A stretch of 61,442 bases of DNA, filler included. It is 9 parts of 9 records of this genome, joined end to end, with 100 filler letters (N's around TTAATTAATTAA, not from the genome) between each part and the next. Parts side by side here need not be neighbours in the genome. Positions count along the whole stretch, not along the records: positions 31,673 to 37,784 come from SRR31147125_55911; 8 more parts are not named here. The stretch is one strand, 5' to 3'. The notes beneath the pieces were generated by a model, which searched no databases, was not told where the DNA came from, and was given only the letters and a program-made list of their open reading frames with translations. The translations under genes and the position numbers were made by a program. Each line of letters opens with the position of its first letter. Position 1 is the first letter of the stretch. Below are positions 1 to 61,442 of the stretch, one piece after another.

Positions 1-128
1 GGCTTTGTGACTTCGATAAAACGTTTTGCAGTTAATAATACTGAATTCTATAAGGCCGCCTTAGATATAAATGAATTTCAAAGAATTCAAGATCTGGATG
101 ATATGGCTTCTACGAACATACCTATGTT

Positions 129-716
129 CTAGAGTTTATTGGAGATGCTGTTTATATTCTGATTTAGCTCATCTATGGATCTTGAGTTGTCTATCACGAA
201 ATCAGCTTTTTTTGCTTTCTCAATGGGATTTATTTGTGCGGCTTCTCTTGACTCGAAGGAGCCTTGGACTTTGTCTGATGCTTCATAGTATCTTTTCTTG
301 CGTAGATCGGTAGGGCAATTGATAAAAACTATTTTATCGACCTTTTTATCCCAGCCCGCTTCAAAGAGGAGTGGCATCTCTATAATAAAAGGACGCTTAC
401 TGGTGTTGTTGCCAATCAGACTGTAGATTTCCTTTTCAATTTTAGGATGCAATAGAGCTTCCAGGAGCAGCTTTTTCTTGGAATCTTTAAAGACAATATC
501 TCCTAGGCGGCTTCTGTTGATGGAGTTATCATTATTAAATATATTATTTCCAAACATTCTTAAAAGTTCAGTCTTGATCTCTTCGGTTTCTAAAAGATTG
601 TGAGCAATTTCATCTGAGGAGATTGTAGGAAATCCAAGCTTTTTAAATATTTTTAGGGCTGTGCTTTTTCCTGAGCCAATATTTCCCGTCAGTCCAATTA
701 TTTTCTTATTCTTCAT
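129..716 (-). CDS. coaE: Dephospho-CoA kinase
   Basis: N-terminal IGLTGNIGSGKST P-loop, then SSDEIAH, INRSRLGDIVF, LLHPKI, EMPLLFE and ADFVIDNS, all typical of CoaE. Confidence 0.92.
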   Translation of the reverse strand: MKNKKIIGLTGNIGSGKSTALKIFKKLGFPTISSDEIAHNLLETEEIKTELLRMFGNNIFNNDNSINRSRLGDIVFKDSKKKLLLEALLHPKIEKEIYSLIGNNTSKRPFIIEMPLLFEAGWDKKVDKIVFINCPTDLRKKRYYEASDKVQGSFESREAAQINPIEKAKKADFVIDNSRSIDELNQNINSISNKL

Positions 717-1170
717 TCATTTGATCCTGAGTCTCTTCGGCTTCAGGGCCTTTTTTGATCTGGAGAAGAGTGTATATTAAGGGATAGATTGCCTTTTCTC
801 CGAAATCTTTAATTTCACAAGAGATTCTATCCTCATCTTCAACAGTTTGTGCTGAGAGGAGTGAGCCGATCTTTTCCATTACTAGCTTCCACTCAGGTTC
901 AAAAGTTTCATGAATTAACTTAATAGATGGGTTTTCGATTTCTTGCTTCTCCATCAGCCAGCTTACAGATTCGGCAACATCTCCCTCATTCCAGTCGAGT
1001 GTTGAGTCCTCGTGAGCTTTGACTAGTTTGTCATAAACTTCAACATTTTCAGGGTCAAGATCCTTGGCTTTTTTATACATTCTTAAAGCCTTGGTAGGGT
1101 TGCCTTTTTTTAGGAGTTTGTCGCCTTTTGAAATGAGCTTTTTTGCTTTCTTCGGATTGTTTTTAAACAT
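706..1170 (-). CDS. Small TPR-containing protein
   Basis: TPR-like segment GDKLLKKGNPTKALRMYKKAKDLDPENVEVY; overlaps the coaE start, so likely co-transcribed. Confidence 0.6.
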   Translation of the reverse strand: MFKNNPKKAKKLISKGDKLLKKGNPTKALRMYKKAKDLDPENVEVYDKLVKAHEDSTLDWNEGDVAESVSWLMEKQEIENPSIKLIHETFEPEWKLVMEKIGSLLSAQTVEDEDRISCEIKDFGEKAIYPLIYTLLQIKKGPEAEETQDQMNEE

Positions 1171-1195
1171 GAGATTCCCACTTGTTTGTTAACTA

Positions 1196-2566
1196 TTAAT
1201 TTTCGCTATTATCCATGAAATCTTTAGTCAATGCAATCAATTGTTCTCTTGTGTTTAGTTCGGGTTCATCAAGAACTGATTCAACCAAATGAGTTAGAAC
1301 TTTTCCTATCATTGGGCCTTCTGGAACCCCAAGATCCATAATATCCTTGCCATTGATCTCAAGATCTTTTGGACCAAATGGTGGTTTCTTGTTTAACTCT
1401 TCGATAATTCTTTTCTTAAGCTTAAGAATGCCTTTGATTTTGCTTGGATACTTTCCGCCTCTATTATCTGCTATGCGAAAGCTGACGAGTTTTAATATAA
1501 GATCTTTTCCGATTTTGCTGATGAATCTTCGTATTGCCTTTTCAGAATAGAAAGACTTTGTCTCAAACATGTGGTTTTCTATCAGTTTGCAGACTTCATC
1601 AGGATCGACACCGATGATTGTGGCTTTTATCCTACGCAAAATCTTCTTTGTCATTCGCGCTGATACAATTTGGTGGCCAAAAAAGACTGTTCTCTTATCT
1701 TTGGGTGAATAACGGGCAGTCTTGGCTTTGCCAATATCGTGAAGGAGGGCTGCGAATAGCAAGTTAATATCACCACTATGATCTATTGCTTCATCTGATC
1801 TCGCAGCATCTAGGACCTTCATTGTGTGGATAAAAACATCATCTCCTGCCTGTTTGTCTTGAGCGATATCCATTGTAGCTCTCAGCTCAGGAAAGACATG
1901 TTCCAATAGGCCGGTTTCTTCCATAAGTCTAAATCCTATGGACGGTTTGTCAGCGAGGAAGAGCTTCTTGATTTCTTCTGCTATGCGTTCACCGGAGACG
2001 GTCTTGATCAATTCAGCATTTTTTACAATAGCCTTTTTTGTCTTTTCTTCAATTTCTAAATCAAACCTGGCTGAAAACTGAATTGCTCTTAGAAGTCTTA
2101 AAGGATCTTCGACAAATGTATTATCAAACACCTGACGAATTAATCCATCTTTAACGTCTTGAATTCCATTAAACGGATCAACGTGTTCTTTTGTTTCTAA
2201 GTTGTAGGCTATTGCATTGATCGTAAAGTCACGACGGCCAAGATCTTCTTCTACAGGGAGGTCTGGGTCGTAGTTGATTTTGTAATCTTTATGGCCTGTT
2301 CCGGTAGAGATTTCTTTTCTGGGAATTGCAATATCTATAATGGTTTCCGGTTTGCCCTTAGGTGTAAACTTCAATACGCCGAACGATTTGCCAACAAGAG
2401 TGATCTTGCCCAGAGGTTCCAGAATTTTGATTATTGAATCAATAGGCAGTTTTGTAACTAGATAGTCTTTATCTTTGATTTCACGCTTCAGAAAACTATC
2501 GCGAACTGAACCACCGACTTCATAAACATTCCCGCCGGCATTTAAGAGGGCATCAATAAATTCCAT
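1196..2566 (-). CDS. cca: CCA-adding tRNA nucleotidyltransferase / poly(A) polymerase family with HD domain
   Basis: VGGSVRD..DKD catalytic motif, RRDFTINA, EDPLRLLRA, ERIAEE, and HD motif LLHDIGK. Confidence 0.85.
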   Translation of the reverse strand: MEFIDALLNAGGNVYEVGGSVRDSFLKREIKDKDYLVTKLPIDSIIKILEPLGKITLVGKSFGVLKFTPKGKPETIIDIAIPRKEISTGTGHKDYKINYDPDLPVEEDLGRRDFTINAIAYNLETKEHVDPFNGIQDVKDGLIRQVFDNTFVEDPLRLLRAIQFSARFDLEIEEKTKKAIVKNAELIKTVSGERIAEEIKKLFLADKPSIGFRLMEETGLLEHVFPELRATMDIAQDKQAGDDVFIHTMKVLDAARSDEAIDHSGDINLLFAALLHDIGKAKTARYSPKDKRTVFFGHQIVSARMTKKILRRIKATIIGVDPDEVCKLIENHMFETKSFYSEKAIRRFISKIGKDLILKLVSFRIADNRGGKYPSKIKGILKLKKRIIEELNKKPPFGPKDLEINGKDIMDLGVPEGPMIGKVLTHLVESVLDEPELNTREQLIALTKDFMDNSEN

Positions 2567-3606
2567 CTATTTCCCCGAATTTAGAACGAATTCCTCTATT
2601 TTTGATTCATTCTTGAATTTCTCTTGCCATTGTCTCAAGGCTGCCTGCTCTTTTTTGGCTTTAAAGCCCTTAACAAATTCAGACCCTTCTTTTTTCCATT
2701 TTTCAGGTGTTGCTGTATCTAGGGTTGCAAGTTTGATCACATAAGTGTTTGAGCCTGATTTAATAGGATGATTTAATATTGGAGTCTCTTTTGTGAGAGC
2801 AAAAATTTCTGCAAATGTTTCGTTTTCAATAGCACCAGGAATAACTTTGGATTTATCCTTAAGTGAAATATCCTTAAGTTCTTTTTTATTGAGTTTATAC
2901 TTCTTAACCAAAGTTTTGTATTTTCCAGTCGTATTTTCATTGAGCGAATCTATTAGGTTCTTAGCAATTTTTAATGTTGGGATGTCGTATTCAATACCTT
3001 CAGGTGCTGTGTCTGGAAGCTCAATGATTTCAAATCCCCACTTAGTATTTTCTCTATCAAATTCCTGTTTGGCTTCAATTTCTGAAACTGTAACGTTATC
3101 TGTAATGAATGCTTGTGCTTTTCTGGCGAGAAGATCATCTTTTATAAGATCTTCATAATTCAAGCCGTATTTATTTTCGAAGAATGGAAAGAAGACTTCT
3201 TTATAGGCCTTTGGATCGAATTTTCCATCTTTCTGAAAATTCGGGTTTGTAGCGATTTGTTCGTAGATTTCCGCATCAGTTACAAATAGACCGAATTTAT
3301 TGGCCAATTGAGCCAGTAGAACCTGATTAACAACCTGAAATAGGGCTGAAGATCTGACTTGCTCATACATATTTTCAGGGATTTCACCGTTAAACATCTG
3401 TTTATAGAATTCACGAGTATTTTCCAGTGCCAGTTTATATCTACCATACGGGACCGATTCGCCATTAACTGTTGCTGCAGCTCCACCTTTGCCGGCACCT
3501 CTCTGCATCTGTGAATATCCAAAAATAGGATAAATGAGAGAATGATTATTGTAAAAACTACTTTGGTAATCCATGATTGTGTGTGTTTTCTTAAGATATC
3601 AAGCAT
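2567..3606 (-). CDS. SurA/PpiD-like membrane-anchored periplasmic chaperone (frameshift near 3520)
   Basis: PpiD-type N-terminus MLDILRKHTQSWITKVVFTIIILSF is in one frame and AATVNGE...VTDAEI...FQKDGKFD in another; one extra T in the T5 run joins them. Confidence 0.75.
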
Positions 3607-3897
3607 ATTGCCCTCCGATTTGTCAGGGGAACCTAGCGAAATTAGAAAAGAAAGTCAATCTTAGGAATGTAAAATAAGGCTATCTTTGATTCAGCTATGT
3701 CATTTCAGATCTGCAGCCTGTCTTCCCGGGCTCTGATCCGAAATGACAGGAATTGTGGTTTTGATTCTAGGGAATGGGTTTGTGTTTCTCAAAAAATGAG
3801 AAATTTGAGAATAACTCGAAAATTGCCTCATAAATATCTGAATTATAAAAGTATTATGCCGATAAATACACTTGCCAAGGAGTAATCTATCTGCTAG

Positions 3898-4956
<1,059 letters not shown>

Positions 4957-5031
4957 AAATTATTAATACAAATTCTTAGAAACTGGCGAAGAGCGGTAGA
5001 CCTTTAATCGCTATCTTTGATTAATTGAAAA

Positions 5032-5868
5032 ATGATAAAGATAAAGAATAAAATTTCAAAGATCTCGTCAGTTGTAATTGCAGTAGTCTTAATTGCAGTC
5101 TTCTTTTTACTATCAGTTGAATCTCCAAAAACCGGTTCATGGCACCAGCAAGTTGTTGGGACGCTAATTTCTCCTATTCAGAAAAGTGTAACTTTTTTAG
5201 GCCGAGGTGTTTCTGGCATTTGGAATAGTTATTTTTCATTGGTGGGCGTCTCTAAAGAAAACAATATATTACACGAGAAAGTTGATCTGCTTGAAGGTAG
5301 GCTTAATGATCTCCGAGAGCTTGAGTCTGAAAATGCGAGACTCCGAATGTTGATGGCTTTTAAAAAACAACATGGCTTAGATGTTAAAGGCGCAGAGGTC
5401 GTAGCTATTGATCCAAGGGGTGATATCCGGGCGATAACTGTCAATGCTGGTTCGGATGATGGGGTTGCTGTTGACATGCCGGTTGTGACTTCAAGAGGTC
5501 TAGTCGGTAGGATTGTTGAAGTTACAAATAATAGTTCGAGAGTTTTGTTGATCACAGATCCAAATAACGCCGTGGATGTTTTGATTCAGAGGTCTAGAGC
5601 AAGAGCATTGCTTGAAGGAAGTTCTGTTAAGACGGAGCTAGGACCTAGTTACCATTTAAGTCGCCTTGAATATCTGGTGCGAAAGAGTGATATTAAAAAC
5701 GGTGATACCGTAGTAACTTCAGGTTTTGATGCTGTTTATCCATCTGGACTTCCGGTAGGGCTTGTAAGTGATATACAGCATAATGATTACGGTGTTTTTA
5801 AAGAGAGTGCCGTTCTTCCTTTTGTCGACTTCGATAACCTAGAAGAAGTATTGATTGTGATGAGGTGA
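5032..5868 (+). CDS. mreC: Rod shape-determining protein MreC
   Basis: N-terminal TM helix, coiled coil ENARLR, GLVGRI, VLLITD, VVTSG...YPSGLPVG; follows mreB. Confidence 0.93.
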   Translation: MIKIKNKISKISSVVIAVVLIAVFFLLSVESPKTGSWHQQVVGTLISPIQKSVTFLGRGVSGIWNSYFSLVGVSKENNILHEKVDLLEGRLNDLRELESENARLRMLMAFKKQHGLDVKGAEVVAIDPRGDIRAITVNAGSDDGVAVDMPVVTSRGLVGRIVEVTNNSSRVLLITDPNNAVDVLIQRSRARALLEGSSVKTELGPSYHLSRLEYLVRKSDIKNGDTVVTSGFDAVYPSGLPVGLVSDIQHNDYGVFKESAVLPFVDFDNLEEVLIVMR

Positions 5869-6395
5869 TGGTGAGAGTTCAAGATGCAATAATTTTAATT
5901 ATATCAATTTTTATTGCCGTTATTGTCCAAACAGTGGCGCTTCCTTCTTTTCCTTCTAACTATATTTGGTCTGATTTTATGCTTGGAATTATTGTTATTC
6001 TGGGCCTCAAGTTTAATTTAATACCCAGCGTTGCTCTGACAGTTTTAGCTGGTTTAATACTAGATGATATTTCACTGGCTCCTTTTGGAACTTCAACACT
6101 TTCTTTTATAGCAGTTCTATTTGTGATTAGAAGTGTGAAAGCCAATATCTATATAGAAAACAGAGGATCTCTTTTCGTCTGGTTAATAGTGTTTGGTTTT
6201 CTGGTGAGCATTTTTCAAGATGGAATGCTTCTGTTAAGAGGGCGTGCTGTAGAACTGAATGTTTTTCATTTTTGGATGATGGCTCTCCAAGCTGTTTGGA
6301 ATGCCATAATTGGGATTCTTGTTATTCCAATGCTTGAGAAAATCTTGAAACATGATTTTACAAAGGGTTTTAGGAAGAAAGGTTTGCGTATCTAA
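5865..6395 (+). CDS. mreD: Rod shape-determining protein MreD
   Basis: Hydrophobic 176-aa protein with GLILD..S..PFG motif between mreC and mrdA. Confidence 0.85.
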   Translation: MMVRVQDAIILIISIFIAVIVQTVALPSFPSNYIWSDFMLGIIVILGLKFNLIPSVALTVLAGLILDDISLAPFGTSTLSFIAVLFVIRSVKANIYIENRGSLFVWLIVFGFLVSIFQDGMLLLRGRAVELNVFHFWMMALQAVWNAIIGILVIPMLEKILKHDFTKGFRKKGLRI

Positions 6396-6400
6396 CTCTA

Positions 6401-8302
6401 ATGGATCTGAATCGTGATTACAAACATGATGTTGATACAAGGCTTGGCTTTGCCATCTGGATAATTGCGCTTTTTTTGATCATTGTTGCAGCGAGACTCT
6501 TTTATCTACAGATTATTAAGGGCGAATACTATAAACTCTTCTCTGAGAAAAATAGTGTTAGAAGAATATCTATTCCTGCTCCTAGAGGGATGATATTTGA
6601 TAGAGATGGAAATGTTATTGTTGATAACAGACCATCATTTAACGTTGTTGTGATACCTCAATATGTTACGAACCTTGATGAATTGGAAACAACTCTTGCT
6701 TCTATTTTTCCAAATGATGAAAAGTTAAATGAAAAATTGACAAAGGCTTCGAAGTCCCCAGCATATAGACCTTATTTGATTAATTCAGATGTGAGTCTTG
6801 ACATTGTTTCAAAGATTAAAGCAAGAAAATCTCCCATTGATAATAATTCAAAGTTCAATCTTGATGGAGTTGAGGTCGAACATTCCTTTATCAGAGAATA
6901 TGCAGCAGGAAGGGTCGCTCCTCATTCTATTGGTTATGTTAATGAGATTGATAAAAAGCGACTAGAGAGCTTGAAGAAAAAGCACCCAGGTCTTTATAGT
7001 AGAGGTGACTATGTAGGTTCGAGTGGAATTGAGAGAGAGTGGGATGTTCTGATAAGGGGAAAGAAGGGTGTCAAGGAGCAGATAGTTAATGCGCTGGGTA
7101 GACAAATTTTATATCCAGATATTTCAATTGAATTAGAAAATAAGAATCCTCTTTCGGGAGGAAATGTTTATCTAACTTTGGATAGCGACCTCCAAAGACT
7201 TGCTGATAAAATATTGTCCGGTAGAACTGGTGCCGTTGTTGCTCTTGATCCAAATAGTGGAGAGGTCTTGGCTATTCATAGTAGTCCTAGCTATGATCTC
7301 GCCAAACTATCTTCAAAGGAGAGAAGTGAGTATTGGCGAAAACTTGTTACGGATGAAAATAAGCCGTTATTCAATAGATCGATTCATGGTTTGTATCCAC
7401 CAGCTTCTACTTATAAAATTATTTCTGCTCTAGCGGGTCTGCAAGAAAAGGTTATTGATGAAAAAGGAAAGATCGATTGTAAGGGCGGTTTCAAATATGG
7501 AAATAGAATTTTTGGGTGCTGGCTTAGGAGCGGACACGGAAAAGTCAATGTTGTAGATGCTCTTGCTGAATCTTGCGATGTCTTCTTTTATGATGTTGGT
7601 CTTAAGTTGGGTGTTGATAAACTTGCCAAGTATGCTTCATATCTAGGTCTTGGGTCAAAAACTGGTATAGAGATCTCAGGTGAGAAATCAGGACTAATAC
7701 CGACTAAAAAATGGAAACTTGATAAAAGAGGCAAAAAATGGAGAAAAGGTGAAACTTTATCTGTTGCTATTGGACAGGGTTATAATCTAGTCACTCCATT
7801 ACAGGCTGCTCTTGCAATTTCACAAGTTGCAAATGGCGGGTATAGAATTAAACCTCATTTAGTAGATAGAGTTGTTGATAATGATGGAAATAATATTTAC
7901 CGCAGTGGAGTTGAAAAGACTGAGATTAAGGAACTTTCAAAAGAAAATATTGATATTGTTAGGGACGGATTGTGGAGTGTTGTAAATGGAGAAAAGGGGA
8001 CAGCTAGGGGGCTTAAGTATCTCGGTTTAGATATTGCGGGAAAGACTGGAACCGCAGAGATTGTAAGCCGTAAGGCAGGAACTACTGGAAAGAAATATAA
8101 AACTCACGCCTGGTTTGTTGGGTATGCACCTTTTGATAACCCAGAGATAGCGGTTGCTGTTATCGTTGAATATGGTGGACATGGATCAAGTTCGGCTGCA
8201 CCTGTTGCAGGAGAGATAATTAAAGAATATTTTATGAAAAAAGAGTCAGAGAATCTATGGCGAAAAGTGATTAGTTCTATAAATAGTAAAGAGGTCGGTT
8301 AG
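6401..8302 (+). CDS. mrdA: Penicillin-binding protein 2
   Basis: RLFYLQII, APRGMIFDRDG, SxxK (PASTYK), SCD and KTG motifs. Confidence 0.93.
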   Translation: MDLNRDYKHDVDTRLGFAIWIIALFLIIVAARLFYLQIIKGEYYKLFSEKNSVRRISIPAPRGMIFDRDGNVIVDNRPSFNVVVIPQYVTNLDELETTLASIFPNDEKLNEKLTKASKSPAYRPYLINSDVSLDIVSKIKARKSPIDNNSKFNLDGVEVEHSFIREYAAGRVAPHSIGYVNEIDKKRLESLKKKHPGLYSRGDYVGSSGIEREWDVLIRGKKGVKEQIVNALGRQILYPDISIELENKNPLSGGNVYLTLDSDLQRLADKILSGRTGAVVALDPNSGEVLAIHSSPSYDLAKLSSKERSEYWRKLVTDENKPLFNRSIHGLYPPASTYKIISALAGLQEKVIDEKGKIDCKGGFKYGNRIFGCWLRSGHGKVNVVDALAESCDVFFYDVGLKLGVDKLAKYASYLGLGSKTGIEISGEKSGLIPTKKWKLDKRGKKWRKGETLSVAIGQGYNLVTPLQAALAISQVANGGYRIKPHLVDRVVDNDGNNIYRSGVEKTEIKELSKENIDIVRDGLWSVVNGEKGTARGLKYLGLDIAGKTGTAEIVSRKAGTTGKKYKTHAWFVGYAPFDNPEIAVAVIVEYGGHGSSSAAPVAGEIIKEYFMKKESENLWRKVISSINSKEVG

Positions 8303-9417
8303 TGAATTTAGTAACTTCAGACAGAAAGAAGAGTTCAAGATTTAATTGGACACTATTTGCAATGGTGATTCTCTTGTTAACTATTGGTTTGATTAATCTC
8401 TACAGTGCTCTAAGCATCTGGGGCGGTGATGTTCGAACTTCGCTTTTCTGGTCACAGATTATGTGGGTCTCTATTGGCCTAGCTTTCATGATCTTTCTTG
8501 CTTTTTTTGACTATAGATTGATCGAGAGAGCAAGCCTCTACATATACATTTTTAGTATAATTCTGTTAGTTGCTGTTTTGTTTTTTGGGAAAGTTGTTGC
8601 TGGGCATAGAAGTTGGTTAAGCATTGGGGGTTTTGCGCTCCAACCTTCGGAGTTTGCAAAGCTAGCTCTTGTAATATTTATGGCAAAATATTTTAGCCAT
8701 AATCCGTATCCAGAAGGGTCGACACTTTCAGGTTTTTGGAGGCCTATTCTATACTCTGCAATCCCAGCGCTTTTGGTAGCCCTTCAGGGTGACCTTGGTT
8801 CTGCAATGTTCTTTGTCTTAATCTTCGCTACTTTTTCTTGGTTTGGAAGATTGAGAGGAAGAGGTGTAACAATTTTAATCACTGCTGCGGTTCTGGGTGC
8901 AGTTGTTTTCTATTTCTTTGGGTTGTCCGATTATCAGAAAAACAGAATTACAAATTTTGTCGATCCAGAAGCTGATCCAAGAGGAAGCGGATATCACGTT
9001 ATTCAATCAAAGATTGCTGTTGGATCCGGTGAGTTGTTTGGCAAAGGGTACAGAAAAGGGAATGTTAATAAACTGAAATATCTTCCGGAAAAGCACACTG
9101 ATTTTATTTTTCCAGTTTTTGCAGAAGAGTGGGGTTTTGCTGGATGTATCTCCGTCCTGTTTTTATATTACCTGCTTTTTTTATCAGGAATAAAGACAGC
9201 GAGGAAATCACGTGACCGAACGGGACTTTTTTTGTCTCTAGGAGTTATGGCCTTTATCTTTTGGCAAGTGGTCATTAATCTGGGAGGAGTTTTAGGATTA
9301 ATGCCTCTAACCGGTGTGACTTTGCCTTTCTTAAGTTATGGAGGATCCTCAACAATAGTAACCCTAGGGTCAATGGGGATAATATTCAGCGTTGGAATGC
9401 GCAGATTTCTGTTTTAG
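8302..9417 (+). CDS. rodA: SEDS peptidoglycan glycosyltransferase RodA
   Basis: QPSEFAK, GYHVIQSKIAVGSG, LPEKHTDFIF, GVTLPFLSYGGSS. Confidence 0.94.
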   Translation: MNLVTSDRKKSSRFNWTLFAMVILLLTIGLINLYSALSIWGGDVRTSLFWSQIMWVSIGLAFMIFLAFFDYRLIERASLYIYIFSIILLVAVLFFGKVVAGHRSWLSIGGFALQPSEFAKLALVIFMAKYFSHNPYPEGSTLSGFWRPILYSAIPALLVALQGDLGSAMFFVLIFATFSWFGRLRGRGVTILITAAVLGAVVFYFFGLSDYQKNRITNFVDPEADPRGSGYHVIQSKIAVGSGELFGKGYRKGNVNKLKYLPEKHTDFIFPVFAEEWGFAGCISVLFLYYLLFLSGIKTARKSRDRTGLFLSLGVMAFIFWQVVINLGGVLGLMPLTGVTLPFLSYGGSSTIVTLGSMGIIFSVGMRRFLF

Positions 9418-9526
9418 GGGCTCGCGCAAAGCCACATGGATCCTCCACCTCTCGCTGCCTTTGGCAGCTAGCTCAGTTGTTTCCATTAAAATAATACAGT
9501 TCGAGTGTAGTTGAGAACCTTTCAAC

Positions 9527-9554
9527 AAAAAAGCCCGGCAGAACCGGGCTTTTA
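9527..9554. terminator. Bidirectional intrinsic terminator between rodA and trxA
   Basis: A6-GCCCGG-cagaa-CCGGGC-T5 between convergent genes. Confidence 0.8.
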
Positions 9555-9575
9555 TTTATTAAATTTGCTGTATTT

Positions 9576-9902
9576 TTATGTGTTTGAAGTAATCATCTCT
9601 TCAATATTCTGCTTTGGTACAGCACCTGTTAGTTGGGCAACTGCTTCACCATTCTTAAAAAGAATCATTGTTGGGATTCCGCGAATTCCGTATTTCGCAG
9701 CTGTCTCTGGATTGTCATCGACGTTCAATTTACAAACTTTTACAGAACCTTCTTTTTCTGTAGCGATTGCTTCTATTGTTGGGGTTAGCCCAACGCAAGG
9801 GCCGCACCAAGGCGCCCAAAAATCTACCAAAGTTGGAAGCTGTTCCTCGATTACTTCTGATTGAAAATTTGCATCTGTTGCTTCTAGTACGTGCTGGCTC
9901 AT
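9576..9902 (-). CDS. trxA: Thioredoxin
   Basis: VDFWAPWCGPC active site, 108 aa, IRGIPT. Confidence 0.95.
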   Translation of the reverse strand: MSQHVLEATDANFQSEVIEEQLPTLVDFWAPWCGPCVGLTPTIEAIATEKEGSVKVCKLNVDDNPETAAKYGIRGIPTMILFKNGEAVAQLTGAVPKQNIEEMITSNT

Positions 9903-10110
9903 GATCCCTCCCTATAATTATTATCTATATTTCTGATACATGAATCAGATTTTTGAATCAAGCAATATCTTTCAATGAAAAAATCAGATTATGCTGTGTT
10001 CAGAATGTGTTCACTTTGACACAACATGTTGACGCACTTTGCTACTAGGGTATTGACAGATTCTTCAATAATGGGCATTTTACGGCAGTAATTTTTTATA
10101 AGGAGAACAA

Positions 10111-11133
10111 ATGGTTTTAGCAAATACAGTTTCAGCATTGGCAAGTTCAATATCTACAAGTCCTCCTGTAGGAAGGCAAAATGTCTCATCCGCTTTTCCT
10201 GCGGCTAAGTCAGGATATCAACTGGCTTCTTTAAGCCCATCTGTTTTGATGGCTGCATCGGATGGTGCAATTGGTGCGGCTCCTCCAGCAGCGACTAGAG
10301 CCCTAAGAGATGCACAAAGGGAGAAGCTAAAGGGATCTTTACTAAAGTTGGTTGCTGAGTTGGATCAGCCTGTTACAGAGGTTAGACCAAATTTCAGAAC
10401 TTCAGTGAGATTTAATCACTCATTTGGTTTTCAGTTTCCTTATAGAAAGGATGCGAGTGTCCCTTATACCTTAACAGATTTCTTTATGCTGAAGGGTACA
10501 AAGGCAACATTTGCTGTGAGATATACGGATAAGGGTGACTATATTGAAAGAAAGGTTATTATCATTTTTGGTCAAGCTTCTTCGCTGACAGGTGGCTTTT
10601 ATGGACCATCCACTGAGGCTCTTGATCAAGAAGAACCATGGCCAACAAAGAGAATTGATAGCATAGTGTTTACAGAGAGATTTGATAAAGAGACGGGAGA
10701 GCAAATTCCCTTCAAGAAGATTAAAGCAGATTCAGGTAAGAAGACTTTAACCTATAGTGTTAAAATTGGTATTACTATTAGAGATGATGAAACGGGGGCG
10801 CTCGAAAATTGTAGGCTTGAAGCAGGTGTCATCGGCGCATTTACAAAGATTCGTACAAAGTGTACGAAGAAGAATGTACTGTTATTAGGGCTTACTAAAC
10901 AGTTACATGATATTTTTGCTAGTTTTCCTAATTTACAGACTAAATCAGGATCGGCCGGGTTGTTATCTGAAGCTCATGCATTTGCTGAAGGATGGAAGGG
11001 TAGTTCACTTCAACATCCAACAGAGTCCCTAAATTTGTCCACAGTTCTATGGTATGTTTGGGATAATGGTATGGCTCATGAGAGACCAGGTTGGTCACAG
11101 AGACTGAGGCTCATGGAAAAGGGATTAGAATAG
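10111..11133 (+). CDS. Hypothetical protein (orphan)
   Basis: 340-aa ORF with AAGGAG RBS; Ser/Ala-rich N-terminus; no recognised family. Confidence 0.6.
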   Translation: MVLANTVSALASSISTSPPVGRQNVSSAFPAAKSGYQLASLSPSVLMAASDGAIGAAPPAATRALRDAQREKLKGSLLKLVAELDQPVTEVRPNFRTSVRFNHSFGFQFPYRKDASVPYTLTDFFMLKGTKATFAVRYTDKGDYIERKVIIIFGQASSLTGGFYGPSTEALDQEEPWPTKRIDSIVFTERFDKETGEQIPFKKIKADSGKKTLTYSVKIGITIRDDETGALENCRLEAGVIGAFTKIRTKCTKKNVLLLGLTKQLHDIFASFPNLQTKSGSAGLLSEAHAFAEGWKGSSLQHPTESLNLSTVLWYVWDNGMAHERPGWSQRLRLMEKGLE

Positions 11134-11267
11134 CTTAAATCCTTGATAAATCAGAGATAATTCAAAAAACATCATCCATTCCTTGAAAAAACAACTAATT
11201 TCGCAAGATATTTCAATAATCCTTGACAAATAGGGGTAAAAATCATTATACATATCAGCCGTTTCAG

Positions 11268-11297
11268 GGTCCGGTCCGATTTTGACCGGGCTTTTTT
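11268..11297 (+). terminator. Intrinsic terminator-like hairpin
   Basis: GGTCCGGTC-loop-GACCGGGCT followed by a T tract. Confidence 0.5.
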
Positions 11298-11311
11298 GAT
11301 CTTACTAAATA

Positions 11312-11348
11312 GGGTGCATAGCTCAGTTGGTTAGAGTACTACCTTGAC
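11312..11348 (+). tRNA. tRNA-Val(GAC), 5' half only (cut by contig end)
   Basis: GGGTGCA TA GCTCAGTTGGTTAGAGT A CTACC TTGAC: acceptor 5' strand, D arm, anticodon stem and loop start. Confidence 0.8.
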
Positions 11349-11448
11349 NNNNNNNNNNNNNNNNNNNNNNNNNNNNNNNNNNNNNNNNNNNNTTAATTAA
11401 TTAANNNNNNNNNNNNNNNNNNNNNNNNNNNNNNNNNNNNNNNNNNNN
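11349..11448. other. Artificial contig linker
   Basis: N44-TTAATTAATTAA-N44, stops in all six frames. Confidence 0.98.
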
Positions 11449-12398
11449 TTTTTTGGTATACTGGTGCAGTTTATTATACTTTCTTTCATAGTCTGTTTTT
11501 AGTGCTCGTTTCGTTAATTATACGGTTGTTTATTAGCAAAAAGTCAAATTTAATGCTTGTCAATACAATAATTTCAGTGTTGTTGGCATTTATTATTTCG
11601 GGTGGAAACTATGCTACGGCCTTGGTATGTGGCGAACTTTTACTATTAGCTTTATTGTATGCAGTATATAGTAAAAATAAAATTGCAATAGTTGCACTTA
11701 TAACTATGGTTGTGGTGTTTTCGATAGGCATGTATATCAGTATTTCTGCACCAGGAAACGCTGTTAGGCAAGTTGCTGCTGAAAATGCGCAATATGTGCA
11801 AAGCGGACCAATAAAAGCGATTGGTATATCTTTTGTTTTTGGTGCATATTTTGCGCTAGAATGGTTTGATTTAGCATGTGTTGGTTTGCTTTTTGTTGCG
11901 ATACTTTTATTTGGTCCAAAATTAGCACAAACAAAATGGAAATTTAGATATCCTGTGCTTGTAATTGCAGTTTCGGTTTGTATATTTGCATCGCAATTTA
12001 CACCTCCAGCATACGCAGCAACCAGCCCTGGTCCGGTTAGATTACGCAATGTCGCATATTTCGTATTTTTATTACTCGTGCTATTTGACGCATTGTATAT
12101 AACGGGTTGGATCATTAGAAAAAGAGATAGTGATGTGCTAAGAGAAGGTGATGCAGGGGTTCACCGTTTTAAGACTGCTAAAATAATCCTGCATCGTCCA
12201 TTTGCTATAATACTTATCGTTTCTATTTTTCTTGGGGCGGCATTTGTTCAGCATGGTATAGACAAAATGCCTTGCGTTGTTTCTGTGTCAGAAATGCGCG
12301 ACGGAACAGCAGAGGAGCAGGCAAAAAAAAGACTTAGCATATTAAATGAAGATGAGGTAATCTATCCATGTGCAAAAAGATCTGAAATTTTGTCTTAA
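11449..12398 (+). CDS. Polytopic membrane protein, DUF6056/GtrII-like (5' truncated)
   Basis: Frame open from the contig edge (FWYTGAVYY); many TM segments; SAPGNAVR motif. Confidence 0.55.
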
Positions 12399-12446
12399 GG
12401 CGTGAAGTATATTTTAAATCTTTTATAAAATGGTCAAAAAAATGAG

Positions 12447-13505
12447 TTACTTTACTGGCTCCCAAGGAATCGAAAATTCCTCCTTTGATGTATCATCATA
12501 ATAATTATAGTCATTTAAGTATGGTGAATATGAGGTCACATTAACCTTGTATTCATCTGCGTCAAATGATAAGAATGTTATATAACCGCCGCCGCCGTCT
12601 TGTGCATCTTGATAATCAACAAGTAATTGATAAACAGTACGATCATTTGTACCATCTCCATCATCATCATATTCAGCAAAAAAGTGATCGATCCCATGAG
12701 AATGTCCACAAAGCACCATTTTAACATTACTGTTCTGCTGCACAAGTATTTGAAGTTTTTTTCCATCATGATTACTGTATTCACCGTCATAATTCATATA
12801 CTCATGAAAACATAGGATTGCTGTTCTGTCACTATGCTCTTTTAATACAGAATCTAACCATTCGTAATCAGAATCCAATATATGATATCCAAGAGCAGTA
12901 ATAATAACCTTTTCCCCATTTATATCCAATAAATCATATCTGCCAACACCGTTTTTGTGTGATCCGCCAAAAGTGTCTAGGGTTGAGTAATACTTCTTGC
13001 CAAAGTGCGTTTTAAACAAGTTATAATAGTGATTGCTTGTTACATCATGATTTCCAGCTACAAAAAGTGTTGGAATTTCATTGATAAAATTACCAAATGA
13101 ATTTTTTGCAGTCACCCATTGTCTTTTGGAATCGTAATTGTCGACAATATCGCCAGTATGTATTACATATTGTATGTCCAATTTCTTATAATTATCTGCA
13201 ATATATTCGGTCATTGAATAAAGTATATTTTCGCGATTATAATTATGATAACCTTGGGTGTCGCTAAACCATGCAATAACATAAGGATCCGAAGCTTGCT
13301 TTACGTTCTCTTTTTCTTTGTTTAAATTAGAATCAGTATTAGACGATGTATCATCAACGGTGGAAATTTCTGATTCTTCAACATTTTTGCGTTGTTCCTC
13401 GCTAGCTTTTAATTTGGCTTTAGGCATATTGACTAGTATTAATGCAAGAAATACTATAGTTAACGCTATTATACTAATAATAGCGATTAAGACTTTTTTG
13501 TTCAT
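12447..13505 (-). CDS. Membrane-anchored calcineurin-like metallophosphoesterase
   Basis: DTQ, HTGDIVD, AGNHD, FHEY and LCGHSH motifs; N-terminal TM anchor. Confidence 0.88.
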   Translation of the reverse strand: MNKKVLIAIISIIALTIVFLALILVNMPKAKLKASEEQRKNVEESEISTVDDTSSNTDSNLNKEKENVKQASDPYVIAWFSDTQGYHNYNRENILYSMTEYIADNYKKLDIQYVIHTGDIVDNYDSKRQWVTAKNSFGNFINEIPTLFVAGNHDVTSNHYYNLFKTHFGKKYYSTLDTFGGSHKNGVGRYDLLDINGEKVIITALGYHILDSDYEWLDSVLKEHSDRTAILCFHEYMNYDGEYSNHDGKKLQILVQQNSNVKMVLCGHSHGIDHFFAEYDDDGDGTNDRTVYQLLVDYQDAQDGGGGYITFLSFDADEYKVNVTSYSPYLNDYNYYDDTSKEEFSIPWEPVK

Positions 13506-13782
13506 GTAGTCTCCTTATTATATATGCATTCAAATTTATTATAATTTTATTGAGTTCTATATATTTTTAATACGTGTAATTTTTGCGTAAGCAATAAATT
13601 AGGCTTTCATTATAGAGTATTTAGTAAAAAAAATCAAAGCATTCAAGACATTTAGCATACTTTACTAATTTATAAAATCACTAAAATTTAAGTATTGATG
13701 GTTTGAAAATAGAATGGATACAGTAATAGCTGTTAAGTTTGTATATAGAATTTTAATAGTTAAGTTTGGGGCAAGATATAGA

Positions 13783-14349
13783 TTAAAAAGTTTTTAGCCC
13801 AAAATCTTTAAGATATTCACCTTTTAATAAAAACAAAACCAAATCAGAAAGCTCTTCATTTGTTTTTTGAATATTGTTATTAAACAGATAAACAATTACC
13901 TCTATAGTAGCACCAGTAACGAAAGCTGCAGAATAATTTAGGATATCGTCTTCTACTTTATCTGCACAGATTAATGAAGTAAGACGGTATATTTGTTGCT
14001 GCATTTTATTTCTTAAAATCCATATCAAATTGTTATCAACTAGCAATCCAATCATATCTGGGTCGTTTTTATAAAGACTAAATCCTAGATGCAACATGCT
14101 ATTGACTGAAACATCCTCCATAGATTCCATTTCAGATAAAAGCTTATCAAAAAATTCTTCTATATACAATTCGATAATCTCATCTTTCGAATCAAACAGA
14201 GTATAAAATGTTTGCCTTGAAAGATCTGCACGAGCGCATAGTTCTTTTATAGTAATGCTTTTATATGGTTTTATTCTGCAAAGCTGAATAAGTGATTCTT
14301 CCAGCCATTTTTGTGATTGTAATGCGGTTGGGTTTTTTCCTGTATACAT
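13783..14349 (-). CDS. TetR/AcrR family transcriptional regulator
   Basis: ITIKELCARADLSRQTFYTLFDSK HTH; divergent from the efflux operon. Confidence 0.9.
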   Translation of the reverse strand: MYTGKNPTALQSQKWLEESLIQLCRIKPYKSITIKELCARADLSRQTFYTLFDSKDEIIELYIEEFFDKLLSEMESMEDVSVNSMLHLGFSLYKNDPDMIGLLVDNNLIWILRNKMQQQIYRLTSLICADKVEDDILNYSAAFVTGATIEVIVYLFNNNIQKTNEELSDLVLFLLKGEYLKDFGLKTF

Positions 14350-14387
14350 GACACTTTTCCTTTTATGTAAGACTTAGGTCTAAAATA

Positions 14388-14442
14388 TTGACACGTGTAA
14401 TAGTTATAACTATAATATACATGAAAGTATTACATGTGTCAA
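14388..14442. promoter_or_regulatory. Overlapping divergent sigma70/A promoters within a 15-bp inverted repeat
   Basis: + strand TTGACA(14388)-17 bp-TATAAT(14411); - strand TTGACA(14442)-17 bp-TATATT; arms TTGACACGTGTAATA and TATTACATGTGTCAA differ at one position. Confidence 0.8.
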
Positions 14443-14484
14443 GTTTATGAAGCTGTTATGGCTTAAAAATAGGAGGTAAATATT

Positions 14485-15561
14485 ATGAACAAAAAAATAA
14501 TTGGAATACTTATAGTGCTGGTTTTAATTGTAGCTTTGATAGCATTAAAGTCAGCAGACATTAAAAAGAATACTGAACAAGCAGTAAAGTCGGACATAAG
14601 CGATACAAAAATACCAGTTGAGACTATTGTAGCATCTCAGCAGAAAACAGACGTTTATATTGAATATGTAGGCGTTGTAAAACCTATGCCTATGCAGGAG
14701 ATTTCTTTTGATAGCATTGAAGAGATTAAGGATGTTTATGTTAAATCGGGTATGTTGGTTAAACAAGGTGACCCAATCATACAAATTGAAGTTTCTAATG
14801 CTGATGAAGATATGATTGATGATTTATTTGATCAATTGGATAAGAAAGAAGAAGCATACGATGAAAAAGAAGAAGCAAAGGATGACTTTGAAGATGCCGA
14901 TGAGGATGACGATGACTATGACGATTTAAAAGACGATTATGAGTATTTGGTTGATGTGTATGAAGTTGAAAAGAATGAATATGAAGAAATAAGACAGGAA
15001 TGCTTAGAGTATTTTGTGTTTTGTCCTATGGATGGTTATGTAGCAGACATAAACACAAAAAAAGGTGCATCTGTCTATCCGCACCAAACGATTGCAAAAC
15101 TAGGATTTGAGGAAAACGGCGTTGTTATTGAGATGTCTGCAGATGCTGTTGATACAATTGAAGTGGGTCAAACAATTATGATTGATGTAGACAATATACA
15201 GATTGAGGGAGAGATATTTAATATTGTTGATTTACCGAACCTAGAAACTAATACGTATCAAATCAGTATTTCGTACGATACCGAAAAGTATGATTTGGAA
15301 GTTGGTCAAATGGTTTCGGTTAAATTGCGTAGTGAAACCGTTGCAGGAATAAAAATACCTATTAATATTATCTTAAGTGACGGAGGTGATTATGTATTTG
15401 TTGCGAAAGACGGTATTGCAGTTAAAAAGTATATTGAAGTAGAATCCGTAATAAATGATAGTGCTTTAGTAAGTGGAATTGAACTGCAAGATGAAGTTGT
15501 GTCAAAAGGTATGAAGAATATACAATCTGGCTCAAGGCTGGATGTTATGGATGAAGAATAA
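14485..15561 (+). CDS. RND efflux periplasmic adaptor (MFP)
   Basis: N-terminal TM helix, lipoyl half-motifs VKSGMLVKQGDPI and PMDGYV, C-terminal VFVAKDG..VSKG; upstream of the RND permease. Confidence 0.85.
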   Translation: MNKKIIGILIVLVLIVALIALKSADIKKNTEQAVKSDISDTKIPVETIVASQQKTDVYIEYVGVVKPMPMQEISFDSIEEIKDVYVKSGMLVKQGDPIIQIEVSNADEDMIDDLFDQLDKKEEAYDEKEEAKDDFEDADEDDDDYDDLKDDYEYLVDVYEVEKNEYEEIRQECLEYFVFCPMDGYVADINTKKGASVYPHQTIAKLGFEENGVVIEMSADAVDTIEVGQTIMIDVDNIQIEGEIFNIVDLPNLETNTYQISISYDTEKYDLEVGQMVSVKLRSETVAGIKIPINIILSDGGDYVFVAKDGIAVKKYIEVESVINDSALVSGIELQDEVVSKGMKNIQSGSRLDVMDEE

Positions 15562-15573
15562 GTAGGTGATAGA

Positions 15574-18500
15574 ATGAAAAAACTTATTAATTGGATTATA
15601 TATGAAAGAAAAATAATATTGTTCATATGCGCCATTATTATGATAGCAGGTGTGCTAGCATATTATTTTATACCAAAAGAAGAGAACCCAGATACTACAT
15701 TTCCTGTGGCGATGATAAAAACCATATACCCAGGTGCATCCGCTGAGGTTGTTGAAGAAAATGTGACTAAAGAGATTGAAGATGCCATCTGCGATATGGA
15801 GGACTTAAATAAGCTGACTTCGCATTCTATGGATTCTTCTTCGGTTATGATTGCAGAATTTGATATCAGTTGTGATTGGCAGAGTGTAAAAAATGATCTA
15901 AGTACACGCGTAGGTCAGGTGCAAGATGAATTGCCAAGCGAATGTGAAACAAGTGATGTGGAGACAGACATTGTAGATACAGCGGAGTTTATAATTGCTT
16001 TATCTAGCGATAGTTTCGATGATAAGACGCTGGTTTTTTATGCACAAGATATAAAGGAATCACTTGAAAAGATTGAGGGTGTAACTAAAATTGAAATTGA
16101 AGGCGAAAAGGATAAGGAAGTAAGTATATCTATTGATCCTCAAAAACTTGATTTTTACGATTTATCAAGTGAACAGATAATTGACTTAGTAGCGGCACAA
16201 AATGTCAATATACCAAGTGGTAGTATAGCGTATCAATCAGATGAAATTAGCGTCTCGGTTGGTAGTGAGTTTGAAGACTTAAAAGATGTAGAAGATGTTA
16301 TTGTTGCTTCTAATAATGATGGAATGGGACTAATAAGGCTAAGAGATATTGCCGATATAGAAATACGAGATGCTGGCGGATATTCTTTTAAGCAAGACGG
16401 ACAATCAGCAGTATTGATCAGCGGATACTTTGATTCGGGCAAAAATTCAGTACTGATTGGGCAACAGGTTAGAAGCGAGATTGATAATCTTAAGATCACT
16501 ACGCCTGACGCTATATCGTTTCACGAAGTTGTTTTTTCGCCTGAAGATGTAAGTAAGTCGATAAACGGATTTATGATTTCGTTAATCGAGAGTATTATGC
16601 TAATTATTGTAGTGGTGATGCTTGGTGTAAGGTTTAAAAACGGATTGATTATATCGGTTGCATTACCGTTTTCGATACTGTTTGGATTTATTGCTATGTA
16701 TCTGCTTAAAATAGAGTTTCAGTTTATTTCTATTGCGGCATTGATTATATCCTTGGGTATTTTGGTGGATAATGCTGTTGTGGTAAGTGATTGTATCCAG
16801 CAAAACATTGATGAAGGTATGGGAAAAAAAGCAGCCATTAGAGCAGGGGTCAAACAAACTTCGGTTCCAATTTTAACATCTTCATTGACAACGATTGTAA
16901 CATTTGGAACCATATACTTTTTTGGAGGGTCGGCAGGTGCTGTTGCAAGTACTATTCCTACAGTCGTTATCGCTGCACTGAGTGCAAGCTATATAGCTGC
17001 AATGATCATTATTCCTGCACTGGCCTATATGTTTTTTACGCCAATGCCAAAAGCAAAAAGCGAAGAAAAAAGCTGGCTTAAGAATGTATTCTTAAGTATG
17101 CTTGATGTTGGGTTAAAACATAGAGTAGCTACCATTGTTTTAGCTGTTGCAACATTAGGGGTAGCAGTGTTGTTGTTTATGCAGTTAGGGCTTTCGTTTT
17201 TTCCGTACTCAGATAAACCTGTTTTGTATATTGATGTTAAAAGCGAAAATATGGATATTGAATACACAGAAGCAATTACCGAAGATGTCCACGAGATTTT
17301 GGAGAATCACCCTGCTGTAAGTAACTATACAACAGGAATTGGAAGAGCACTTCCACGCTTTTTTATGACAATACCGTACAATCACGATGCGGATAATTAT
17401 GCGCAAATTATGGTCCAGTTAGATTTGAGCAAGGACGAAAACTATCCTGATAACGATTCCGTTACAATCAGCCTTAAGCAACAATTGGATGAAGCAATTG
17501 TTGGTGCGGAATGTCATGTGAAAAATTTGGAATACGCGTATCCATCGGAAGCTAAGATGGAAATTTTCCTTATGGGTGAAGATTTGGATTTGTTAGCGCA
17601 AACATCCAAGCAGGTACAGTCTGCACTTGAAGAGATTGAGGGAACATATAATATAAGAGATAATCATGTTGATAATACAAAAAAATATGTTGTGAATATT
17701 GATGAAAATAAAACCACAGGTTATTTTAAATATGACATAGCAAAACAAATTAACACAGCGCTTATGGGGTATACAGCTTCGGTTTATCGCGCTGAAGGTG
17801 ATGATATGGATATTGTCGTTGAAGTAGATATAAACTCTTTAGATGATTTAAAGCAGTTACCAATAACTTCTTTATTGACAGGAAAACAAGTACCTTTAGG
17901 TGATATAGCAGAAATTTCTCTTGACGATATTACATCTACTATAAGTCACTATGATAAACAGCGATACATTATGGTGATGTCCGACGTAAAACAAGGGTAT
18001 ACATCATTTGATATCAAGGATGAGTTTGAAGAAAAATACAAAGCAAGTATTATTCCTGAAGACATAGAAGTAGTGTATAAAGGTGAAATAGGCAGTATGG
18101 ATGAGTTTATGGGTGATGCCAGAATCATTACGGCTTGCGCTTTGATGCTTATATACATTATTTTGTTGCTTCAGTTTAAATGCTTTAAGCGTGCCTTAGT
18201 TATTGTTCTTACAATACCACTTTCGCTAATAGGATGTTTTTTGGGGCTATACATCTTTGGCATGGATATGCAGGCAATGGCGATTCTTGGAATCATCGCA
18301 TTGTTTGGTATTGTGGTAAATAATGGTATAATCTTGATTGAGAGCATAGATAGTATGGTCAAGGATGGTTATGAGACTATAGAGGCATGTAAACGTGCAG
18401 TTTCTGTAAGATATAGACCAATAATTATAAGTGCAACAACAACATGTGTAGGCTTAATACCACTTATCTTTTCGGGAGACCCAATGTCCGCACCTATGGC

Positions 18501-18591
18501 AATGGTATTGTTTTTTGGGTTGACATTTTCTACTCTGTTAACGATGATTGTAGTTCCTACAATGTATGTTATGGCTACAAGTAAAGAGTAA
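15574..18591 (+). CDS. RND efflux permease (AcrB/SwrC-like)
   Basis: 1005 aa; YPGASAEVVE, GILVDNAVVV, GIVVNNGIIL, RYRPII, FSTLLT. Confidence 0.93.
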   Translation: MKKLINWIIYERKIILFICAIIMIAGVLAYYFIPKEENPDTTFPVAMIKTIYPGASAEVVEENVTKEIEDAICDMEDLNKLTSHSMDSSSVMIAEFDISCDWQSVKNDLSTRVGQVQDELPSECETSDVETDIVDTAEFIIALSSDSFDDKTLVFYAQDIKESLEKIEGVTKIEIEGEKDKEVSISIDPQKLDFYDLSSEQIIDLVAAQNVNIPSGSIAYQSDEISVSVGSEFEDLKDVEDVIVASNNDGMGLIRLRDIADIEIRDAGGYSFKQDGQSAVLISGYFDSGKNSVLIGQQVRSEIDNLKITTPDAISFHEVVFSPEDVSKSINGFMISLIESIMLIIVVVMLGVRFKNGLIISVALPFSILFGFIAMYLLKIEFQFISIAALIISLGILVDNAVVVSDCIQQNIDEGMGKKAAIRAGVKQTSVPILTSSLTTIVTFGTIYFFGGSAGAVASTIPTVVIAALSASYIAAMIIIPALAYMFFTPMPKAKSEEKSWLKNVFLSMLDVGLKHRVATIVLAVATLGVAVLLFMQLGLSFFPYSDKPVLYIDVKSENMDIEYTEAITEDVHEILENHPAVSNYTTGIGRALPRFFMTIPYNHDADNYAQIMVQLDLSKDENYPDNDSVTISLKQQLDEAIVGAECHVKNLEYAYPSEAKMEIFLMGEDLDLLAQTSKQVQSALEEIEGTYNIRDNHVDNTKKYVVNIDENKTTGYFKYDIAKQINTALMGYTASVYRAEGDDMDIVVEVDINSLDDLKQLPITSLLTGKQVPLGDIAEISLDDITSTISHYDKQRYIMVMSDVKQGYTSFDIKDEFEEKYKASIIPEDIEVVYKGEIGSMDEFMGDARIITACALMLIYIILLLQFKCFKRALVIVLTIPLSLIGCFLGLYIFGMDMQAMAILGIIALFGIVVNNGIILIESIDSMVKDGYETIEACKRAVSVRYRPIIISATTTCVGLIPLIFSGDPMSAPMAMVLFFGLTFSTLLTMIVVPTMYVMATSKE

Positions 18592-18637
18592 TAGTTGAAT
18601 AAAAAACCATTTATCTATACGTTGTTTCGGCAAAAAG

Positions 18638-18669
18638 TAAATGCGATCACAATTTTGTGGTCGCATTTA
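18638..18669. terminator. Hairpin between convergent genes
   Basis: TAAATGCGATCACA-attt-TGTGGTCGCATTTA. Confidence 0.6.
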
Positions 18670-19013
18670 TTATTGCTCTGCATTTATCTCATTTTGTATT
18701 AGGCTTTTGATGGATTGATATTTTTCTGAGTCTATAAAAAACATCAATGCAGAATTTCTGCATTTGCAAAATATCGCCATCAATATCTATAGTAATGCCC
18801 ATTTTGCATCTTGGGTTACACGCACTTTTATCAATCAACCTAGGGCAGTCTTTGGCTTTTAAAATCTCATCTACCATACTGCTTGGGATACTTTTAAATA
18901 AATCCATATATTTAACGGTGTTATCGCCATATATTCTTATATATGTTCCTTTTTTTCTTGTGCCATAATTCAAAAGGGATCTTTTCGAACCTTTTTTAAT
19001 ATAGGATACAAAG
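18670..19013 (-). CDS. Cys-containing hypothetical protein, 5' truncated, frameshift near 18770
   Basis: CPRL..CNPRCKMG..IDG continues as CKCRNSALMFF...AEQ* in another frame. Confidence 0.45.
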
Positions 19014-19113
19014 NNNNNNNNNNNNNNNNNNNNNNNNNNNNNNNNNNNNNNNNNNNNTTAATTAATTAANNNNNNNNNNNNNNNNNNNNNNNNNNNNNNN
19101 NNNNNNNNNNNNN
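19014..19113. other. Artificial contig linker
   Basis: N44-TTAATTAATTAA-N44. Confidence 0.98.
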
Positions 19114-20419
19114 CAATCATTTGGTATTCCTGTTTTTAGGCGGCTTTATGATTGCCGTTGCAATGGAAAGATGGAATTTGCATCGTAGAATAGCTCTCAA
19201 CATTCTAAATCTGGTTGGTTTCAAACCAAAACGAATGTTAATGGGAATCATGCTCGCAACAGCAGGATTGTCGATGTGGATTTCAAATACTTCCACTACA
19301 ATGATGATGTTTCCGATAGTTACTGCCATAGTAATACAAATTGCCAAAAACACCGAGAATCGAGAAGAAATCGAAAAAACTCTGGGACAAGCGATGATGC
19401 TTGGATTGGCTCATGCTGCCAGTATTGGAGGAGTAGCAACCTTGATCGGTACTCCTCCGAACATCGTTTTTAGCGGATTTATGCAAAAGATGTACCCGGC
19501 AGCACCAGAGATTACATTTTTTCAATGGATGACTTTCGGTCTGCCTTTTGCCATAATAATGATTCCTATAACATGGTACGTCATTCTTCGTATTGGCGGA
19601 AAAGAACTTTCCGAGCTGTCAATCTCGGACGATGGAAAGTCCTTTGTAAAACAGGAACTATTAGATATGGGAAAACTAACAAAACCTGAACTTAGGGTTT
19701 TGATAGTATTTTTGCTTGCCGTTTTGTCACTTGTATTTCGTGCCCCAATACAACTTGGTTCTTTTACAATACCGGGTTGGTCGGAATTCCTGATAGCTCC
19801 AAAATTTGTTCTTGATTCAACCGTACTTATGGCAATGGGAATTTTATTGTTTATTGTGCCTTCTGGTCAAAAGAATAGCAAACTGATCGATGCCCCAAGC
19901 GATATGTATTTAAACGGCTGGAAAGATTTCGAGTCTCGCGCACCATGGGGAATTCTGCTGTTATTTGGAGGTGGATTCGCCCTTGCCAAAGGTTTTGTTG
20001 TAACAGGATTAGCTACACATATTGGTGATAGTCTTAATATTTTGTCCGAAGTTCCGGTGTTGCTTTTGGTTTTGATGGTGTGCTTACTCATGACATTTTT
20101 AACGGAAGTAACATCAAACACTGCCACTACAACCACCATGATGCCGATAGTCGGTGCGGTAGCAGTTGGCATGGGGATAAACCCGATGATTTTAATGATA
20201 CCGGCAGCAGTAAGCGCATCTTGTGCATTTATGCTTCCGGTTGCCACTCCACCAAACGCAATAGTTTTCGGTAGCAAGTGGGTAACGATCCCACACATGT
20301 GTAAAACAGGAATAGCCTTGAATCTTTTGGGAGCTTTGGTTATAACGCTTTTACTTTGGTTGCTCGGAGGATCTGTATTCGATATCCAGTTCACCGGATT
20401 ACCTGAATGGGTGAAATGA
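19114..20419 (+). CDS. DASS/SLC13 sodium:dicarboxylate (or sulfate) symporter, 5' truncated
   Basis: LFLGGF, LHRRIAL, SMWISNT, IGTPPN, TEVTSNTAT, AFMLPVATPPNAIVF. Confidence 0.92.
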
Positions 20420-20470
20420 GATAATCTTCTACCATGTTGAAATTTCTGATACCTGCTTGGAAGGAAAAAA

Positions 20471-21939
20471 ATGACCAATAGATTCGTAACTCTTATATGC
20501 TGTTTGTTTGTGTTTAGCTTGGTTTGCTCCTGTGAAAATGACTCGGATTCGGTAACAGATGGAGATAATGACACACAAGATACTGATACGGAAACATCAG
20601 AAGATGTTGACAAATCTGATATCGAATCAGAAAAACAAGAAGTAGAAGCAGACAAGGAAACTTTTCCTCCGGAAAAACAAACACCTCTTTTCAAAAAAGG
20701 TTTAATTCTCCTCTCAATTCTCTTGAATGCAAACCGGTTGATGCAGATCCTACCAAAAACTGTAACCATCATGGATCGACAATAGCGGAACTTGCCGATG
20801 GTCGAATTGCCGTAGTCTGGTATCACGGACTTGCAGAAAAATCTCCTGATTCTCGAATAGTATGGTCAACCTACGATCCTGCAAGTGAAAGTTGGTCACC
20901 TGTCGAAGTCATTTATGATGATCCTGATCTTTCCGATGGCAATGTCGCTATCTGGGTCGATGAAACCGGAGTTATATATTTATTTTTCTCCACCATCATG
21001 ATTGGCTCGTGGGACGATGCCAATATCCGCATGATAAAATCCGAAGATGGTGGTAAAAACTGGACAGATCATGTAACTCTTCGTGACGAATATTGCTGGA
21101 ATGCCCGCCATCGACCAATAAAAATGACGAATGGAGAAATCCTTTTGCCTCTTTATCAGGAATGTCAGGCTTTGCCGGTCTTCATACGTTCCTCGGATAA
21201 TTTTAAAACATGGTCGGAAGATACTTATGATGTCGGTGATTATTTTGTAGATCACATGGGACAGATTCAACCGGCACTTATTCGACTCTCCGACGATAGA
21301 ATATCCTGCATTACTCGTGATGGCACACATGCTCATCGCATACAGCGAATGATAAGTGATGATTTCGGAAAAACATGGAGTGTCAGCGAAGCTCTGGGTC
21401 TTCCCAATTCCGGTACTTCCGTGGATCATGTTCGGCTGCTTAATGGTCATGTCGTGGTAGTTTTCAATAATCATCCAGACAATCGTTTTCCGTTAAGTGT
21501 GGCATTAAGCACAGATGGTGGATTGACATACACTGCAATACGTGACTTAAACGCCGAATGCCCTGAAGGCAATTGTTCATATCACTATCCTTCGATTATG
21601 CAGAACGAACAAGACGGAACAATCTGGGTCAGCTACACCCACAAACGCGAATCTATCGGCTGGGTACAATTTAACGAAGCCTGGCTTATGCAGGGAACAG
21701 AAAAAGCTCAAATTCGTTGTATGCCGCACTTTACCTGTAAAGACGAATTCTGTTTTCCAAAATGCGAAAAAGTCGATGATTGCACTAAAGACGAAAGTTG
21801 CCAAAATGGAGCTTGTCGAAAAAGCTGCAACGAGGCCAAGGATTGTGGCGAAGACATGGATTGCAAAGATAAACTTTGCATTCCAAAGTTCGATCCGAAA
21901 AGAGTTGACGTTCTTTGCTTGCCCGACAAAGAAGAATAA
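20471..21939 (+). CDS. BNR-repeat (sialidase-like) lipoprotein with Cys-rich C-terminus (frameshift near 20695)
   Basis: Signal peptide ending LVCSC; the -1 frame gives HHGSTIAELADGRIAVVWY; Asp boxes SEDGGKNW, SSDNFKTW, SDDFGKTW, STDGGLTY; YHYPS. Confidence 0.8.
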
Positions 21940-22330
21940 GGTTTAAGAAAGTTTAAGAAACACGCCATCCAGAAAAGCACGGAAATTTACTGGTAAACCT
22001 TGGTATTTCTTTAGCCTTTCTTAGTCATTTTTTAGTCTATACTTGAGCACAAAGTGGTTACTCATCGGGTACTTTCCTGACACTTTATGTGGAAATTTTA
22101 AAGATTTTAATAATTTTAGAAGCACAAAACAAGCAGTTTTTCTCCTGATTTATTCCCAGTTTTCTATTTTATATTGAAGTGTTTTATAGTAGTCTGGCTT
22201 TCATCAAATCTTTTCGGTATAATATGCTCGAAAAGAAAAAGGATAAGTTTAAAGCGGTGGAACTGAAAAGTTAAAGCTTTTAACATATTGAATTTATTAT
22301 TGTTTATCGTCTGACAGAGATTTGCCGGCC

Positions 22331-23284
22331 ATGAATTTGAAAGACTTGCTAAAGCGCAGAATTCTCCTTTTTACAGGAAAAGGTGGTGTCGGAAAATCAA
22401 CTGTAGTCGCCGCAATGGCTTCTTATGCCGCGAGTGTTGGTAAAAAGGCTCTTGTAGTCGAGATCGATACGGAATCAGCAATGAAGCGCATTTTCGCAGC
22501 ATCTTTCGTTGGTTTTGTGCCAATCGAAGTTAAAAATGGAATATGGGCGATAAACATAAATCCTGAAGAAGCTTTGCTCGAATATTTCGAGGAGCATGTG
22601 AAAAGCAAGCGACTCGCAAAAATAATCGCTAACAATTCGATTTTACAATACTTTTTCAAAACTGCGCCAGCCGTCAACGAATTCGTGACGATCAACAAAC
22701 TGTACTCGCTGATGAACGAGAAAATCAAATCGACAAACACTTTCAATTATGACATTTTGCTAGTCGATATGCCTGCAACCGGCCACGCTTTGACATTTTT
22801 GAAATTACCGACAAATTTAAAACAGTTGATCGGAGTTGGGCCGCTTAGAAAATTGATCGATAAATATCAATATCTTTTTACAGATGAAAAAACGACTGCA
22901 TTAAACTTTGTTACACTGCCGGAAGAAATGCCGATAACCGAAACTGTCGAATTATATCAAACAGTTAGAGAAATCGATGATATTCCGATGGGAATGCTTT
23001 TCGTAAATTCCGTCCCTCAATCGCTGTTTAATAAAGACGAAGGACAAGTTATCGAAAAGCTTAACGAAATTTCGGAAAAGCCAAGTAAAATCAATAATAT
23101 AATCGAAACAGGTTTAAACGCTTACAATCGACAGAAAAAGATCGAAAGCTTGATAAATCAACTGAAAACAAGCGTTTTTATGGAGTTGATTCGATTGCCC
23201 AAGTACCTTGTACCGACATTCAATTTGCAGACTCTGGAGAACATGGCCGGTGTTCTTGAAACTGCCGCAAAGGAGAGTGCTTGA
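22331..23284 (+). CDS. ArsA/Get3-family ATPase, first of pair
   Basis: TGKGGVGKST deviant P-loop, VDMPATGH, VTLPEEMP. Confidence 0.85.
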   Translation: MNLKDLLKRRILLFTGKGGVGKSTVVAAMASYAASVGKKALVVEIDTESAMKRIFAASFVGFVPIEVKNGIWAININPEEALLEYFEEHVKSKRLAKIIANNSILQYFFKTAPAVNEFVTINKLYSLMNEKIKSTNTFNYDILLVDMPATGHALTFLKLPTNLKQLIGVGPLRKLIDKYQYLFTDEKTTALNFVTLPEEMPITETVELYQTVREIDDIPMGMLFVNSVPQSLFNKDEGQVIEKLNEISEKPSKINNIIETGLNAYNRQKKIESLINQLKTSVFMELIRLPKYLVPTFNLQTLENMAGVLETAAKESA

Positions 23285-24440
23285 AACTTAACGACATCAT
23301 ACAAAACAAGCGACTCGTAGTTTGCTGTGGTTCGGGAGGAGTTGGCAAAACTACAACCTCGGCAGCGATTGCCCTTAATTCTGCGATTTCAGGCAAAAAA
23401 ACGCTCGTTATTACAATCGATCCTGCCAAAAGGCTCGCTCAGTCACTTGGACTGGAAGGTCTTGATAATACAGAAAGAAAAGTTCCGGCAGAAAGATTCA
23501 AGGCGGCGGGACTATCGGAAGATCACGAGCTTTATGCAGCAATGCTCGATACTAAGGAAAGCTTTGATGCGTTAATCAGGAGAATTACATCGTCGGAAGC
23601 ACAAGCCGACAGAATCATGAATAACAATATTTATCGCCAGTTATCAAATGCCATTGCCGGATCACAGGAATATGTCGCAATGGAGCGACTGCATGAAATC
23701 ATGCAACAGGATAAATATGACATGATAATTCTCGATACTCCACCAACCAAAAATGCTCTCGATTTTCTCAATGCACCAAACAGGCTTGCAGCGTTTTTAG
23801 ATGAAAAAATCGTAAAATGGTTTGAAAAAGGAACAAATTCCGGCATCACCAGCTTGTTATTCCAAAAAGGTGGAGAAGTAGTTTACAAGCTTTTAGGCGT
23901 TCTTGTTGGTGATGGATTTATCAAGGATTTATCGGAATTTTTCCAGTCGATGAGCGGACTTTATTCCGGCTTTCGCGATAGAGCAATTAAAGTAAATGAA
24001 TTATTGAGAGACAAAAGCACGGTTTTCATGCTTGTAACATCAGCGGAAAGAAACACGCTTAACGAAGCCGTTTATTTCCACAATCTTCTAAAAGATGCAA
24101 GCATTCCGCTCGAAGCAGTAATTGTCAATCGTGCCTATCATCCGGATATTACAGAAGAAATCAAGCTATCTGATATCGAGGAATTTTTATCGTCAAAAGA
24201 AGTAACAGACCAAGTAAACAGCGATTCAACCAACAACAAGGTTTTGGGAGACATTGGCAACAAGCTTTTGAATCTCAACCAAATCATCCAGGAATTAAAC
24301 ATAAACGCAGAACAGAATATCGGCAGATTAAAAGCCTCATTGAATAACATGAACGATGTCGCCCGCGTACCGCAATTCTCGGAAGACATCTGTGATATCG
24401 AGGGTCTTTGAAAATGAATGATTATCTCTTCTCGTCATAA
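23281..24440 (+). CDS. ArsA/Get3-family ATPase, second of pair (probable 1-nt loss near 24408; as written stops at 24411)
   Basis: CCGSGGVGKTT, TIDPAKRLA, GSQEYVAME, LDTPPT..ALDFL; one extra T extends the end to DIEGLLKMNDYLFSS*. Confidence 0.85.
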
Positions 24441-24702
24441 CCGAAATCACAAACCAAATTATATTGCTGAGTAAATTTTCTCACAAATCGCATCACAAAG
24501 TTCCATTTACATATATATAAGAAATCGGTTGAATTTTTCAGGTTTTGACTATACTCTTAAAAGCCACGGACTTGCTACCATGGCCTGAATAATATTGAGA
24601 GGTAACATTCAGGTTATTGGCCACATATATGAAAAGATCAATAAAAACCGGAGGTTAGACTTATGCGAAAATCTCGCTCGCTGTTATGCGCATTCATGCT
24701 GC

Positions 24703-24802
24703 NNNNNNNNNNNNNNNNNNNNNNNNNNNNNNNNNNNNNNNNNNNNTTAATTAATTAANNNNNNNNNNNNNNNNNNNNNNNNNNNNNNNNNNNNNNNNNN
24801 NN
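24703..24802. other. Artificial contig linker
   Basis: N44-TTAATTAATTAA-N44. Confidence 0.98.
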
Positions 24803-24847
24803 TTGGTAATGAAATCAACTATCATAATTAATCATCAATAGGATATC

Positions 24848-27811
24848 ATGAAATATATATATATAACTATTTTATTATTGATCACCGTTCATACGCTAAA
24901 TGCACAGTCGGTGGTCACAGGTAAGGTATTCGACGAAAACGGGAATACGCTTGCCGGAGTAGAGTTTTATTTAACTGAATCTAAGGTTAGCAAAGCTGGG
25001 ATTTCAGATTCAACGGGTTTGGTAATGGCAACAAGCCATCCGGAGAATACCAGCTATCTTTTTTATCGATATGTAGGCGAGAATGAATATACTGGTTCAG
25101 TTAATATTCAGAACAACGCATTTGATCTTGTAATCGGTGAAAACAATCGGGTTATCAATTTGGGATATGGGATGCAAACATCTAATGAGCTGTCAACACA
25201 CTCTTCTGCAACTCTTTACAAGGATGAATTATTAAAATCCTCTGAAAGGAATGTAAGCAAGGCTCTATACGGACAACTTGCGGGCCTCTATGTCATCAAT
25301 TCCGGGAGTATGACGGTTCGTGGGCGCAGTACCTTTGGGAGCAACGCTCCACTGGTATTGGTCGATGGTTTTGAAAGAGACCTGAACTTTTATTCAATCG
25401 GGGAGATTGAATCAGTTACAGTGCTAAAAGATGCAGTTGCTGCTGCATTATATGGTGTTCGGGGTGCAAACGGAGTAATTGTTGTAAAAACAGTCCGGGG
25501 TAAAATCGGAAAACCCGAAATAGATGTTCGTTACAACAATAATCAATACAGTCATTTTCGGCCGATAGAGATGGCAGACGCTCCCACTTATGCCAATGCG
25601 CTGAATGAAGCCTTAGTAAACGATGGCTTGGATGCGCGTTATTCTGTTGATGAAATAGCAGCGTTTGAATCGGGAGATTTTCCTTACGCATATCCAAATA
25701 TAAACTGGAGCAATGAAGTATTTAACGACCGGCCAACAGGACACTTATTTGAATTTACAGCTCGGGGAGGAAGTGATCGATTCAAATATGCTGCTTCTTC
25801 TTCGTATGCTCAGGATGGTGGCTATTATAAAGGATTAGCATCGTCTGCACGTAATGATCATAAGCTTTCCAATACAGCGTTAAACATTAGAGCGAACGTA
25901 GATATCGATGTAACGAAGAGCACCACTTTTAGTGTTGGATTACTAACACATTTGAGAGAGTCAACGCAACCGGGAGCTGGTTCTTCTTCAATTAATAGCA
26001 GTGTTTACGATATACCCTCTGCTGCATTTCCTGTTTACAGTGGTGAAGAACAAGTATTTGCAAGTAATGCTTTTTACGGTCTAAATCCATTGGCTATGGT
26101 GAATTATACTGGATTTACCAAGAATATTGACCAGTCATTGTTTTTTGATACACGATTAAAACAGGATTTATCGGCTATTTTACCCGGATTATCGGCAGAG
26201 GCAGCGTTATCTTATGATTTTCGTTCTCTTTTGCGGGAGACTGGTAGTCGGGAATATAAATACGATGTAATAGCTGCACAAATCGACTCAACAGGTAATT
26301 TAGTAAGCTCAAAAACTTCCTTTGGTGAAGATACACCAATGAATTTTGGTCAATCTATTACCGGGCAATTTATCAACAATAACATAGAGGCAAAATTGAA
26401 TTACCATAGGTCAACCTCTTACTACCAGTTGAATACCTCGCTGATTTATGAGCATAGCTTTTATTTTACACAGGGACAAAACAATACCGAAAAGCGCCAG
26501 GCGTACAAGGCTTTTGGCTCAGTGGTATTAGACAATAAATATTTAATTGATGCGGTGGTAAACTACGCCGGTACTTCCAAACTTCAGGAAGGTGACCGTT
26601 TTAGGCTTTATCCTGCGGTTTCTGCTGCATGGATTGTTTCAAACGAGCCATTCTTTAATAATTCCGAGAAAACAAGCCTGAAAGTAAGAGGATCGTTTGG
26701 TATTTCGGGGAGCGATTTGTACGACCATGACCTATACAGGACAAACTTCACGTCAGGTGGAAATGTTCAATTCAACAACACTATAACTAACTTTAGTACA
26801 ACTATGGCAGGAGAATTGCCGACACTTAATTTAACCAATGAAACTGCAACAAAGGCTGATTTTGGTTTCGATTTATCCCTGTTTAATAATAAGCTCAGTT
26901 TAACTACAGATTTCTTTTATGAAAACAGAACACATATTCTTGTTACAGGAGAAAATTCAATTTCAGCTGTTCTTGGTTTAGATGTTTCGGACCAGGTAGA
27001 CGGGGTAATAAACACTAAAGGTTTTGAGTCGAGCCTGGCATGGCAAGATAAGGTAAATGACTTTGAATATAAGATATCCGGGAATATTGCTTTTGCAAGA
27101 GCCAAGGTGATAGAAAACAATGAAGGCTTTCTCCCTTATGATTATCTTTCGGAAAAAGGAAATAGCATCAATGCGAGATATGGCCTTGAGGCAATTGGAT
27201 TTTTCAACGATGAAACTGATATAGAGAATTCACCTGAACAGATGTTTAGCGATGTTAGTCCGGGGGATATTAAATATAAGAACCAAAATCCCGATGACGA
27301 TCAGGTTATTGATCAGCTTGATTTGATCAAAATTAGCGATTATGGAGCTAATCCTGAAATATATTATGGCTTCGATATTCATCTGAAATATAAAGGCCTG
27401 GGGTTTTATGCCTTATTGCAGGGGGTTGCTAACCGCAGTATCTATACGAATTCAGAAAATATCTTTTTTCCCTTGCAGAATAACACCAATATTTCTACCT
27501 ATTACCTTGAGCAAAGAACAAGATGGACTGAGGCCACTGCTTCAGTGGCAGATGCTCCCCGGCTTACCACAGAGAGTAATGCCAACAATTTCCGGGCATC
27601 TGATTTATGGATAGAGAACGGTTCCTATTTAAAGCTGAGAAATATCGAAGTTTATTATATTTTCCCCTCTTTTGGGTTTGAAACAAAGCTTTTTGTAAGA
27701 GGAGCGAATCTGTTTTCACTGGACAAATTGAAAGATTTTGATCCGGAAAATTATTCCATTGCTTATCCTTCACTTTCCTCTGTTACAATGGGTGTTCATA
27801 TTAAATTTTAA
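24848..27811 (+). CDS. SusC/RagA TonB-dependent receptor
   Basis: PLVLVDG, IESVTVLKDAVAAALYGVRGANGVIVV, GDIKYK, SYLKLRN, C-terminal F. Confidence 0.93.
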   Translation: MKYIYITILLLITVHTLNAQSVVTGKVFDENGNTLAGVEFYLTESKVSKAGISDSTGLVMATSHPENTSYLFYRYVGENEYTGSVNIQNNAFDLVIGENNRVINLGYGMQTSNELSTHSSATLYKDELLKSSERNVSKALYGQLAGLYVINSGSMTVRGRSTFGSNAPLVLVDGFERDLNFYSIGEIESVTVLKDAVAAALYGVRGANGVIVVKTVRGKIGKPEIDVRYNNNQYSHFRPIEMADAPTYANALNEALVNDGLDARYSVDEIAAFESGDFPYAYPNINWSNEVFNDRPTGHLFEFTARGGSDRFKYAASSSYAQDGGYYKGLASSARNDHKLSNTALNIRANVDIDVTKSTTFSVGLLTHLRESTQPGAGSSSINSSVYDIPSAAFPVYSGEEQVFASNAFYGLNPLAMVNYTGFTKNIDQSLFFDTRLKQDLSAILPGLSAEAALSYDFRSLLRETGSREYKYDVIAAQIDSTGNLVSSKTSFGEDTPMNFGQSITGQFINNNIEAKLNYHRSTSYYQLNTSLIYEHSFYFTQGQNNTEKRQAYKAFGSVVLDNKYLIDAVVNYAGTSKLQEGDRFRLYPAVSAAWIVSNEPFFNNSEKTSLKVRGSFGISGSDLYDHDLYRTNFTSGGNVQFNNTITNFSTTMAGELPTLNLTNETATKADFGFDLSLFNNKLSLTTDFFYENRTHILVTGENSISAVLGLDVSDQVDGVINTKGFESSLAWQDKVNDFEYKISGNIAFARAKVIENNEGFLPYDYLSEKGNSINARYGLEAIGFFNDETDIENSPEQMFSDVSPGDIKYKNQNPDDDQVIDQLDLIKISDYGANPEIYYGFDIHLKYKGLGFYALLQGVANRSIYTNSENIFFPLQNNTNISTYYLEQRTRWTEATASVADAPRLTTESNANNFRASDLWIENGSYLKLRNIEVYYIFPSFGFETKLFVRGANLFSLDKLKDFDPENYSIAYPSLSSVTMGVHIKF

Positions 27812-27832
27812 CCTACTAAAAAAATTATTGCA

Positions 27833-29508
27833 ATGAAATTAGATATAAGATTTTTAATCGGTGTGCTGCTACTTGTTGTTTCAGGATGTAGCCACCTTGA
27901 TTTTGATGAATCAAGCGGAGAGGCTAAAGAGTATTATTATTCTTACTTCAACAACCTGGATGCATTGGTCAGATATGGATATAAAAACATGGACGAGGAT
28001 TTTGGTAAAGTTGGTGGTGGGATGTTAGCCTGTGGTACTGATGATGCCGAATATACCTATTCAAATTCATCAGTGCAGGCATTTAACGATGGCAGCTGGT
28101 CACCCTTTAGAACAATTGATGCCCGGTGGAGCCAATCCTATCAAGCTATCCATGCGATGAATGATTACTTATGGAAAGTTTAGATGTTTCAAAATTGGAG
28201 AAATTTCAATATAATCTGGATTATCTGGAAAATATGGCGGAATTAAGGTATTGGGCTTTTGAAGCTAGAATTTTACGGGCATATCACCTGTTTGAACTGA
28301 CCAAAAGATATGGTGATATTCCTATGCCGCTCAAAACTTTAGAGGCAGAAGAAGCAAATAGTATCTCAAAAACTCCTTTCGATGATGTTATTTCATTTAT
28401 TGTTTCAGAATGTGAACTTTTTGCGGATTCCTTACCGGTAAGATGGGATGCGACAGGTTTAAATCAGGAGACCGGGCGATTTACAAGAGGTGCAGTAATG
28501 GCGATGAAATCAAGAGCCCTGCTATACGCCGCAAGTCCTTTGCATAATACGGACAACACTACTCAGAAATGGATAGATGCAGCGCAGGCAGCGCATGATA
28601 TAATTGATTCAGCTTTTTATTCGCTTGAACCGATCTCAAAAAACATTTTCAATACGATTGAGGTAAATTCCAGTGAGCTTATTTTGACAATCCGGAATCA
28701 GGCAACCAATCTTTTTGAGCAAAGAAACTTTCCTATCGGTTATGAAGGTGGAAATAGCGGAACAACTCCCACTCAAAATTTGGTGGATGCTTTCCAGACA
28801 ATCGACGGGTTTGATGTAAGCTTAAGCGCTTCAGGATGGGTATGTGATGATCCTGCTTTTGATCCTGCTCAACCTTACGCTAACAGGGATCCACGTTTTT
28901 ATAATACGGTGCTTTATGATAACGCACAATTTAAAGGAAGGCCGGTTGAAATTTTTGAAAATGGACTGGACGCGAGCCCAATTACCGGGGCTACTTTAAC
29001 CGGTTACTATTTGAAAAAATATGTTGTAGAGAGTGTTGATTTATCGCCAACAATTAATTCTACAGCCTATCACCATTGGATTCTTTATCGTTATGCAGAA
29101 ACTTTATTGAGTTATGCAGAAGCAATGAATGAAGCTTATGGTCCTAATGATGCGGGATCTTTTACACTCACGGCACTGGATGCATTAAATCAGGTTAGAA
29201 CAAGGGCAAACATGCCGGCTTATTCAGACTTGAGCCAGAATGAATTCAGAGAAGCATTACAAAGGGAACGAAGAGTTGAGTTGGCTTTTGAAGGACATCG
29301 TTTCTGGGATATTCGTCGATGGAAAATTGGTGGGGATACCCAAAAAACTATACATGGTGTCGACATAGCACTGGACGGTGCAGGAGAAAGGGTATTTACT
29401 TTAAAAACGGTTGAAAACAGGGTGTGGAATGACAGAATGAATCTGTTCCCTATACCCCAACAGGAAGTTTATATAAATAGTGAACTGGGACAAAATCCCG
29501 GTTGGTAG
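27833..29508 (+). CDS. SusD/RagB nutrient-binding lipoprotein (frameshift near 28170)
   Basis: Lipobox VSGC; EARILRAYHLFEL..RYGDIP, RDPRF, RYAE, ERRVELAFEGHRFWDIRRW, QNPGW; split across two frames. Confidence 0.9.
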
Positions 29509-29547
29509 TAGTCTGGTAGTCTAATAGTCTAGTAGTTTGATAGTTTG
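29508..29547. repeat. Five degenerate tandem octamers RTAGTYTR
   Basis: gtagtctg gtagtcta atagtcta gtagtttg atagtttg directly after the susD stop. Confidence 0.75.
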
Positions 29548-29652
29548 TATGCATGGGAAGAATTTTCCCGTGCATACTTCATTTAAATAGGTACTCATAA
29601 TAAATCTCTCTCTCTGATATAAAGAGTACTATAGCTATATTTAAGAAACCGC

Positions 29653-29699
29653 AAACCCCGGTTTTAGCACCTTTGCCCAAAACCGGGGTTTTATTTTTT
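29653..29699. terminator. Hairpin/terminator between convergent genes
   Basis: AAACCCCGGTTTT-loop-AAAACCGGGGTTT then a T tract; another hairpin at 29547-29577. Confidence 0.65.
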
Positions 29700-29764
29700 A
29701 TAAACAGTCAATTTCACCTTTGAAACTGTGGGGTCAGCATCGACCGAAATATCCAAACTCGTTT

Positions 29765-31572
29765 TTATTTAATCCCGTCAAATCGAATACTCTCCACATC
29801 GCTCTTGTCATCAATTATAAGGTTTTTATCATCTGTTGAGGTAATTTTCTTGCCATTAACAGTAAGTCCGGTAAAGGAGATATCGCCACAATTTTCCATT
29901 CTAATTGGTACTCCCTTTTTTCCCTTTGTAACCGAACCGATTTTGTTATTCTTAAGAACACTATTTTTAACTGCACCCATCCAAATAGCAGTTCCGTACC
30001 ATTCCTCTATGGTATTATTTTCCACAATTATGCCATCTATGAGGCGCCCCTCAGCTGTATTATGCGGAAAAACACGATTTCTGATTTCAATGCCGTTTTT
30101 TTGAATATCCTTGATATAATTATTTCGTATAATGACATTTTCAGGATAGGGACCTTCCGGCCAACGGGGAAGATTGGCATTAGCAACTCCATTGGTAACA
30201 ACAATTCCTTCACCATTAAGACCATAGATTAGATTTCCCTCAACCAACCCATTTGCAGGTTTAAGAAACATAGCGTACCTGCGATGGTGACGAAATATAT
30301 TATTTCGAATGATATAGCCGGCACCTGATGCATTGCGGTTATAGAAAATATGGGCTTTCTTACGATCTTCAGAGAATATCACGCCTTTGATAGCTTTATC
30401 CAATTCGACTGTGTAAGTATTTCTGTTGTCATTAAGAGAAACTACTCTGGCTCTTCCCAGGGTATTACCGTTTGAAGGATCAAAGACTTCCAACAAGTCC
30501 CCTTTTTGTATCAGGGTACCGTGATTAAGTACATATTTTGTTGGAGAAATAATCTCTTTTATAACATTAGGACTACAGTAAAGATTGATGCTATCATCAA
30601 TCTGACCTTCCATCAGGCACTGTTCAATAATAGAACCACGGCGATTTTGTCGAAGATGAAAACCGTCAGCACAGGAAGTGATCAGCCTGTCAGTCCCCGG
30701 CTTAAACATTAGATGAATACCTCGAAAAGTGGCAAGCTCTGTTTGTTTTGCACCGAACGTTAGACTGGGGCAGGAATAGACAATGATATCCTCAAGGGTA
30801 TTCTCCTTACCACCAGTAATATGCATGACGCCACCTGCATGCATGCCGAGGGGGATAACAAACCTATCTCCTTCTTCTATTTGGGCAATGTTGTCTACAG
30901 ACAGGTGGCTTAATATGAGTTTGACCCGTCGTTTCCCGGCTTTCGATTTGAGCACCTCGTAATCAGTAATTCGGCATGCGTTCATCACATCTCGTTTAAA
31001 TCTTCTACGCTTAGGTTCCATGATGACTCCCCAACCTCTGCCCAATGCCTTTTTGCCAACGTTCATTGTTAATTTACCATCTACCTGCTGAGGACCTCCG
31101 AGCAGTTTAGAATTAAATGGGGCGTCAGAAGGAATGGGGTAACCCTTGTGCACTTCCATAGTGAAAGTTCCATCCTCGGCATTTATCTCAGAAACAGTTC
31201 CTTGCATATAAGGCAGAGGACTGTAGTCGACAATAAATCCTCGCAAGATTACATTTTCACAATCTTTAAGATCAAAAGCAAGCATGTCTGGAGAAATTAG
31301 CAAGGTGGCTCCATTGCCACAAATGCTTATGTTTTTTGCTTTATCAACAGTCCAGGCATATTTTTTTGATTCGTGAGCAGCCACCCGGTAGGTTTTAGGT
31401 GAGAACAGAACAACACTTCCGGAACCTTTCGCTTTGGCAGCATTTATGGCATTTTCTATGGCTACGGTATCATCAGTTTGGCCATCTCCTTTGGCACCAT
31501 ATTTCTCTACTTCAAATATTTTCGACGAGTCGCCGGGGAGTATAAATTTTTCCGGCTTATAATTATTAGCAG
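29765..31572 (-). CDS. Right-handed beta-helix glycoside hydrolase-like protein (GH110-like), 5' truncated
   Basis: Frame open to the contig edge with KYGAKGDGQTDDTVAI; TSCADGFH and GQIDDSIN motifs; IRNN repeats. Confidence 0.7.
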
Positions 31573-31672
31573 NNNNNNNNNNNNNNNNNNNNNNNNNNNN
31601 NNNNNNNNNNNNNNNNTTAATTAATTAANNNNNNNNNNNNNNNNNNNNNNNNNNNNNNNNNNNNNNNNNNNN
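31573..31672. other. Artificial contig linker
   Basis: N44-TTAATTAATTAA-N44. Confidence 0.98.
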
Positions 31673-31696
31673 CTCTCAAGACCCTTGATTTTACTG

Positions 31697-31756
31697 TGGT
31701 GCCGGAGGCGAGACTTGAACTCGCACAGGGTTGCCCCCGGAGGATTTTGAGTCCGT
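31697..31756 (-). tRNA. tRNA-Leu(CAA) 3' fragment (att core), lacking acceptor 5' strand and D arm
   Basis: Minus strand GGACT-CAA-AATCC, long variable arm, GCGAG-TTCAAGT-CTCGC, CTCCGGC-ACCA; upstream sequence is not tRNA-like. Confidence 0.85.
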
Positions 31757-31903
31757 ATCCAAGGTAAATAAATGCAAAATGAAAAAGGATATTGCAAATA
31801 AATACAAAGTCAATATAGTTGTTATTTAAGGAAGTTATACAATAAGTGTAGTTGTCCGCAAATTAATGCCAAATACTCAAAATAGCTACCATAATTCGGG
31901 TGA

Positions 31904-31925
31904 GTGTTGCCAAAGTGTTGCCAAA
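31904..31925. repeat. Tandem 11-bp direct repeat, candidate integrase arm-type sites
   Basis: GTGTTGCCAAA twice, about 150 bp from the att core; partial copy ATGCCAAA at 31866. Confidence 0.55.
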
Positions 31926-32224
31926 TCCCCATTTAGATCCCCTCATCAAACTTCATTTTTTAAACTCTCACTAAAATTTTATAAAAGTGCCAAGACCTCT
32001 TATGAAATTTTTATAAGTCGAATGTTATTAACATTCTTTGAACAAAATTTTGTCAATAAATTTGCAAATCTCAGTTACAAACATTTTATCAACACAAAGA
32101 TGTTTATAATTGTTAAAATCTGAGCACCCCCGAGACTCTTATGGGGCGCTCCTTCTTTTCTGCCAGGGAAAGGAAACAATTTCAGACATTATCACCCATT
32201 TGCAGATCAACAAGATATCAGTCT

Positions 32225-32254
32225 TTGACAACACCATGCCACCAAACGTATAAT
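32225..32254 (+). promoter_or_regulatory. Consensus sigma70 promoter
   Basis: TTGACA-18 bp-TATAAT, with ATG 5 nt after the -10. Confidence 0.75.
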
Positions 32255-32259
32255 TGATT

Positions 32260-32517
32260 ATGGAACCAATAAAAAAAGAACTCACAGAAAAAAAAACTAC
32301 AGAAAAAGAAAGCTTCTGGTGCTACGCTGTCATTGTGTTCACGATCTACTTTGCGATAATTCTCGCGGCGCAGATATTTGGGGCCGAAGATTTTGCCGAA
32401 AAAATCCATACGTTTGTCGTGCAATTGGTTTTCGGCATCATTCTATGGAGCGGCATGATCATTTTCCCCATTGCCTTTATTCTTTTTCTGTTTGCGCGGC
32501 TTCGACCGCGACGTTAA
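32260..32517 (+). CDS. Small two-TM membrane protein (element cargo)
   Basis: Two hydrophobic segments and a basic C-terminus; follows the consensus promoter. Confidence 0.6.
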   Translation: MEPIKKELTEKKTTEKESFWCYAVIVFTIYFAIILAAQIFGAEDFAEKIHTFVVQLVFGIILWSGMIIFPIAFILFLFARLRPRR

Positions 32518-32569
32518 CCGGCACAATAGTACCCAGAATAACCGTGCAAGGGCATCAATGAGGGAAACC

Positions 32570-32827
32570 ATGATTGAAGAACTTGTGAGCATTGCTTTTA
32601 GAGGGATGTTTCGATTACTCATGTGGATTTTCATTGAGTTAATCATCGAGCTGGCTTTTTATGTGATCGGTTACCCCATCGTCAAGATAGCCACTTTGGG
32701 TAGGTACCCACGGCACGGCATCTTTGATGGGGCAAAAACGGATGATTCCTCGGAGTTTTACGTCAGCATTGTAGGCTTATTGGTCGCGGTACTATTCTTG
32801 GTAATCGTTTTTTCGACTTCTTTATAA
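32570..32827 (+). CDS. Small membrane protein (element cargo)
   Basis: GAGGG RBS before ATG; two hydrophobic segments around IGYPIVKIATLGRYP. Confidence 0.6.
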   Translation: MIEELVSIAFRGMFRLLMWIFIELIIELAFYVIGYPIVKIATLGRYPRHGIFDGAKTDDSSEFYVSIVGLLVAVLFLVIVFSTSL

Positions 32828-32988
32828 ATTCAAAGCTCAACAATACTCATCCGGACACCCGCGTATCCAATCGTTTGATCGAAATCAATGCCCTAGCTCA
32901 TTGATAAAGTAGCCTGAGCTTGATCTCGGCCGGTAACAATGTCGGTGGCAGACGTTAACCACTCCCTTTAAAATGTTGTCTCTGATCT

Positions 32989-33438
32989 TCATACTTCATC
33001 CTCTTCGGTATCCGGAAACACCACGTTCAACTCATCTTGAAAAATATCATCATCCCTAAGGTCCAACGTGGCGGGGAATGAAAAGTTCACTCCATCATCA
33101 ACCTGGTCAACGGTGACAAGAGCCGGATTGAGTTCTGCCAGTCGAACCAAATACCTGAGAATCTCCATGGTGGGATGAACGTCCTTCATCGATCGTGCAT
33201 ATTCAATTGATGCCCATATCTGGTCAAGGCGGCTCTGGTCGCTCTTATGCTTGGGGTTATATTTTCTATCCAAGTTGTCAGATAGGGCCTTATCTGCCTT
33301 GTCTCGGTCTATTAAGTTTTTCCCACCGATAATCTTGAAGCACCCGGCCAACTTCCCCTGCTTTTTGAGTGTGGTGATTCTTGGAGCTGAAACGTTCCGG
33401 TGTTCAGCGTATTCCTTTTGGGTCATATATTGAGTCAT
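32989..33438 (-). CDS. Small-terminase-like winged-HTH protein 2
   Basis: MTQKEYAEHRNVSAPRITTLKKQGKL...LIDRDKAD resembles prophage TerS DNA-binding N-termini; AGAGGT RBS; starts about 95 bp after cos-like copy 2. Confidence 0.55.
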   Translation of the reverse strand: MTQYMTQKEYAEHRNVSAPRITTLKKQGKLAGCFKIIGGKNLIDRDKADKALSDNLDRKYNPKHKSDQSRLDQIWASIEYARSMKDVHPTMEILRYLVRLAELNPALVTVDQVDDGVNFSFPATLDLRDDDIFQDELNVVFPDTEEDEV

Positions 33439-33531
33439 GGGTTAATTAACCTCTCTTGATTAACGTTAATTTCGATTGAATGTGACAGTTATGGGTTAAC
33501 TCATTTTTAACATCCGTAACTATGGAGAGAT

Positions 33532-33579
33532 GGCGCCACCGTGACCCCTACCATTTCACCCCTTGGTAAGGACCCGCAA
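33532..33579 (-). promoter_or_regulatory. cos-like packaging motif, copy 2
   Basis: TTGCGGGTCCTTAC-N14-GTAGGGGTCACGGTGGCGCC; contains the lambda cosQ heptamer GGGTCCT; repeated at 37187-37234. Confidence 0.6.
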
Positions 33580-33640
33580 AGCCCAAATTGACGCGAGTTT
33601 CAGCCATCACACACTCTCCCCACATCATCACAGATCATCA

Positions 33641-33895
33641 TCAAGATGACCGCCTCATCGGCTCTGTTCTGAGAGCTGTTTCATGTTCAATTGGTGGCCT
33701 TGCCCTGGGATACATTGCATGGAGCAACCGATAACATCCAAGGCATAATTCCCTTACCTCTTCGGGATCTCTTGGGGCGCCACTTGAATCGTTTTTCAAT
33801 GGACACGACGAGCATTTAAAATCATCTCGATCTATCCCAGCTCTCAAGGCATCATCGAGGCATTTGTCATAGTTTTGACAGAAGACATTTCTCAC
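33641..33895 (-). CDS. Small Cys-rich (putative Zn-binding) protein
   Basis: GGAG RBS then GTG; RNVFCQNYDKCLD..FKCSSCP..LCLGC. Confidence 0.55.
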   Translation of the reverse strand: MRNVFCQNYDKCLDDALRAGIDRDDFKCSSCPLKNDSSGAPRDPEEVRELCLGCYRLLHAMYPRARPPIEHETALRTEPMRRSS

Positions 33896-33917
33896 TGTAC
33901 AACTCCACTCATGAAGG

Positions 33918-33957
33918 GACAAAAAGAAATGGCCGGTCCCGCAGAAAGAGAACCGGC
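33918..33957 (-). terminator. Intrinsic terminator after the S49/coiled-coil operon
   Basis: Minus strand GGCCGGTTC-loop-GGACCGGCC-ATTTCTTTTT. Confidence 0.6.
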
Positions 33958-34046
33958 CTAGAGGTACCTCTTGACTGATCCGTGCATACCGTCACGGATG
34001 CAGCCACCACCTTTTGTAAAAGGGCAGGTTGGAAGACCCTTGGCGC

Positions 34047-34394
34047 TTAATAGACCACAGACGTGGAATAACCAAATGATGCCGTTTTGGGTCGGGATGG
34101 AGCGGCGTTTTCTTCCACAATCCCCGCTTGCTCAATGAGCCTCTCATCCATCCGCTCCCTCAGTTCTTCAGTAACAACCTCACACCGTGCGACCTTTGCC
34201 TTTGCATCGGCAATGTCAGAATGGAATCGTTCAATCTCAGCATCGCATAAGTCCTTCTGCTTCAGCTTCTTCTCAAGCTTAAAAATCCGGGCGGCATTCA
34301 GTTCCTTCACCTTCTCAGCGGTCAGATAGTTGGTGGCAAGGCTCGCCAGCGGTGACCAACCTTCCTTCATAATCTCTTTGAAAAGCTTGCTCAT
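34047..34394 (-). CDS. Coiled-coil hypothetical protein
   Basis: Charged helical pattern; TAATG stop/start coupling with the upstream gene. Confidence 0.7.
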   Translation of the reverse strand: MSKLFKEIMKEGWSPLASLATNYLTAEKVKELNAARIFKLEKKLKQKDLCDAEIERFHSDIADAKAKVARCEVVTEELRERMDERLIEQAGIVEENAAPSRPKTASFGYSTSVVY

Positions 34395-35107
34395 TAGCGC
34401 CTCCCTTGGATTCGATATTCCTTGATCACTTTCTCCACGATCTCCGGAGTTACTCCATCCTCACAAGAATCAAGAAGTCTATTGGCTTTATGAATCTTAT
34501 TTCTGATTGCATCTATCCGCTCTTTTACTGGAATAAACCCATCATTGTCTTTTCGAGATTCCTTTATCTCTTCTCTTAGGAAGACAGTGTCTTCGGTATT
34601 CATGAGACCACTGTGCGCTTTCACAATCAACTCAGGTGCGGACTCCCTCATATCACCAGAGTGATGGAAGTAGGTCATCTCAATTCCCTTGATTCGCTCC
34701 CTGATGGCGATTGCTTCAGCACATTTTGAAAAGAACTTTTTGTAAAGCCCGCTCTCTTCTGCTTGCAAAGGTTCGAAGGTTTTCCGAAGGCTTTCTATCT
34801 TCTGCCTGGTCTCATCCGGAAGACTGAAAGCGATTCTTTCCTTGATGGCACTCAGACCTTTTTCGCAAGCATCATTTTTTGACTCAATATCGGTCAGCTC
34901 GGCCTGACGCTTCTTGATACGGGCAGCGACATTTTCACCGCTCATCGCCTCCATCTGAAGCTCAACAAGTTCGGCATATTTCTGGTCATGTTCGGCATCC
35001 AATTTCTCTTGAGCTACTTCAATCTGAATGTGAGATTTGCACAAATCGGCAATGGTGGCCTGTGGATCGTTAAGAACTTTGAACATTATGATATTTCCTT
35101 TTTTCAA
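34394..35107 (-). CDS. Coiled-coil hypothetical protein
   Basis: 237 aa, E/K/L-rich heptad pattern; overlaps the S49 stop codon. Confidence 0.7.
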   Translation of the reverse strand: MKKGNIIMFKVLNDPQATIADLCKSHIQIEVAQEKLDAEHDQKYAELVELQMEAMSGENVAARIKKRQAELTDIESKNDACEKGLSAIKERIAFSLPDETRQKIESLRKTFEPLQAEESGLYKKFFSKCAEAIAIRERIKGIEMTYFHHSGDMRESAPELIVKAHSGLMNTEDTVFLREEIKESRKDNDGFIPVKERIDAIRNKIHKANRLLDSCEDGVTPEIVEKVIKEYRIQGRR

Positions 35108-36276
35108 TGAAGATAACTGGGTGATGATTCAGTCATCGCAAGTTGAGCTTTTCGGAGTTTCTTCTGTTTCTCATCCTTGGCTTTGATCTGGGCATCATGG
35201 GCGGCGGCGATTCGTTTAGCCTCGGCAATCAGGGGATTCTCAGCCTGAGTATTTGTCCTGGATGCCGCGATAGCGTTAAAGGCTTGTGTTACCGGGTTTT
35301 TATCCGCTCCCCCTGTTTCATCAACTGTGGTGGGGGTGTTCTCGCCCCGCCTTTTTGCAGCCAAATCGTCAAAAGCTTTCTCCACAGGGTTTGCTTCAGC
35401 GGCAGCCTTTGCCCTCCGTTTGACATCTTCCACCAACGGATTCACGGTGGTTGCCGGTGTCGGCTTGGGTGTGGTGGCACTCGGTGTGGGTGAAGAGGCA
35501 CTGGCGTATTTATTGGTTTTAGTGGGGGAGAAAATTGTCTGCACCGCTTTTTCAAAAGAGGCTATCTCATCCACGAAACCGATATTGACCGCGTCCTGTT
35601 CATGAAAGATACCGGCCTGGGTCCCTTTAACGGTATCAACAGAGATCCCGCGATTCCAAGCGACGGTCCTGCAAAAGTCCTCATAAATTGAGTCAACATG
35701 CTTTTGGACATCAGCATGGGCTCTTTCCGATAGCGGAGAGTGTGAGCTGAAATCATTTTTCTTGTCACCGGCAATGATGGCCGTGATATTCACACCAAGG
35801 TTTTCGTCGTACTTTGATTGATCCACATGGGTACTGATCACGCCCACAGATCCCACACCGGCATTTCTGGCAAGGAAGATCTTAGATGCAGCAGAAGCAA
35901 GGCCAAACGCTGCGGAATAACACCCATCACTCACAATGACGTAGATAGTGGCCTTTTTTCTCAGTTCATAAATCTTGTCGGCACAATCGAGCATTCCTGT
36001 TGCGACTCCGCCAGGTGAATCAATTATTACGATTACTTTATCTTTCTGGGCGCAGAGTTTTGCCAGCTCAAAACCGATCCTTCGATAAGTGGATGTGAAG
36101 AGGATACCGCCAATGGACATGAAGCCATAATCCTCTTTTGAATCGTCACTTTGGACCCACAGTTTTGGCAGCTCCAAAGTGACGGATGCCTCTTTAAGAT
36201 CTCCGCTCAATAATCCACTTACGGCTGTTTCGACCAGCATCAGCGGCTTTCCGTTAAATTCATAATTCGGTTTCAA
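35104..36276 (-). CDS. S49 peptidase, lambda gpC-like prohead protease with scaffold-like tail
   Basis: IDSPGG, CYSAAFGLAS, GVGSVGVI..HVD.S, AGDKK, F..TVAWNRG, GFVDEI; P/T-rich linker and repeated helical tail. Confidence 0.85.
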   Translation of the reverse strand: MKPNYEFNGKPLMLVETAVSGLLSGDLKEASVTLELPKLWVQSDDSKEDYGFMSIGGILFTSTYRRIGFELAKLCAQKDKVIVIIDSPGGVATGMLDCADKIYELRKKATIYVIVSDGCYSAAFGLASAASKIFLARNAGVGSVGVISTHVDQSKYDENLGVNITAIIAGDKKNDFSSHSPLSERAHADVQKHVDSIYEDFCRTVAWNRGISVDTVKGTQAGIFHEQDAVNIGFVDEIASFEKAVQTIFSPTKTNKYASASSPTPSATTPKPTPATTVNPLVEDVKRRAKAAAEANPVEKAFDDLAAKRRGENTPTTVDETGGADKNPVTQAFNAIAASRTNTQAENPLIAEAKRIAAAHDAQIKAKDEKQKKLRKAQLAMTESSPSYLH

Positions 36277-36467
36277 GATAGCTCTCTTTCACTCAAAAAT
36301 TTTTCAATTCGATCCTCTAATTGTTTTGACGGCTGATTCGTTCCGCGAATGATTCCGTACAGATGGCCGGTACTGACCTTCAATGCCCTTGCCAGTCTTG
36401 CAGTGGGATACCTGCGGAGAAGATCGGCCCTTGGATGCTCTGGAATTTCAGGAAGCGTATGAATCAT
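36273..36467 (-). CDS. Small Cro/Xre-like HTH protein
   Basis: TARLARALKVSTGHLYGIIRG..PS; GGAGG RBS; coupled to the S49 start. Confidence 0.7.
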   Translation of the reverse strand: MIHTLPEIPEHPRADLLRRYPTARLARALKVSTGHLYGIIRGTNQPSKQLEDRIEKFLSERELS

Positions 36468-36514
36468 TTTCTTGTCCTCCCGCTTGAGTTATTGCTAATA
36501 GTATTCATGTAGTG

Positions 36515-36544
36515 AGTATATGCCGCAGAGATAGTGTCTTTCAA
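36515..36544 (-). promoter_or_regulatory. Putative sigma70 promoter for the HTH-S49 operon
   Basis: Minus strand TTGAAA-18 bp-TATACT. Confidence 0.45.
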
Positions 36545-36673
36545 GATAAAAATAATAATAAAATCAGATACTTGTAGTAAATTGTACTTATTTGTATTTG
36601 TTTGTATTTAGTGGTGATTTTTCAGAATGCCCGGATGGATACCGGGCAGGGGGAAGGGGCTCTTTGCCAGAAA

Positions 36674-37126
36674 TCACTTCGGTGTCGGTGTGTACTTTCC
36701 CGGCCTTGCAAATTTGCTGATGATCCCTTTGACTTCATCGGTGAGAACTTTCAAAACCTCTTTTTTCGATTTATCAGTAATCAGAGGGGCAACTCTCATG
36801 GGAATAGCTCCAAGCCCGCTTGACATCTCCGAGACTCGCCACGCCCATGCAGCCTTGAAGTCATCAATCAATATGACCGACCCATCAGCGATGTTGGCCT
36901 TGACGGTTTCGTTCCTGGCCTTGGCCTGCCAGTATTCAAGCTTTGCGGCTGCCAGGTCTTCACCGTCCTCTTCTGATCGATAGACATTTTCTAACCACCA
37001 ATTCAGGACATCTTTAAGATTCCACTTTCCATGCCCGGCTTTGGGACATCCCTTATCGGCCCAGAGTCTTACCGCCCGATCTGAGATATCGAATAACTCT
37101 GCAATTTGATTTGTTGTTAGAAGCAT
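36674..37126 (-). CDS. Terminase small subunit, lambda Nu1-like (or Rpp-like)
   Basis: TNQIAELFDISDRAVRLWADKGCP...WNLKDVLNWW winged HTH, a helical segment, then SGLGAIP.RVAP; starts about 60 bp after cos-like copy 1. Confidence 0.75.
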   Translation of the reverse strand: MLLTTNQIAELFDISDRAVRLWADKGCPKAGHGKWNLKDVLNWWLENVYRSEEDGEDLAAAKLEYWQAKARNETVKANIADGSVILIDDFKAAWAWRVSEMSSGLGAIPMRVAPLITDKSKKEVLKVLTDEVKGIISKFARPGKYTPTPK

Positions 37127-37186
37127 CTATTCAAATGTTCCACGGAATTCGGAAGTAGCGTTTTTATGTTACAAGTAGGCGGCAAA

Positions 37187-37234
37187 GGCGTCCCCGTGAC
37201 CCCTACTAAACTACGTTACAGTAAGGACCCGCAA
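37187..37234 (-). promoter_or_regulatory. cos-like packaging motif, copy 1
   Basis: TTGCGGGTCCTTAC-N14-GTAGGGGTCACGGGGACGCC; compare lambda CGGGTCCTT...CAGGTTACGGGGCGGC. Confidence 0.65.
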
Positions 37235-37242
37235 GGGTTAGA

Positions 37243-37784
37243 TTAAGCGGCTATCTGAACCACTGGGAACAATGGCCCTGTAACATCAACATATCTTTTC
37301 AAACGATCTTTCACGTTTTTATAAACGTCGTGATAGTCGCTGCATTTATCCGTCTCATCAACAATCCATTCTGCGATTAAATCCTCAATGCCCATCAGCC
37401 GATTAAGAGCACGTTCACTCATGGTGTCTCGGAAATTATCAGGGACGGCGTTAGTTTCGAAAAGCTCTCGGTAGACCAACTTAGTGAACAGCCTGTAATA
37501 CCGGTGAGCATTCCGACTGCCATTTGACTCCGCGTATTCAACAAAAACCTGTACAGCATCGGTAAAAGATCTCCGGCAGGTTTTGCCGTTGAGACGTGCC
37601 TGTTGAAAAGATGCAGACTGACGGCGGAGTAACTCGCGTTCCATCAACTCGAAAGCGTTATAAAAGTCGATCTTCCATTGAAGGGCTTTTTTGCCGTTAA
37701 AACCCATGCATAAAATCGAGAAAGACTTCCTGTCCATCTCATACTTTTTGCGTTCTTCACCCTTTGAATCTACATAATCAACCA
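37243..37784 (-). CDS. Rha family phage regulatory protein, 5' truncated
   Basis: YVDSKGEERKKYEMDRKSFSILCMGFNGKKALQWKIDFYNAFELME. Confidence 0.88.
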
Positions 37785-37884
37785 NNNNNNNNNNNNNNNN
37801 NNNNNNNNNNNNNNNNNNNNNNNNNNNNTTAATTAATTAANNNNNNNNNNNNNNNNNNNNNNNNNNNNNNNNNNNNNNNNNNNN
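37785..37884. other. Artificial contig linker
   Basis: N44-TTAATTAATTAA-N44. Confidence 0.98.
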
Positions 37885-38579
37885 CCGGTTTTTTCAAGAC
37901 CTATATCGATGTTCTGGGGTTACCGGTATTCCTGAAGGCGCTGATTCCCTGGTCGCTGTTCATCACCGGTACGACCATGATTCAAGGGGCTCTGCTCTAC
38001 TATTTCAAATATATATACAACGATGAAGGCCTCTTTCAGATAGCGCTGCTCTTTCTGCTGGCATTCAGCCTGATATTCATCCCAATCTGGGTGAAAATTT
38101 CAAAAAAGATCGGCAAGAAATGGTGCTACAACATCGGCATGGCAATTATGAGCATCTCCGTCTTATCTTTTGCCCTGCTCGGAGAGCAGCTGGGGCCGAC
38201 TTTTGCGTTTGCTATTATGGCCTTCGGCGGCATTGGTCTTTCCACCCACTATGTCATTCCTCACGCCATCCTCCCCGATATCGTTGAATATGACTCAATC
38301 AAAAATAACGGACTGCGGCGAGAGGGTGTTTTCAGCAGTCTCTGGACATTCCTCAGTAAAATCGGTCAGGCACTGGCTCTGGCCCTGAACGGATGGATAC
38401 TGGCAGCTTTTCAGTACGATGCTCTTGTTGCACCGGAACGAGTTACTCTGACAGGTATCAAAATCATCTGCGGACCGGCTCCGGTAGTTTTTTATATTAT
38501 TGGTATCGTAATCCTCGCTTTTTACCCGATAGACAGAGCATATTACGATAAGATGATCTCAACGGGAACAGTGGAATAG
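37885..38579 (+). CDS. MFS glycoside-pentoside-hexuronide transporter, 5' truncated
   Basis: LLYYFKY, PIWVKISKKIGKK, LPDIVEYD..G.RREGVF, FYPID. Confidence 0.88.
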
Positions 38580-38603
38580 GAACCGGATTTCCGGGAGTGC
38601 GGC

Positions 38604-40010
38604 ATGGTAAAGACCCAGCGAAAGTATTTGAAGCTCAAGCGTCCGGTTGTGGGGCGCGGTTTTGTTGCGCCGAATTTTTCCCGATTTGCCTTTCACTTCA
38701 TGCGTATTGCCGGAAGAGCCTATATCAAACTGTTCGAAGGTATTTCATCCGTTACGTTACAAAATGCAGATCCATTGATAGATGCCTTCCACCAATTTCA
38801 GGATGGTGATAAACGCCTGATCCTCGCTTTCCGACACGCTTCTAAAATGGATGCTCCGGTACTTATGTATGCAATCAGTAAGTCACAGGCCAGGATCGCG
38901 CGCAAGAGAGGCAGGCAGTTAAGGAAAACACCGCATGTTCGCTTTCTCTATGGCAAGGATGTGCTGAACTGGGCGGGAGCTGCGGCAGTGTGGCTTTTTC
39001 CCCGCATTGGCAATATACCGGTGGTAAACGGTGAGTCCAACAAGGAAGGGCTCTCTCTTTTGAAAGAAGAGATATGCAGCGGCGAATTCCCCATTGCTCT
39101 GGCACCAGAAGGACAGGTCACCTACCACATGTATCAGTCCTCACCAATCGCACAAGGCACTGCCGCTCTTGCCCGCTGGGGATTGGACAGCGGTAAAGAT
39201 GTGACCGTCTTACCGGTTGCGATCGGCTACCATTACACAGATGACTGCAACAAGCTGGTAAAACAGGTACTGAAACGCTGGGAACGACTTACCAACCAGA
39301 AAATCGATGGAACGCTGCCGACCGGATTCATCAAACCGGAACTGCAGGATACATCCGACTACTCGAATCTTTACGCCCCGCTTATCGAGGCTACCGATAA
39401 AACTCTCGCACAGCTTGAGGACTTTTATCACATTGACCGGTCTGCTGATGATAGTGGAAACGAGTGGTTGGATGATTTCAAAAAACGCATTGCGGATATT
39501 TGTGAAACAGCTTTGAAAACAGCGGAATCGATGCTCAATATAGAGGGTGTCGGCGATTGGCTTAGTCGTGTATTCCGAATTCGTTACATCGGCATGTCCA
39601 ATCTGTATCCGGAAACATTCAATCCCCTTTTTCTGCCGCCGCTGCAGCGCAATAAGGCCGATTTCCGATCTCTTGAGGCACGTATCTATATCCGCCACTC
39701 TCAGGTTGTTGATGTTTTAGAGTACCTTGATCCATCCTACATCTTTCCTGGCTGTCAGCCCCAGCGCTACTGCGAATACGCCCTCAATCTGCTCGATATC
39801 ATCAACCGTTTGATGGGCGGTGATATCAGTTCCCGTTTCAATCCCGCAAAAATTCAAGCTTATGTGGTTCCCGGAGAACCGATCAGTACGAAGGATTTTT
39901 ATGGTGAGAGCGGCCAGGCTGCTGGACGCAGAGCAATGCAGGAGAAATTTACCGACCACCTGCTGCAGGTGCTGAGTTCCATGTCGGCTGATCTGGATGT
40001 GCCGCAATAA
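38604..40010 (+). CDS. PlsC-superfamily acyltransferase
   Basis: HxxxxD (FRHASKMD), LAPEG, LPVAIGY. Confidence 0.75.
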   Translation: MVKTQRKYLKLKRPVVGRGFVAPNFSRFAFHFMRIAGRAYIKLFEGISSVTLQNADPLIDAFHQFQDGDKRLILAFRHASKMDAPVLMYAISKSQARIARKRGRQLRKTPHVRFLYGKDVLNWAGAAAVWLFPRIGNIPVVNGESNKEGLSLLKEEICSGEFPIALAPEGQVTYHMYQSSPIAQGTAALARWGLDSGKDVTVLPVAIGYHYTDDCNKLVKQVLKRWERLTNQKIDGTLPTGFIKPELQDTSDYSNLYAPLIEATDKTLAQLEDFYHIDRSADDSGNEWLDDFKKRIADICETALKTAESMLNIEGVGDWLSRVFRIRYIGMSNLYPETFNPLFLPPLQRNKADFRSLEARIYIRHSQVVDVLEYLDPSYIFPGCQPQRYCEYALNLLDIINRLMGGDISSRFNPAKIQAYVVPGEPISTKDFYGESGQAAGRRAMQEKFTDHLLQVLSSMSADLDVPQ

Positions 40011-40089
40011 TCAGCTGCTTCACTCATCTTTACCAGAGAGTTTCCCGCATTTCATTGCATAATCACCCTGCAGGGGTTATTTTAAACAT

Positions 40090-41025
40090 ATGGGTATGTT
40101 TTTTTCCGGATTATTACTGATATTCCACTTCTCACTGATTTTCTCTATCACCCTGTTCTGTATTATTCTTTTCTATCGGACTCGGGATCAACTTGTCAGC
40201 CGCTTCCTGCGGATAATGATACCGCTGTTTTTCTTTACCCTGATCTATTTCCTCTTTTATTATACCAATAGTACCAAAGATATTCTGCCGAATATCGGCA
40301 GCGATGCAGCATCGCTTTTTATGCTGATTACCTCCTGTCTGACACTGGCTCTCTACATCCTTGGAGTAGTCTACTATCTTATTTCCATGCTTGTACCGGA
40401 ACAGCAAAAGCGCAAAATCCCGCAAATGATAACCAATATTCTCATCGGAGCCTTTCTGCTCTACAGTCTCTACTTTCTCATACTGCTGAACCGTGATAAC
40501 TGGTACCAGGCACTGTCCATCGCACTGAATCAAATGTTCCTCTACAGCAGTATTCTGCTGATAGTGCCAACAATCGTAGCCTCGGTATATCTGCGCCGCA
40601 ACAAAGGAAATGAAAATTTCCGGCTGCTGTATGAAATTATGATTGCCTTCTACCCTATGGCCCTCACACTGCCGCTGGACCTCATCTTCCTCCAGAATTC
40701 TCCATTTAAACTGACACTGCTGACCCACTCCCTCTACTCTATTTTTGTATTTTTCTACATTGTCCGCCACTATATGATCAACTATGAAGCTGAACCTACC
40801 AGTCTGCAGGAAGAGGCAGAACTATTTTTCAAAGAGCATGAGATCAGCCAGCGGGAACAGGAAATTGTTATGCGGGTCTTTGAGGGAAAAACGAATCGCG
40901 AAATTGGTGAGGAGCTGTTCATCTCTCACAATACGGTAAAAACCCACATTCGCAATATCTATAAAAAGCTGGAGGTCAACAACCGTGTCCAGCTGATTCA
41001 TGCCATTAAATTGACCTCCGAATAG
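40090..41025 (+). CDS. Membrane-bound LuxR-family regulator
   Basis: About seven TM segments plus ISQREQEIV..GKTNREIGEELFISHNTVKTHIRNIYKKL. Confidence 0.9.
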   Translation: MGMFFSGLLLIFHFSLIFSITLFCIILFYRTRDQLVSRFLRIMIPLFFFTLIYFLFYYTNSTKDILPNIGSDAASLFMLITSCLTLALYILGVVYYLISMLVPEQQKRKIPQMITNILIGAFLLYSLYFLILLNRDNWYQALSIALNQMFLYSSILLIVPTIVASVYLRRNKGNENFRLLYEIMIAFYPMALTLPLDLIFLQNSPFKLTLLTHSLYSIFVFFYIVRHYMINYEAEPTSLQEEAELFFKEHEISQREQEIVMRVFEGKTNREIGEELFISHNTVKTHIRNIYKKLEVNNRVQLIHAIKLTSE

Positions 41026-41037
41026 TAAAAACAGCAC

Positions 41038-41055
41038 ATCACCCGATCGGGTGAT
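41038..41055. promoter_or_regulatory. Perfect 18-bp palindrome, candidate LuxR operator
   Basis: ATCACCCGATCGGGTGAT; related ATCACCC-N5-GGGTTAT at 40062-40080. Confidence 0.55.
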
Positions 41056-41192
41056 CATCAAATCACCTTGTATTTCATCCCCTATAGCTATATCTCTCTG
41101 TCCCAAACAGACCTAAGCTTGAATGAGAAAGCATTTGGCAATGAAAGAGGTCTCTTTCAACCGTATTGCACATCCAATAATTGGAGTACTGC

Positions 41193-42716
41193 ATGGACAA
41201 AAAAGTACGTGACAAAAAAACTATTTTCCTGACTGGCGCGTCCGGGAATATGGGATATGAGACATTCAAGCTGCTGTACACCAGCGGCAAATACAACCTG
41301 CGCTTGCTGGTGCTTCCCGATAAGGCCGGAAAACAAAAATTCGGCTCTTTCTATCCGGAAAACAGGCCGAAGATACCATCTGATATTCACATCTTCTGGG
41401 GAGATCTGACCAGGTATGAAGATGTTCAGGAGGCCATGGGCGAACCCGACATCGTCCTGCACGTGGGTGCGATGATTCCCCCGGCAGCCGATCATCATCC
41501 CGATCTGGCCCGTACGATAAACTACGGCGGTACGCAGCATGTTATCCGGGCTATACAGGCATTGGAGAATCCGCACGCTGTAAAACTGGTCTTCATCGGA
41601 ACAGTCGCGGAGATGGGCAACCGCCTGCCGCCAGTGCATTGGGAACGGGTTGGCGATCCAATCATGATCAGTCGCCACGATGCCTACGCGGAAAGCAAGG
41701 TGATGGCCGAACGGGCGGTCATTGAATCAGGGCTGGAGCACTGGGTCTCCCTCAGGCAGACTGCCATGCTCTACCCCAACCTGTTCGATAAGCTCGATCC
41801 GATCATCTACCATCAACCTCTGAATACTCACATGGAATGGGTCACTGTCTACGATTCAGCCCGTGCGCTTTTCAATATCTGTGAAAAGACATCCGAAGAT
41901 ACTCTGGATGAGAGTTTCTGGAAACAGGTTTACAATATCGGGGGTGGCAAGGATTTTCGGAAGACCAATATAGAGTTTATGGAGGCGGCTTTCGGTATGC
42001 TGGGAATTTCCGATATGCGGAAAGTGGTTAATCCAAACTGGTTCGCTACGGAAAACTTCCACGGCTGCTGGTTTCTTGACTCGGACAGGCTTGAGAACAT
42101 TCTGCACTATCGTAGAGATTCCTTTGAGGGCTTTTTGCGTGAAGTGGAATCGAATCTGCCTGTAAAAAAACGTATTCGGCGATTCATCACCAGATTTATT
42201 CCGAGCTGGATGGTGAAGTATTTTGTCATGCTGCCGGTGGCGAAGGCCAAGCACGGCACTATCTACTCGTTGAAAAAACAGATGGAAGAGTTAATCATCT
42301 CGTTCTGGGGTTCTCTGCCCACATGGCTGAATCTGCCCAAGAAATGGGAGCATACCATCATCGATAAAAACCCGGATGCTCAGCGTATCCTGCATGGATA
42401 CAATGAAAAAAAACCTGTGTCCCAGCTGAATCTGGATGATATGCGGCAGGCGGCTGATTTTCGGGGTGGTTCCTGTCTGTCGGAGCAGATGGAGCCCGGT
42501 AATATTTCTGAACCGCTGCAGTGGGAATGCAGCTCCGGGCATCAATTCTCGGCATCTCCCCGACTTATTCTGCATACCGGGCACTGGTGTCCCTACTGCG
42601 ATATTGATTCCGTACGTTATCCTGAGCTGGGAGCGGAGAATAAATTCCTGCATCAGGTTACCCGCGGCTCCGTTAAAGATCGGAAAAAACCGGGGCGAAA
42701 GCTGGTTCTTCCGTAG
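41193..42716 (+). CDS. NAD-dependent epimerase/dehydratase with C-terminal Zn-ribbon-like domain
   Basis: TGASGNMG, YAESK, YNIGGG; C-terminal WECSSGH...WCPYC. Confidence 0.85.
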   Translation: MDKKVRDKKTIFLTGASGNMGYETFKLLYTSGKYNLRLLVLPDKAGKQKFGSFYPENRPKIPSDIHIFWGDLTRYEDVQEAMGEPDIVLHVGAMIPPAADHHPDLARTINYGGTQHVIRAIQALENPHAVKLVFIGTVAEMGNRLPPVHWERVGDPIMISRHDAYAESKVMAERAVIESGLEHWVSLRQTAMLYPNLFDKLDPIIYHQPLNTHMEWVTVYDSARALFNICEKTSEDTLDESFWKQVYNIGGGKDFRKTNIEFMEAAFGMLGISDMRKVVNPNWFATENFHGCWFLDSDRLENILHYRRDSFEGFLREVESNLPVKKRIRRFITRFIPSWMVKYFVMLPVAKAKHGTIYSLKKQMEELIISFWGSLPTWLNLPKKWEHTIIDKNPDAQRILHGYNEKKPVSQLNLDDMRQAADFRGGSCLSEQMEPGNISEPLQWECSSGHQFSASPRLILHTGHWCPYCDIDSVRYPELGAENKFLHQVTRGSVKDRKKPGRKLVLP

Positions 42717-42765
42717 CCTGAAAAAAATATAGATTGATGGTCTGAACTCCTTTATACTGTTGCTG

Positions 42766-43270
42766 ATGGGAAAATCAGAACGTTTCCGAAAGATACTGTA
42801 TACTCCTCCCGCGATAGTCCTGCTGAGTCTGCACTGCTGGATTATGATGGCATGCTACGATATGCGATTGAAATTACTCCCCGCGCGATGGAATCGGCGT
42901 ATGATCTCCCGGATGCCTGCCGGATTCTGGTGGTGGGGATAGCCGTCAATATACTTCCCCTCCACGAACAGATGCTGTACAGAAACTTGTGGTGAACATA
43001 TCAACTGGAGTGCGTTACGCGGCATATGCGCCACTCATATTCAATATGTCATGTCTGCGGCGCTCGCTCGTCATTCGGCGTTTTCTGACAAAAAGAGGAT
43101 ATCCTGCCAAGCTGGTGTACGGGATCAGGAAAGATTCTACACGCACGGCAAATGCGCCATCTACTGATTCACAGAGCAATCGTCTCCTGGCTCATGCCTG
43201 GATTGAGGTTGATGGACTGGTAATCGATACAATGGGTGGTGAGAAGGGATCGTATTCAACACTGCGATAG
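42766..43270 (+). CDS. Lasso-peptide B2-like transglutaminase-fold protein (frameshift within 42905-42939)
   Basis: SCLRRSL...LVYGIRK...AHAWIE motif (Cys/His); N-terminal part lies in another frame. Confidence 0.75.
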
Positions 43271-43271
43271 A

Positions 43272-43547
43272 CTATTTCTCGTCTATATGTATCAACTCTT
43301 TTGAGAGAAGTGTTTCCAGCAGTTCATCTAGATCTTTCCTGATAATATCTTCTGAGACAGAGAACTTCGTGACCGCGATTTGGATGGTTTTTTCCTTATC
43401 CTGATGTTCCAGCAGCAGTTCGAGCAGCAGCGTACCGGTTTTGTTGATACCGAAGTATTCACCCTTCTCGGTATCCATCAGCACCAGTTCGTCATCAATT
43501 TTATTTTGGTATACGTTGGGTGTAAAATCAATCATCAGCTGCCTCAC
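43272..43547 (-). CDS. PqqD-family RiPP recognition element (B1-like)
   Basis: IDDELVLMD..KGEYFGINKTG.....L...DLDELLETL..KELI. Confidence 0.88.
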   Translation of the reverse strand: MRQLMIDFTPNVYQNKIDDELVLMDTEKGEYFGINKTGTLLLELLLEHQDKEKTIQIAVTKFSVSEDIIRKDLDELLETLLSKELIHIDEK

Positions 43548-43818
43548 AACATATCTTTTTCCAGAACATCTATTACCTTTCCGGGATCTATCCCCGCCTC
43601 GGGAAGCTCTACCAGGAATATCTGGACACTATTGCATAACTTTACCAAATTTGCAAATTTCTGCTGCTGATCATCCACCCCTTCCATGACGATCACATGT
43701 TTGAGCATATGCTTCACAGTACTCATTCCCGATAGCCGTTTAATGGAAATGGCGCTTTCAGACGTTCTCTGCAGTATACAGATGCTGTCCAGATGTTCTG
43801 CCTGCGGTGCCGCGGTAC
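43544..43818 (-). CDS. C-terminus of a possible HPr-kinase-like protein (5' truncated)
   Basis: Frame open from the contig edge (LDSICILQR..ISIKRLSG); GTGA overlap with the PqqD gene. Confidence 0.4.
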
Positions 43819-43918
43819 NNNNNNNNNNNNNNNNNNNNNNNNNNNNNNNNNNNNNNNNNNNNTTAATTAATTAANNNNNNNNNNNNNNNNNNNNNNNNNN
43901 NNNNNNNNNNNNNNNNNN
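43819..43918. other. Artificial contig linker
   Basis: N44-TTAATTAATTAA-N44. Confidence 0.98.
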
Positions 43919-44849
43919 GGATGCGGCAGACCACCGGCTCGGGCTGACCGAACCAGGCCCGATTTTCACCATCCGTGGCGGCCTCAAAGCGGAGCCATTG
44001 ACGCACATCGCGGCTGTCGAGGGGCACCTGAATCTCCAGAAGTCGATCGTCGGCCATCACCACCAGGGGTTTTCCGGGCGAGACATACTGACCCTGCTCG
44101 ACATCAGCCATGGTGAGCCGACCACCGAACGGGGCCCGGATCTCGCATCGCTCCAGATTGGCCTGGGCCTGCTGCAGACGTGCCCGGGCAGCCGCCAGAC
44201 TGCTCTTGGCCTCTTTGATACGAATGGGGTAGAGAGAGACCGCCTGGTCCATCTGGTCCACCTGGTCCATCGCCGCGTTGTAGGCCTGTTCGGCCCGATC
44301 CACGCTCGAACGGGTCCCCACCTTGTGTTCGGTGAGCAGATTGCGGACGCGCTCAAACTCAGATTTGGCCAGATCCCGGCTCCGCTCGAGGGTCTTCAGG
44401 CGGTGGGCGTCGATGACGGCCTGTTTCTCCAGCCGCACCACCACACTGGCCAGCTGGTCCACCTCGGCCCGTCCCTGGGCGGCAGCTGCGGCGTAGTTGC
44501 GATCATCGATCTGAAGCAGCAGCTCATCGGCGCCAATCAGCTCACCGACCCGCAACCGGGAATGGACAGCCACCACCCTTCCGGCCACCTCGGCCGAGAT
44601 GTTCACCGCCTTGACCGTCCGCACCTCACCATAGCCGGTGATGGTGACCGGAATCGACGCCGCCCTGACCGGCAGCACCTTGACCTTCAGGGGGCGCTCG
44701 CCGCTCTGCACTTCCGCCGGCGGCGTCTTCAGACTGGCCAACGTGACAAAACCGCCAAGCCCCACCAGAACTATCAGAGCCGAGACCACCACCCGCAACG
44801 TATAGCGCTGACGTACGGGTTTGACATCAGGATCTGGCTGGTTACTCAT
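43919..44849 (-). CDS. RND efflux periplasmic adaptor, 3' truncated
   Basis: SAEVAGRV..G..LLQID, long coiled coil, IRAPFGG, GQYVSPG. Confidence 0.88.
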
Positions 44850-44900
44850 TGCATCACCTCTCTTGCCCCTTGCATTGCTAAATCTAAAACGTGCGGCACA

Positions 44901-45389
44901 CTATACCGGCATGCCGAAGCCGTAAGCATCGTCTTCCGAAAAAACCTTTTCTATCGAAGCCAGCACATCGCACCATTTCCGGGTGGTTTCCGGCCCCAGC
45001 TTCTGAACCAATCCCTGAAAAAGCCTGAACAGACTCTCCTCCACCGCCTCGATCTGTTTGACCGCCTCGGGCGATATGCGCACCTCCACCTTGCGACGAT
45101 CCTCACTGCTGTGCTCACGCAGCAGGATCCCCTTCTCGACCAGCCGATCGACCATGGCCGACGCCGACGGCGCCGAAATCCCCAACTGCTCGGCCAAAAC
45201 CCCCATGGAGAGCGGCCCCTGCTTTCTGACGATGGAGATGGCATTCATCTGCGCCACGGACAACTCGCTGCCCAGGCTGGTCGCCTTGTTCGCCAGATGC
45301 CGGCTGTGAACCTTCAAGATCTGCTCATGGATCATGCGGCCGGTGGTAAAAATAAATCGCGCCTGTTCCATTTCGTTTTGCATGTTCAT
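44901..45389 (-). CDS. MarR family regulator
   Basis: LAEQLGISAPSASAMVDRLVEKG...EDRRKV. Confidence 0.92.
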   Translation of the reverse strand: MNMQNEMEQARFIFTTGRMIHEQILKVHSRHLANKATSLGSELSVAQMNAISIVRKQGPLSMGVLAEQLGISAPSASAMVDRLVEKGILLREHSSEDRRKVEVRISPEAVKQIEAVEESLFRLFQGLVQKLGPETTRKWCDVLASIEKVFSEDDAYGFGMPV

Positions 45390-45841
45390 AAAGCCACCTA
45401 ATAGTTATCTGAATTAAATTTTCATTAGTGTAATATTTAGCATGTCTAATTTGCCGACCTTAGCGACCCCCTTCAATTTTGTCAACTCAACACGCACCAG
45501 AGTATATATCGCCGACGAATAAGCTTAGCGCCAATCCAATTACAAAAATTGTCACCCGCTCTAAATTTATTTGAAGCTTCGTCTTTACCGCTACTTTTCC
45601 ATCTGAAATTATTAAACAATTCGATCAGGCCGAAAACCGCATGCAGCCGAAACCGGCATGGCGCCGGAGAAACCCTTAAATGTTTTAATAGCTCAACAGA
45701 AAAATGTTCACGGGCCGCTCCCCGAATCGTGCCGGACCCCATTTGATCTCGACACAGCGCAATATTTAAAATACCGTATTTAAACCAATTTTAAGTAGGC
45801 ATACGTCTATCTGACGATCACCGGCTGCTTTTAAAAAACAA

Positions 45842-45857
45842 TGGTATGTTTATTGCT
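45842..45857 (+). promoter_or_regulatory. Sigma54-type -24/-12 promoter
   Basis: TGGTAT-N5-TTGCT (GG-N10-GC) about 45 bp upstream of the pilin cluster. Confidence 0.65.
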
Positions 45858-45899
45858 TCAACTTTCGAGAAACTAAACGACTAATGGTGAGGATGCCAA

Positions 45900-46466
45900 A
45901 TGAGACGGTCAATTATTCCAAAATCAAGGGAAGCGACCCTGACAGGCGGTGCGAAGCGCGCCCGCACGGGCTTTACTTTAATCGAGCTGATGATCGTGGT
46001 CGCTGTGCTCAGCATCATGCTTGCCGTGGGGGTTCCCGCCATCAGGGCCATCGTCAACCGGGCCGGGGCTCAATACGCAGCAGACGAGCTATACGGCATC
46101 CTGATGGAGGCCAAAATAAGGGCCGTGCGCTCGAACACCAACTGTTCGGTCACGTTCAATATGCCGCCGGCCAACTCTTACAACCGAATCTGTCTTGACG
46201 AGGTGGCCAGAGGAGAAGCCGGAGAAACGGTCTGGCTTGGAAAGTACCGCGGAACCGTCCAATTTACCGTTTCCCCCAACGCAGCCGATCCGGGACCGAC
46301 AGGGGTGATCACATTTACACCCCAGGGGTTTGCTCCTATTGCCGGACAGTCCGGCCCTGTCTATATCCAGGAGGTCGACAACAATATTTTTTACAGGGTG
46401 CGCACACTTGTCGCGGGCGCAACCGATGTAGACCGTTTTGCAAGAGCAACCGGCCAGTGGGAATAA
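45900..46466 (+). CDS. Type IV minor pilin, FimT/FimU/GspH-like
   Basis: Prepilin site GFTLIELMIVV; ITFTPQG. Confidence 0.88.
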   Translation: MRRSIIPKSREATLTGGAKRARTGFTLIELMIVVAVLSIMLAVGVPAIRAIVNRAGAQYAADELYGILMEAKIRAVRSNTNCSVTFNMPPANSYNRICLDEVARGEAGETVWLGKYRGTVQFTVSPNAADPGPTGVITFTPQGFAPIAGQSGPVYIQEVDNNIFYRVRTLVAGATDVDRFARATGQWE

Positions 46467-46476
46467 GGAGTCAACT

Positions 46477-47457
46477 ATGGCGAGCCCTCGTTTACAGCAA
46501 CCAACGAATAATGCATACCGCTCGAAGGGGTATTCCCTGGTCGAATTGCTGATAGTCATTGTCGTGGCTTCGGTCATCTCCCTCGCAGCGTACACCACTT
46601 ACAGCATGCAATCCACCACCTATACGACCCAACGCGAGGTTTCCAGCATGCAGCAGGAGCTGCGCGGATCGCTTTACATCCTGGCATGGGATATCCGCAA
46701 CGCCCTGAGGGATCAGAGACCGCAGCAGCGCAACCGGTTTTTGCCAGGCCTGATGGGTTGGGTCGACAGTGTCGGCAATGCGAGCAACGACCCCAACATC
46801 GCCTATCCTGCCTTGTGTTTCGACTCCATGAGGGTAGATATTGACGGCGACATGGTTTTCGACACCACCAACACCATCGCCTACCGGATCTTTGATCAAG
46901 ATGCCGATGGCATCACGGGACTGTACCGGGCGGTAGTGCCTGCGGGAGCGGTGATAAACTGGAACAGCCCTGCTGTGGCATCACTGGTGGCCGATGGCGT
47001 ACAGGCCATCAACTTCGCCTACGCTTTCGACAGCAACCGGGACGGTCGCGTGGAGCGCTGGAATACCCCTCCCGGCGCCAATCCCGGCAACAGCGCCATC
47101 ATCTGGGCCGTGGACAGCGACAACAACCAGACCCTGGATTCCATCCTCGACACCAATAATGATGGCATGGTCAATGAATTCGACGACGCCAGCGGAGACT
47201 ATCTCATCACGTTCGCCGACGACGGCAACCTCGCCACCCACATGCCTTCGCCGGTCAATATAGACAGAATCAGAGCCGTCCGCATCGATCTGCTGATGAT
47301 CTCCGACCGGCAGTTCAACGACAACACCATTGAACAAAAGGTCTTTACCGTCGGTAATAGAATCTTTGATTACTCGCCCGGCGGCAATATGGCCCCGGAT
47401 CGATTCAAACGCCGGGTCATGTCCATCGAAGTGTCACTGCGGAACTATATCCGCTAA
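46477..47457 (+). CDS. Type IV minor pilin, PilW-like
   Basis: GYSLVELLIV; Q.ELR...DIR.A; C-terminal SLRN. Confidence 0.85.
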   Translation: MASPRLQQPTNNAYRSKGYSLVELLIVIVVASVISLAAYTTYSMQSTTYTTQREVSSMQQELRGSLYILAWDIRNALRDQRPQQRNRFLPGLMGWVDSVGNASNDPNIAYPALCFDSMRVDIDGDMVFDTTNTIAYRIFDQDADGITGLYRAVVPAGAVINWNSPAVASLVADGVQAINFAYAFDSNRDGRVERWNTPPGANPGNSAIIWAVDSDNNQTLDSILDTNNDGMVNEFDDASGDYLITFADDGNLATHMPSPVNIDRIRAVRIDLLMISDRQFNDNTIEQKVFTVGNRIFDYSPGGNMAPDRFKRRVMSIEVSLRNYIR

Positions 47458-47487
47458 CCGGAAAAGTCCTGAAAGGAAGACGACACC

Positions 47488-47937
47488 ATGTTTGCGCCCC
47501 TTAAATCCATCAAACGCCCAAGGTCCGGACAGAAGGGCTTTACCCTGGTTGAAGCGATGCTTGGCCTGGCCGTCTTCAGCGTCGGCATACTGGCGGTGGC
47601 GGGAATGAAGGTGGTCACCATGAACACCAACACGGCAGCCAATGCGTCAACGAAAGTCACCAACGAATCGATCGGTACGGTCGAACGCGTCTTCTCCATG
47701 AACTGGGATGCGGCCAGCGCCCAATCGATCCCCTGTACCGCGCCCCAGCCGGCCGGGCCGGCGGGAGAGCTTGAGGTGAGCTGGTGTATCACCGAGGCGC
47801 CGACGGCAGGCACACTGGCCATGACGGATGAGGCCGGCCGCCCCACGGTGAGGCTGATAACAGTGACAATCACGGACCCGGATGGCAAGGGCGGTCGACG
47901 CAACTCAACGCTCAGACTTCTCAAACCGAAAATGTAG
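47488..47937 (+). CDS. Type IV minor pilin, PilV-like
   Basis: GFTLVEAMLGLAVFSVGILAVAGM. Confidence 0.85.
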   Translation: MFAPLKSIKRPRSGQKGFTLVEAMLGLAVFSVGILAVAGMKVVTMNTNTAANASTKVTNESIGTVERVFSMNWDAASAQSIPCTAPQPAGPAGELEVSWCITEAPTAGTLAMTDEAGRPTVRLITVTITDPDGKGGRRNSTLRLLKPKM

Positions 47938-47953
47938 CCCCAGGAGAGACACC

Positions 47954-48592
47954 ATGAGATATTGCAAACCCTATTCAGGCGATCAGAGAGGATCGGTTTT
48001 GATCATCGTCATGCTGGTCCTCCTCGCGATAACTGTCCTGTCGGTGACCATGATCAATTTCTCGACCCAGGAGATGAAGGCGGCCGGCAACTACAAACAC
48101 AGCCAAACGGCCTTTTACAACGGCGACAGCGGCGTTTACGCAACCCCCAAGTTCATCCGCCTGCTAAACGACTGGTCGGAGCCCCTGGCCGAAGGTGATC
48201 CGAATCGAATCGGATGCGTCCAATACCTCAACACCTCCGGCGGCAATGCGGGACAGGAGATTCTTGACAGAATCCAGGGGACCAAAGGGGTCACCGATGT
48301 CACGGCCGTTTTTAACGGCGATCCGGTCACCGAACAGGATCCCAACGCCGCCGACATCAGTATGAATGGCTGCAATATCGATGCGGCCATCAACATCGTC
48401 TGGCTGGGTTTCGACCGACAGAGCGCCAGCGGCGACGGTACGGAATTCGGTATCGCGTCGGACGGCCTGGGCGGCGGCGGCGGAGCGGTCGCCATGCGAT
48501 ACCGCCTGGTCAGCACCGGGCAGGACAGCCAGAACAACTCTCACACCGTTCGCGGCATATACCGATTTAAAAAGATTCCCGGAGGACTTTAA
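47954..48592 (+). CDS. Type IV minor pilin, PilX-like
   Basis: QRGSVLIIVML with no Glu5; AGN...AFYNGDSG; YRLVSTG. Confidence 0.85.
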   Translation: MRYCKPYSGDQRGSVLIIVMLVLLAITVLSVTMINFSTQEMKAAGNYKHSQTAFYNGDSGVYATPKFIRLLNDWSEPLAEGDPNRIGCVQYLNTSGGNAGQEILDRIQGTKGVTDVTAVFNGDPVTEQDPNAADISMNGCNIDAAINIVWLGFDRQSASGDGTEFGIASDGLGGGGGAVAMRYRLVSTGQDSQNNSHTVRGIYRFKKIPGGL

Positions 48593-48593
48593 T

Positions 48594-50612
48594 ATGAATT
48601 CACGAATCCTGACCATTTTCGTATTGATCGCGGTGCTACTGCCTGCGGGAACGGCTTCAGCCATTCCGAACATGTCCCAGTATTCGGACAGTCCGGTCTT
48701 CATCACCCAGTCGGTGCCCCCCAACATCATGATTATTCTGGACAACTCGGGCAGTATGGACTTTAACGCCTACGGCTCCTGGCCGGGCGAAGGCAACACC
48801 GTCAATGACGAGCCATATGCGGGCGCCCCTTACAACAAAGCACGCACCTACACCATCCTCGCCAATGCCGACGACATGGAAGAGCGCTACACCGACGGCG
48901 GCGTTTGGGACGGAAGCGATGATCTCGATTTTGGAGAGTTCATCACCGCCATGCGCTTTCAAGATGTGGACATCCCCCAGGGCGCCACGGTCAGCTACGC
49001 CTCCATCGGATTCATCGCCAAGGAGAACGGCACCGGCACGAGCGATCTGACCATCGATGCGGAACTCAGCGATGACGCACCGCCTTTGCAGGCGGTCACC
49101 AACAACATCACCGGCCGTACCGGCACGACAGCAACCGTGCCGTGGAGTCCGAACGACTGGGACGGCGGCGACCCTTACAGCACGGATGACCTTGCCGCCA
49201 TCGTAAACGAATTGGTCGGCCAGGCCGGATGGCAGTCCGGCAACGCCATGCTCTTTCGCATCTATGGAACCGGCATGGCTGCCACCGGCATCCGCAGAGC
49301 CTGGAACCGCGACAGAGGGGCCGGCACCGCTCCCGTCCTCAGAATCACCGTTGACGATCCGGGCGACCACAAATATTACGGCTACTTCAATCCGGACTAT
49401 TTCTACAGCTATGACAGCGGCCCGGGCATTTTCAGGTACGCCTACAAGAAAGTGAAGTATAACGAGGCGGCGGGCTCATGGGATGTGGAGACCCTGGGGG
49501 GCGGATCGGGTACACTGGCCAACACCCAGATCGCCACGGGCTCATCCACAACCGGTTTGTGGGACGGCAACTTCCTCAATTGGCTGTGCATGCGCCGCAT
49601 CGATATTCTGCGAAAAGTCCTTTTCGGTGGTGACACCAAAAACAACCGCGACGGCAGTGGCCAGCAGACGCTCTATGGCGAAGAGGACGGTTCCGACTGG
49701 TACCGGAATTTTGAAGATACGGCCTCGGCCGTGTCGCCCTACACCGGCCTTCGCAGCTATTGGGTCAACAATGGGTATATCTATGTTGCCGGCCGGTATT
49801 TCTATATCCGCGTTGAAAAGGATGTGGCCAGAGAACCGGCGGATTTCCATAACTATGACAACGGCGACAACCTGGCCGGCGTGGTTCAAAAGATCTGGGA
49901 CATGGCCGAATGGGGCAACATCTGGTTTCGTTCCGGCACCGGAACCGGCAACAACGGCGGATTCCTGGACAATGCCATCGGGGCCGACGAGGTTGACTTC
50001 GTGCGGGACCTCGAGGCCAGGGACCCCAGCACATGGACACCGCTGGCGGAAACGTTCTATACGGCCATGCAATACTTCCGGCAGGAGTATCCCCAGGGCG
50101 GCCTGGGCTACTACAGCGATGCAATCCCCAACGACACGAAGGGCGATGCCGACGACCCGTTCTACCGCAACGGCGGCACCGTGCCGTGCGCCAAGAGCTA
50201 TGTCATCATGCTGACGGACGGCGCCTCGACCCAGGACAGCCAGATTCCCAGTTCATTGAAAGATTACGACGGTGACGGCGACAGTACCGGATGTGTAGAG
50301 GGCAACAACGGCACCTCCTGCGACTACCCCAGTTACGGCACCGACTTTCTGGACGACGTGGCGCTATATGCCCACACCAATGATCTCCGACCGGAAGCGG
50401 AGATGGGGGACGACCAGACGATCACCCTCTACACCATCTACGCCTTCGGCAACGATCCCAACGCACGCGGCCTGTTGAGAGATGCGGCCAAAAACGGTGG
50501 TTTCAAAGACAGAAACAACAACAACCGGCCCGACGAACAGGAGGAGTGGGACGAAGATGGAGACGGCGTCCCGGACACCTATTACGAGGCAAGTGATGGA
50601 TACACCCTGGAA
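48594..50612 (+). CDS. PilY1/PilC-like tip adhesin with vWA domain, 3' truncated
   Basis: Signal peptide; PNIMIILDNSGS, TPLAETF, CAKSYVIMLTDG, LDDVA.Y....DLR, AAKNGG. Confidence 0.85.
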
Positions 50613-50712
50613 NNNNNNNNNNNNNNNNNNNNNNNNNNNNNNNNNNNNNNNNNNNNTTAATTAATTAANNNNNNNNNNNNNNNNNNNNNNNNNNNNNNNN
50701 NNNNNNNNNNNN
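50613..50712. other. Artificial contig linker
   Basis: N44-TTAATTAATTAA-N44. Confidence 0.98.
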
Positions 50713-50726
50713 AATAATATTATTAC

Positions 50727-51743
50727 TCAACAAGCCCTACTAATAAATTGATTATATTTAACCAGATTCTTTTTTAGCAAATTTGGGATGTCTAAGCTAT
50801 ACGGACACTTTTCCACACACTTTCTACACTCTAAACATTCCTCAATCTTTTTCATATTATCTTGCCATTCTTTAGTAACGAATTTCTGCCATACGGCTCT
50901 GTCTATCAATTGAGACATACGAGCGCAATTGTTAATTTGTATTTCAATAGGGCAAGAATTTAAGCAGTATCCGCACCCTCTGCAAAAATCTCCGCCTAGT
51001 TCATCTCTGTATCTTTTTATTTCTGCCTTTAGCTCATCATCCATAATTGGCAGATTCTTTTCTAGATGTAGAAAATCATCAATCTCTTCCTCTTTTTGAA
51101 CTCCCCAAATAGTAGAGATATTATCATACTGTTCAAAAAACGAAAATGCTACTTTAGGGTTATCAATTAATCCTCCGCCCATTCCTTTCATAGCTATTAT
51201 TCCTATATTGTTTTCTTTGCACTTTTCTATTAACCCTAAATCCTTTTCATCAGAAAGGCAAAAAATAGGGTATTGTAATGTCTCATATAATCCGCATTCT
51301 ATTGCATTTACTGCACTGTCATAACTATGTGCAGTAATACCTATATGCCTAATTATTCCCTCCTCCTTTAACTCAAGCATATATTGATACATAGGATTAT
51401 TCATTAAAGGAACATCTATAGCATTATGAAATTGATAAATATCTATATAATCAGTTTGCAGCATTTTAAGGCTTGTTTCAATATGCTTCTTCATTTCGTC
51501 CAAACTTTTGGCATGGGTTTTTGTAGCAATAATTACATCTTCCCTACAGTCCTCAAAAGCTATCCCCAACTTTTTCTCACTATCAGAATAAGCTCTAGCT
51601 GTATCAAAAAAATTAATTCCATTTTCTTTAGCCATTCTTAATAGTGCAACTGCATCATCTATTGAACACCTTTGAATAGGTAGTGCTCCAAAAGCAGTTT
51701 TGGTAATCCTAAGATTGGTCTTCCCCAGAATTATCTTTCTCAT
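50727..51743 (-). CDS. Aldo/keto reductase with C-terminal 4Fe-4S motifs
   Basis: FFDTARAY..SE, ATKT, DYIDIYQFH; CRGCGYC..CP and CLECRKCVEKCP. Confidence 0.9.
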   Translation of the reverse strand: MRKIILGKTNLRITKTAFGALPIQRCSIDDAVALLRMAKENGINFFDTARAYSDSEKKLGIAFEDCREDVIIATKTHAKSLDEMKKHIETSLKMLQTDYIDIYQFHNAIDVPLMNNPMYQYMLELKEEGIIRHIGITAHSYDSAVNAIECGLYETLQYPIFCLSDEKDLGLIEKCKENNIGIIAMKGMGGGLIDNPKVAFSFFEQYDNISTIWGVQKEEEIDDFLHLEKNLPIMDDELKAEIKRYRDELGGDFCRGCGYCLNSCPIEIQINNCARMSQLIDRAVWQKFVTKEWQDNMKKIEECLECRKCVEKCPYSLDIPNLLKKNLVKYNQFISRAC

Positions 51744-52468
51744 TTTTCTTCCTTTCCAATATAATCAATTAAATCCCATGCAGAAATCATACCTATTATT
51801 TTCTCTTTGTTATCTCCCGTTTTTGTTACAAGAACCGCTCCTAATCTTTTACCTTCATATATATGCTTTGAATACATATCAATAATCTCATCAAGAGGTG
51901 CTTCTTTTGAAACATAGCAAAACCTTTCATCCATTGGGTCTACAATGCTATCTCCTAACTCCTTTACTGTAAAGTCTTCATTTATTGTTATGGTTAAATT
52001 TTTTCTCATAAAAGTAAAAATGCTGTCTCCGCTAAGCACGCCTATTAATTTACTATTATCCATCACCGGCATGTAAGAATAGTTTTTATCATGCATTTTC
52101 TTTATGCACTCTAGCAGTCTCATATCAGGATGTGCAAAAACCAAATCTTTTGCTTTTATGGCTGCATCATATGCTGTTGGAGGGTTTACAATCTTATTAA
52201 AAATATATTCATATCTATCAACTACCTCTTTGTGAGGCTCTGCTATTGGATTATATTTGCTGGTTGAATCGTGTACTATAATGTTTCTAAGGTTTGCAAA
52301 AGTACGCAGTTCGTCATAATGATTTTTGACTATATGACTTTTCTTTGACATTATATTCAGCATCTGAACATGCGACCTGTAATCTTTTAAATTCAGTCGC
52401 CTCTCCATATGTTCACTTAATTCATTATATACATTAACAAATCTATTGCTTAATTCACTATATGGCAT
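51740..52468 (-). CDS. CBS-domain protein
   Basis: LRNIIVH N-terminal helical part; MHDKNYSYMPV..LIGVLS and IIGMISAWD CBS pair. Confidence 0.8.
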   Translation of the reverse strand: MPYSELSNRFVNVYNELSEHMERRLNLKDYRSHVQMLNIMSKKSHIVKNHYDELRTFANLRNIIVHDSTSKYNPIAEPHKEVVDRYEYIFNKIVNPPTAYDAAIKAKDLVFAHPDMRLLECIKKMHDKNYSYMPVMDNSKLIGVLSGDSIFTFMRKNLTITINEDFTVKELGDSIVDPMDERFCYVSKEAPLDEIIDMYSKHIYEGKRLGAVLVTKTGDNKEKIIGMISAWDLIDYIGKEEK

Positions 52469-52605
52469 TGTATATCCCTTTCATAAAATCTAATCTTATT
52501 TTTTTCTAGATATTATTGAAGACTCCCATTATGAGAGCCTTTTATAATTATAGTATATATTGTTTGTGTTTTCTACCTTAAAATACTAAACTGCTTCGCT
52601 TAATA

Positions 52606-53015
52606 TTAATTTTTTTCTATTATTCTAGAAATTACTGCACTTGATTTAATTACAGATTCCATTAAATCCTCGTGATATTTGCCATGAAAAAGGCTTAAAT
52701 TAACCTCATATTTTCTATGCTCTACCATACTGCCCCTATAGTTATCCTTATGTGGTTTACATGACAGATCAGACAGAAAATGAGTTATAATTCCTAGACG
52801 CATAGACATGGCAAAGCGTCTTTTATTTTCTTTATTCTCCAATTTGCCGATTCTTTTTTGTATATAATCATTAGACTTACTACTATGCGGTCTAAACCTC
52901 ATGTTTGGTAGAATGTCTGGCAGTACAGAGCCTAATTTAAAAAAAATTTATTTAAATCTTCCTCAAATCTCGAGTGAATTACATCTGCAATATGTAGATG
53001 TGTTTTTAGCTGCAT
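52606..53015 (-). CDS. Zinc-dependent phospholipase C family protein (frameshift at the A8 run near 52940)
   Basis: MQLKTHLHIA..; FKLGSVLPD, RPH, LGIITHFLSD, H..YE; one extra T joins the frames. Confidence 0.7.
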
Positions 53016-53211
53016 GTCGTCGCTATCCTTTCCTATTACCCATTCTTCTCTTTTCTTTAGTATATAGTAAATATCCAAAAATGGGTACTGACAATTAATT
53101 GTATTTATCTATTTAATTGTATATTTTGTGACTACATTTATTAGTCACACCTATTTTATACCAAATAGGTGTACAGAAAGCAACAAAATCCGTGTAAACT
53201 TTATGATAAAA

Positions 53212-54606
53212 CTATGATAACAGCTTGTGCCGTTCCACCGAAAAACGCTGTATTATGTAATCTTCATCACTCTTTATCCCTGCTTTTTGAAGCGCAATAG
53301 CCAACTGATGGTCAACATTTTCTACCCCATCAACGTTAGGTAGGAGCAAGCCCCTCTGGTAATCCTTTGTTACGACTATTCCATATTTTTTAATATCTAA
53401 TTGTTCCTTGCTTGATACTGTTTCCATCTCAGATAATACATCGACCACAATTTCAAGTTCTTCTAGTTCTTCTTCCTGTACCTCTGTAAATCTAGAATCT
53501 TTTGTAGCCGCCTCAATCGCATTGTTTATTATTTCCTCGGCTATACTAGGCTTGGTAGGCTCTATAGTTCCTATACATCCTCTTAGTTTACCTTCCCTTT
53601 TTATAGATACAAAAACTCCATTTTGCTTAATATACATATCCTCGCTTAAATCTTCAGGTATTTCAATTCTTAATCTATTTTTAACATAATGATTAATAGT
53701 GTTCCTGGCTAGTTTCACATATTCATCTTCTTTTTGTTTTTTCACCTCATTTGCATGGTTTCTTATCTGAAGATATTGGTTTATTAAATTCTCCTTATCA
53801 GCCTCATGGCATTCTATGCTTGCAGTCATATATCCAACACCAAATGGAGCTTCATACGAATATACTTGGCTTTCAGCTGCCCTTGAATCCAGTGCTCCTA
53901 TCATCATCTCCAGTGGTTTATGGGCGCACTGTCCAGCTCTATTTACCATATCCTCATCCGTTGATAATACTTTTATAAAATCACTGTTTTTCACTGCGCT
54001 GACTATATATTCATCATATACTGCTCCCATTTCATCAAACTCTTCAGAACCATTATCAGCAAGTCTGTGGGACAAGTCCCCGCTTGCAATAATCACATTA
54101 TCATCACCTAATATTTCCCCCAATATCTTCCCTGCTTTATACATTTGTACCTTTGGCAAAAACCCAATATTAATATGCAGCAGTTTAAAATCCGAATACT
54201 GTTTTAGTATAAAATAAAGGGGTACCATAGCTCCATGGTCAAGTGCTGTAGATATATCATATTTCTCCGCTGTCACTTTATCAAGTGCTAGGCAATTTAT
54301 TCCGCTTGCTCTTAATCCACTGCACAATACCAGCGCTTTTTGAAAGTCACCCTTCAAATCAAATTTAATTTTACGATTACTAAATTCAGAAAAATTGCCT
54401 GTTAAATTATCTTCAATATTAATGCATATTCCATCAGAAAAAACATTACCATGAGGAGAAATTATTGCTATTGTCTTTGGTGCAATAGCTTTTATCTTCT
54501 CTGCTATTTTATTCATTCCTTCAATTGTTTTACTGATAGCTGCTTCTTTTCCCTGTCCAATTTCAGCAACGGCTAATGGCGGATGCGGCATAATAAAAAG
54601 ATTCAT
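53212..54606 (-). CDS. AmmeMemoRadiSam B (Memo/LigB-like)-A (AMMECR1) fusion protein
   Basis: MPHPP, ISPH, LDHG, ASGDLSH, YEAPFGVGY; then GVFVSI..LRGCIGT, DSRF, VDVL, GLLLP. Confidence 0.9.
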   Translation of the reverse strand: MNLFIMPHPPLAVAEIGQGKEAAISKTIEGMNKIAEKIKAIAPKTIAIISPHGNVFSDGICINIEDNLTGNFSEFSNRKIKFDLKGDFQKALVLCSGLRASGINCLALDKVTAEKYDISTALDHGAMVPLYFILKQYSDFKLLHINIGFLPKVQMYKAGKILGEILGDDNVIIASGDLSHRLADNGSEEFDEMGAVYDEYIVSAVKNSDFIKVLSTDEDMVNRAGQCAHKPLEMMIGALDSRAAESQVYSYEAPFGVGYMTASIECHEADKENLINQYLQIRNHANEVKKQKEDEYVKLARNTINHYVKNRLRIEIPEDLSEDMYIKQNGVFVSIKREGKLRGCIGTIEPTKPSIAEEIINNAIEAATKDSRFTEVQEEELEELEIVVDVLSEMETVSSKEQLDIKKYGIVVTKDYQRGLLLPNVDGVENVDHQLAIALQKAGIKSDEDYIIQRFSVERHKLLS

Positions 54607-54786
54607 ATTTTCCCCTTATTCAATTAAATACTATATTATTTTAAATTATATCATAATACAATTACCATAAAAAGGGGTTATCCCGTAATATACTCCACTT
54701 TATAGAAAATTAATAATATTCATATTTAATTATTAATTATGTTTAATAATGATTTCAAATTATGCTTAATTTTAAATAAACACTTA

Positions 54787-54848
54787 TGTAAAGGATGCTT
54801 GACATTTACGCGTTTCAATGTTATTATTTATGTAAAGCTTGCTTTACG
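54787..54848 (+). promoter_or_regulatory. Sigma70/A promoter with two related operator palindromes
   Basis: TTGACA(54799)-17 bp-TATTAT with extended TG; GTAAAGC-TT-GCTTTAC downstream and TGTAAAGGATGCTTGACA over the -35. Confidence 0.7.
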
Positions 54849-54870
54849 TGGTTTGGAGGCTGCAGTAAAT

Positions 54871-55083
54871 ATGAAAAACAAAATAGAACAACTTCGCAAG
54901 AGTAGGAACATAACCCAAATAGAGCTTGCTAGTGCCTTAGAAGTTTCAAGGCAGACAATCAGCTCATTGGAAAACGGAAGATACAACCCGACTATTATAT
55001 TAGCATTCAAAATCGCTAGGTTTTTTAGTGTTAATGTTGAAGGAATTTTTATTTATGAGGAGGATACAAATAATGAAAAATAA
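54871..55083 (+). CDS. Xre-family HTH regulator
   Basis: MKNKIEQLRK..ITQIELA..VSRQTISSLENGRYNP; GGAGG RBS. Confidence 0.92.
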   Translation: MKNKIEQLRKSRNITQIELASALEVSRQTISSLENGRYNPTIILAFKIARFFSVNVEGIFIYEEDTNNEK

Positions 55084-55492
55084 AAGATTAAAAGTAATAG
55101 GATTAGTTACCCTAATAGTTATAGGAGCAGGATTAATATTAATTAGCATATTTAAGGATTTTGCCAATAATATAAACGGTGCGCTAATAGGCATAGGTTT
55201 TGGAGTAATAGGTGCATCAGTCGCCCAGCTACTTACCATGAAAATTTATTCAAAAAACCCAACTAAACTAAAACAAAAAACCATAGAGGTAAACGATGAA
55301 AGGAATATGATAATTAAACAAAAAGCTAAAGCGTCAACATATAAGATATTTACATATGCTCTTTCACCGCTATTAATGGTATTAGTTTTTACAGGCGTTG
55401 AATCAATATGGATATTTATTGCAATCTCGCTATACGTGCTCAGATTTATCATCGAAATCTTCTTCACAAACAAATACATGAAGGAAATGTAG
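55073..55492 (+). CDS. Membrane protein (DUF2178-like)
   Basis: Four TM segments with DERN..I..KA motif; follows the Xre gene. Confidence 0.7.
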   Translation: MKNKRLKVIGLVTLIVIGAGLILISIFKDFANNINGALIGIGFGVIGASVAQLLTMKIYSKNPTKLKQKTIEVNDERNMIIKQKAKASTYKIFTYALSPLLMVLVFTGVESIWIFIAISLYVLRFIIEIFFTNKYMKEM

Positions 55493-55513
55493 CAATGATA
55501 ATTTAATTAAATT

Positions 55514-55556
55514 TTATAAAAGGAGGCTATATCAATTAAGATATGCCTCCTTTATA
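55514..55556. terminator. Hairpin between convergent genes
   Basis: TATAAAAGGAGGC...GCCTCCTTTATA. Confidence 0.6.
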
Positions 55557-55660
55557 ATTTCTGCTAAGCTATACTATCCAGCCTACATAAAGGCATCTTT
55601 ACCAAGAAAGATTAGCCCCCGCAGGCATGTGTAGCTGACGTTTGCATCTTTTAATATTCT

Positions 55661-56135
55661 TTAGACTGGATGAACCTTATCCTTCTCATTATACAAAGTA
55701 GCATCCATACCGTACTTTTGTGCACGTCTGTACTTAAAAAATTCAGTAGCAACAGGTGGGAATAATGCATATGATAGCACGTCTTCTTCCTGCTCTAAGT
55801 ATTCTTTCATTTCTTCACGGTACTTATCTAAGTCTGCTGGAATATCATCAGCTGGACGGTGAGTAATACGCTTCTCATCACCTAAAGCCATTTTTACTAT
55901 TTCAGGGTTTGGCTCAGCTGGCAATTTGCCGTATTCACCACGCAATAGGGCTTTTGATTCCTTTGTTATCATCTTGTATCTTTCACCTGACAATACATTT
56001 AGAACAGCTTGTGTACCAACGATTTGTGATGATGGAGTAACAAGTGGCGGATAACCAAAGTCAGCACGCACACGTGGAACTTCTGCCAAAACTTCTTCAA
56101 ACTTATCATCAGCACCTTGCTTTTTGATTTGTGAC
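55661..56135 (-). CDS. Oxaloacetate decarboxylase alpha / pyruvate carboxylase B, C-terminal part
   Basis: EVPRVRADFGYPPLVTPSSQIVGTQA, EDVLSYALFP. Confidence 0.88.
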
Positions 56136-56235
56136 NNNNNNNNNNNNNNNNNNNNNNNNNNNNNNNNNNNNNNNNNNNNTTAATTAATTAANNNNNNNNN
56201 NNNNNNNNNNNNNNNNNNNNNNNNNNNNNNNNNNN
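56136..56235. other. Artificial contig linker
   Basis: N44-TTAATTAATTAA-N44. Confidence 0.98.
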
Positions 56236-56382
56236 GATGTTAAAAAACTGTCCGAACCGTTGATTGGTAATATTGAAATATAATAAACTTTTATATTTCG
56301 GTGTGCCCCGGCGAGGCACACGGTTTTTATTCAAATCCCAACATATTGAAACGTCGGGTTTTCTTAGGGTTTGATGGGGCGG

Positions 56383-58446
56383 TTATCGTATGGTCGTGAT
56401 TGTGTTGGAAATCGTAAATTGAGTATATTCCGTGCCCGGTGAATAGGATCCATCCCGGTACACACCGTCGGAAACGGTGCCTGTTGCACTTCCACCGGTA
56501 TAGATGCCGTATGTGGCGTCGGTGATCAGATCCGAAGAAGAAAAAACAATGGATTGATAGGTTTTGGATGGGGCAAATGTAAGTAGGTCATTTCCGTAAT
56601 TGTCTTGAATGTTTATCAATGTGCCGGCCGACAGGGAGGATCTGAAGTTAACGAGTACGGCATTTTGGGTTGAGGTATTGCCGGGAGCCTGAGCCATGCC
56701 CGAGCTGCCTGCTGCGATCAGCGTGCCGCCGTTCATGGCAAAGGATCCATCGTAATCCAACGCACCGTTCCCGTTGTTTGTCGGTCCATTGATAATGACC
56801 GTGCCGCCGTTCATCTCAATGGTTCCGTTGGAATCGAGTCCGTCACCATCCGCATCGATCACGATGGTGCCGTCATTGATATAAAGATGGTAATCTCCGG
56901 AATCGACAAAATTGTCATTACCGCCGGGGAAATTATCATTTCCACCGGGAAAATTATCGTTTCCGCCGGGAAAACCGCTGTCGGGTCCACCCATTCCAAA
57001 CATGGTGGCTGAATCATCGTCGGTTCCGCCGGCAACATTGATTCCGTCATCACTTGAAACGGTATGAATCTCTCCGCCGTTGATACTGATGGTGGCCCCT
57101 TCAAGCCCCTCAAATGATTTTGTGATATCGATGGTCCCGCTGTTGATTGTCAGATCGGCATCTGCATGAAATCCGTCATCACCGGTTGCCAGGGTCAAAG
57201 CCCCGCCATCAACAACAATATCGCCATTGGAATGGACGGCATCATCTGCAGCATCGATGCTGAACGTTCCTCCGGAGATGGTGACGGTCACCGTCCCTTT
57301 GAGACCTTTGGCGGAATCATCTTCAGCCAAGGCGGCACTGCTGCCGCCGCCGGTCATAAAGATGAAGTTACCATCTTCAATCGTGATATCGGTTTCAGCT
57401 TGAACGGCATCCGCTCCGGAGGTGATGTTGAACAGACCGTTTGCAATGGTAACAAATCCTTTATCCTCATCTTCATCATTGGTGGATTTCAGACCGTCCC
57501 CTTGGGCATTGATTGTGAAGGATCCATTTTCAATATTGATATAATCCTTACCGATAATCCCGTCATCAACCGACGTGATTTGGATGGTTCCGTTTGTAAT
57601 ATCAAGACCGTCTTTACTTTTCAAAGCATCGTTATAATTTGCGTTGATCGTCAGTGTCCCGCTTCCTTCAATGACAAGGTCGTCTTTACTGAACAGGGCG
57701 GCGTCGGGTTCGTCTTCATCCGGATCATCGAACACATAGGAAGACGCATCCGTAATGGTATTGGTGGTGTTTTCCGTAAGATGAATGATGGTCTTTTCAG
57801 ACGACTTGATAAAAAGCGGCGCACTGGTTGAGCTGTTGATATCGATTCCATTGAAAATGAGCGTTACGTCATCCTCATCTTCGGTATCAACGATGATTTG
57901 TCCATCGCTCAGGGTCCCCTCAAGTTGATAGGATCCGGAAGATGAGATGGTCACGGTTGAGTTCTCCACCGCTGCGCCGGATCCGCTGATTGAAATTTGA
58001 GTGCCCTGTAAGCTTATTCGGGTCGCATCTGATGTACTTGAAGTGACAGAGTCGTCCGATTCGACAATGGTGAAGCTTTCAACATTTGAAATAGCACTCA
58101 CTTCAGAGTCGTTATGGGATTTGACGGCAATGTAAAATGCTGCGCCATCCCATAATTCTGCAGTAAAAGATGCTGAATTTCCCATATCGATTTCATAGAT
58201 TGTTTCGGCATCGGGGTAGGGGGCCGCGTAGAATGTATAGCCGGTTGCTCCATCCACAAAATTCCATGAAACAGTGATATTGAGATTATCCACATAAGAC
58301 ATGAGTGTCGGGGCATTCAGCTGGGCATGCGCCGGGGATTGAAACCCCATAACGCTGATGGACAACGAGATGATGGTCAAAATAATTACCTGCATTTTTT
58401 CTAAACCTTGTTTTGAGTGAAATTGTTTCACTATTAATTCCTCCAT
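56383..58446 (-). CDS. Secreted Cthe_2159/DUF4353-like beta-helix carbohydrate-binding protein with N-terminal Fn3-like domain
   Basis: GTLSDGQIIVD, AALFSKDDL, DDGIIGKD, DDAVHSNG, GDGLDSNG, NGALDYDG. Confidence 0.85.
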   Translation of the reverse strand: MEELIVKQFHSKQGLEKMQVIILTIISLSISVMGFQSPAHAQLNAPTLMSYVDNLNITVSWNFVDGATGYTFYAAPYPDAETIYEIDMGNSASFTAELWDGAAFYIAVKSHNDSEVSAISNVESFTIVESDDSVTSSTSDATRISLQGTQISISGSGAAVENSTVTISSSGSYQLEGTLSDGQIIVDTEDEDDVTLIFNGIDINSSTSAPLFIKSSEKTIIHLTENTTNTITDASSYVFDDPDEDEPDAALFSKDDLVIEGSGTLTINANYNDALKSKDGLDITNGTIQITSVDDGIIGKDYINIENGSFTINAQGDGLKSTNDEDEDKGFVTIANGLFNITSGADAVQAETDITIEDGNFIFMTGGGSSAALAEDDSAKGLKGTVTVTISGGTFSIDAADDAVHSNGDIVVDGGALTLATGDDGFHADADLTINSGTIDITKSFEGLEGATISINGGEIHTVSSDDGINVAGGTDDDSATMFGMGGPDSGFPGGNDNFPGGNDNFPGGNDNFVDSGDYHLYINDGTIVIDADGDGLDSNGTIEMNGGTVIINGPTNNGNGALDYDGSFAMNGGTLIAAGSSGMAQAPGNTSTQNAVLVNFRSSLSAGTLINIQDNYGNDLLTFAPSKTYQSIVFSSSDLITDATYGIYTGGSATGTVSDGVYRDGSYSPGTEYTQFTISNTITTIR
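56911..56973 (-). repeat. Three 21-bp coding tandem repeats (FPGGNDN)
   Basis: Three units differing only at synonymous positions. Confidence 0.85.
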
Positions 58447-58874
58447 TTGTCACCGGTAATGGTTACTGGATGTACATGTTTTTTTGCATGGACGACGACC
58501 AGTAAGCTCCACAACGACTGATCCGGTAAATTCGCCGGATCCGCTGATCTATATACCAAGAAGTATGCCATGACAATAATGGGTGAATGTTGTTGGAAGT
58601 TGTGAAAGAGGGGGTGATGAATAACTTATTCGAATGATATGATTTTTTTATGAAAATAGTTGATGGAAGTATCAAAACGAGGTCGGTTTTTCCATGGGAG
58701 GGGAGGAGGAAGCAGGCTTTAACGGGGTGATCTCGACGCTTTTATGCCTCGCTTCGACAATTTTGTCGAGATCAATTGACGTGATACCGATCTTGCTGAT
58801 AGAAAAGGCGTTCCTCCTCATTGAATTGGAAAATAGGGGGAGATTCGGGAGCGGATGGTCTCTCCTTCATATCC

Positions 58875-61168
58875 TTATGCAACACGATAGATATTGGATA
58901 CTGACACTGTTTCGGCAGAAGCGGGTTTGCTGAAAAAATATCCTTGACCCGATGTGCAATGTAATTCACGGAGTTGTTTGATATGGTTGGCCGTTTCAAC
59001 CCCTTCTGCAATCACATTCATATTGAGGTTATGGGCCATGTTGACGATGGTTTTGACGATGGAGCGATCACTTTCGTTGGTATTGATCTCATTTACAAAG
59101 CTGCGATCGATCTTAAGTCTTGAAAAGGGCAAGTTTTTCAAATAGCTCAAAGATGAGTAACCGGTACCAAAGTCGTCAATGGCCATTTGGATACCCATAT
59201 TTGCCAACCGGGTGAGGATTTCCGTCGTATGCTCTCTATACGTCGGCATGGCCACACTTTCGGTTAATTCAAGTTCAATTTGATTCGGCGGCACTCCCAC
59301 TTCATCCAAAATTCTCTGAACTCTCTCAACAAAGTCTGTTTGCTGAAACTGGATGAGAGAGATATTGACCGCCATGATGATGTTTATGCCGTTATCTCTC
59401 CACTGTTTCAACTGGCAACATGCCGATCGAAGCACCCACTCTCCCATGGGTATGATCAGACCGCTACTTTCTGCAAGGGGGATGAATTTATCCGGATAAA
59501 TCAGTCCCGACACGGCGTGATTCCATCTCAATAACGCTTCCACCCCGGTCACCTGACCTGTCAACAGGTCCACCTGGGGTTGATAGTAAAGAAGAAACTC
59601 TTCGTTCTCCAGAGCGTTGTAGAGATCTTTTTCAAGCATCCTTTTTTCTTTGAACCGTTTATGCATCGTATGGTCATAAAATGTGACGGAATTTCCGCCA
59701 TTCAATCGGGCTTGATACATGGCGGAATCGGCTTTTTCCAAAGGACCTTTGAATTTTTTGCCTCATCTTTCGGAAAAATGCTGACCCCCATGCTGGTGGT
59801 TAACTTGCAAGGGTGGTTGTTGATCAGCTGAGTTGATTTGAATGATGATTCAATTTTTGTCAGTAGTTTCTTTACGTCATTCTTTTTCTTGATATTATTG
59901 AGAATCAAAGCAAATTCACTGCCGCCGATTCGGCTCACCGTATCGGTTACCCTGACGGAATCGGTGAGAAGTTCGGCTGTTTTGCAAAATACGGCATCTT
60001 CCGCATCATGCCCCAAGTGCTCGTTGATGGCTTTGTAGTCATCCAGACTGACACAGACGACAGCCACTTTTTTGTTAATTCGCCGGGCCTGAAGAATACT
60101 CTGACTCAATCGATCCAAAAACAGGGCTTTCAGCGGCAAGCCGGTTAGGACGTCGTAGTTGGAGATGTAAAGCAGCTCTTTGAGGGCCTTTTTTCGTTCA
60201 ATGATCACGGCAAGAGCATCTGAGAATGTCATCATAAATTTCTCTTCATACGGATTTTTTATATGGCCCAAATAGAGATCCAGACAGATCACACCCAATA
60301 ACTCATCATTGTTTAAAATGGGAACGCAACAGTGACCATGATCCAGCGTTTCAGATCGTCTCAATGTGGGGAAATCATTCATGTTTTCAGCAAAGATAAT
60401 CTCTTTTTTCAAGGCGGCCATACCGCAAAGGCATTGCCCTTCAATAATTTCAAAGCATGTGATGTGCGAAGGTTCGGAAAAATCTCTTTTCACATAGAGT
60501 CGAAGTGCGTCCAAATCCTTATCGTAAAGGTAAACGGCACCCGTGGATTTGATGGAAAGCCACGAAACGGAAAAGAGATAATCCAGGGCCATGGCCAAAA
60601 TTTCTTTCAGCTCAAGGTTGGTTGATGCCAGTTTCAATATCGAGCTGATGGTGTTGTGAACATCCAGATTTCTCTTAATGTCGACACGGGCCTTGAAAAG
60701 CTCTTCACTTCTCAGCTTGACCTGATTTTCCAAGTCGCTATTGAGCGCTTCAAGATGCTTTACCAACGCATTCTTTTCTTGATTTAATCGTTTTTTTTCC
60801 AATGCCCGGTTTACAGTTAAAAAGAGTTCTTCAACATTTTCAAGTGGTTTGGGTAAGAAATCGTAAGCGCCGTCTCCTTTCATGGCTGCGATGACTTTTT
60901 CGATGCTGGCGTATGCCGTTAAAATGATGACTTCAATATCCGGATCCATCTCCTTCAAGTGACACATCAGCTCAATCCCATTCATGCGGGGCATTTTAAA
61001 ATCGGTAACTACCAGGTCAAATGGTGACGTCATTGCCATCTCAAGAGCCATTTCACCGGATGAAGCACTTTTGACGTTGTATCCCTCCAGAAGCAATGCT
61101 TGGCTGAGGGTTTCCGTAATGTCCGGCTCATCGTCCACTATTAGGATGTCATGATCTGAATGTGTCAT
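58875..61168 (-). CDS. REC-GAF-GGDEF(degenerate)-EAL protein (frameshift near 59740)
   Basis: LIVDDE/TDFKMP/PKP receiver; GAF with CLCG; RIGGSEF; EALLRW, ELTES, DDFGTGYSS, KIDRSF, AEGVE, QGY. Confidence 0.88.
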
Positions 61169-61442
61169 GTTTAAAAACTCACTTTCCAACGAAGTGGGGT
61201 TTCCCTTTTCAAGCACTTTTCCAACTCCCCAAGGGCGTCCAAATTGTCTGTTTCGTCATCAACTATTAGAATCATCTGCTTTAAACTCGTCATGGTATAT
61301 TTGCTTCTCACTTACTATTTCAATGGGACATGGGAGTGTCGATACGTCCCTTACTAAATTCTACGTATCACCGCCATGTTTGCCGGCGCATCACAACGAT
61401 GTGTGAAAGCTCTTTTATTACAGTGTTTTATGGAGGCTTTTC

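Follow-up and report, generated by a model that had tools for sequence, protein, structure and literature searches.

What kind of element supplies packaging proteins of its own, together with a protease for capsid maturation and a new helical protein to partner that protease, but has no capsid gene? The question is raised by a contig of about 6.1 kb (31673-37784), the whole of one of nine contigs that were joined through linkers of the form N44-TTAATTAATTAA-N44 into the window, the 61,442-nt stretch of DNA (filler included) that was analysed. The most probable answer, to which we assign a probability of roughly 0.6, is that the contig represents the non-integrase, distal end of a PICI-like satellite that sits at tRNA-Leu(CAA) and exploits lambda-like siphophages whose capsid protein is of the E type. 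All items in the gene list of the original prediction are present on the contig by ORF, family-profile, repeat and tRNA checks (Table 1). Its statements on intact ORFs and missing head genes hold as well: every contig ORF is intact and the spacing is tight, and ORF calls with Pfam and PHROG profile searches found no TerL, portal or capsid ORF on the contig. The two membrane ORFs are there too, but not in the transcription order given for them; both lie on the plus strand, convergent with the remaining genes, and are putative cargo genes.

Table 1. Features of the contig, in window coordinates.
Feature	Position	Strand	Basis or remark
tRNA-Leu(CAA) 3' fragment, 59 nt, anticodon stem to CCA	31696-31754	-	aligned to intact L006 tRNA-Leu
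sigma-70 promoter, 12/12 consensus	32225-32254	+	upstream of both membrane ORFs
two overlapping small membrane-protein ORFs	32254-32517, 32471-32827	+	behind own promoter
second TerS-like gene, 149 aa	32989-33438	-	phrog_57 3e-9, residues 3-82 only
48-nt element, copy 2	33532-33579	-	upstream of second TerS-like gene
Cys-rich 93-aa ORF	33641-33922	-	ORF call
terminator-like hairpin, 10-pair stem and T run	33931-33958	-	consensus match only
115-aa ORF	34047-34394	-	start adjoins CC stop
CC, 230-aa helical-hairpin protein	34394-35086	-	family marker; AF2 model
S49 (lambda gpC-type) prohead protease	35104-36276	-	PF01343 2.5e-26; phrog_53 2.8e-67
64-aa HTH protein	36273-36467	-	weak HTH_3, E 0.064
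promoter-like site, 10/12	36515-36544	-	consensus match only
Nu1-type small terminase subunit TerS, 150 aa	36674-37126	-	phrog_57 1.3e-25
48-nt element, copy 1	37187-37234	-	upstream of TerS
Rha-family phage regulator, C-terminal part	37243-37784	-	phrog_2657 2.2e-22; TIGR02681 1.2e-11

In lambda the head module is ordered Nu1-A-W-B-C/Nu3-D-E, and in the lambda-like prophage L021, which shares a MAG with the related L006 element, TerS is followed by TerL, an adaptor, portal, S49 protease, E-type capsid and tail genes. Aligned over its full length with L021 TerS (174 aa, residues 1-149), the contig TerS shows 68% identity and lacks the 25-residue Lys-rich basic C-terminal tail of the phage protein. 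The original prediction is supported here by this close relative preceding TerL in L021, and on sequence comparison TerS and its upstream region, boxes included, are clearly kin to the lambda-like prophage. The S49 protease family is likewise common to both. Unlike the L021/lambda head module, however, the contig has no TerL, adaptor, portal or capsid protein, its protease belongs to a separate subgroup, and it has two additions, the helical protein and the second TerS-like gene. Phage derivation of TerS and its upstream region would also fit a decaying (cryptic) lambda-like prophage, one that lost TerL and portal by deletion from between TerS and the protease, shed its capsid and tail genes, and no longer forms a working unit. 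A TerS shorter than the phage copy, a visible piece of 6.1 kb only and a tRNA fragment that could mark an old integration all agree with such decay, which we nevertheless consider unlikely, given intact and closely spaced ORFs and the evidence on the protease and its partner set out below.

The two cos-like sites of the original prediction exist as a repeat, one 48-nt element present twice (14/14 and 18/20 matches, identical internal spacing), and repeat families D1 and D5 recur at the same spacing, 3655. The copies lie about 60-95 nt upstream of the TerS-like starts, and the core box, CGGGTCCTT, about 100-140 nt upstream; the copy 1 region and the region upstream of L021 TerS have in common both this box and a second one of 15 nt. 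The core occurs nine times in 172.6 kb against 1.42 expected, in seven independent lineages, phage L021 among them, and the gene that each copy precedes by 85-150 nt, in the same orientation, encodes a TerS, a TerS-like protein or a small HTH protein. An RNA hairpin in the repeat finds no support, folding being no better than that of shuffled sequence (z 0.10 and -0.66). The element is best regarded as a candidate cos-like or promoter/operator site. A shared late-promoter, activator-binding or operator site rather than cos, comparable to the Ogr/Delta sites of P2/P4, is a tentative but substantial possibility: one element has two copies, each ahead of a gene; the box of L012 and L006 lies in front of small HTH genes, none recognisable as TerS; and in L017 an unrelated, promoter/operator-like palindromic element is repeated before the same operon and others. 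This last observation counts against the satellite reading as well, as does the oddity of two cos sites 3.65 kb apart within a single element. In the 20 kb of L021 examined, however, the box occurs once only, just upstream of TerS, where lambda-like phages have cos. Moreover, the box stays constant and the DNA-binding proteins encoded downstream vary, which matches the pattern of conserved cosN and variable cosB in PICIs described in the accessible part of PMC9026076.

The second TerS-like protein combines a TerS-like DNA-binding domain with an unrelated acidic C-terminal part. Its AF2 model has an N-terminal wHTH and a long helix (pLDDT about 80-87), the best VIA match being 6hn7_A (Z 7.9, level with excisionases), and only the N-terminal domain is in common with P0058. 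No Rpp sequence match was found for it. By architecture it appears Rpp-like, resembling a known solution: as far as the accessible part of PMC9026076 describes them, Rpp proteins of PICIs likewise measure about 150 aa and join a winged HTH of TerS type and a long helix to a different C-terminal part. The Gram-negative cos-type PICIs with Rpp (EcCICFT073 group) are likewise small tRNA- or site-integrated islands that use a lambda-like helper; a gene follows cos there as in cos-terS, comparable to the cos-like layout of the contig, and their site has a core in common with the helper and a different downstream part. In contrast to that group, the contig element retains a near-full helper-type TerS and adds a prohead protease with a helical partner.

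That protease lies in an operon preceded by an AT-rich gap, which holds the promoter-like site, and putatively closed by the terminator-like hairpin after the HTH, protease, CC and 115-aa genes. The stop of the HTH gene overlaps the protease start, and its L017 homologue (39% identical) also sits directly upstream of a protease. The 115-aa ORF, at most a putative coiled-coil protein, has no matches in Pfam, PHROG or NCBIfam and none by BLASTP in the related loci, and the Cys-rich ORF has no family match in the same three databases. The protease scores 92.9 bits against PF01343 (cutoff 24.9), has an invariant Ser121 at the nucleophile position and bears a long Ala/Pro/Lys-rich C-terminal extension. 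A basic motif that is terminal in phage proteases and internal in satellite-type ones occurs twice internally, and the protein has the C-terminal SYLH end common to satellite-type proteases. Its identity to the L021 protease is 26%, against 41-48% to proteases of small elements, which argues against decay and places it, on sequence, in a subgroup of its own relative to L021. CC, whose true start is M8, is rarely encountered: 1.84 billion proteins yielded 55 representatives of its family at E<=1e-3, and 4 genomes out of 401 in one phylum had a member. Its AF2 model is all-helical (pLDDT 95, pTM 0.80), on which ground the candidate explanation of CC as a capsid or portal fragment, raised with the original prediction, was rejected. 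Structure searches gave generic helical-hairpin matches and no specific fold relative, and the best Z, 10.4, falls under the level of about 13 that is meaningful for helical models in this tool, a point against the satellite reading. The phage head operons L001 and L021 contain no CC counterpart, again contrary to decay. We propose that CC is a scaffold or size-determination partner of the protease.

The pairing of protease and CC does recur elsewhere. Ten loci have a CC-family member and a visible upstream gene, and in seven of them a prohead protease lies directly upstream of CC: S49 on the contig and in L006, L015, L016 and L017, ClpP-type in L007 (phrog_133, 5e-81) and phrog_976 in L014 (5e-49). 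Since L015, L016 and L018 are a single lineage, the count by lineage is 6/9; the three loci with no recognisable protease upstream of CC (L012, L013, L020) speak against the satellite reading. Retention of the pair across independent small elements, with proteases from three different families, is difficult to reconcile with decay, as is L007, a complete element of 9.8 kb between 141-nt repeats that hold a tRNA 3' end. A tyrosine integrase accompanies replication genes in all five loci with at least 5 kb upstream (L006, L007, L012, L015, L017), and none of the ORFs scanned there matched a TerL, portal or capsid family. Behind the TerS-like gene of L020 come a 132-aa ORF and then the N-terminus of a CC-family protein (hhalign probability 91%), not TerL. 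Beyond the protease, CC and the L017 HTH there is little similarity to the related loci, only a weak one between the second TerS-like protein and a 149-aa ORF of L016/L018, which also weighs against the satellite reading. On sequence grounds these loci nonetheless appear to support a satellite: small related elements without TerL, portal or capsid matches and a TerS kin to lambda-like TerS favour that part of the prediction, while its "new type" must be tempered.

Sid, CpmB and TcaP have roles in helper capsid assembly, and CC is proposed, by analogy, to act there too. P4 Sid, SaPI CpmA/CpmB and PLE TcaP are likewise satellite-encoded, largely helical proteins of about 200-250 aa from morphogenesis operons (accessible parts of PMC7552001, PMC10945586). 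Profile and structure searches gave no sequence or specific fold similarity of CC to Sid, CpmA, CpmB or TcaP, and among these CC alone comes paired with a prohead protease, which may belong to any one of three families. The capsid-forming PICIs (cf-PICIs) are likewise satellites with genes for head morphogenesis, those for TerS and a head maturation protease among them. As described in the available portions of PMC10085698 and PMC13230959, however, they supply capsid protein, portal, head-tail connectors and TerL themselves, whereas searches of the contig and of the small elements related to it found none of these. Serine proteases have already been mentioned in passing in satellites: VEIMEs (module 2), integrative and without capsid genes, carry a "periplasmic serine protease" and are reported to be packaged as concatemers in full-size capsids (PMC9618062), and PICIs occasionally have a serine protease, for which the authors guess modification of hijacked capsids (PMC10085698). 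In the accessible text these are brief annotations that name no partner protein, cis site or mechanism, and they are likened to the contig protease by description only. With such proteases in print and a second TerS-like gene resembling Rpp, the claim of a "new type" is weakened.

As we infer its working as a whole, the satellite would be triggered by helper infection or induction, whereupon its packaging proteins, namely a helper-type TerS without the tail and an Rpp-like protein (TerS DNA-binding domain, new C-terminal part), would steer the helper TerL onto element DNA at a site whose core box is common to element and helper. From a separate operon, the small HTH protein, the S49 prohead protease and the new helical-hairpin protein would join helper procapsid assembly through the basic capsid-targeting motif of the protease; the operon would then reshape or re-time assembly, most likely so that the capsids fit a genome of about 17-20 kb. 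The membrane ORFs would be cargo, expressed from their own promoter while the element is integrated. Alternatively, the protease-CC operon may serve mainly as anti-phage interference, spoiling an invader's procapsid assembly or maturation with little or no role in transfer. Known satellites disturb helper capsid assembly and packaging (accessible parts of PMC9026076, PMC10945586), the protease retains a capsid-targeting-type motif and the nucleophile-position serine, and L006 holds further defence or toxin-like cargo (RhuM/Fic-Doc). We regard interference as the main role as improbable, however: TerS, the Rpp-like protein and the phage-shared cis site beside the operon point to packaging of the element itself, and interference is in any case compatible with, not exclusive of, a satellite.

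The limits of the element bear on its nature as well. ARAGORN found no complete tRNA on the contig, and by alignment the 107-nt repeat of L006, two copies of which lie 16.9 kb apart at tRNA-Leu(CAA), begins at the same tRNA position as the contig fragment. Positions 31674-31754 have about twofold depth, and one loose end there continues as a tRNA D-arm. The fragment is an att-type repeat at the element end distal to the intact tRNA. The integrase adjoins the tRNA fragment in L006 and the cargo end adjoins it here, so that the two layouts differ, a point against the satellite reading, as is a view limited to 6.1 kb of the element. At the other end the Rha ORF runs open into the contig end, where a contig of 12,566 nt abuts it in a source-like run (depth 90.6 versus 96.1). 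The integrase/replication end, which the original prediction placed off the contig, could therefore lie beyond it. At least 12.5 kb further lies beyond the Rha end, and Rha and TerS are ordinary phage genes, which would suit a complete temperate phage of odd gene order with TerL, portal, capsid and tail genes in the unseen part. We consider this highly improbable: lambda-like phages such as L001 and L021 have TerL directly after TerS in their head operons, regulation and replication genes rather than structural ones are expected upstream of Rha, the att fragment ends the element about 1.2 kb past the last TerS-like gene, and relatives with full boundaries, of 9.8 and 16.9 kb, show no such genes among their scanned ORFs. 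A further relative of the element has homologues of CC (62% identical) and of the second TerS-like protein (84% identical), the longest contig being 22,899 bp for each and probably the same one.

The window is made up of nine contigs, split by eight N44-TTAATTAATTAA-N44 linkers and ranging in G+C from 0.33 to 0.58, and it is not one molecule; contigs that adjoin within it need not be physical neighbours, and more than one source may be mixed in the bin. The finding concerns exactly one of them, 31673-37784 (6112 bp), for which a PICI-like satellite is the best-supported reading, with a probability of about 0.6. For this element we infer a capsid-remodelling mechanism, and a cos identity for the short core box that precedes each of its two TerS-like genes. 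All the contig genes listed in the original prediction are present (see the table), and its strand placing of the two membrane genes has to be corrected, as these run opposite to the others from a promoter of their own.

Features of the contig under study (window positions) and of related loci (positions within the locus named)
Locus	Feature	Position	Strand	Evidence or remark
Contig	Rha-family regulator		minus	phrog_2657 2e-22; TIGR02681 1e-11; runs off contig end
Contig	48-nt element, two copies	37187-37234; 33532-33579		copies match 14/14 + 18/20 at identical spacing
Contig	Nu1-type TerS, 150 aa	36674-37126	minus	phrog_57 1.3e-25
Contig	AT-rich gap, 200 nt			after TerS, before 64-aa HTH gene; promoter-like site
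Contig	64-aa HTH gene		minus	overlaps start of protease gene
Contig	S49 prohead protease, 390 aa		minus	PF01343 92.9 bits vs cutoff 24.9; phrog_53 3e-67
Contig	CC (helical-hairpin protein), 230 aa	34394-35086	minus	18 nt beyond protease; start M8 set by relatives
Contig	115-aa ORF		minus	downstream of CC; then terminator-like hairpin
Contig	Cys-rich ORF, 93 aa	33641-33922	minus
Contig	TerS-like protein, 149 aa	32989-33438	minus	first 82 residues match phrog_57, 3e-9
Contig	31-mer	32837-32867		convergent gap between second TerS-like gene and membrane ORFs
Contig	two small membrane ORFs		opposite to other genes	behind sigma-70 consensus promoter, 12/12
Contig	tandem GTGTTGCCAAA-type repeat	31896-31929		~140 nt from tRNA fragment
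Contig	tRNA-Leu(CAA), 3' 59 nt	31696-31754		contig end
L006	duplicated blocks	11326-12394; 14346-15017		74-91% identity
L006	C4 antisense RNA	16917-16995		RF01695, 49.2 bits vs gathering score 45
L012	three ORFs past CC, 823-aa tape-measure-like protein, then IS21 genes	14029-16500		phrog_8462 5e-48 (823-aa protein)
L017	34-nt element, five copies	8730-8763; 12305-12338; 18313-18346; 19532-19626		palindrome AACAATATTGTT
L020	core box, 169-aa TerS-like gene, KE-rich 132-aa ORF, CC-family N-terminus	163-1177	minus	phrog_57 3e-14 (TerS-like gene)
L021	small Cys-rich ORF	173-481

Searches with Pfam, PHROG and NCBIfam recognised no TerL, portal, capsid, tail or lysis gene among the contig's proteins, and the 6.1-kb contig holds neither an integrase nor a replication module. 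Likewise, phage records searched with the contig's DNA gave no match, Rfam found nothing within it, and ARAGORN found no complete tRNA on it; the tRNA-Leu fragment and the att repeat of a related island have the same starting point within the tRNA. The lambda-like order terS-terL-portal-protease-capsid is replaced by TerS, the 64-aa HTH gene, protease and CC, in contrast to the loci L021 and L001. In its visible part the element also departs from capsid-forming PICIs, being without a capsid protein, portal or head-tail connectors of its own. As for P4-like satellites, no Pfam or PHROG match to Sid, Psu, Delta or an alpha-type primase occurs among the contig's proteins; P4 Psu (3rx6) matched the CC model in a fold search at E 0.92 only. 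What the contig does carry is the outline of a packaging hijack, a TerS and a TerS-like protein, each encoded behind a copy of a repeated element that is a putative packaging site.

The extent of the element can be followed in one sequencing run that holds the whole contig and is possibly its source. There, a Logan contig corresponds to 31725-37784 at depth 96, and a 12,566-nt contig of depth 90.6 abuts its Rha end, so that the element extends at least 12.5 kb further. The stretch 31674-31754 has about twice the depth, the tRNA-Leu fragment being duplicated in this run, and one contig leads past 31754 into sequence that can be read as a tRNA D-arm; an intact tRNA-Leu with the same 3' flank therefore also exists. 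In a further run, X2, nothing but the tRNA part is present, apart from one other bin that appears as a trace of very low depth. Taken together, the visible 6.1 kb, the 12.5 kb beyond it and the 16.9-kb related island L006 would place such elements at roughly 17-20 kb, or about 0.4 of a 40-48-kb lambda-like genome, and a ratio of that order is seen in the T=7 to T=4 redirection of P2/P4 and 80alpha/SaPI1. L007, a relative of 9.8 kb, fits this size argument less neatly. The tandem GTGTTGCCAAA-type repeat near the tRNA fragment has a near-identical 34-mer counterpart on a 4.2-kb contig of the same run, 33 nt before the sequence that begins contig 31673-37784; these repeats may be integrase arm-type sites, or this tRNA may have taken up a second, tandem island. 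An analogous GGGTTGCTA doublet lies beside both att ends of L006. Separately, the adjoining 12.5-kb contig carries, close to its far end, a second copy of the 31-mer of the convergent gap that differs by 1 mismatch.

Loci that encode relatives of CC reveal the surroundings of such an operon. A tyrosine integrase is present in L006, L007, L012, L015 and L017, and a replication module in all five of the relatives with enough upstream sequence; among the larger ORFs scanned in the related loci, including L006, L007, L015 and L017, none matched TerL, portal or major capsid. On this evidence the satellite proposed by the original prediction remains the best-supported reading, with the contig covering 6.1 kb of an element that continues beyond it. 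In L006, on a Desulfobacterium MAG contig, two direct repeats of 107 nt stand 16.9 kb from each other; an intact tRNA-Leu(CAA) is overlapped by one repeat, and between the two lie genes for an integrase, RhuM/Fic, an excisionase-like HTH protein, a DnaD-like initiator and an SF2 helicase, together with the S49 protease, CC, small HTH genes, two unknown genes and an O-like initiator. Similarly, the IMG/VR contig L007 has a 141-nt terminal direct repeat; since this repeat holds a tRNA 3' end, L007 is a complete element of ~9.8 kb, with excisionase-like, DnaD-like, DnaB, SF2 helicase, 66-aa ORF, protease, CC and integrase genes. L015 and L017 share the order integrase, primase/initiator, SF2 helicase, (HTH), protease and CC, and the L017 HTH protein is 39% identical to the 64-aa HTH protein of the contig. 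L012, which carries a distant CC member, has a P4-like layout of tRNA-Met, integrase, large primase (906-aa) and then CC.

Most of these loci have a prohead protease paired with CC. A CC-family member occurs in 11 places (the contig, L006, L007, L012-L018 and L020), with L015, L016 and L018 forming one lineage, and wherever the upstream gene is visible it encodes a prohead protease directly upstream of CC in 7 of 10 cases. That protease is of the S49 type in the contig, L006, L015, L016 and L017, of the ClpP type in L007 (phrog_133 5e-81) and of a third family in L014 (phrog_976 5e-49); the exceptions are L012 and L013, where ORFs of 200 and 173 aa without family assignment precede CC, and L020, where a KE-rich 132-aa ORF precedes it with a TerS-like gene before that. 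The conservation of CC while the protease family is swapped argues that CC acts in prohead assembly or maturation. The pair has been seen in independent loci, some of them small integrase-replication elements. A scan of viral-contig loci with CC and of genome contigs with the protease returned nothing, or ordinary lambda-like phages only.

An exhaustive HMMER search of 1.84 billion proteins gave 55 representatives of the CC family at E<=1e-3 and 30 at 1e-10, nearly all of 210-290 aa and aligned from residue 1, and no Pfam, PHROG or NCBIfam model matches CC. Its AlphaFold2 model (28-sequence alignment; pLDDT 95, pTM 0.80) is a long helical hairpin (12-48, 54-133) followed by a small beta hairpin and three C-terminal helices. 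Foldseek found nothing at E<=1e-3 in PDB and BFVD, and VIA-align returned generic hairpins only, the best at Z 10.4, under the level meaningful for helical models. We considered whether CC might be an HK97-fold capsid protein or a piece of a portal; with a predicted fold that is all-helical, this identity was rejected, and an objection foreseen in the original prediction, that a coiled-coil ORF might be a capsid or portal fragment, falls away for CC.

The packaging genes point toward a lambda-like helper. Among 401 genomes of the L006 phylum the contig's TerS has two matches, and the strong one is 68% identical over all 150 residues; the contig that encodes it, L021, is separate from that of L006 and belongs to the same MAG. 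There, TerS heads a canonical lambda-like module and is followed by TerL (phrog_15), adaptor (phrog_75), portal (phrog_21) and S49 protease (phrog_53) and, further on, by an E-type capsid protein (phrog_29, PF03864), a tape measure and a J-like fibre. The L021 TerS is longer by 25 residues, which make up a lysine-rich tail next to TerL that is missing from the contig's TerS. According to PMC9026076, lambda Nu1 binds TerL through its C-terminal ~40 residues, and TerS exceeds Rpp proteins in length by 30-40 residues. A search of the contig's TerS against PDB gave only sub-threshold rows for TerS DNA-binding domains (E 0.05-0.45). The contig's protease, with PF01343 above threshold, belongs to the S49 family, and Ser121, which we take from SppA/gpC to be the nucleophile, is invariant in a 6-sequence alignment. 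Its identity to the L021 phage protease is only 26%, against 41-48% for the L006, L015 and L017 proteases. These four 'satellite' proteases end in SYLH and carry internally a basic motif of L-x-E/D-D-A-K-K-R-A type, present twice in the contig's protease, that forms the extreme C-terminus of two phage proteases; by analogy with scaffold and protease tails, it may be a capsid-targeting signal.

The repeated 48-nt element lies once upstream of each TerS-like gene, its two copies differing completely in the central 14 nt. As RNA hairpins the copies fold no better than shuffled sequence, and an RNA-structure reading was rejected for that reason; the exact bipartite repeat has 0 matches in IMG/VR. 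Its core box, the 9-mer CGGGTCCTT, was counted 9 times across the contig and the non-redundant loci, 172.6 kb in all, where a first-order Markov model predicts 1.42, and is absent from the rest of the window. These matches represent seven independent lineages (both copies in the contig, L006, L012, L015/16/18, L020 and L021), and in every case a TerS, TerS-like or small HTH gene follows on the same strand, with the box 85-150 nt upstream of it. The region upstream of the L021 TerS shares with copy 1 both the core box and a 15-nt box. Downstream of the core box the loci have a looser common shape, an ACGG-type box and then a GC-rich run, and the adjacent proteins differ. Since enterobacterial PICIs have cosQ and cosN almost identical to the helper's and a different cosB, as PMC9026076 describes, a conserved core box with a varying downstream part matches their pattern, and a cos core is favoured by this analogy. 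A helper-responsive promoter or operator is a somewhat less probable account, to which three observations lend weight: the presence of two copies, the fact that some downstream genes cannot be recognised as TerS, and, in L017, a repeated palindromic element of unrelated sequence ahead of the same operon.

Behind the second core box, taken here as the putative cos core, the 149-aa protein appears Rpp-like in architecture and position; as an Rpp it would bind helper TerS and redirect it to the island's cos. Its phrog_57 match covers residues 3-82 only, and it has no pairwise similarity to the contig's TerS; a sequence search against PDB gave nothing meaningful. In its AF2 model only residues 1-55, a winged HTH and a long helix, are confident (pLDDT ~80-87 in the N-terminal wHTH and helix; <60 in the rest). 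The best VIA row was chain A of the Rpp-TerS entry 6hn7 (Z 7.9, rmsd 2.9 A, 58 residues), and the scores of excisionases and TerS domains came within one Z unit of it; this chain is presumably Rpp, as the title of the entry and the identification of chain B as TerS suggest. The protein could also be an excisionase near att, for which its phrog_66 match (E 0.003) speaks. P0058 shares only the common N-terminal domain with it and then continues like a normal TerS. The Rpp-like candidate has few relatives, with aligned identities of 84%, 74% and 40%, and since the longest contig is 22,899 both for the 84% relative and for a 62% CC relative, the two proteins are probably linked elsewhere too. L016 and L018 encode, two genes past CC, a protein of 149 aa that has two segments in common with the candidate, though their order is swapped; it is likewise behind a core box.

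Known satellites re-size helper capsids through the scaffold-like proteins Sid, CpmB and TcaP, and the cf-PICI builds its own capsids; we know of none shown to intervene with its own maturation protease, and of none studied in anaerobic sediment bacteria. A broader proposal, tentative and on balance doubtful, is of a previously undescribed satellite family, known so far mainly from sulfate-reducer-type genomes and sediment metagenomes, with a two-part toolkit for hijacking lambda-like phages. In the first part, a 'bring-your-own' prohead protease and the helical-hairpin CC would re-programme helper capsid assembly, in a partnership rebuilt with three unrelated protease families. In the second, two packaging-specificity cassettes, a tail-less helper-type TerS and the Rpp-like protein, would each be preceded by one copy of a cos core that the helper has as well. 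If true, the protease and its helical partner would constitute a third route of capsid piracy, Rpp-type packaging redirection would extend beyond enterobacteria to anaerobic sediment bacteria, and CC, a family without annotation, would gain a testable function; CC beside a prohead protease would in addition be a sequence marker for finding such elements. We found no paper on a satellite with TerS, prohead protease and a dedicated helical partner and without a capsid gene, and supplements may list related genes. PMC9618062 gives VEIME module 2 'periplasmic serine proteases' and no capsid genes, PMC10085698 has a serine protease 'occasionally also found in PICI', and PMC13230959 describes a Vibrio plasmid satellite with capsid E, head protease, small terminase and a MerR-like regulator. 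Satellite proteases have thus already been mentioned in print.

Several smaller features accompany these loci. Both L021 and the contig have a small Cys-rich ORF ahead of the core-box region and its TerS-type gene, and the two ORFs have no significant similarity. The C4 antisense RNA of L006 lies inside the island, upstream of the O-like replication initiator. Several blocks of a non-coding-looking region of ~0.7-1 kb are duplicated in the same island, each copy just upstream of an unknown gene; one gene, which has 15-nt tandem repeats, encodes a secreted protein of 289 aa and the other a 486-aa protein. The tape-measure-like gene past CC in L012 would be unusual in a satellite; L014 was considered as a second instance and rejected, its 701-aa ORF being a transposase. 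One copy of the 34-nt element of L017 lies ~100 nt upstream of the HTH-protease-CC operon, and the element probably serves that island as an operator or promoter. Finally, L020, on a short contig of a second genome (G295), has the order of a protease-less version of the layout seen in contig 31673-37784.

Follow-up and report, generated by a model that had tools for sequence, protein, structure and literature searches.

The 61-kb window, the whole stretch of DNA analyzed here, joins nine contigs with N spacers between them, and both motifs discussed below lie on one contig of 6.1 kb (31673–37784). Because the window consists of joined separate contigs, genes outside this interval (SusC/SusD and others) are not neighbors of the cos sites. 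In run X1 the contig is a single 6,060-nt unitig of even depth. Its features are the following:

31697–31754, minus strand: att-like fragment copying the 3′ portion of a class-II tRNA (T-arm and CCA end), which marks where the integrated element ends (by-eye reading)
32989–33438, minus strand: TerS2, a 149-aa chimera (phrog_57 at 3e-9, residues 3–82 only)
33427–33531, minus strand: candidate cosB of cos1, with two TTAACCCAT(A/G)ACT copies (33487–33499 and 33433–33445) and the 12-bp palindrome ATTAACGTTAAT between them
33532–33579, minus strand: cos1, with cosQ GGGTCCT (33569–33575), a 21-nt spacer, and cosN block GTAGGGGTCACGGTGGCGCC (33532–33551) (exact pattern match and alignments)
33931–33958, minus strand: intrinsic-terminator-like hairpin between the cos2–TerS1 operon and the cos1–TerS2 module (10-bp stem with 7 GC pairs, T run; consensus match only)
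34047–35107, minus strand: overlapping pair of coiled-coil ORFs, one of 237 aa and one of 115 aa, at the end of the TerS1 operon (ORF table)
35104–36276, minus strand: head maturation protease of the S49 family, 390 aa, whose C-terminal part is coiled-coil and rich in Ala/Pro (Peptidase_S49 at 2.5e-26; phrog_53 at 2.8e-67)
36273–36467, minus strand: 64-aa HTH-like ORF (ORF table; HTH_3 at 0.064 only)
36674–37126, minus strand: TerS1, a 150-aa Nu1-type small terminase subunit (phrog_57 at 1.3e-25)
37127–37186, minus strand: putative cosB of cos2 (elements common to phages encoding TerS1 relatives)
37187–37234, minus strand: cos2, with cosQ GGGTCCT (37224–37230), a 21-nt spacer, and cosN block GTAGGGGTCACGGGGACGCC (37187–37206) (exact pattern match and gap-free alignment to phage cos-like regions)
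37243–37737, minus strand: Rha-type regulator of which the contig end leaves only the C-terminal part (Phage_pRha positions 58–91 of 91; phrog_2657 positions 79–232 of 243)

An earlier note on this DNA had claimed twin 48-nt, minus-strand, intergenic motifs with fixed spacing and a variable core, and this description holds. Site 1 reads TTGCGGGTCCTTAC-N14-GTAGGGGTCACGGTGGCGCC from 33579 to 33532, and site 2 reads TTGCGGGTCCTTAC-N14-GTAGGGGTCACGGGGACGCC from 37234 to 37187, 3.66 kb away. Their flanks are identical at 14/14 and 18/20 positions, with a joint cosN consensus of GTAGGGGTCACGGnGrCGCC; the N14 cores have 3/14 positions in common (by-eye reading). Site 2 is flanked by the stop of the Rha-like gene at 37243 and by the 150-aa TerS, which starts at 37126; site 1 is flanked by a doubtful 93-aa ORF that ends at 33641 and by the 149-aa TerS-like gene, which starts at 33438. 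Each is co-oriented with a terS gene, with cosQ on the far side of cosN from that gene: cos2 stands 60 nt before TerS1, and the distance from cos1 to TerS2, of which only the DNA-binding domain is of TerS type, is 93 nt.

That a generic repeat, chance matching, or an artifact of assembly explains the pair is scarcely credible; nothing speaks for it positively, and at most the concatenated nature of the window invites suspicion. The 41-nt core pattern has exactly two exact matches in the window, whereas none of 100 dinucleotide-preserving shuffles matches, even at three mismatches, and GGGTCCT is found nowhere else in the 61 kb. Both copies sit on the same contig and in the same evenly covered X1 unitig, and the two sites are not a collapsed duplicate, because their spacers and flanks differ. 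The motif also has homologs in phage contigs.

These homologs place both sites in a phage cos family. The small terminases of cos-bearing uncultured phages with a DUF1441/PF07278-type TerS (IMG/VR L001, L007, L009, L011, and L012; MAG locus L005) are 45–69% identical to the site-2 gene product, and these phages have the same cosQ–spacer–cosN architecture. Among 13 distinct loci encoding TerS1 relatives, five carry it on the terS strand, upstream of the gene: L001 (offset from terS −1210), L005 (−131), L007 (−112), L009 (−220), and L011, which has the variant AGGTTCTT; L007 has an exact GTAGGGGTCAC with the spacing of cos1 and cos2. The motif lies at or beside the contig end in four further loci and was not seen in the remaining four (L002, L014, L015, and L016), three of which have 1 to 329 nt upstream. 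Common to both sites and the related phage cos regions are GGGTCCTT, a fixed-length spacer, and a GG(G/T)T(C/T)AC block. In 119 kb of TerS1-relative loci, GGGTCCTT occurs six times (both strands), four of them no more than 1.21 kb upstream of terS and on its strand. The earlier note had proposed to search for the motif upstream of terS in relatives. It is not linked to terS throughout: in four other IMG/VR contigs (L030–L033) the same motif precedes a primase-helicase gene instead. One of these, L033, holds the cosN block closest to that of cos1 (GGGGTCACGGAGGCGCG). The exact satellite motif had no match in viral_contigs and none in metagenome_contigs.

Alignments A2 and A7—the latter comprising both motifs and seven related sequences from phage or phage-like contigs—contain no gap between cosQ and cosN across nine sequences; the spacer varies in sequence and is constant in length. 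The two motifs therefore match the proposed cos identity, aligning without gaps from cosQ through cosN to cos-like regions upstream of phage terS, and contig termini of related phages fall inside the region as well. Three such contigs end there: L008 starts at GGTCAC..., 22 nt past the cosQ of the identical L007 sequence, while G001/L012 (45,228 bp) starts at GGGCAGCGCG and L013, from another sample, at TACGGGCAGCGCG, both matching the ...GGTTACGGGCAGCGCC of L001. At its other end G001 stops 24 nt past a GGGTCCT, and the right end of lambda stops 23 nt past GGGTCCT (NC_001416). The termini point to differing nick positions after cosQ (L008 +22, G001 right end +24, L013 +25, L012 +28). The alignment of the conserved cosN block with these starts and ends lends indirect support to cleavage there. 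X1, the one run in which the 6.1-kb contig was located and probably its source assembly, is stored as contigs and displays no molecule ends.

Comparison with lambda points the same way. The NC_001416 ends show the CGGGTCCTT of both sites' cosQ, confirming the claimed likeness, followed as here by a GGT(T/C)ACG(G) block. Lambda cos likewise lies upstream, on the same strand, of a Nu1-type TerS gene (nu1), at 60–220 nt in the present family, and the TerS1 family profile matches the Nu1 DNA-binding domain 1J9I. Two differences stand out: the GGGTCCT-to-GGT(C/T)AC distance is 6 nt longer in 9/9 family sequences, which confirms the longer spacing noted earlier and extends it to the whole family, and the cosB elements here are unrelated to the left-end sequence of lambda.

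Less of the claimed compensatory dyad stands. TACC...GGTA and TACT...AGTA do pair at the two sites, but they offer a single covarying position, and the dyad is kept in none of the seven related A7 sequences. It bears on another reading of the motifs, as an RNA element in which a hairpin GGGUCCUUAC(C/U)-12 nt-(G/A)GUAGGGGUC in the terS mRNA leader would serve, for example, antitermination or translational control. The DNA dyad's mismatches would all become G-U pairs on the transcribed strand, which together with the covarying position would suit such a hairpin. We nevertheless regard it as very improbable: there is no Rfam match at E ≤ 1 over 30000–41000, RNA folding gives neither strand more stability than shuffled sequence has (z −0.53, +1.08, +0.12, and +0.08), at both sites the minimum-energy fold differs from the proposed hairpin, the dyad is missing from the relatives, and the same blocks coincide with phage contig termini.

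Downstream of cosN the two sites part company. The putative cosB of cos2 holds CTTCCGAATTCCGTGGAACAT (37135–37155), also present in phages with TerS1 relatives. Within the window, CCGTG(G/A)AACAT occurs only there, and it recurs in L007, L008, L009, L010, and L011; ACTTCCGA(A/G)TTCCGT is likewise unique in the window and common to L001 and L005. A motif search at site 1 found none of these elements. The candidate cosB of cos1 appears unrelated, its TTAACCCAT(A/G)ACT repeat having two matches in the window (1/100 shuffles reach two); these repeats may bind protein.

The adjoining genes differ in the same way. TerS1 has 29 homologs at 45–73% identity, some with PF07278, and retains 27/27 invariant residues of the TerS family; it lacks the Lys-rich (basic) C-terminal tail that all 29 relatives have. 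Its family profile matches the Nu1 DNA-binding domain 1J9I and 7LWR at ~1e-4 and RppC 6HLK at 4e-3, the RppC match being weak and confined to the common DNA-binding domain. TerS2 shows no similarity to TerS1. Its residues ~1–60 form a TerS-type winged helix-turn-helix, and ~66–149 an unnamed domain (LRYLV.L.EL.P motif, acidic tail). P0032 is 67% identical to it across the N-terminal 72 residues and then diverges; the relatives of TerS2 form two classes in a recurrent family, and one homolog, whose contig probably encodes a counterpart of the 237-aa protein as well, reaches 84% identity. Against solved structures the TerS2 family profile retrieved no RppC at E ≤ 10 and thus no detectable sequence relation, and its structure model is confident for a generic winged-helix N-terminal domain only; for these two reasons we do not file TerS2 as an Rpp. 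The 237-aa and 115-aa coiled-coil ORFs match no Pfam or PHROG family, and the former has one homolog, P0076, at 62% identity. Compared with the proteases found in TerS1-related phages, the S49 protease shows only 26–32% identity; because it and TerS1 differ in ancestry, the region is a mosaic.

This asymmetry raises the possibility, which we hold to be unlikely though deserving of weight, that only cos2 works and that cos1 is a relic recombined in with the TerS2 gene from another phage or satellite, or a termination-only site (no usable cosB), or lowers transfer. Only cos2 has cosB elements and a full-length TerS common to real phages; TerS2 lacks the TerS oligomerization and TerL-binding part, a terminator-like hairpin lies between the modules, and the region is of mosaic ancestry. 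There is also a precedent: in the available text of PMC6092414, EcCICFT073 needs cos1 only, and deletion of its cos2 raised transfer. Yet cos1 keeps its identity to cos2 in precisely the family-conserved blocks while the spacer has diverged to chance level, which speaks for ongoing selection on cosQ and cosN or for their recent conversion, and TerS2 is intact, with its close homolog and recurrent family.

What the contig contains between cos2 and the att fragment—TerS1, the HTH ORF, the S49 protease, three small ORFs, and TerS2—bears on the nature of the element. Over the 6.1 kb seen, no TerL, portal, or capsid gene was found in this interval (Pfam, PHROG; tblastn). In L001 and L005 the order is TerS–TerL–portal–protease–capsid, and the 64-aa HTH-like ORF occupies the place of their large terminase and portal genes. 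At the att-like stretch, ARAGORN found no whole tRNA, and Rfam matched the T-arm alone (E 0.17); this 58-nt fragment has ~2–3.5 times the contig depth in run X1, and other unitigs branch at 31754/31755. The contig looks like part of a satellite because it is without large terminase, portal, and capsid genes and ends at a tRNA-fragment att site.

It could instead be the end of a decayed lambda-like prophage, with TerL and portal deleted, no present packaging, and two cos sites left from two head modules, because neither a helper nor any integrase or replication gene is on the 6.1-kb contig. We rate this as quite unlikely. TerL and portal are missing exactly at their place in related phages, TerS1 lacks the basic tail of its relatives, the Rha gene is partial, and the X1 unitigs suggest more related element ends beside the same att. 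The ORFs, however, are all intact and tightly packed, those of the operon overlapping start to stop (ORF table); TerS1 keeps every invariant family residue, the Rha truncation is the contig end rather than a mutation, and cosQ and cosN are perfectly preserved at both sites.

We therefore favor, as probable, the reading that both motifs are lambda-type cos sites in the 6 kb next to att of an integrated satellite packaged through cos, or of a satellite-like element derived from a lambda-like head module. Homology, spacing, position relative to genes, and the related-phage termini at the site are observed; we infer cleavage at cos1 and cos2, protein binding, helper dependence, and activity of both sites. 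Each site would combine cosQ with a cosN block (GTAGGGGTCACGGnGrCGCC), in which the large terminase of a helper phage would nick, the two being separated by a spacer constrained in length but not in sequence; this would account for identical flanks around a differing N14 core. The cosB elements of cos2 would come from the phage family from which TerS1 derives, and cos1 would pair a different repeat array with a TerS DNA-binding domain joined to another C-terminal domain. One helper nuclease specificity could then serve two initiation complexes, TerS1 loading on cosB2 and TerS2 on cosB1, the latter as a substitute TerS or by redirecting a TerS like Rpp of E. coli PICIs. Packaging would proceed toward terS and run past the second cos, only 3.66 kb on, where the head would as yet be almost empty. 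The earlier note had suggested two packaging signals for two helper phages. Judged from sequence, one nuclease with two initiation specificities fits better, because cosQ and cosN, read by the large terminase in lambda, are shared and only the cosB side and downstream gene differ.

In terS-encoding PICIs and SaPIs, the satellite-encoded TerS directs satellite packaging. Capsid-forming PICIs (see bioRxiv 10.1101/2022.09.08.507074) carry head genes, and the element here has a head-protease gene; it differs from both groups in having no capsid, portal, or TerL gene on 6.1 kb and in its predicted cos rather than pac packaging. The uncultured DUF1441/PF07278-TerS phages share the cosB elements of cos2, but in them terS is followed by genes for TerL, portal, protease, and capsid, and each stretch seen has a single cos, as against two cos sites, none of TerL, portal, or capsid, and a protease of another lineage.

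The closest likeness is to EcCICFT073. This satellite has two cos sites, as the earlier note stated. According to passages of PMC6092414 and PMC6739421, both are functional and have phage-like cosQ and cosN and differing cosB; Rpp–TerS reads the cosB of cos1, the satellite is said to encode no TerS, and two putative cos sites are reported for SaPIbov4. Twin cos sites as such are thus already published for EcCICFT073 and SaPIbov4 in these sources. The likeness lies in two sites whose cosQ and cosN resemble those of the helper (here, of related phages) while cosB differs. In EcCICFT073, by the same accounts, packaging specificity is set by a satellite-encoded protein whose DNA-binding domain is TerS-like, and the genes suggest a similar role here. 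Unlike EcCICFT073, the present element encodes a near-complete TerS and a TerS-DNA-binding-domain chimera, one per cos. Double cos sites being known in E. coli satellites, what is added here is that each has its own putative docking region and its own gene for a small DNA-binding protein.

The element had no DNA match in the E. coli, phage, and plasmid collections searched, and by the evidence available its host appears not to be enterobacterial. The nearest TerS within a genome belongs to a Desulfobacterium MAG.

A 41-nt core pattern occurs at two places in the window and no others, and none of 100 shuffled sequences matches it, even with three mismatches allowed. Both sites are intergenic, each upstream of a same-strand gene matching PHROG 57 (terminase small subunit), and the paired motif reported in the earlier note is real and lies where it was placed:

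33579 to 33532, minus strand, cos1 motif: TTGCGGGTCCTTAC CAAGGGGTGAAATG GTAGGGGTCACGGTGGCGCC
37234 to 37187, minus strand, cos2 motif: TTGCGGGTCCTTAC TGTAACGTAGTTTA GTAGGGGTCACGGGGACGCC

The flanks of cos1 and cos2 are identical at 14 of 14 and 18 of 20 positions; their 14-nt cores, read from the sequence, have 3 of 14 positions in common, which is the chance level. Two putative protein-recognition blocks at a fixed distance explain why the flanks are conserved and the core varies freely. The compensatory dyad proposed earlier did not hold up: TAC(C/T)...(G/A)GTA amounts to one covarying position and is kept in none of the seven relatives in our alignment A7, and in our view it is incidental. 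An RNA element was rejected, with no Rfam match at E ≤ 1 and folds of both strands no better than those of shuffled sequences.

The window comprises nine contigs with spacers of the form N...TTAATTAATTAA...N between them, and the GC content of the pieces ranges from 0.32 to 0.58. SusC/SusD-type genes lie on one piece, and high-GC genes also occur elsewhere in the window; the GC spread and the SusC/SusD piece suggest a mixed or binned assembly. Because the window is made of joined contigs, these genes are not neighbors of the cos sites, whose contig spans 31673–37784.

N spacers between the contigs of the window
11349–11448, 19014–19113, 24703–24802 and 31573–31672: first four spacers
37785–37884, 43819–43918, 50613–50712 and 56136–56235: last four spacers

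In X1, which is probably the source sequencing run and the sole run with the whole contig, 31725–37784 forms a single unitig of even depth, which excludes duplication by the assembly. In a second run, just the tRNA part and one short stretch of the contig are present, and no RNA run with the contig is listed. The genes of the contig, taken from the ORF table with Pfam and PHROG matches and ordered from the cos2 side, all lie on the minus strand unless stated.

Gene content of the cos contig
Upstream of cos2, minus strand: Rha-type regulator, C-terminal part, truncated by the contig end
36674–37126, minus strand: TerS1, 150 aa, PHROG 57 at 1.3e-25 over the whole length
After TerS1, minus strand: HTH-like ORF, 64 aa
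Minus strand: S49 head-maturation protease, 390 aa, phrog_53 at 2.8e-67
After the protease, minus strand: coiled-coil ORFs, 237 and 115 aa
33958–33931, minus strand: terminator-like hairpin, after the coiled-coil ORFs
Between hairpin and cos1, minus strand: doubtful ORF, 93 aa
32989–33438, minus strand: TerS2, 149 aa, PHROG 57 at 3e-9 over residues 3–82 only
Beyond TerS2, plus strand: two small membrane-protein-like ORFs

No large terminase, portal, or capsid gene lies between cos2 and att, nor does the contig carry an integrase or a replication module. At 34047–36276 (minus strand), the S49 protease carries a long Ala/Pro-rich coiled-coil C-terminus and is followed by the two coiled-coil ORFs. 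These genes, unaccompanied by one for a capsid, may form a scaffold or capsid-remodelling module. P0076 (62% identity) is the one homologue of the 237-aa protein, which has no relatives in viral contigs; in the ESM Atlas it retrieved only unnamed clusters and, low in the ranking, a weakly similar Psu cluster, with a recognition too low to be useful.

TerS1 has 29 homologues at 45–73% identity, some with PF07278 or named Nu1 subunit by their source. Its family profile matched 1J9I (the Nu1 DNA-binding domain) and further TerS domains of cos phages with values near 1e-4; RppC (6HLK), a redirecting packaging protein, matched at 4e-3. TerS1 itself ends directly after a conserved ...G.(Y/F)TP motif, without the Lys-rich C-terminal tail present in all 29 relatives. 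Database scans yielded 13 distinct loci with TerS1 relatives, one of them in a MAG labelled Desulfobacterium sp., and a search of genome contigs gave one locus only. Loci L001 and L005 are phages with the gene order TerS, TerL, portal, S49 protease, capsid.

A cosQ-type motif lies upstream of terS, on the same strand, in 5 of the 13 loci (L001, L005, L007, L009, and L011), and from cosQ through the cosN block all five align with both window sites with zero gaps. The layout is GGGTCCTT (AGGTTCTT in L011), 19 variable nucleotides, and then the cosN block, which reads TAGGGGTCAC in the window sites, L007, and the scan contigs L032 and L033, and TACGGTTAC / TACGGTTAG in L001, L005, and L009. Across 119 kb of these loci, GGGTCCTT occurs six times, four of them at the sites upstream of terS. 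The proposed reading of both motifs as cos sites is thus well supported by homology to phage cos regions upstream of terS; nicks at cos1 and/or cos2 would fall inside GTAGGGGTCACGG. The alignment defines a cos family (GGGTCCTT, 19 variable nucleotides, TAGGGGTCAC / TACGGTTAC) with which satellites and genome ends can be located in virome data.

Contig ends supply hints of termini. Contig L008, identical to L007 over the region, starts at GGTCACAAAGGC, 22 nt after cosQ; L012 (record G001, 45,228 bp) starts at GGGCAGCGCG, and the last base at the other end of G001 lies 24 nt after a GGGTCCT; L013, from another sample, starts at TACGGGCAGCGCG, matching GGTTACGGGCAGCGCC of L001. Five of the 13 contigs begin ≤330 nt upstream of terS. 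The ends, at +22 to +28 after cosQ, lie inside the 3′ block conserved in both window motifs; they do not agree on a single nick position and, as assembled contig ends, are ragged. The ends of L012 (G001:C1:1-20, 45198-45228), L013 (1-13), and L008 (1-12) lie within about 6 nt of each other inside the cos region. These three records probably preserve physical genome ends, though IMG/VR gives them as linear with no end repeats.

The exact satellite motif has no match in viral or metagenome contigs. An IMG/VR scan for GGGTCCTT-N17-TAGGGGTCAC returned five contigs, one of them that of L007. Contigs L030–L033 carry CTGCGGGTCCTT...ATAGGGGTCACG(G/A)AGGCGCG (at 6103–6137 in L032 and 2243–2277 in L033), with agreement to the window sites extending past the searched pattern. 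Here the motif is flanked by a thymidylate-kinase-like gene and a primase-helicase gene; up to 13.5 kb of sequence (13.5 kb in L031) contains no head genes, and a Rha-type regulator of the same PHROG as that in the window is present. By motif and gene content, L030–L033 are candidates for cos satellites that lack terS and belong to the same packaging family. The motif is not tied to terS in every carrier: in L030–L033 it precedes a primase-helicase gene, as one would expect if terS-less satellites carry it too. With such carriers, the motif is a mobile-element signal and not a chromosomal repeat.

The ends of lambda (NC_001416) read ...ACGGGTCCTTTCCGGTGATCCGACAGGTTACG on the right and GGGCGGCGACCTCGCGGG... 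on the left. They show the same cosQ, and in lambda the GGTTACG block stands 6 nt closer to it than in this family, so the earlier estimate of a spacing about 6 nt longer than in lambda was correct. Passages in two reports describe cosQ and cosN of lambda as sites of the large terminase and cosB as the docking site of TerS (PMC6739421, PMC6092414). Downstream of cos2 lie ACTTCCGAATTCCGT, common to L001 and L005, and CCGTGGAACAT, common to L007/L008, L009, L010, and L011. Both occur with the TerS1 family at the position expected of cosB, and the element CTTCCGAATTCCGTGGAACAT in cosB2 is a candidate TerS1 docking sequence. Neither ACTTCCGAATTCCGT nor CCGTGGAACAT is found at cos1, downstream of which two TTAACCCAT(A/G)ACT copies with a 12-bp palindrome, ATTAACGTTAAT, between them form a candidate cosB1.

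The proteins downstream differ as well: BLASTP found no relation between TerS2 and TerS1. Residues ~1–60 of TerS2 form a TerS-type winged helix, 67% identical to P0032, a protein that beyond its N-terminal part is an ordinary TerS; residues 66–149 are a different domain. The N-terminal domain was modeled with pLDDT of about 80–87 (whole-model mean 61, with the C-terminal domain not modeled), and Foldseek aligned this domain to small proteins of the winged-helix type, the TerS domain 7LWR among them, none at E ≤ 0.001. An exhaustive HMMER search gave 44 relatives. Of 10 scanned against PHROGs, three (P0033, P0034, and P0039) are full-length TerS with only the N-terminus in common, and seven match phrog_57 at the N-terminus only; several of these seven align with most of the TerS2 length and share a conserved LRY(L/I)V.L.EL.P motif. 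The family thus defined—winged helix, LRY(L/I)V.L.EL.P domain, acidic tail—comprises about a dozen 50%-identity clusters in metagenomes, with no Pfam domain beyond HTH matches; neither RppC nor any other solved structure matched it. Viral contigs yielded no relatives to searches with TerS2 itself or with alignment A5 of its family, and a metagenome scan with alignment A6 gave three loci, all ordinary full-length TerS-like with only the N-terminal domain in common and none with cosQ upstream. A TerS2 homologue at 84% identity, P0030, is probably encoded on the same 22,899-bp contig as P0076.

Two packaging signals, perhaps for two helper phages, had been proposed. This is not the best reading: cosQ and cosN are common to both sites, whereas cosB and the downstream DNA-binding protein differ, and one helper nuclease with two initiation specificities would fit this arrangement better.

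As far as those same two reports describe it, each of the two cos sites of the E. coli satellite EcCICFT073 combines a phage-like cosQ and cosN with a foreign cosB; both work when cloned, cos1 alone is needed, and to fill a full-sized head the terminase has to pass over cos sites (PMC6739421, PMC6092414). Its Rpp has a TerS-like DNA-binding domain and reads the cosB of cos1 in partnership with the helper TerS, and SaPIbov4 has two putative cos sites (PMC6739421, PMC6092414). On these accounts, twin cos in a satellite is established knowledge, and the present finding, while a real observation, is a variant on a published principle and of moderate interest. The present element is set apart by a near-complete satellite TerS after one cos and a chimera of the TerS DNA-binding domain, of an unnamed family, after the other, and by a head protease and coiled-coil proteins without a capsid gene. 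Neither phages (searched in distant mode) nor E. coli genomes nor plasmids gave a DNA match to 32900–37800 or 31400–38000, and the host lineage is thus evidently far from E. coli.

A joint reading, which we consider rather unlikely as a whole, would make this a new type of cos satellite in which a single helper nuclease serves two systems of packaging initiation. The first would pair its own near-complete TerS with the cosB of the helper family, and the second would pair an unnamed-family protein (TerS DNA-binding and LRYLV.L.EL.P domains) with a private cosB. Under the same doubtful reading, TerS2 would be an Rpp-analogous redirector evolved independently of enterobacterial Rpp, and the S49 protease-scaffold and coiled-coil proteins would remodel the helper capsid. 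If both sites work, twin cos with common cosQ/cosN and private cosB would not be a peculiarity of E. coli PICIs and would recur in satellites of uncultured, probably sediment-dwelling bacteria, and a small unnamed family joining the TerS DNA-binding domain to a new C-terminal domain would be linked to packaging specificity. The practical yield is modest: a published principle is extended, and none is newly established.

The att side of the contig ends in a tRNA fragment, read by eye:

31754–31697, minus strand: 3′ part of a class-II tRNA (T-arm, acceptor end, CCA), 58 nt

ARAGORN found no whole tRNA at the contig end, and Rfam matched the T-arm only; reading by eye suggests Leu-CAA. In X1, the depth over the tRNA fragment is 2–3.5 times that of the contig, and other unitigs branch at 31754/31755, as expected of att duplication. 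Another X1 unitig has a near-copy of 31896–31929 just past the tRNA fragment, and the fragment with its branching unitigs points to repeated integration into one tRNA gene, in tandem or in succession. An adjoining 12.5-kb X1 unitig of similar depth has 30–31-nt stretches in common with 32837–32867 and 37755–37784, separated by 12.2 kb there versus 4.9 kb in the contig; the sample therefore probably contains another related element, larger and absent from the window, which could be the helper or a more complete form of the cos element.
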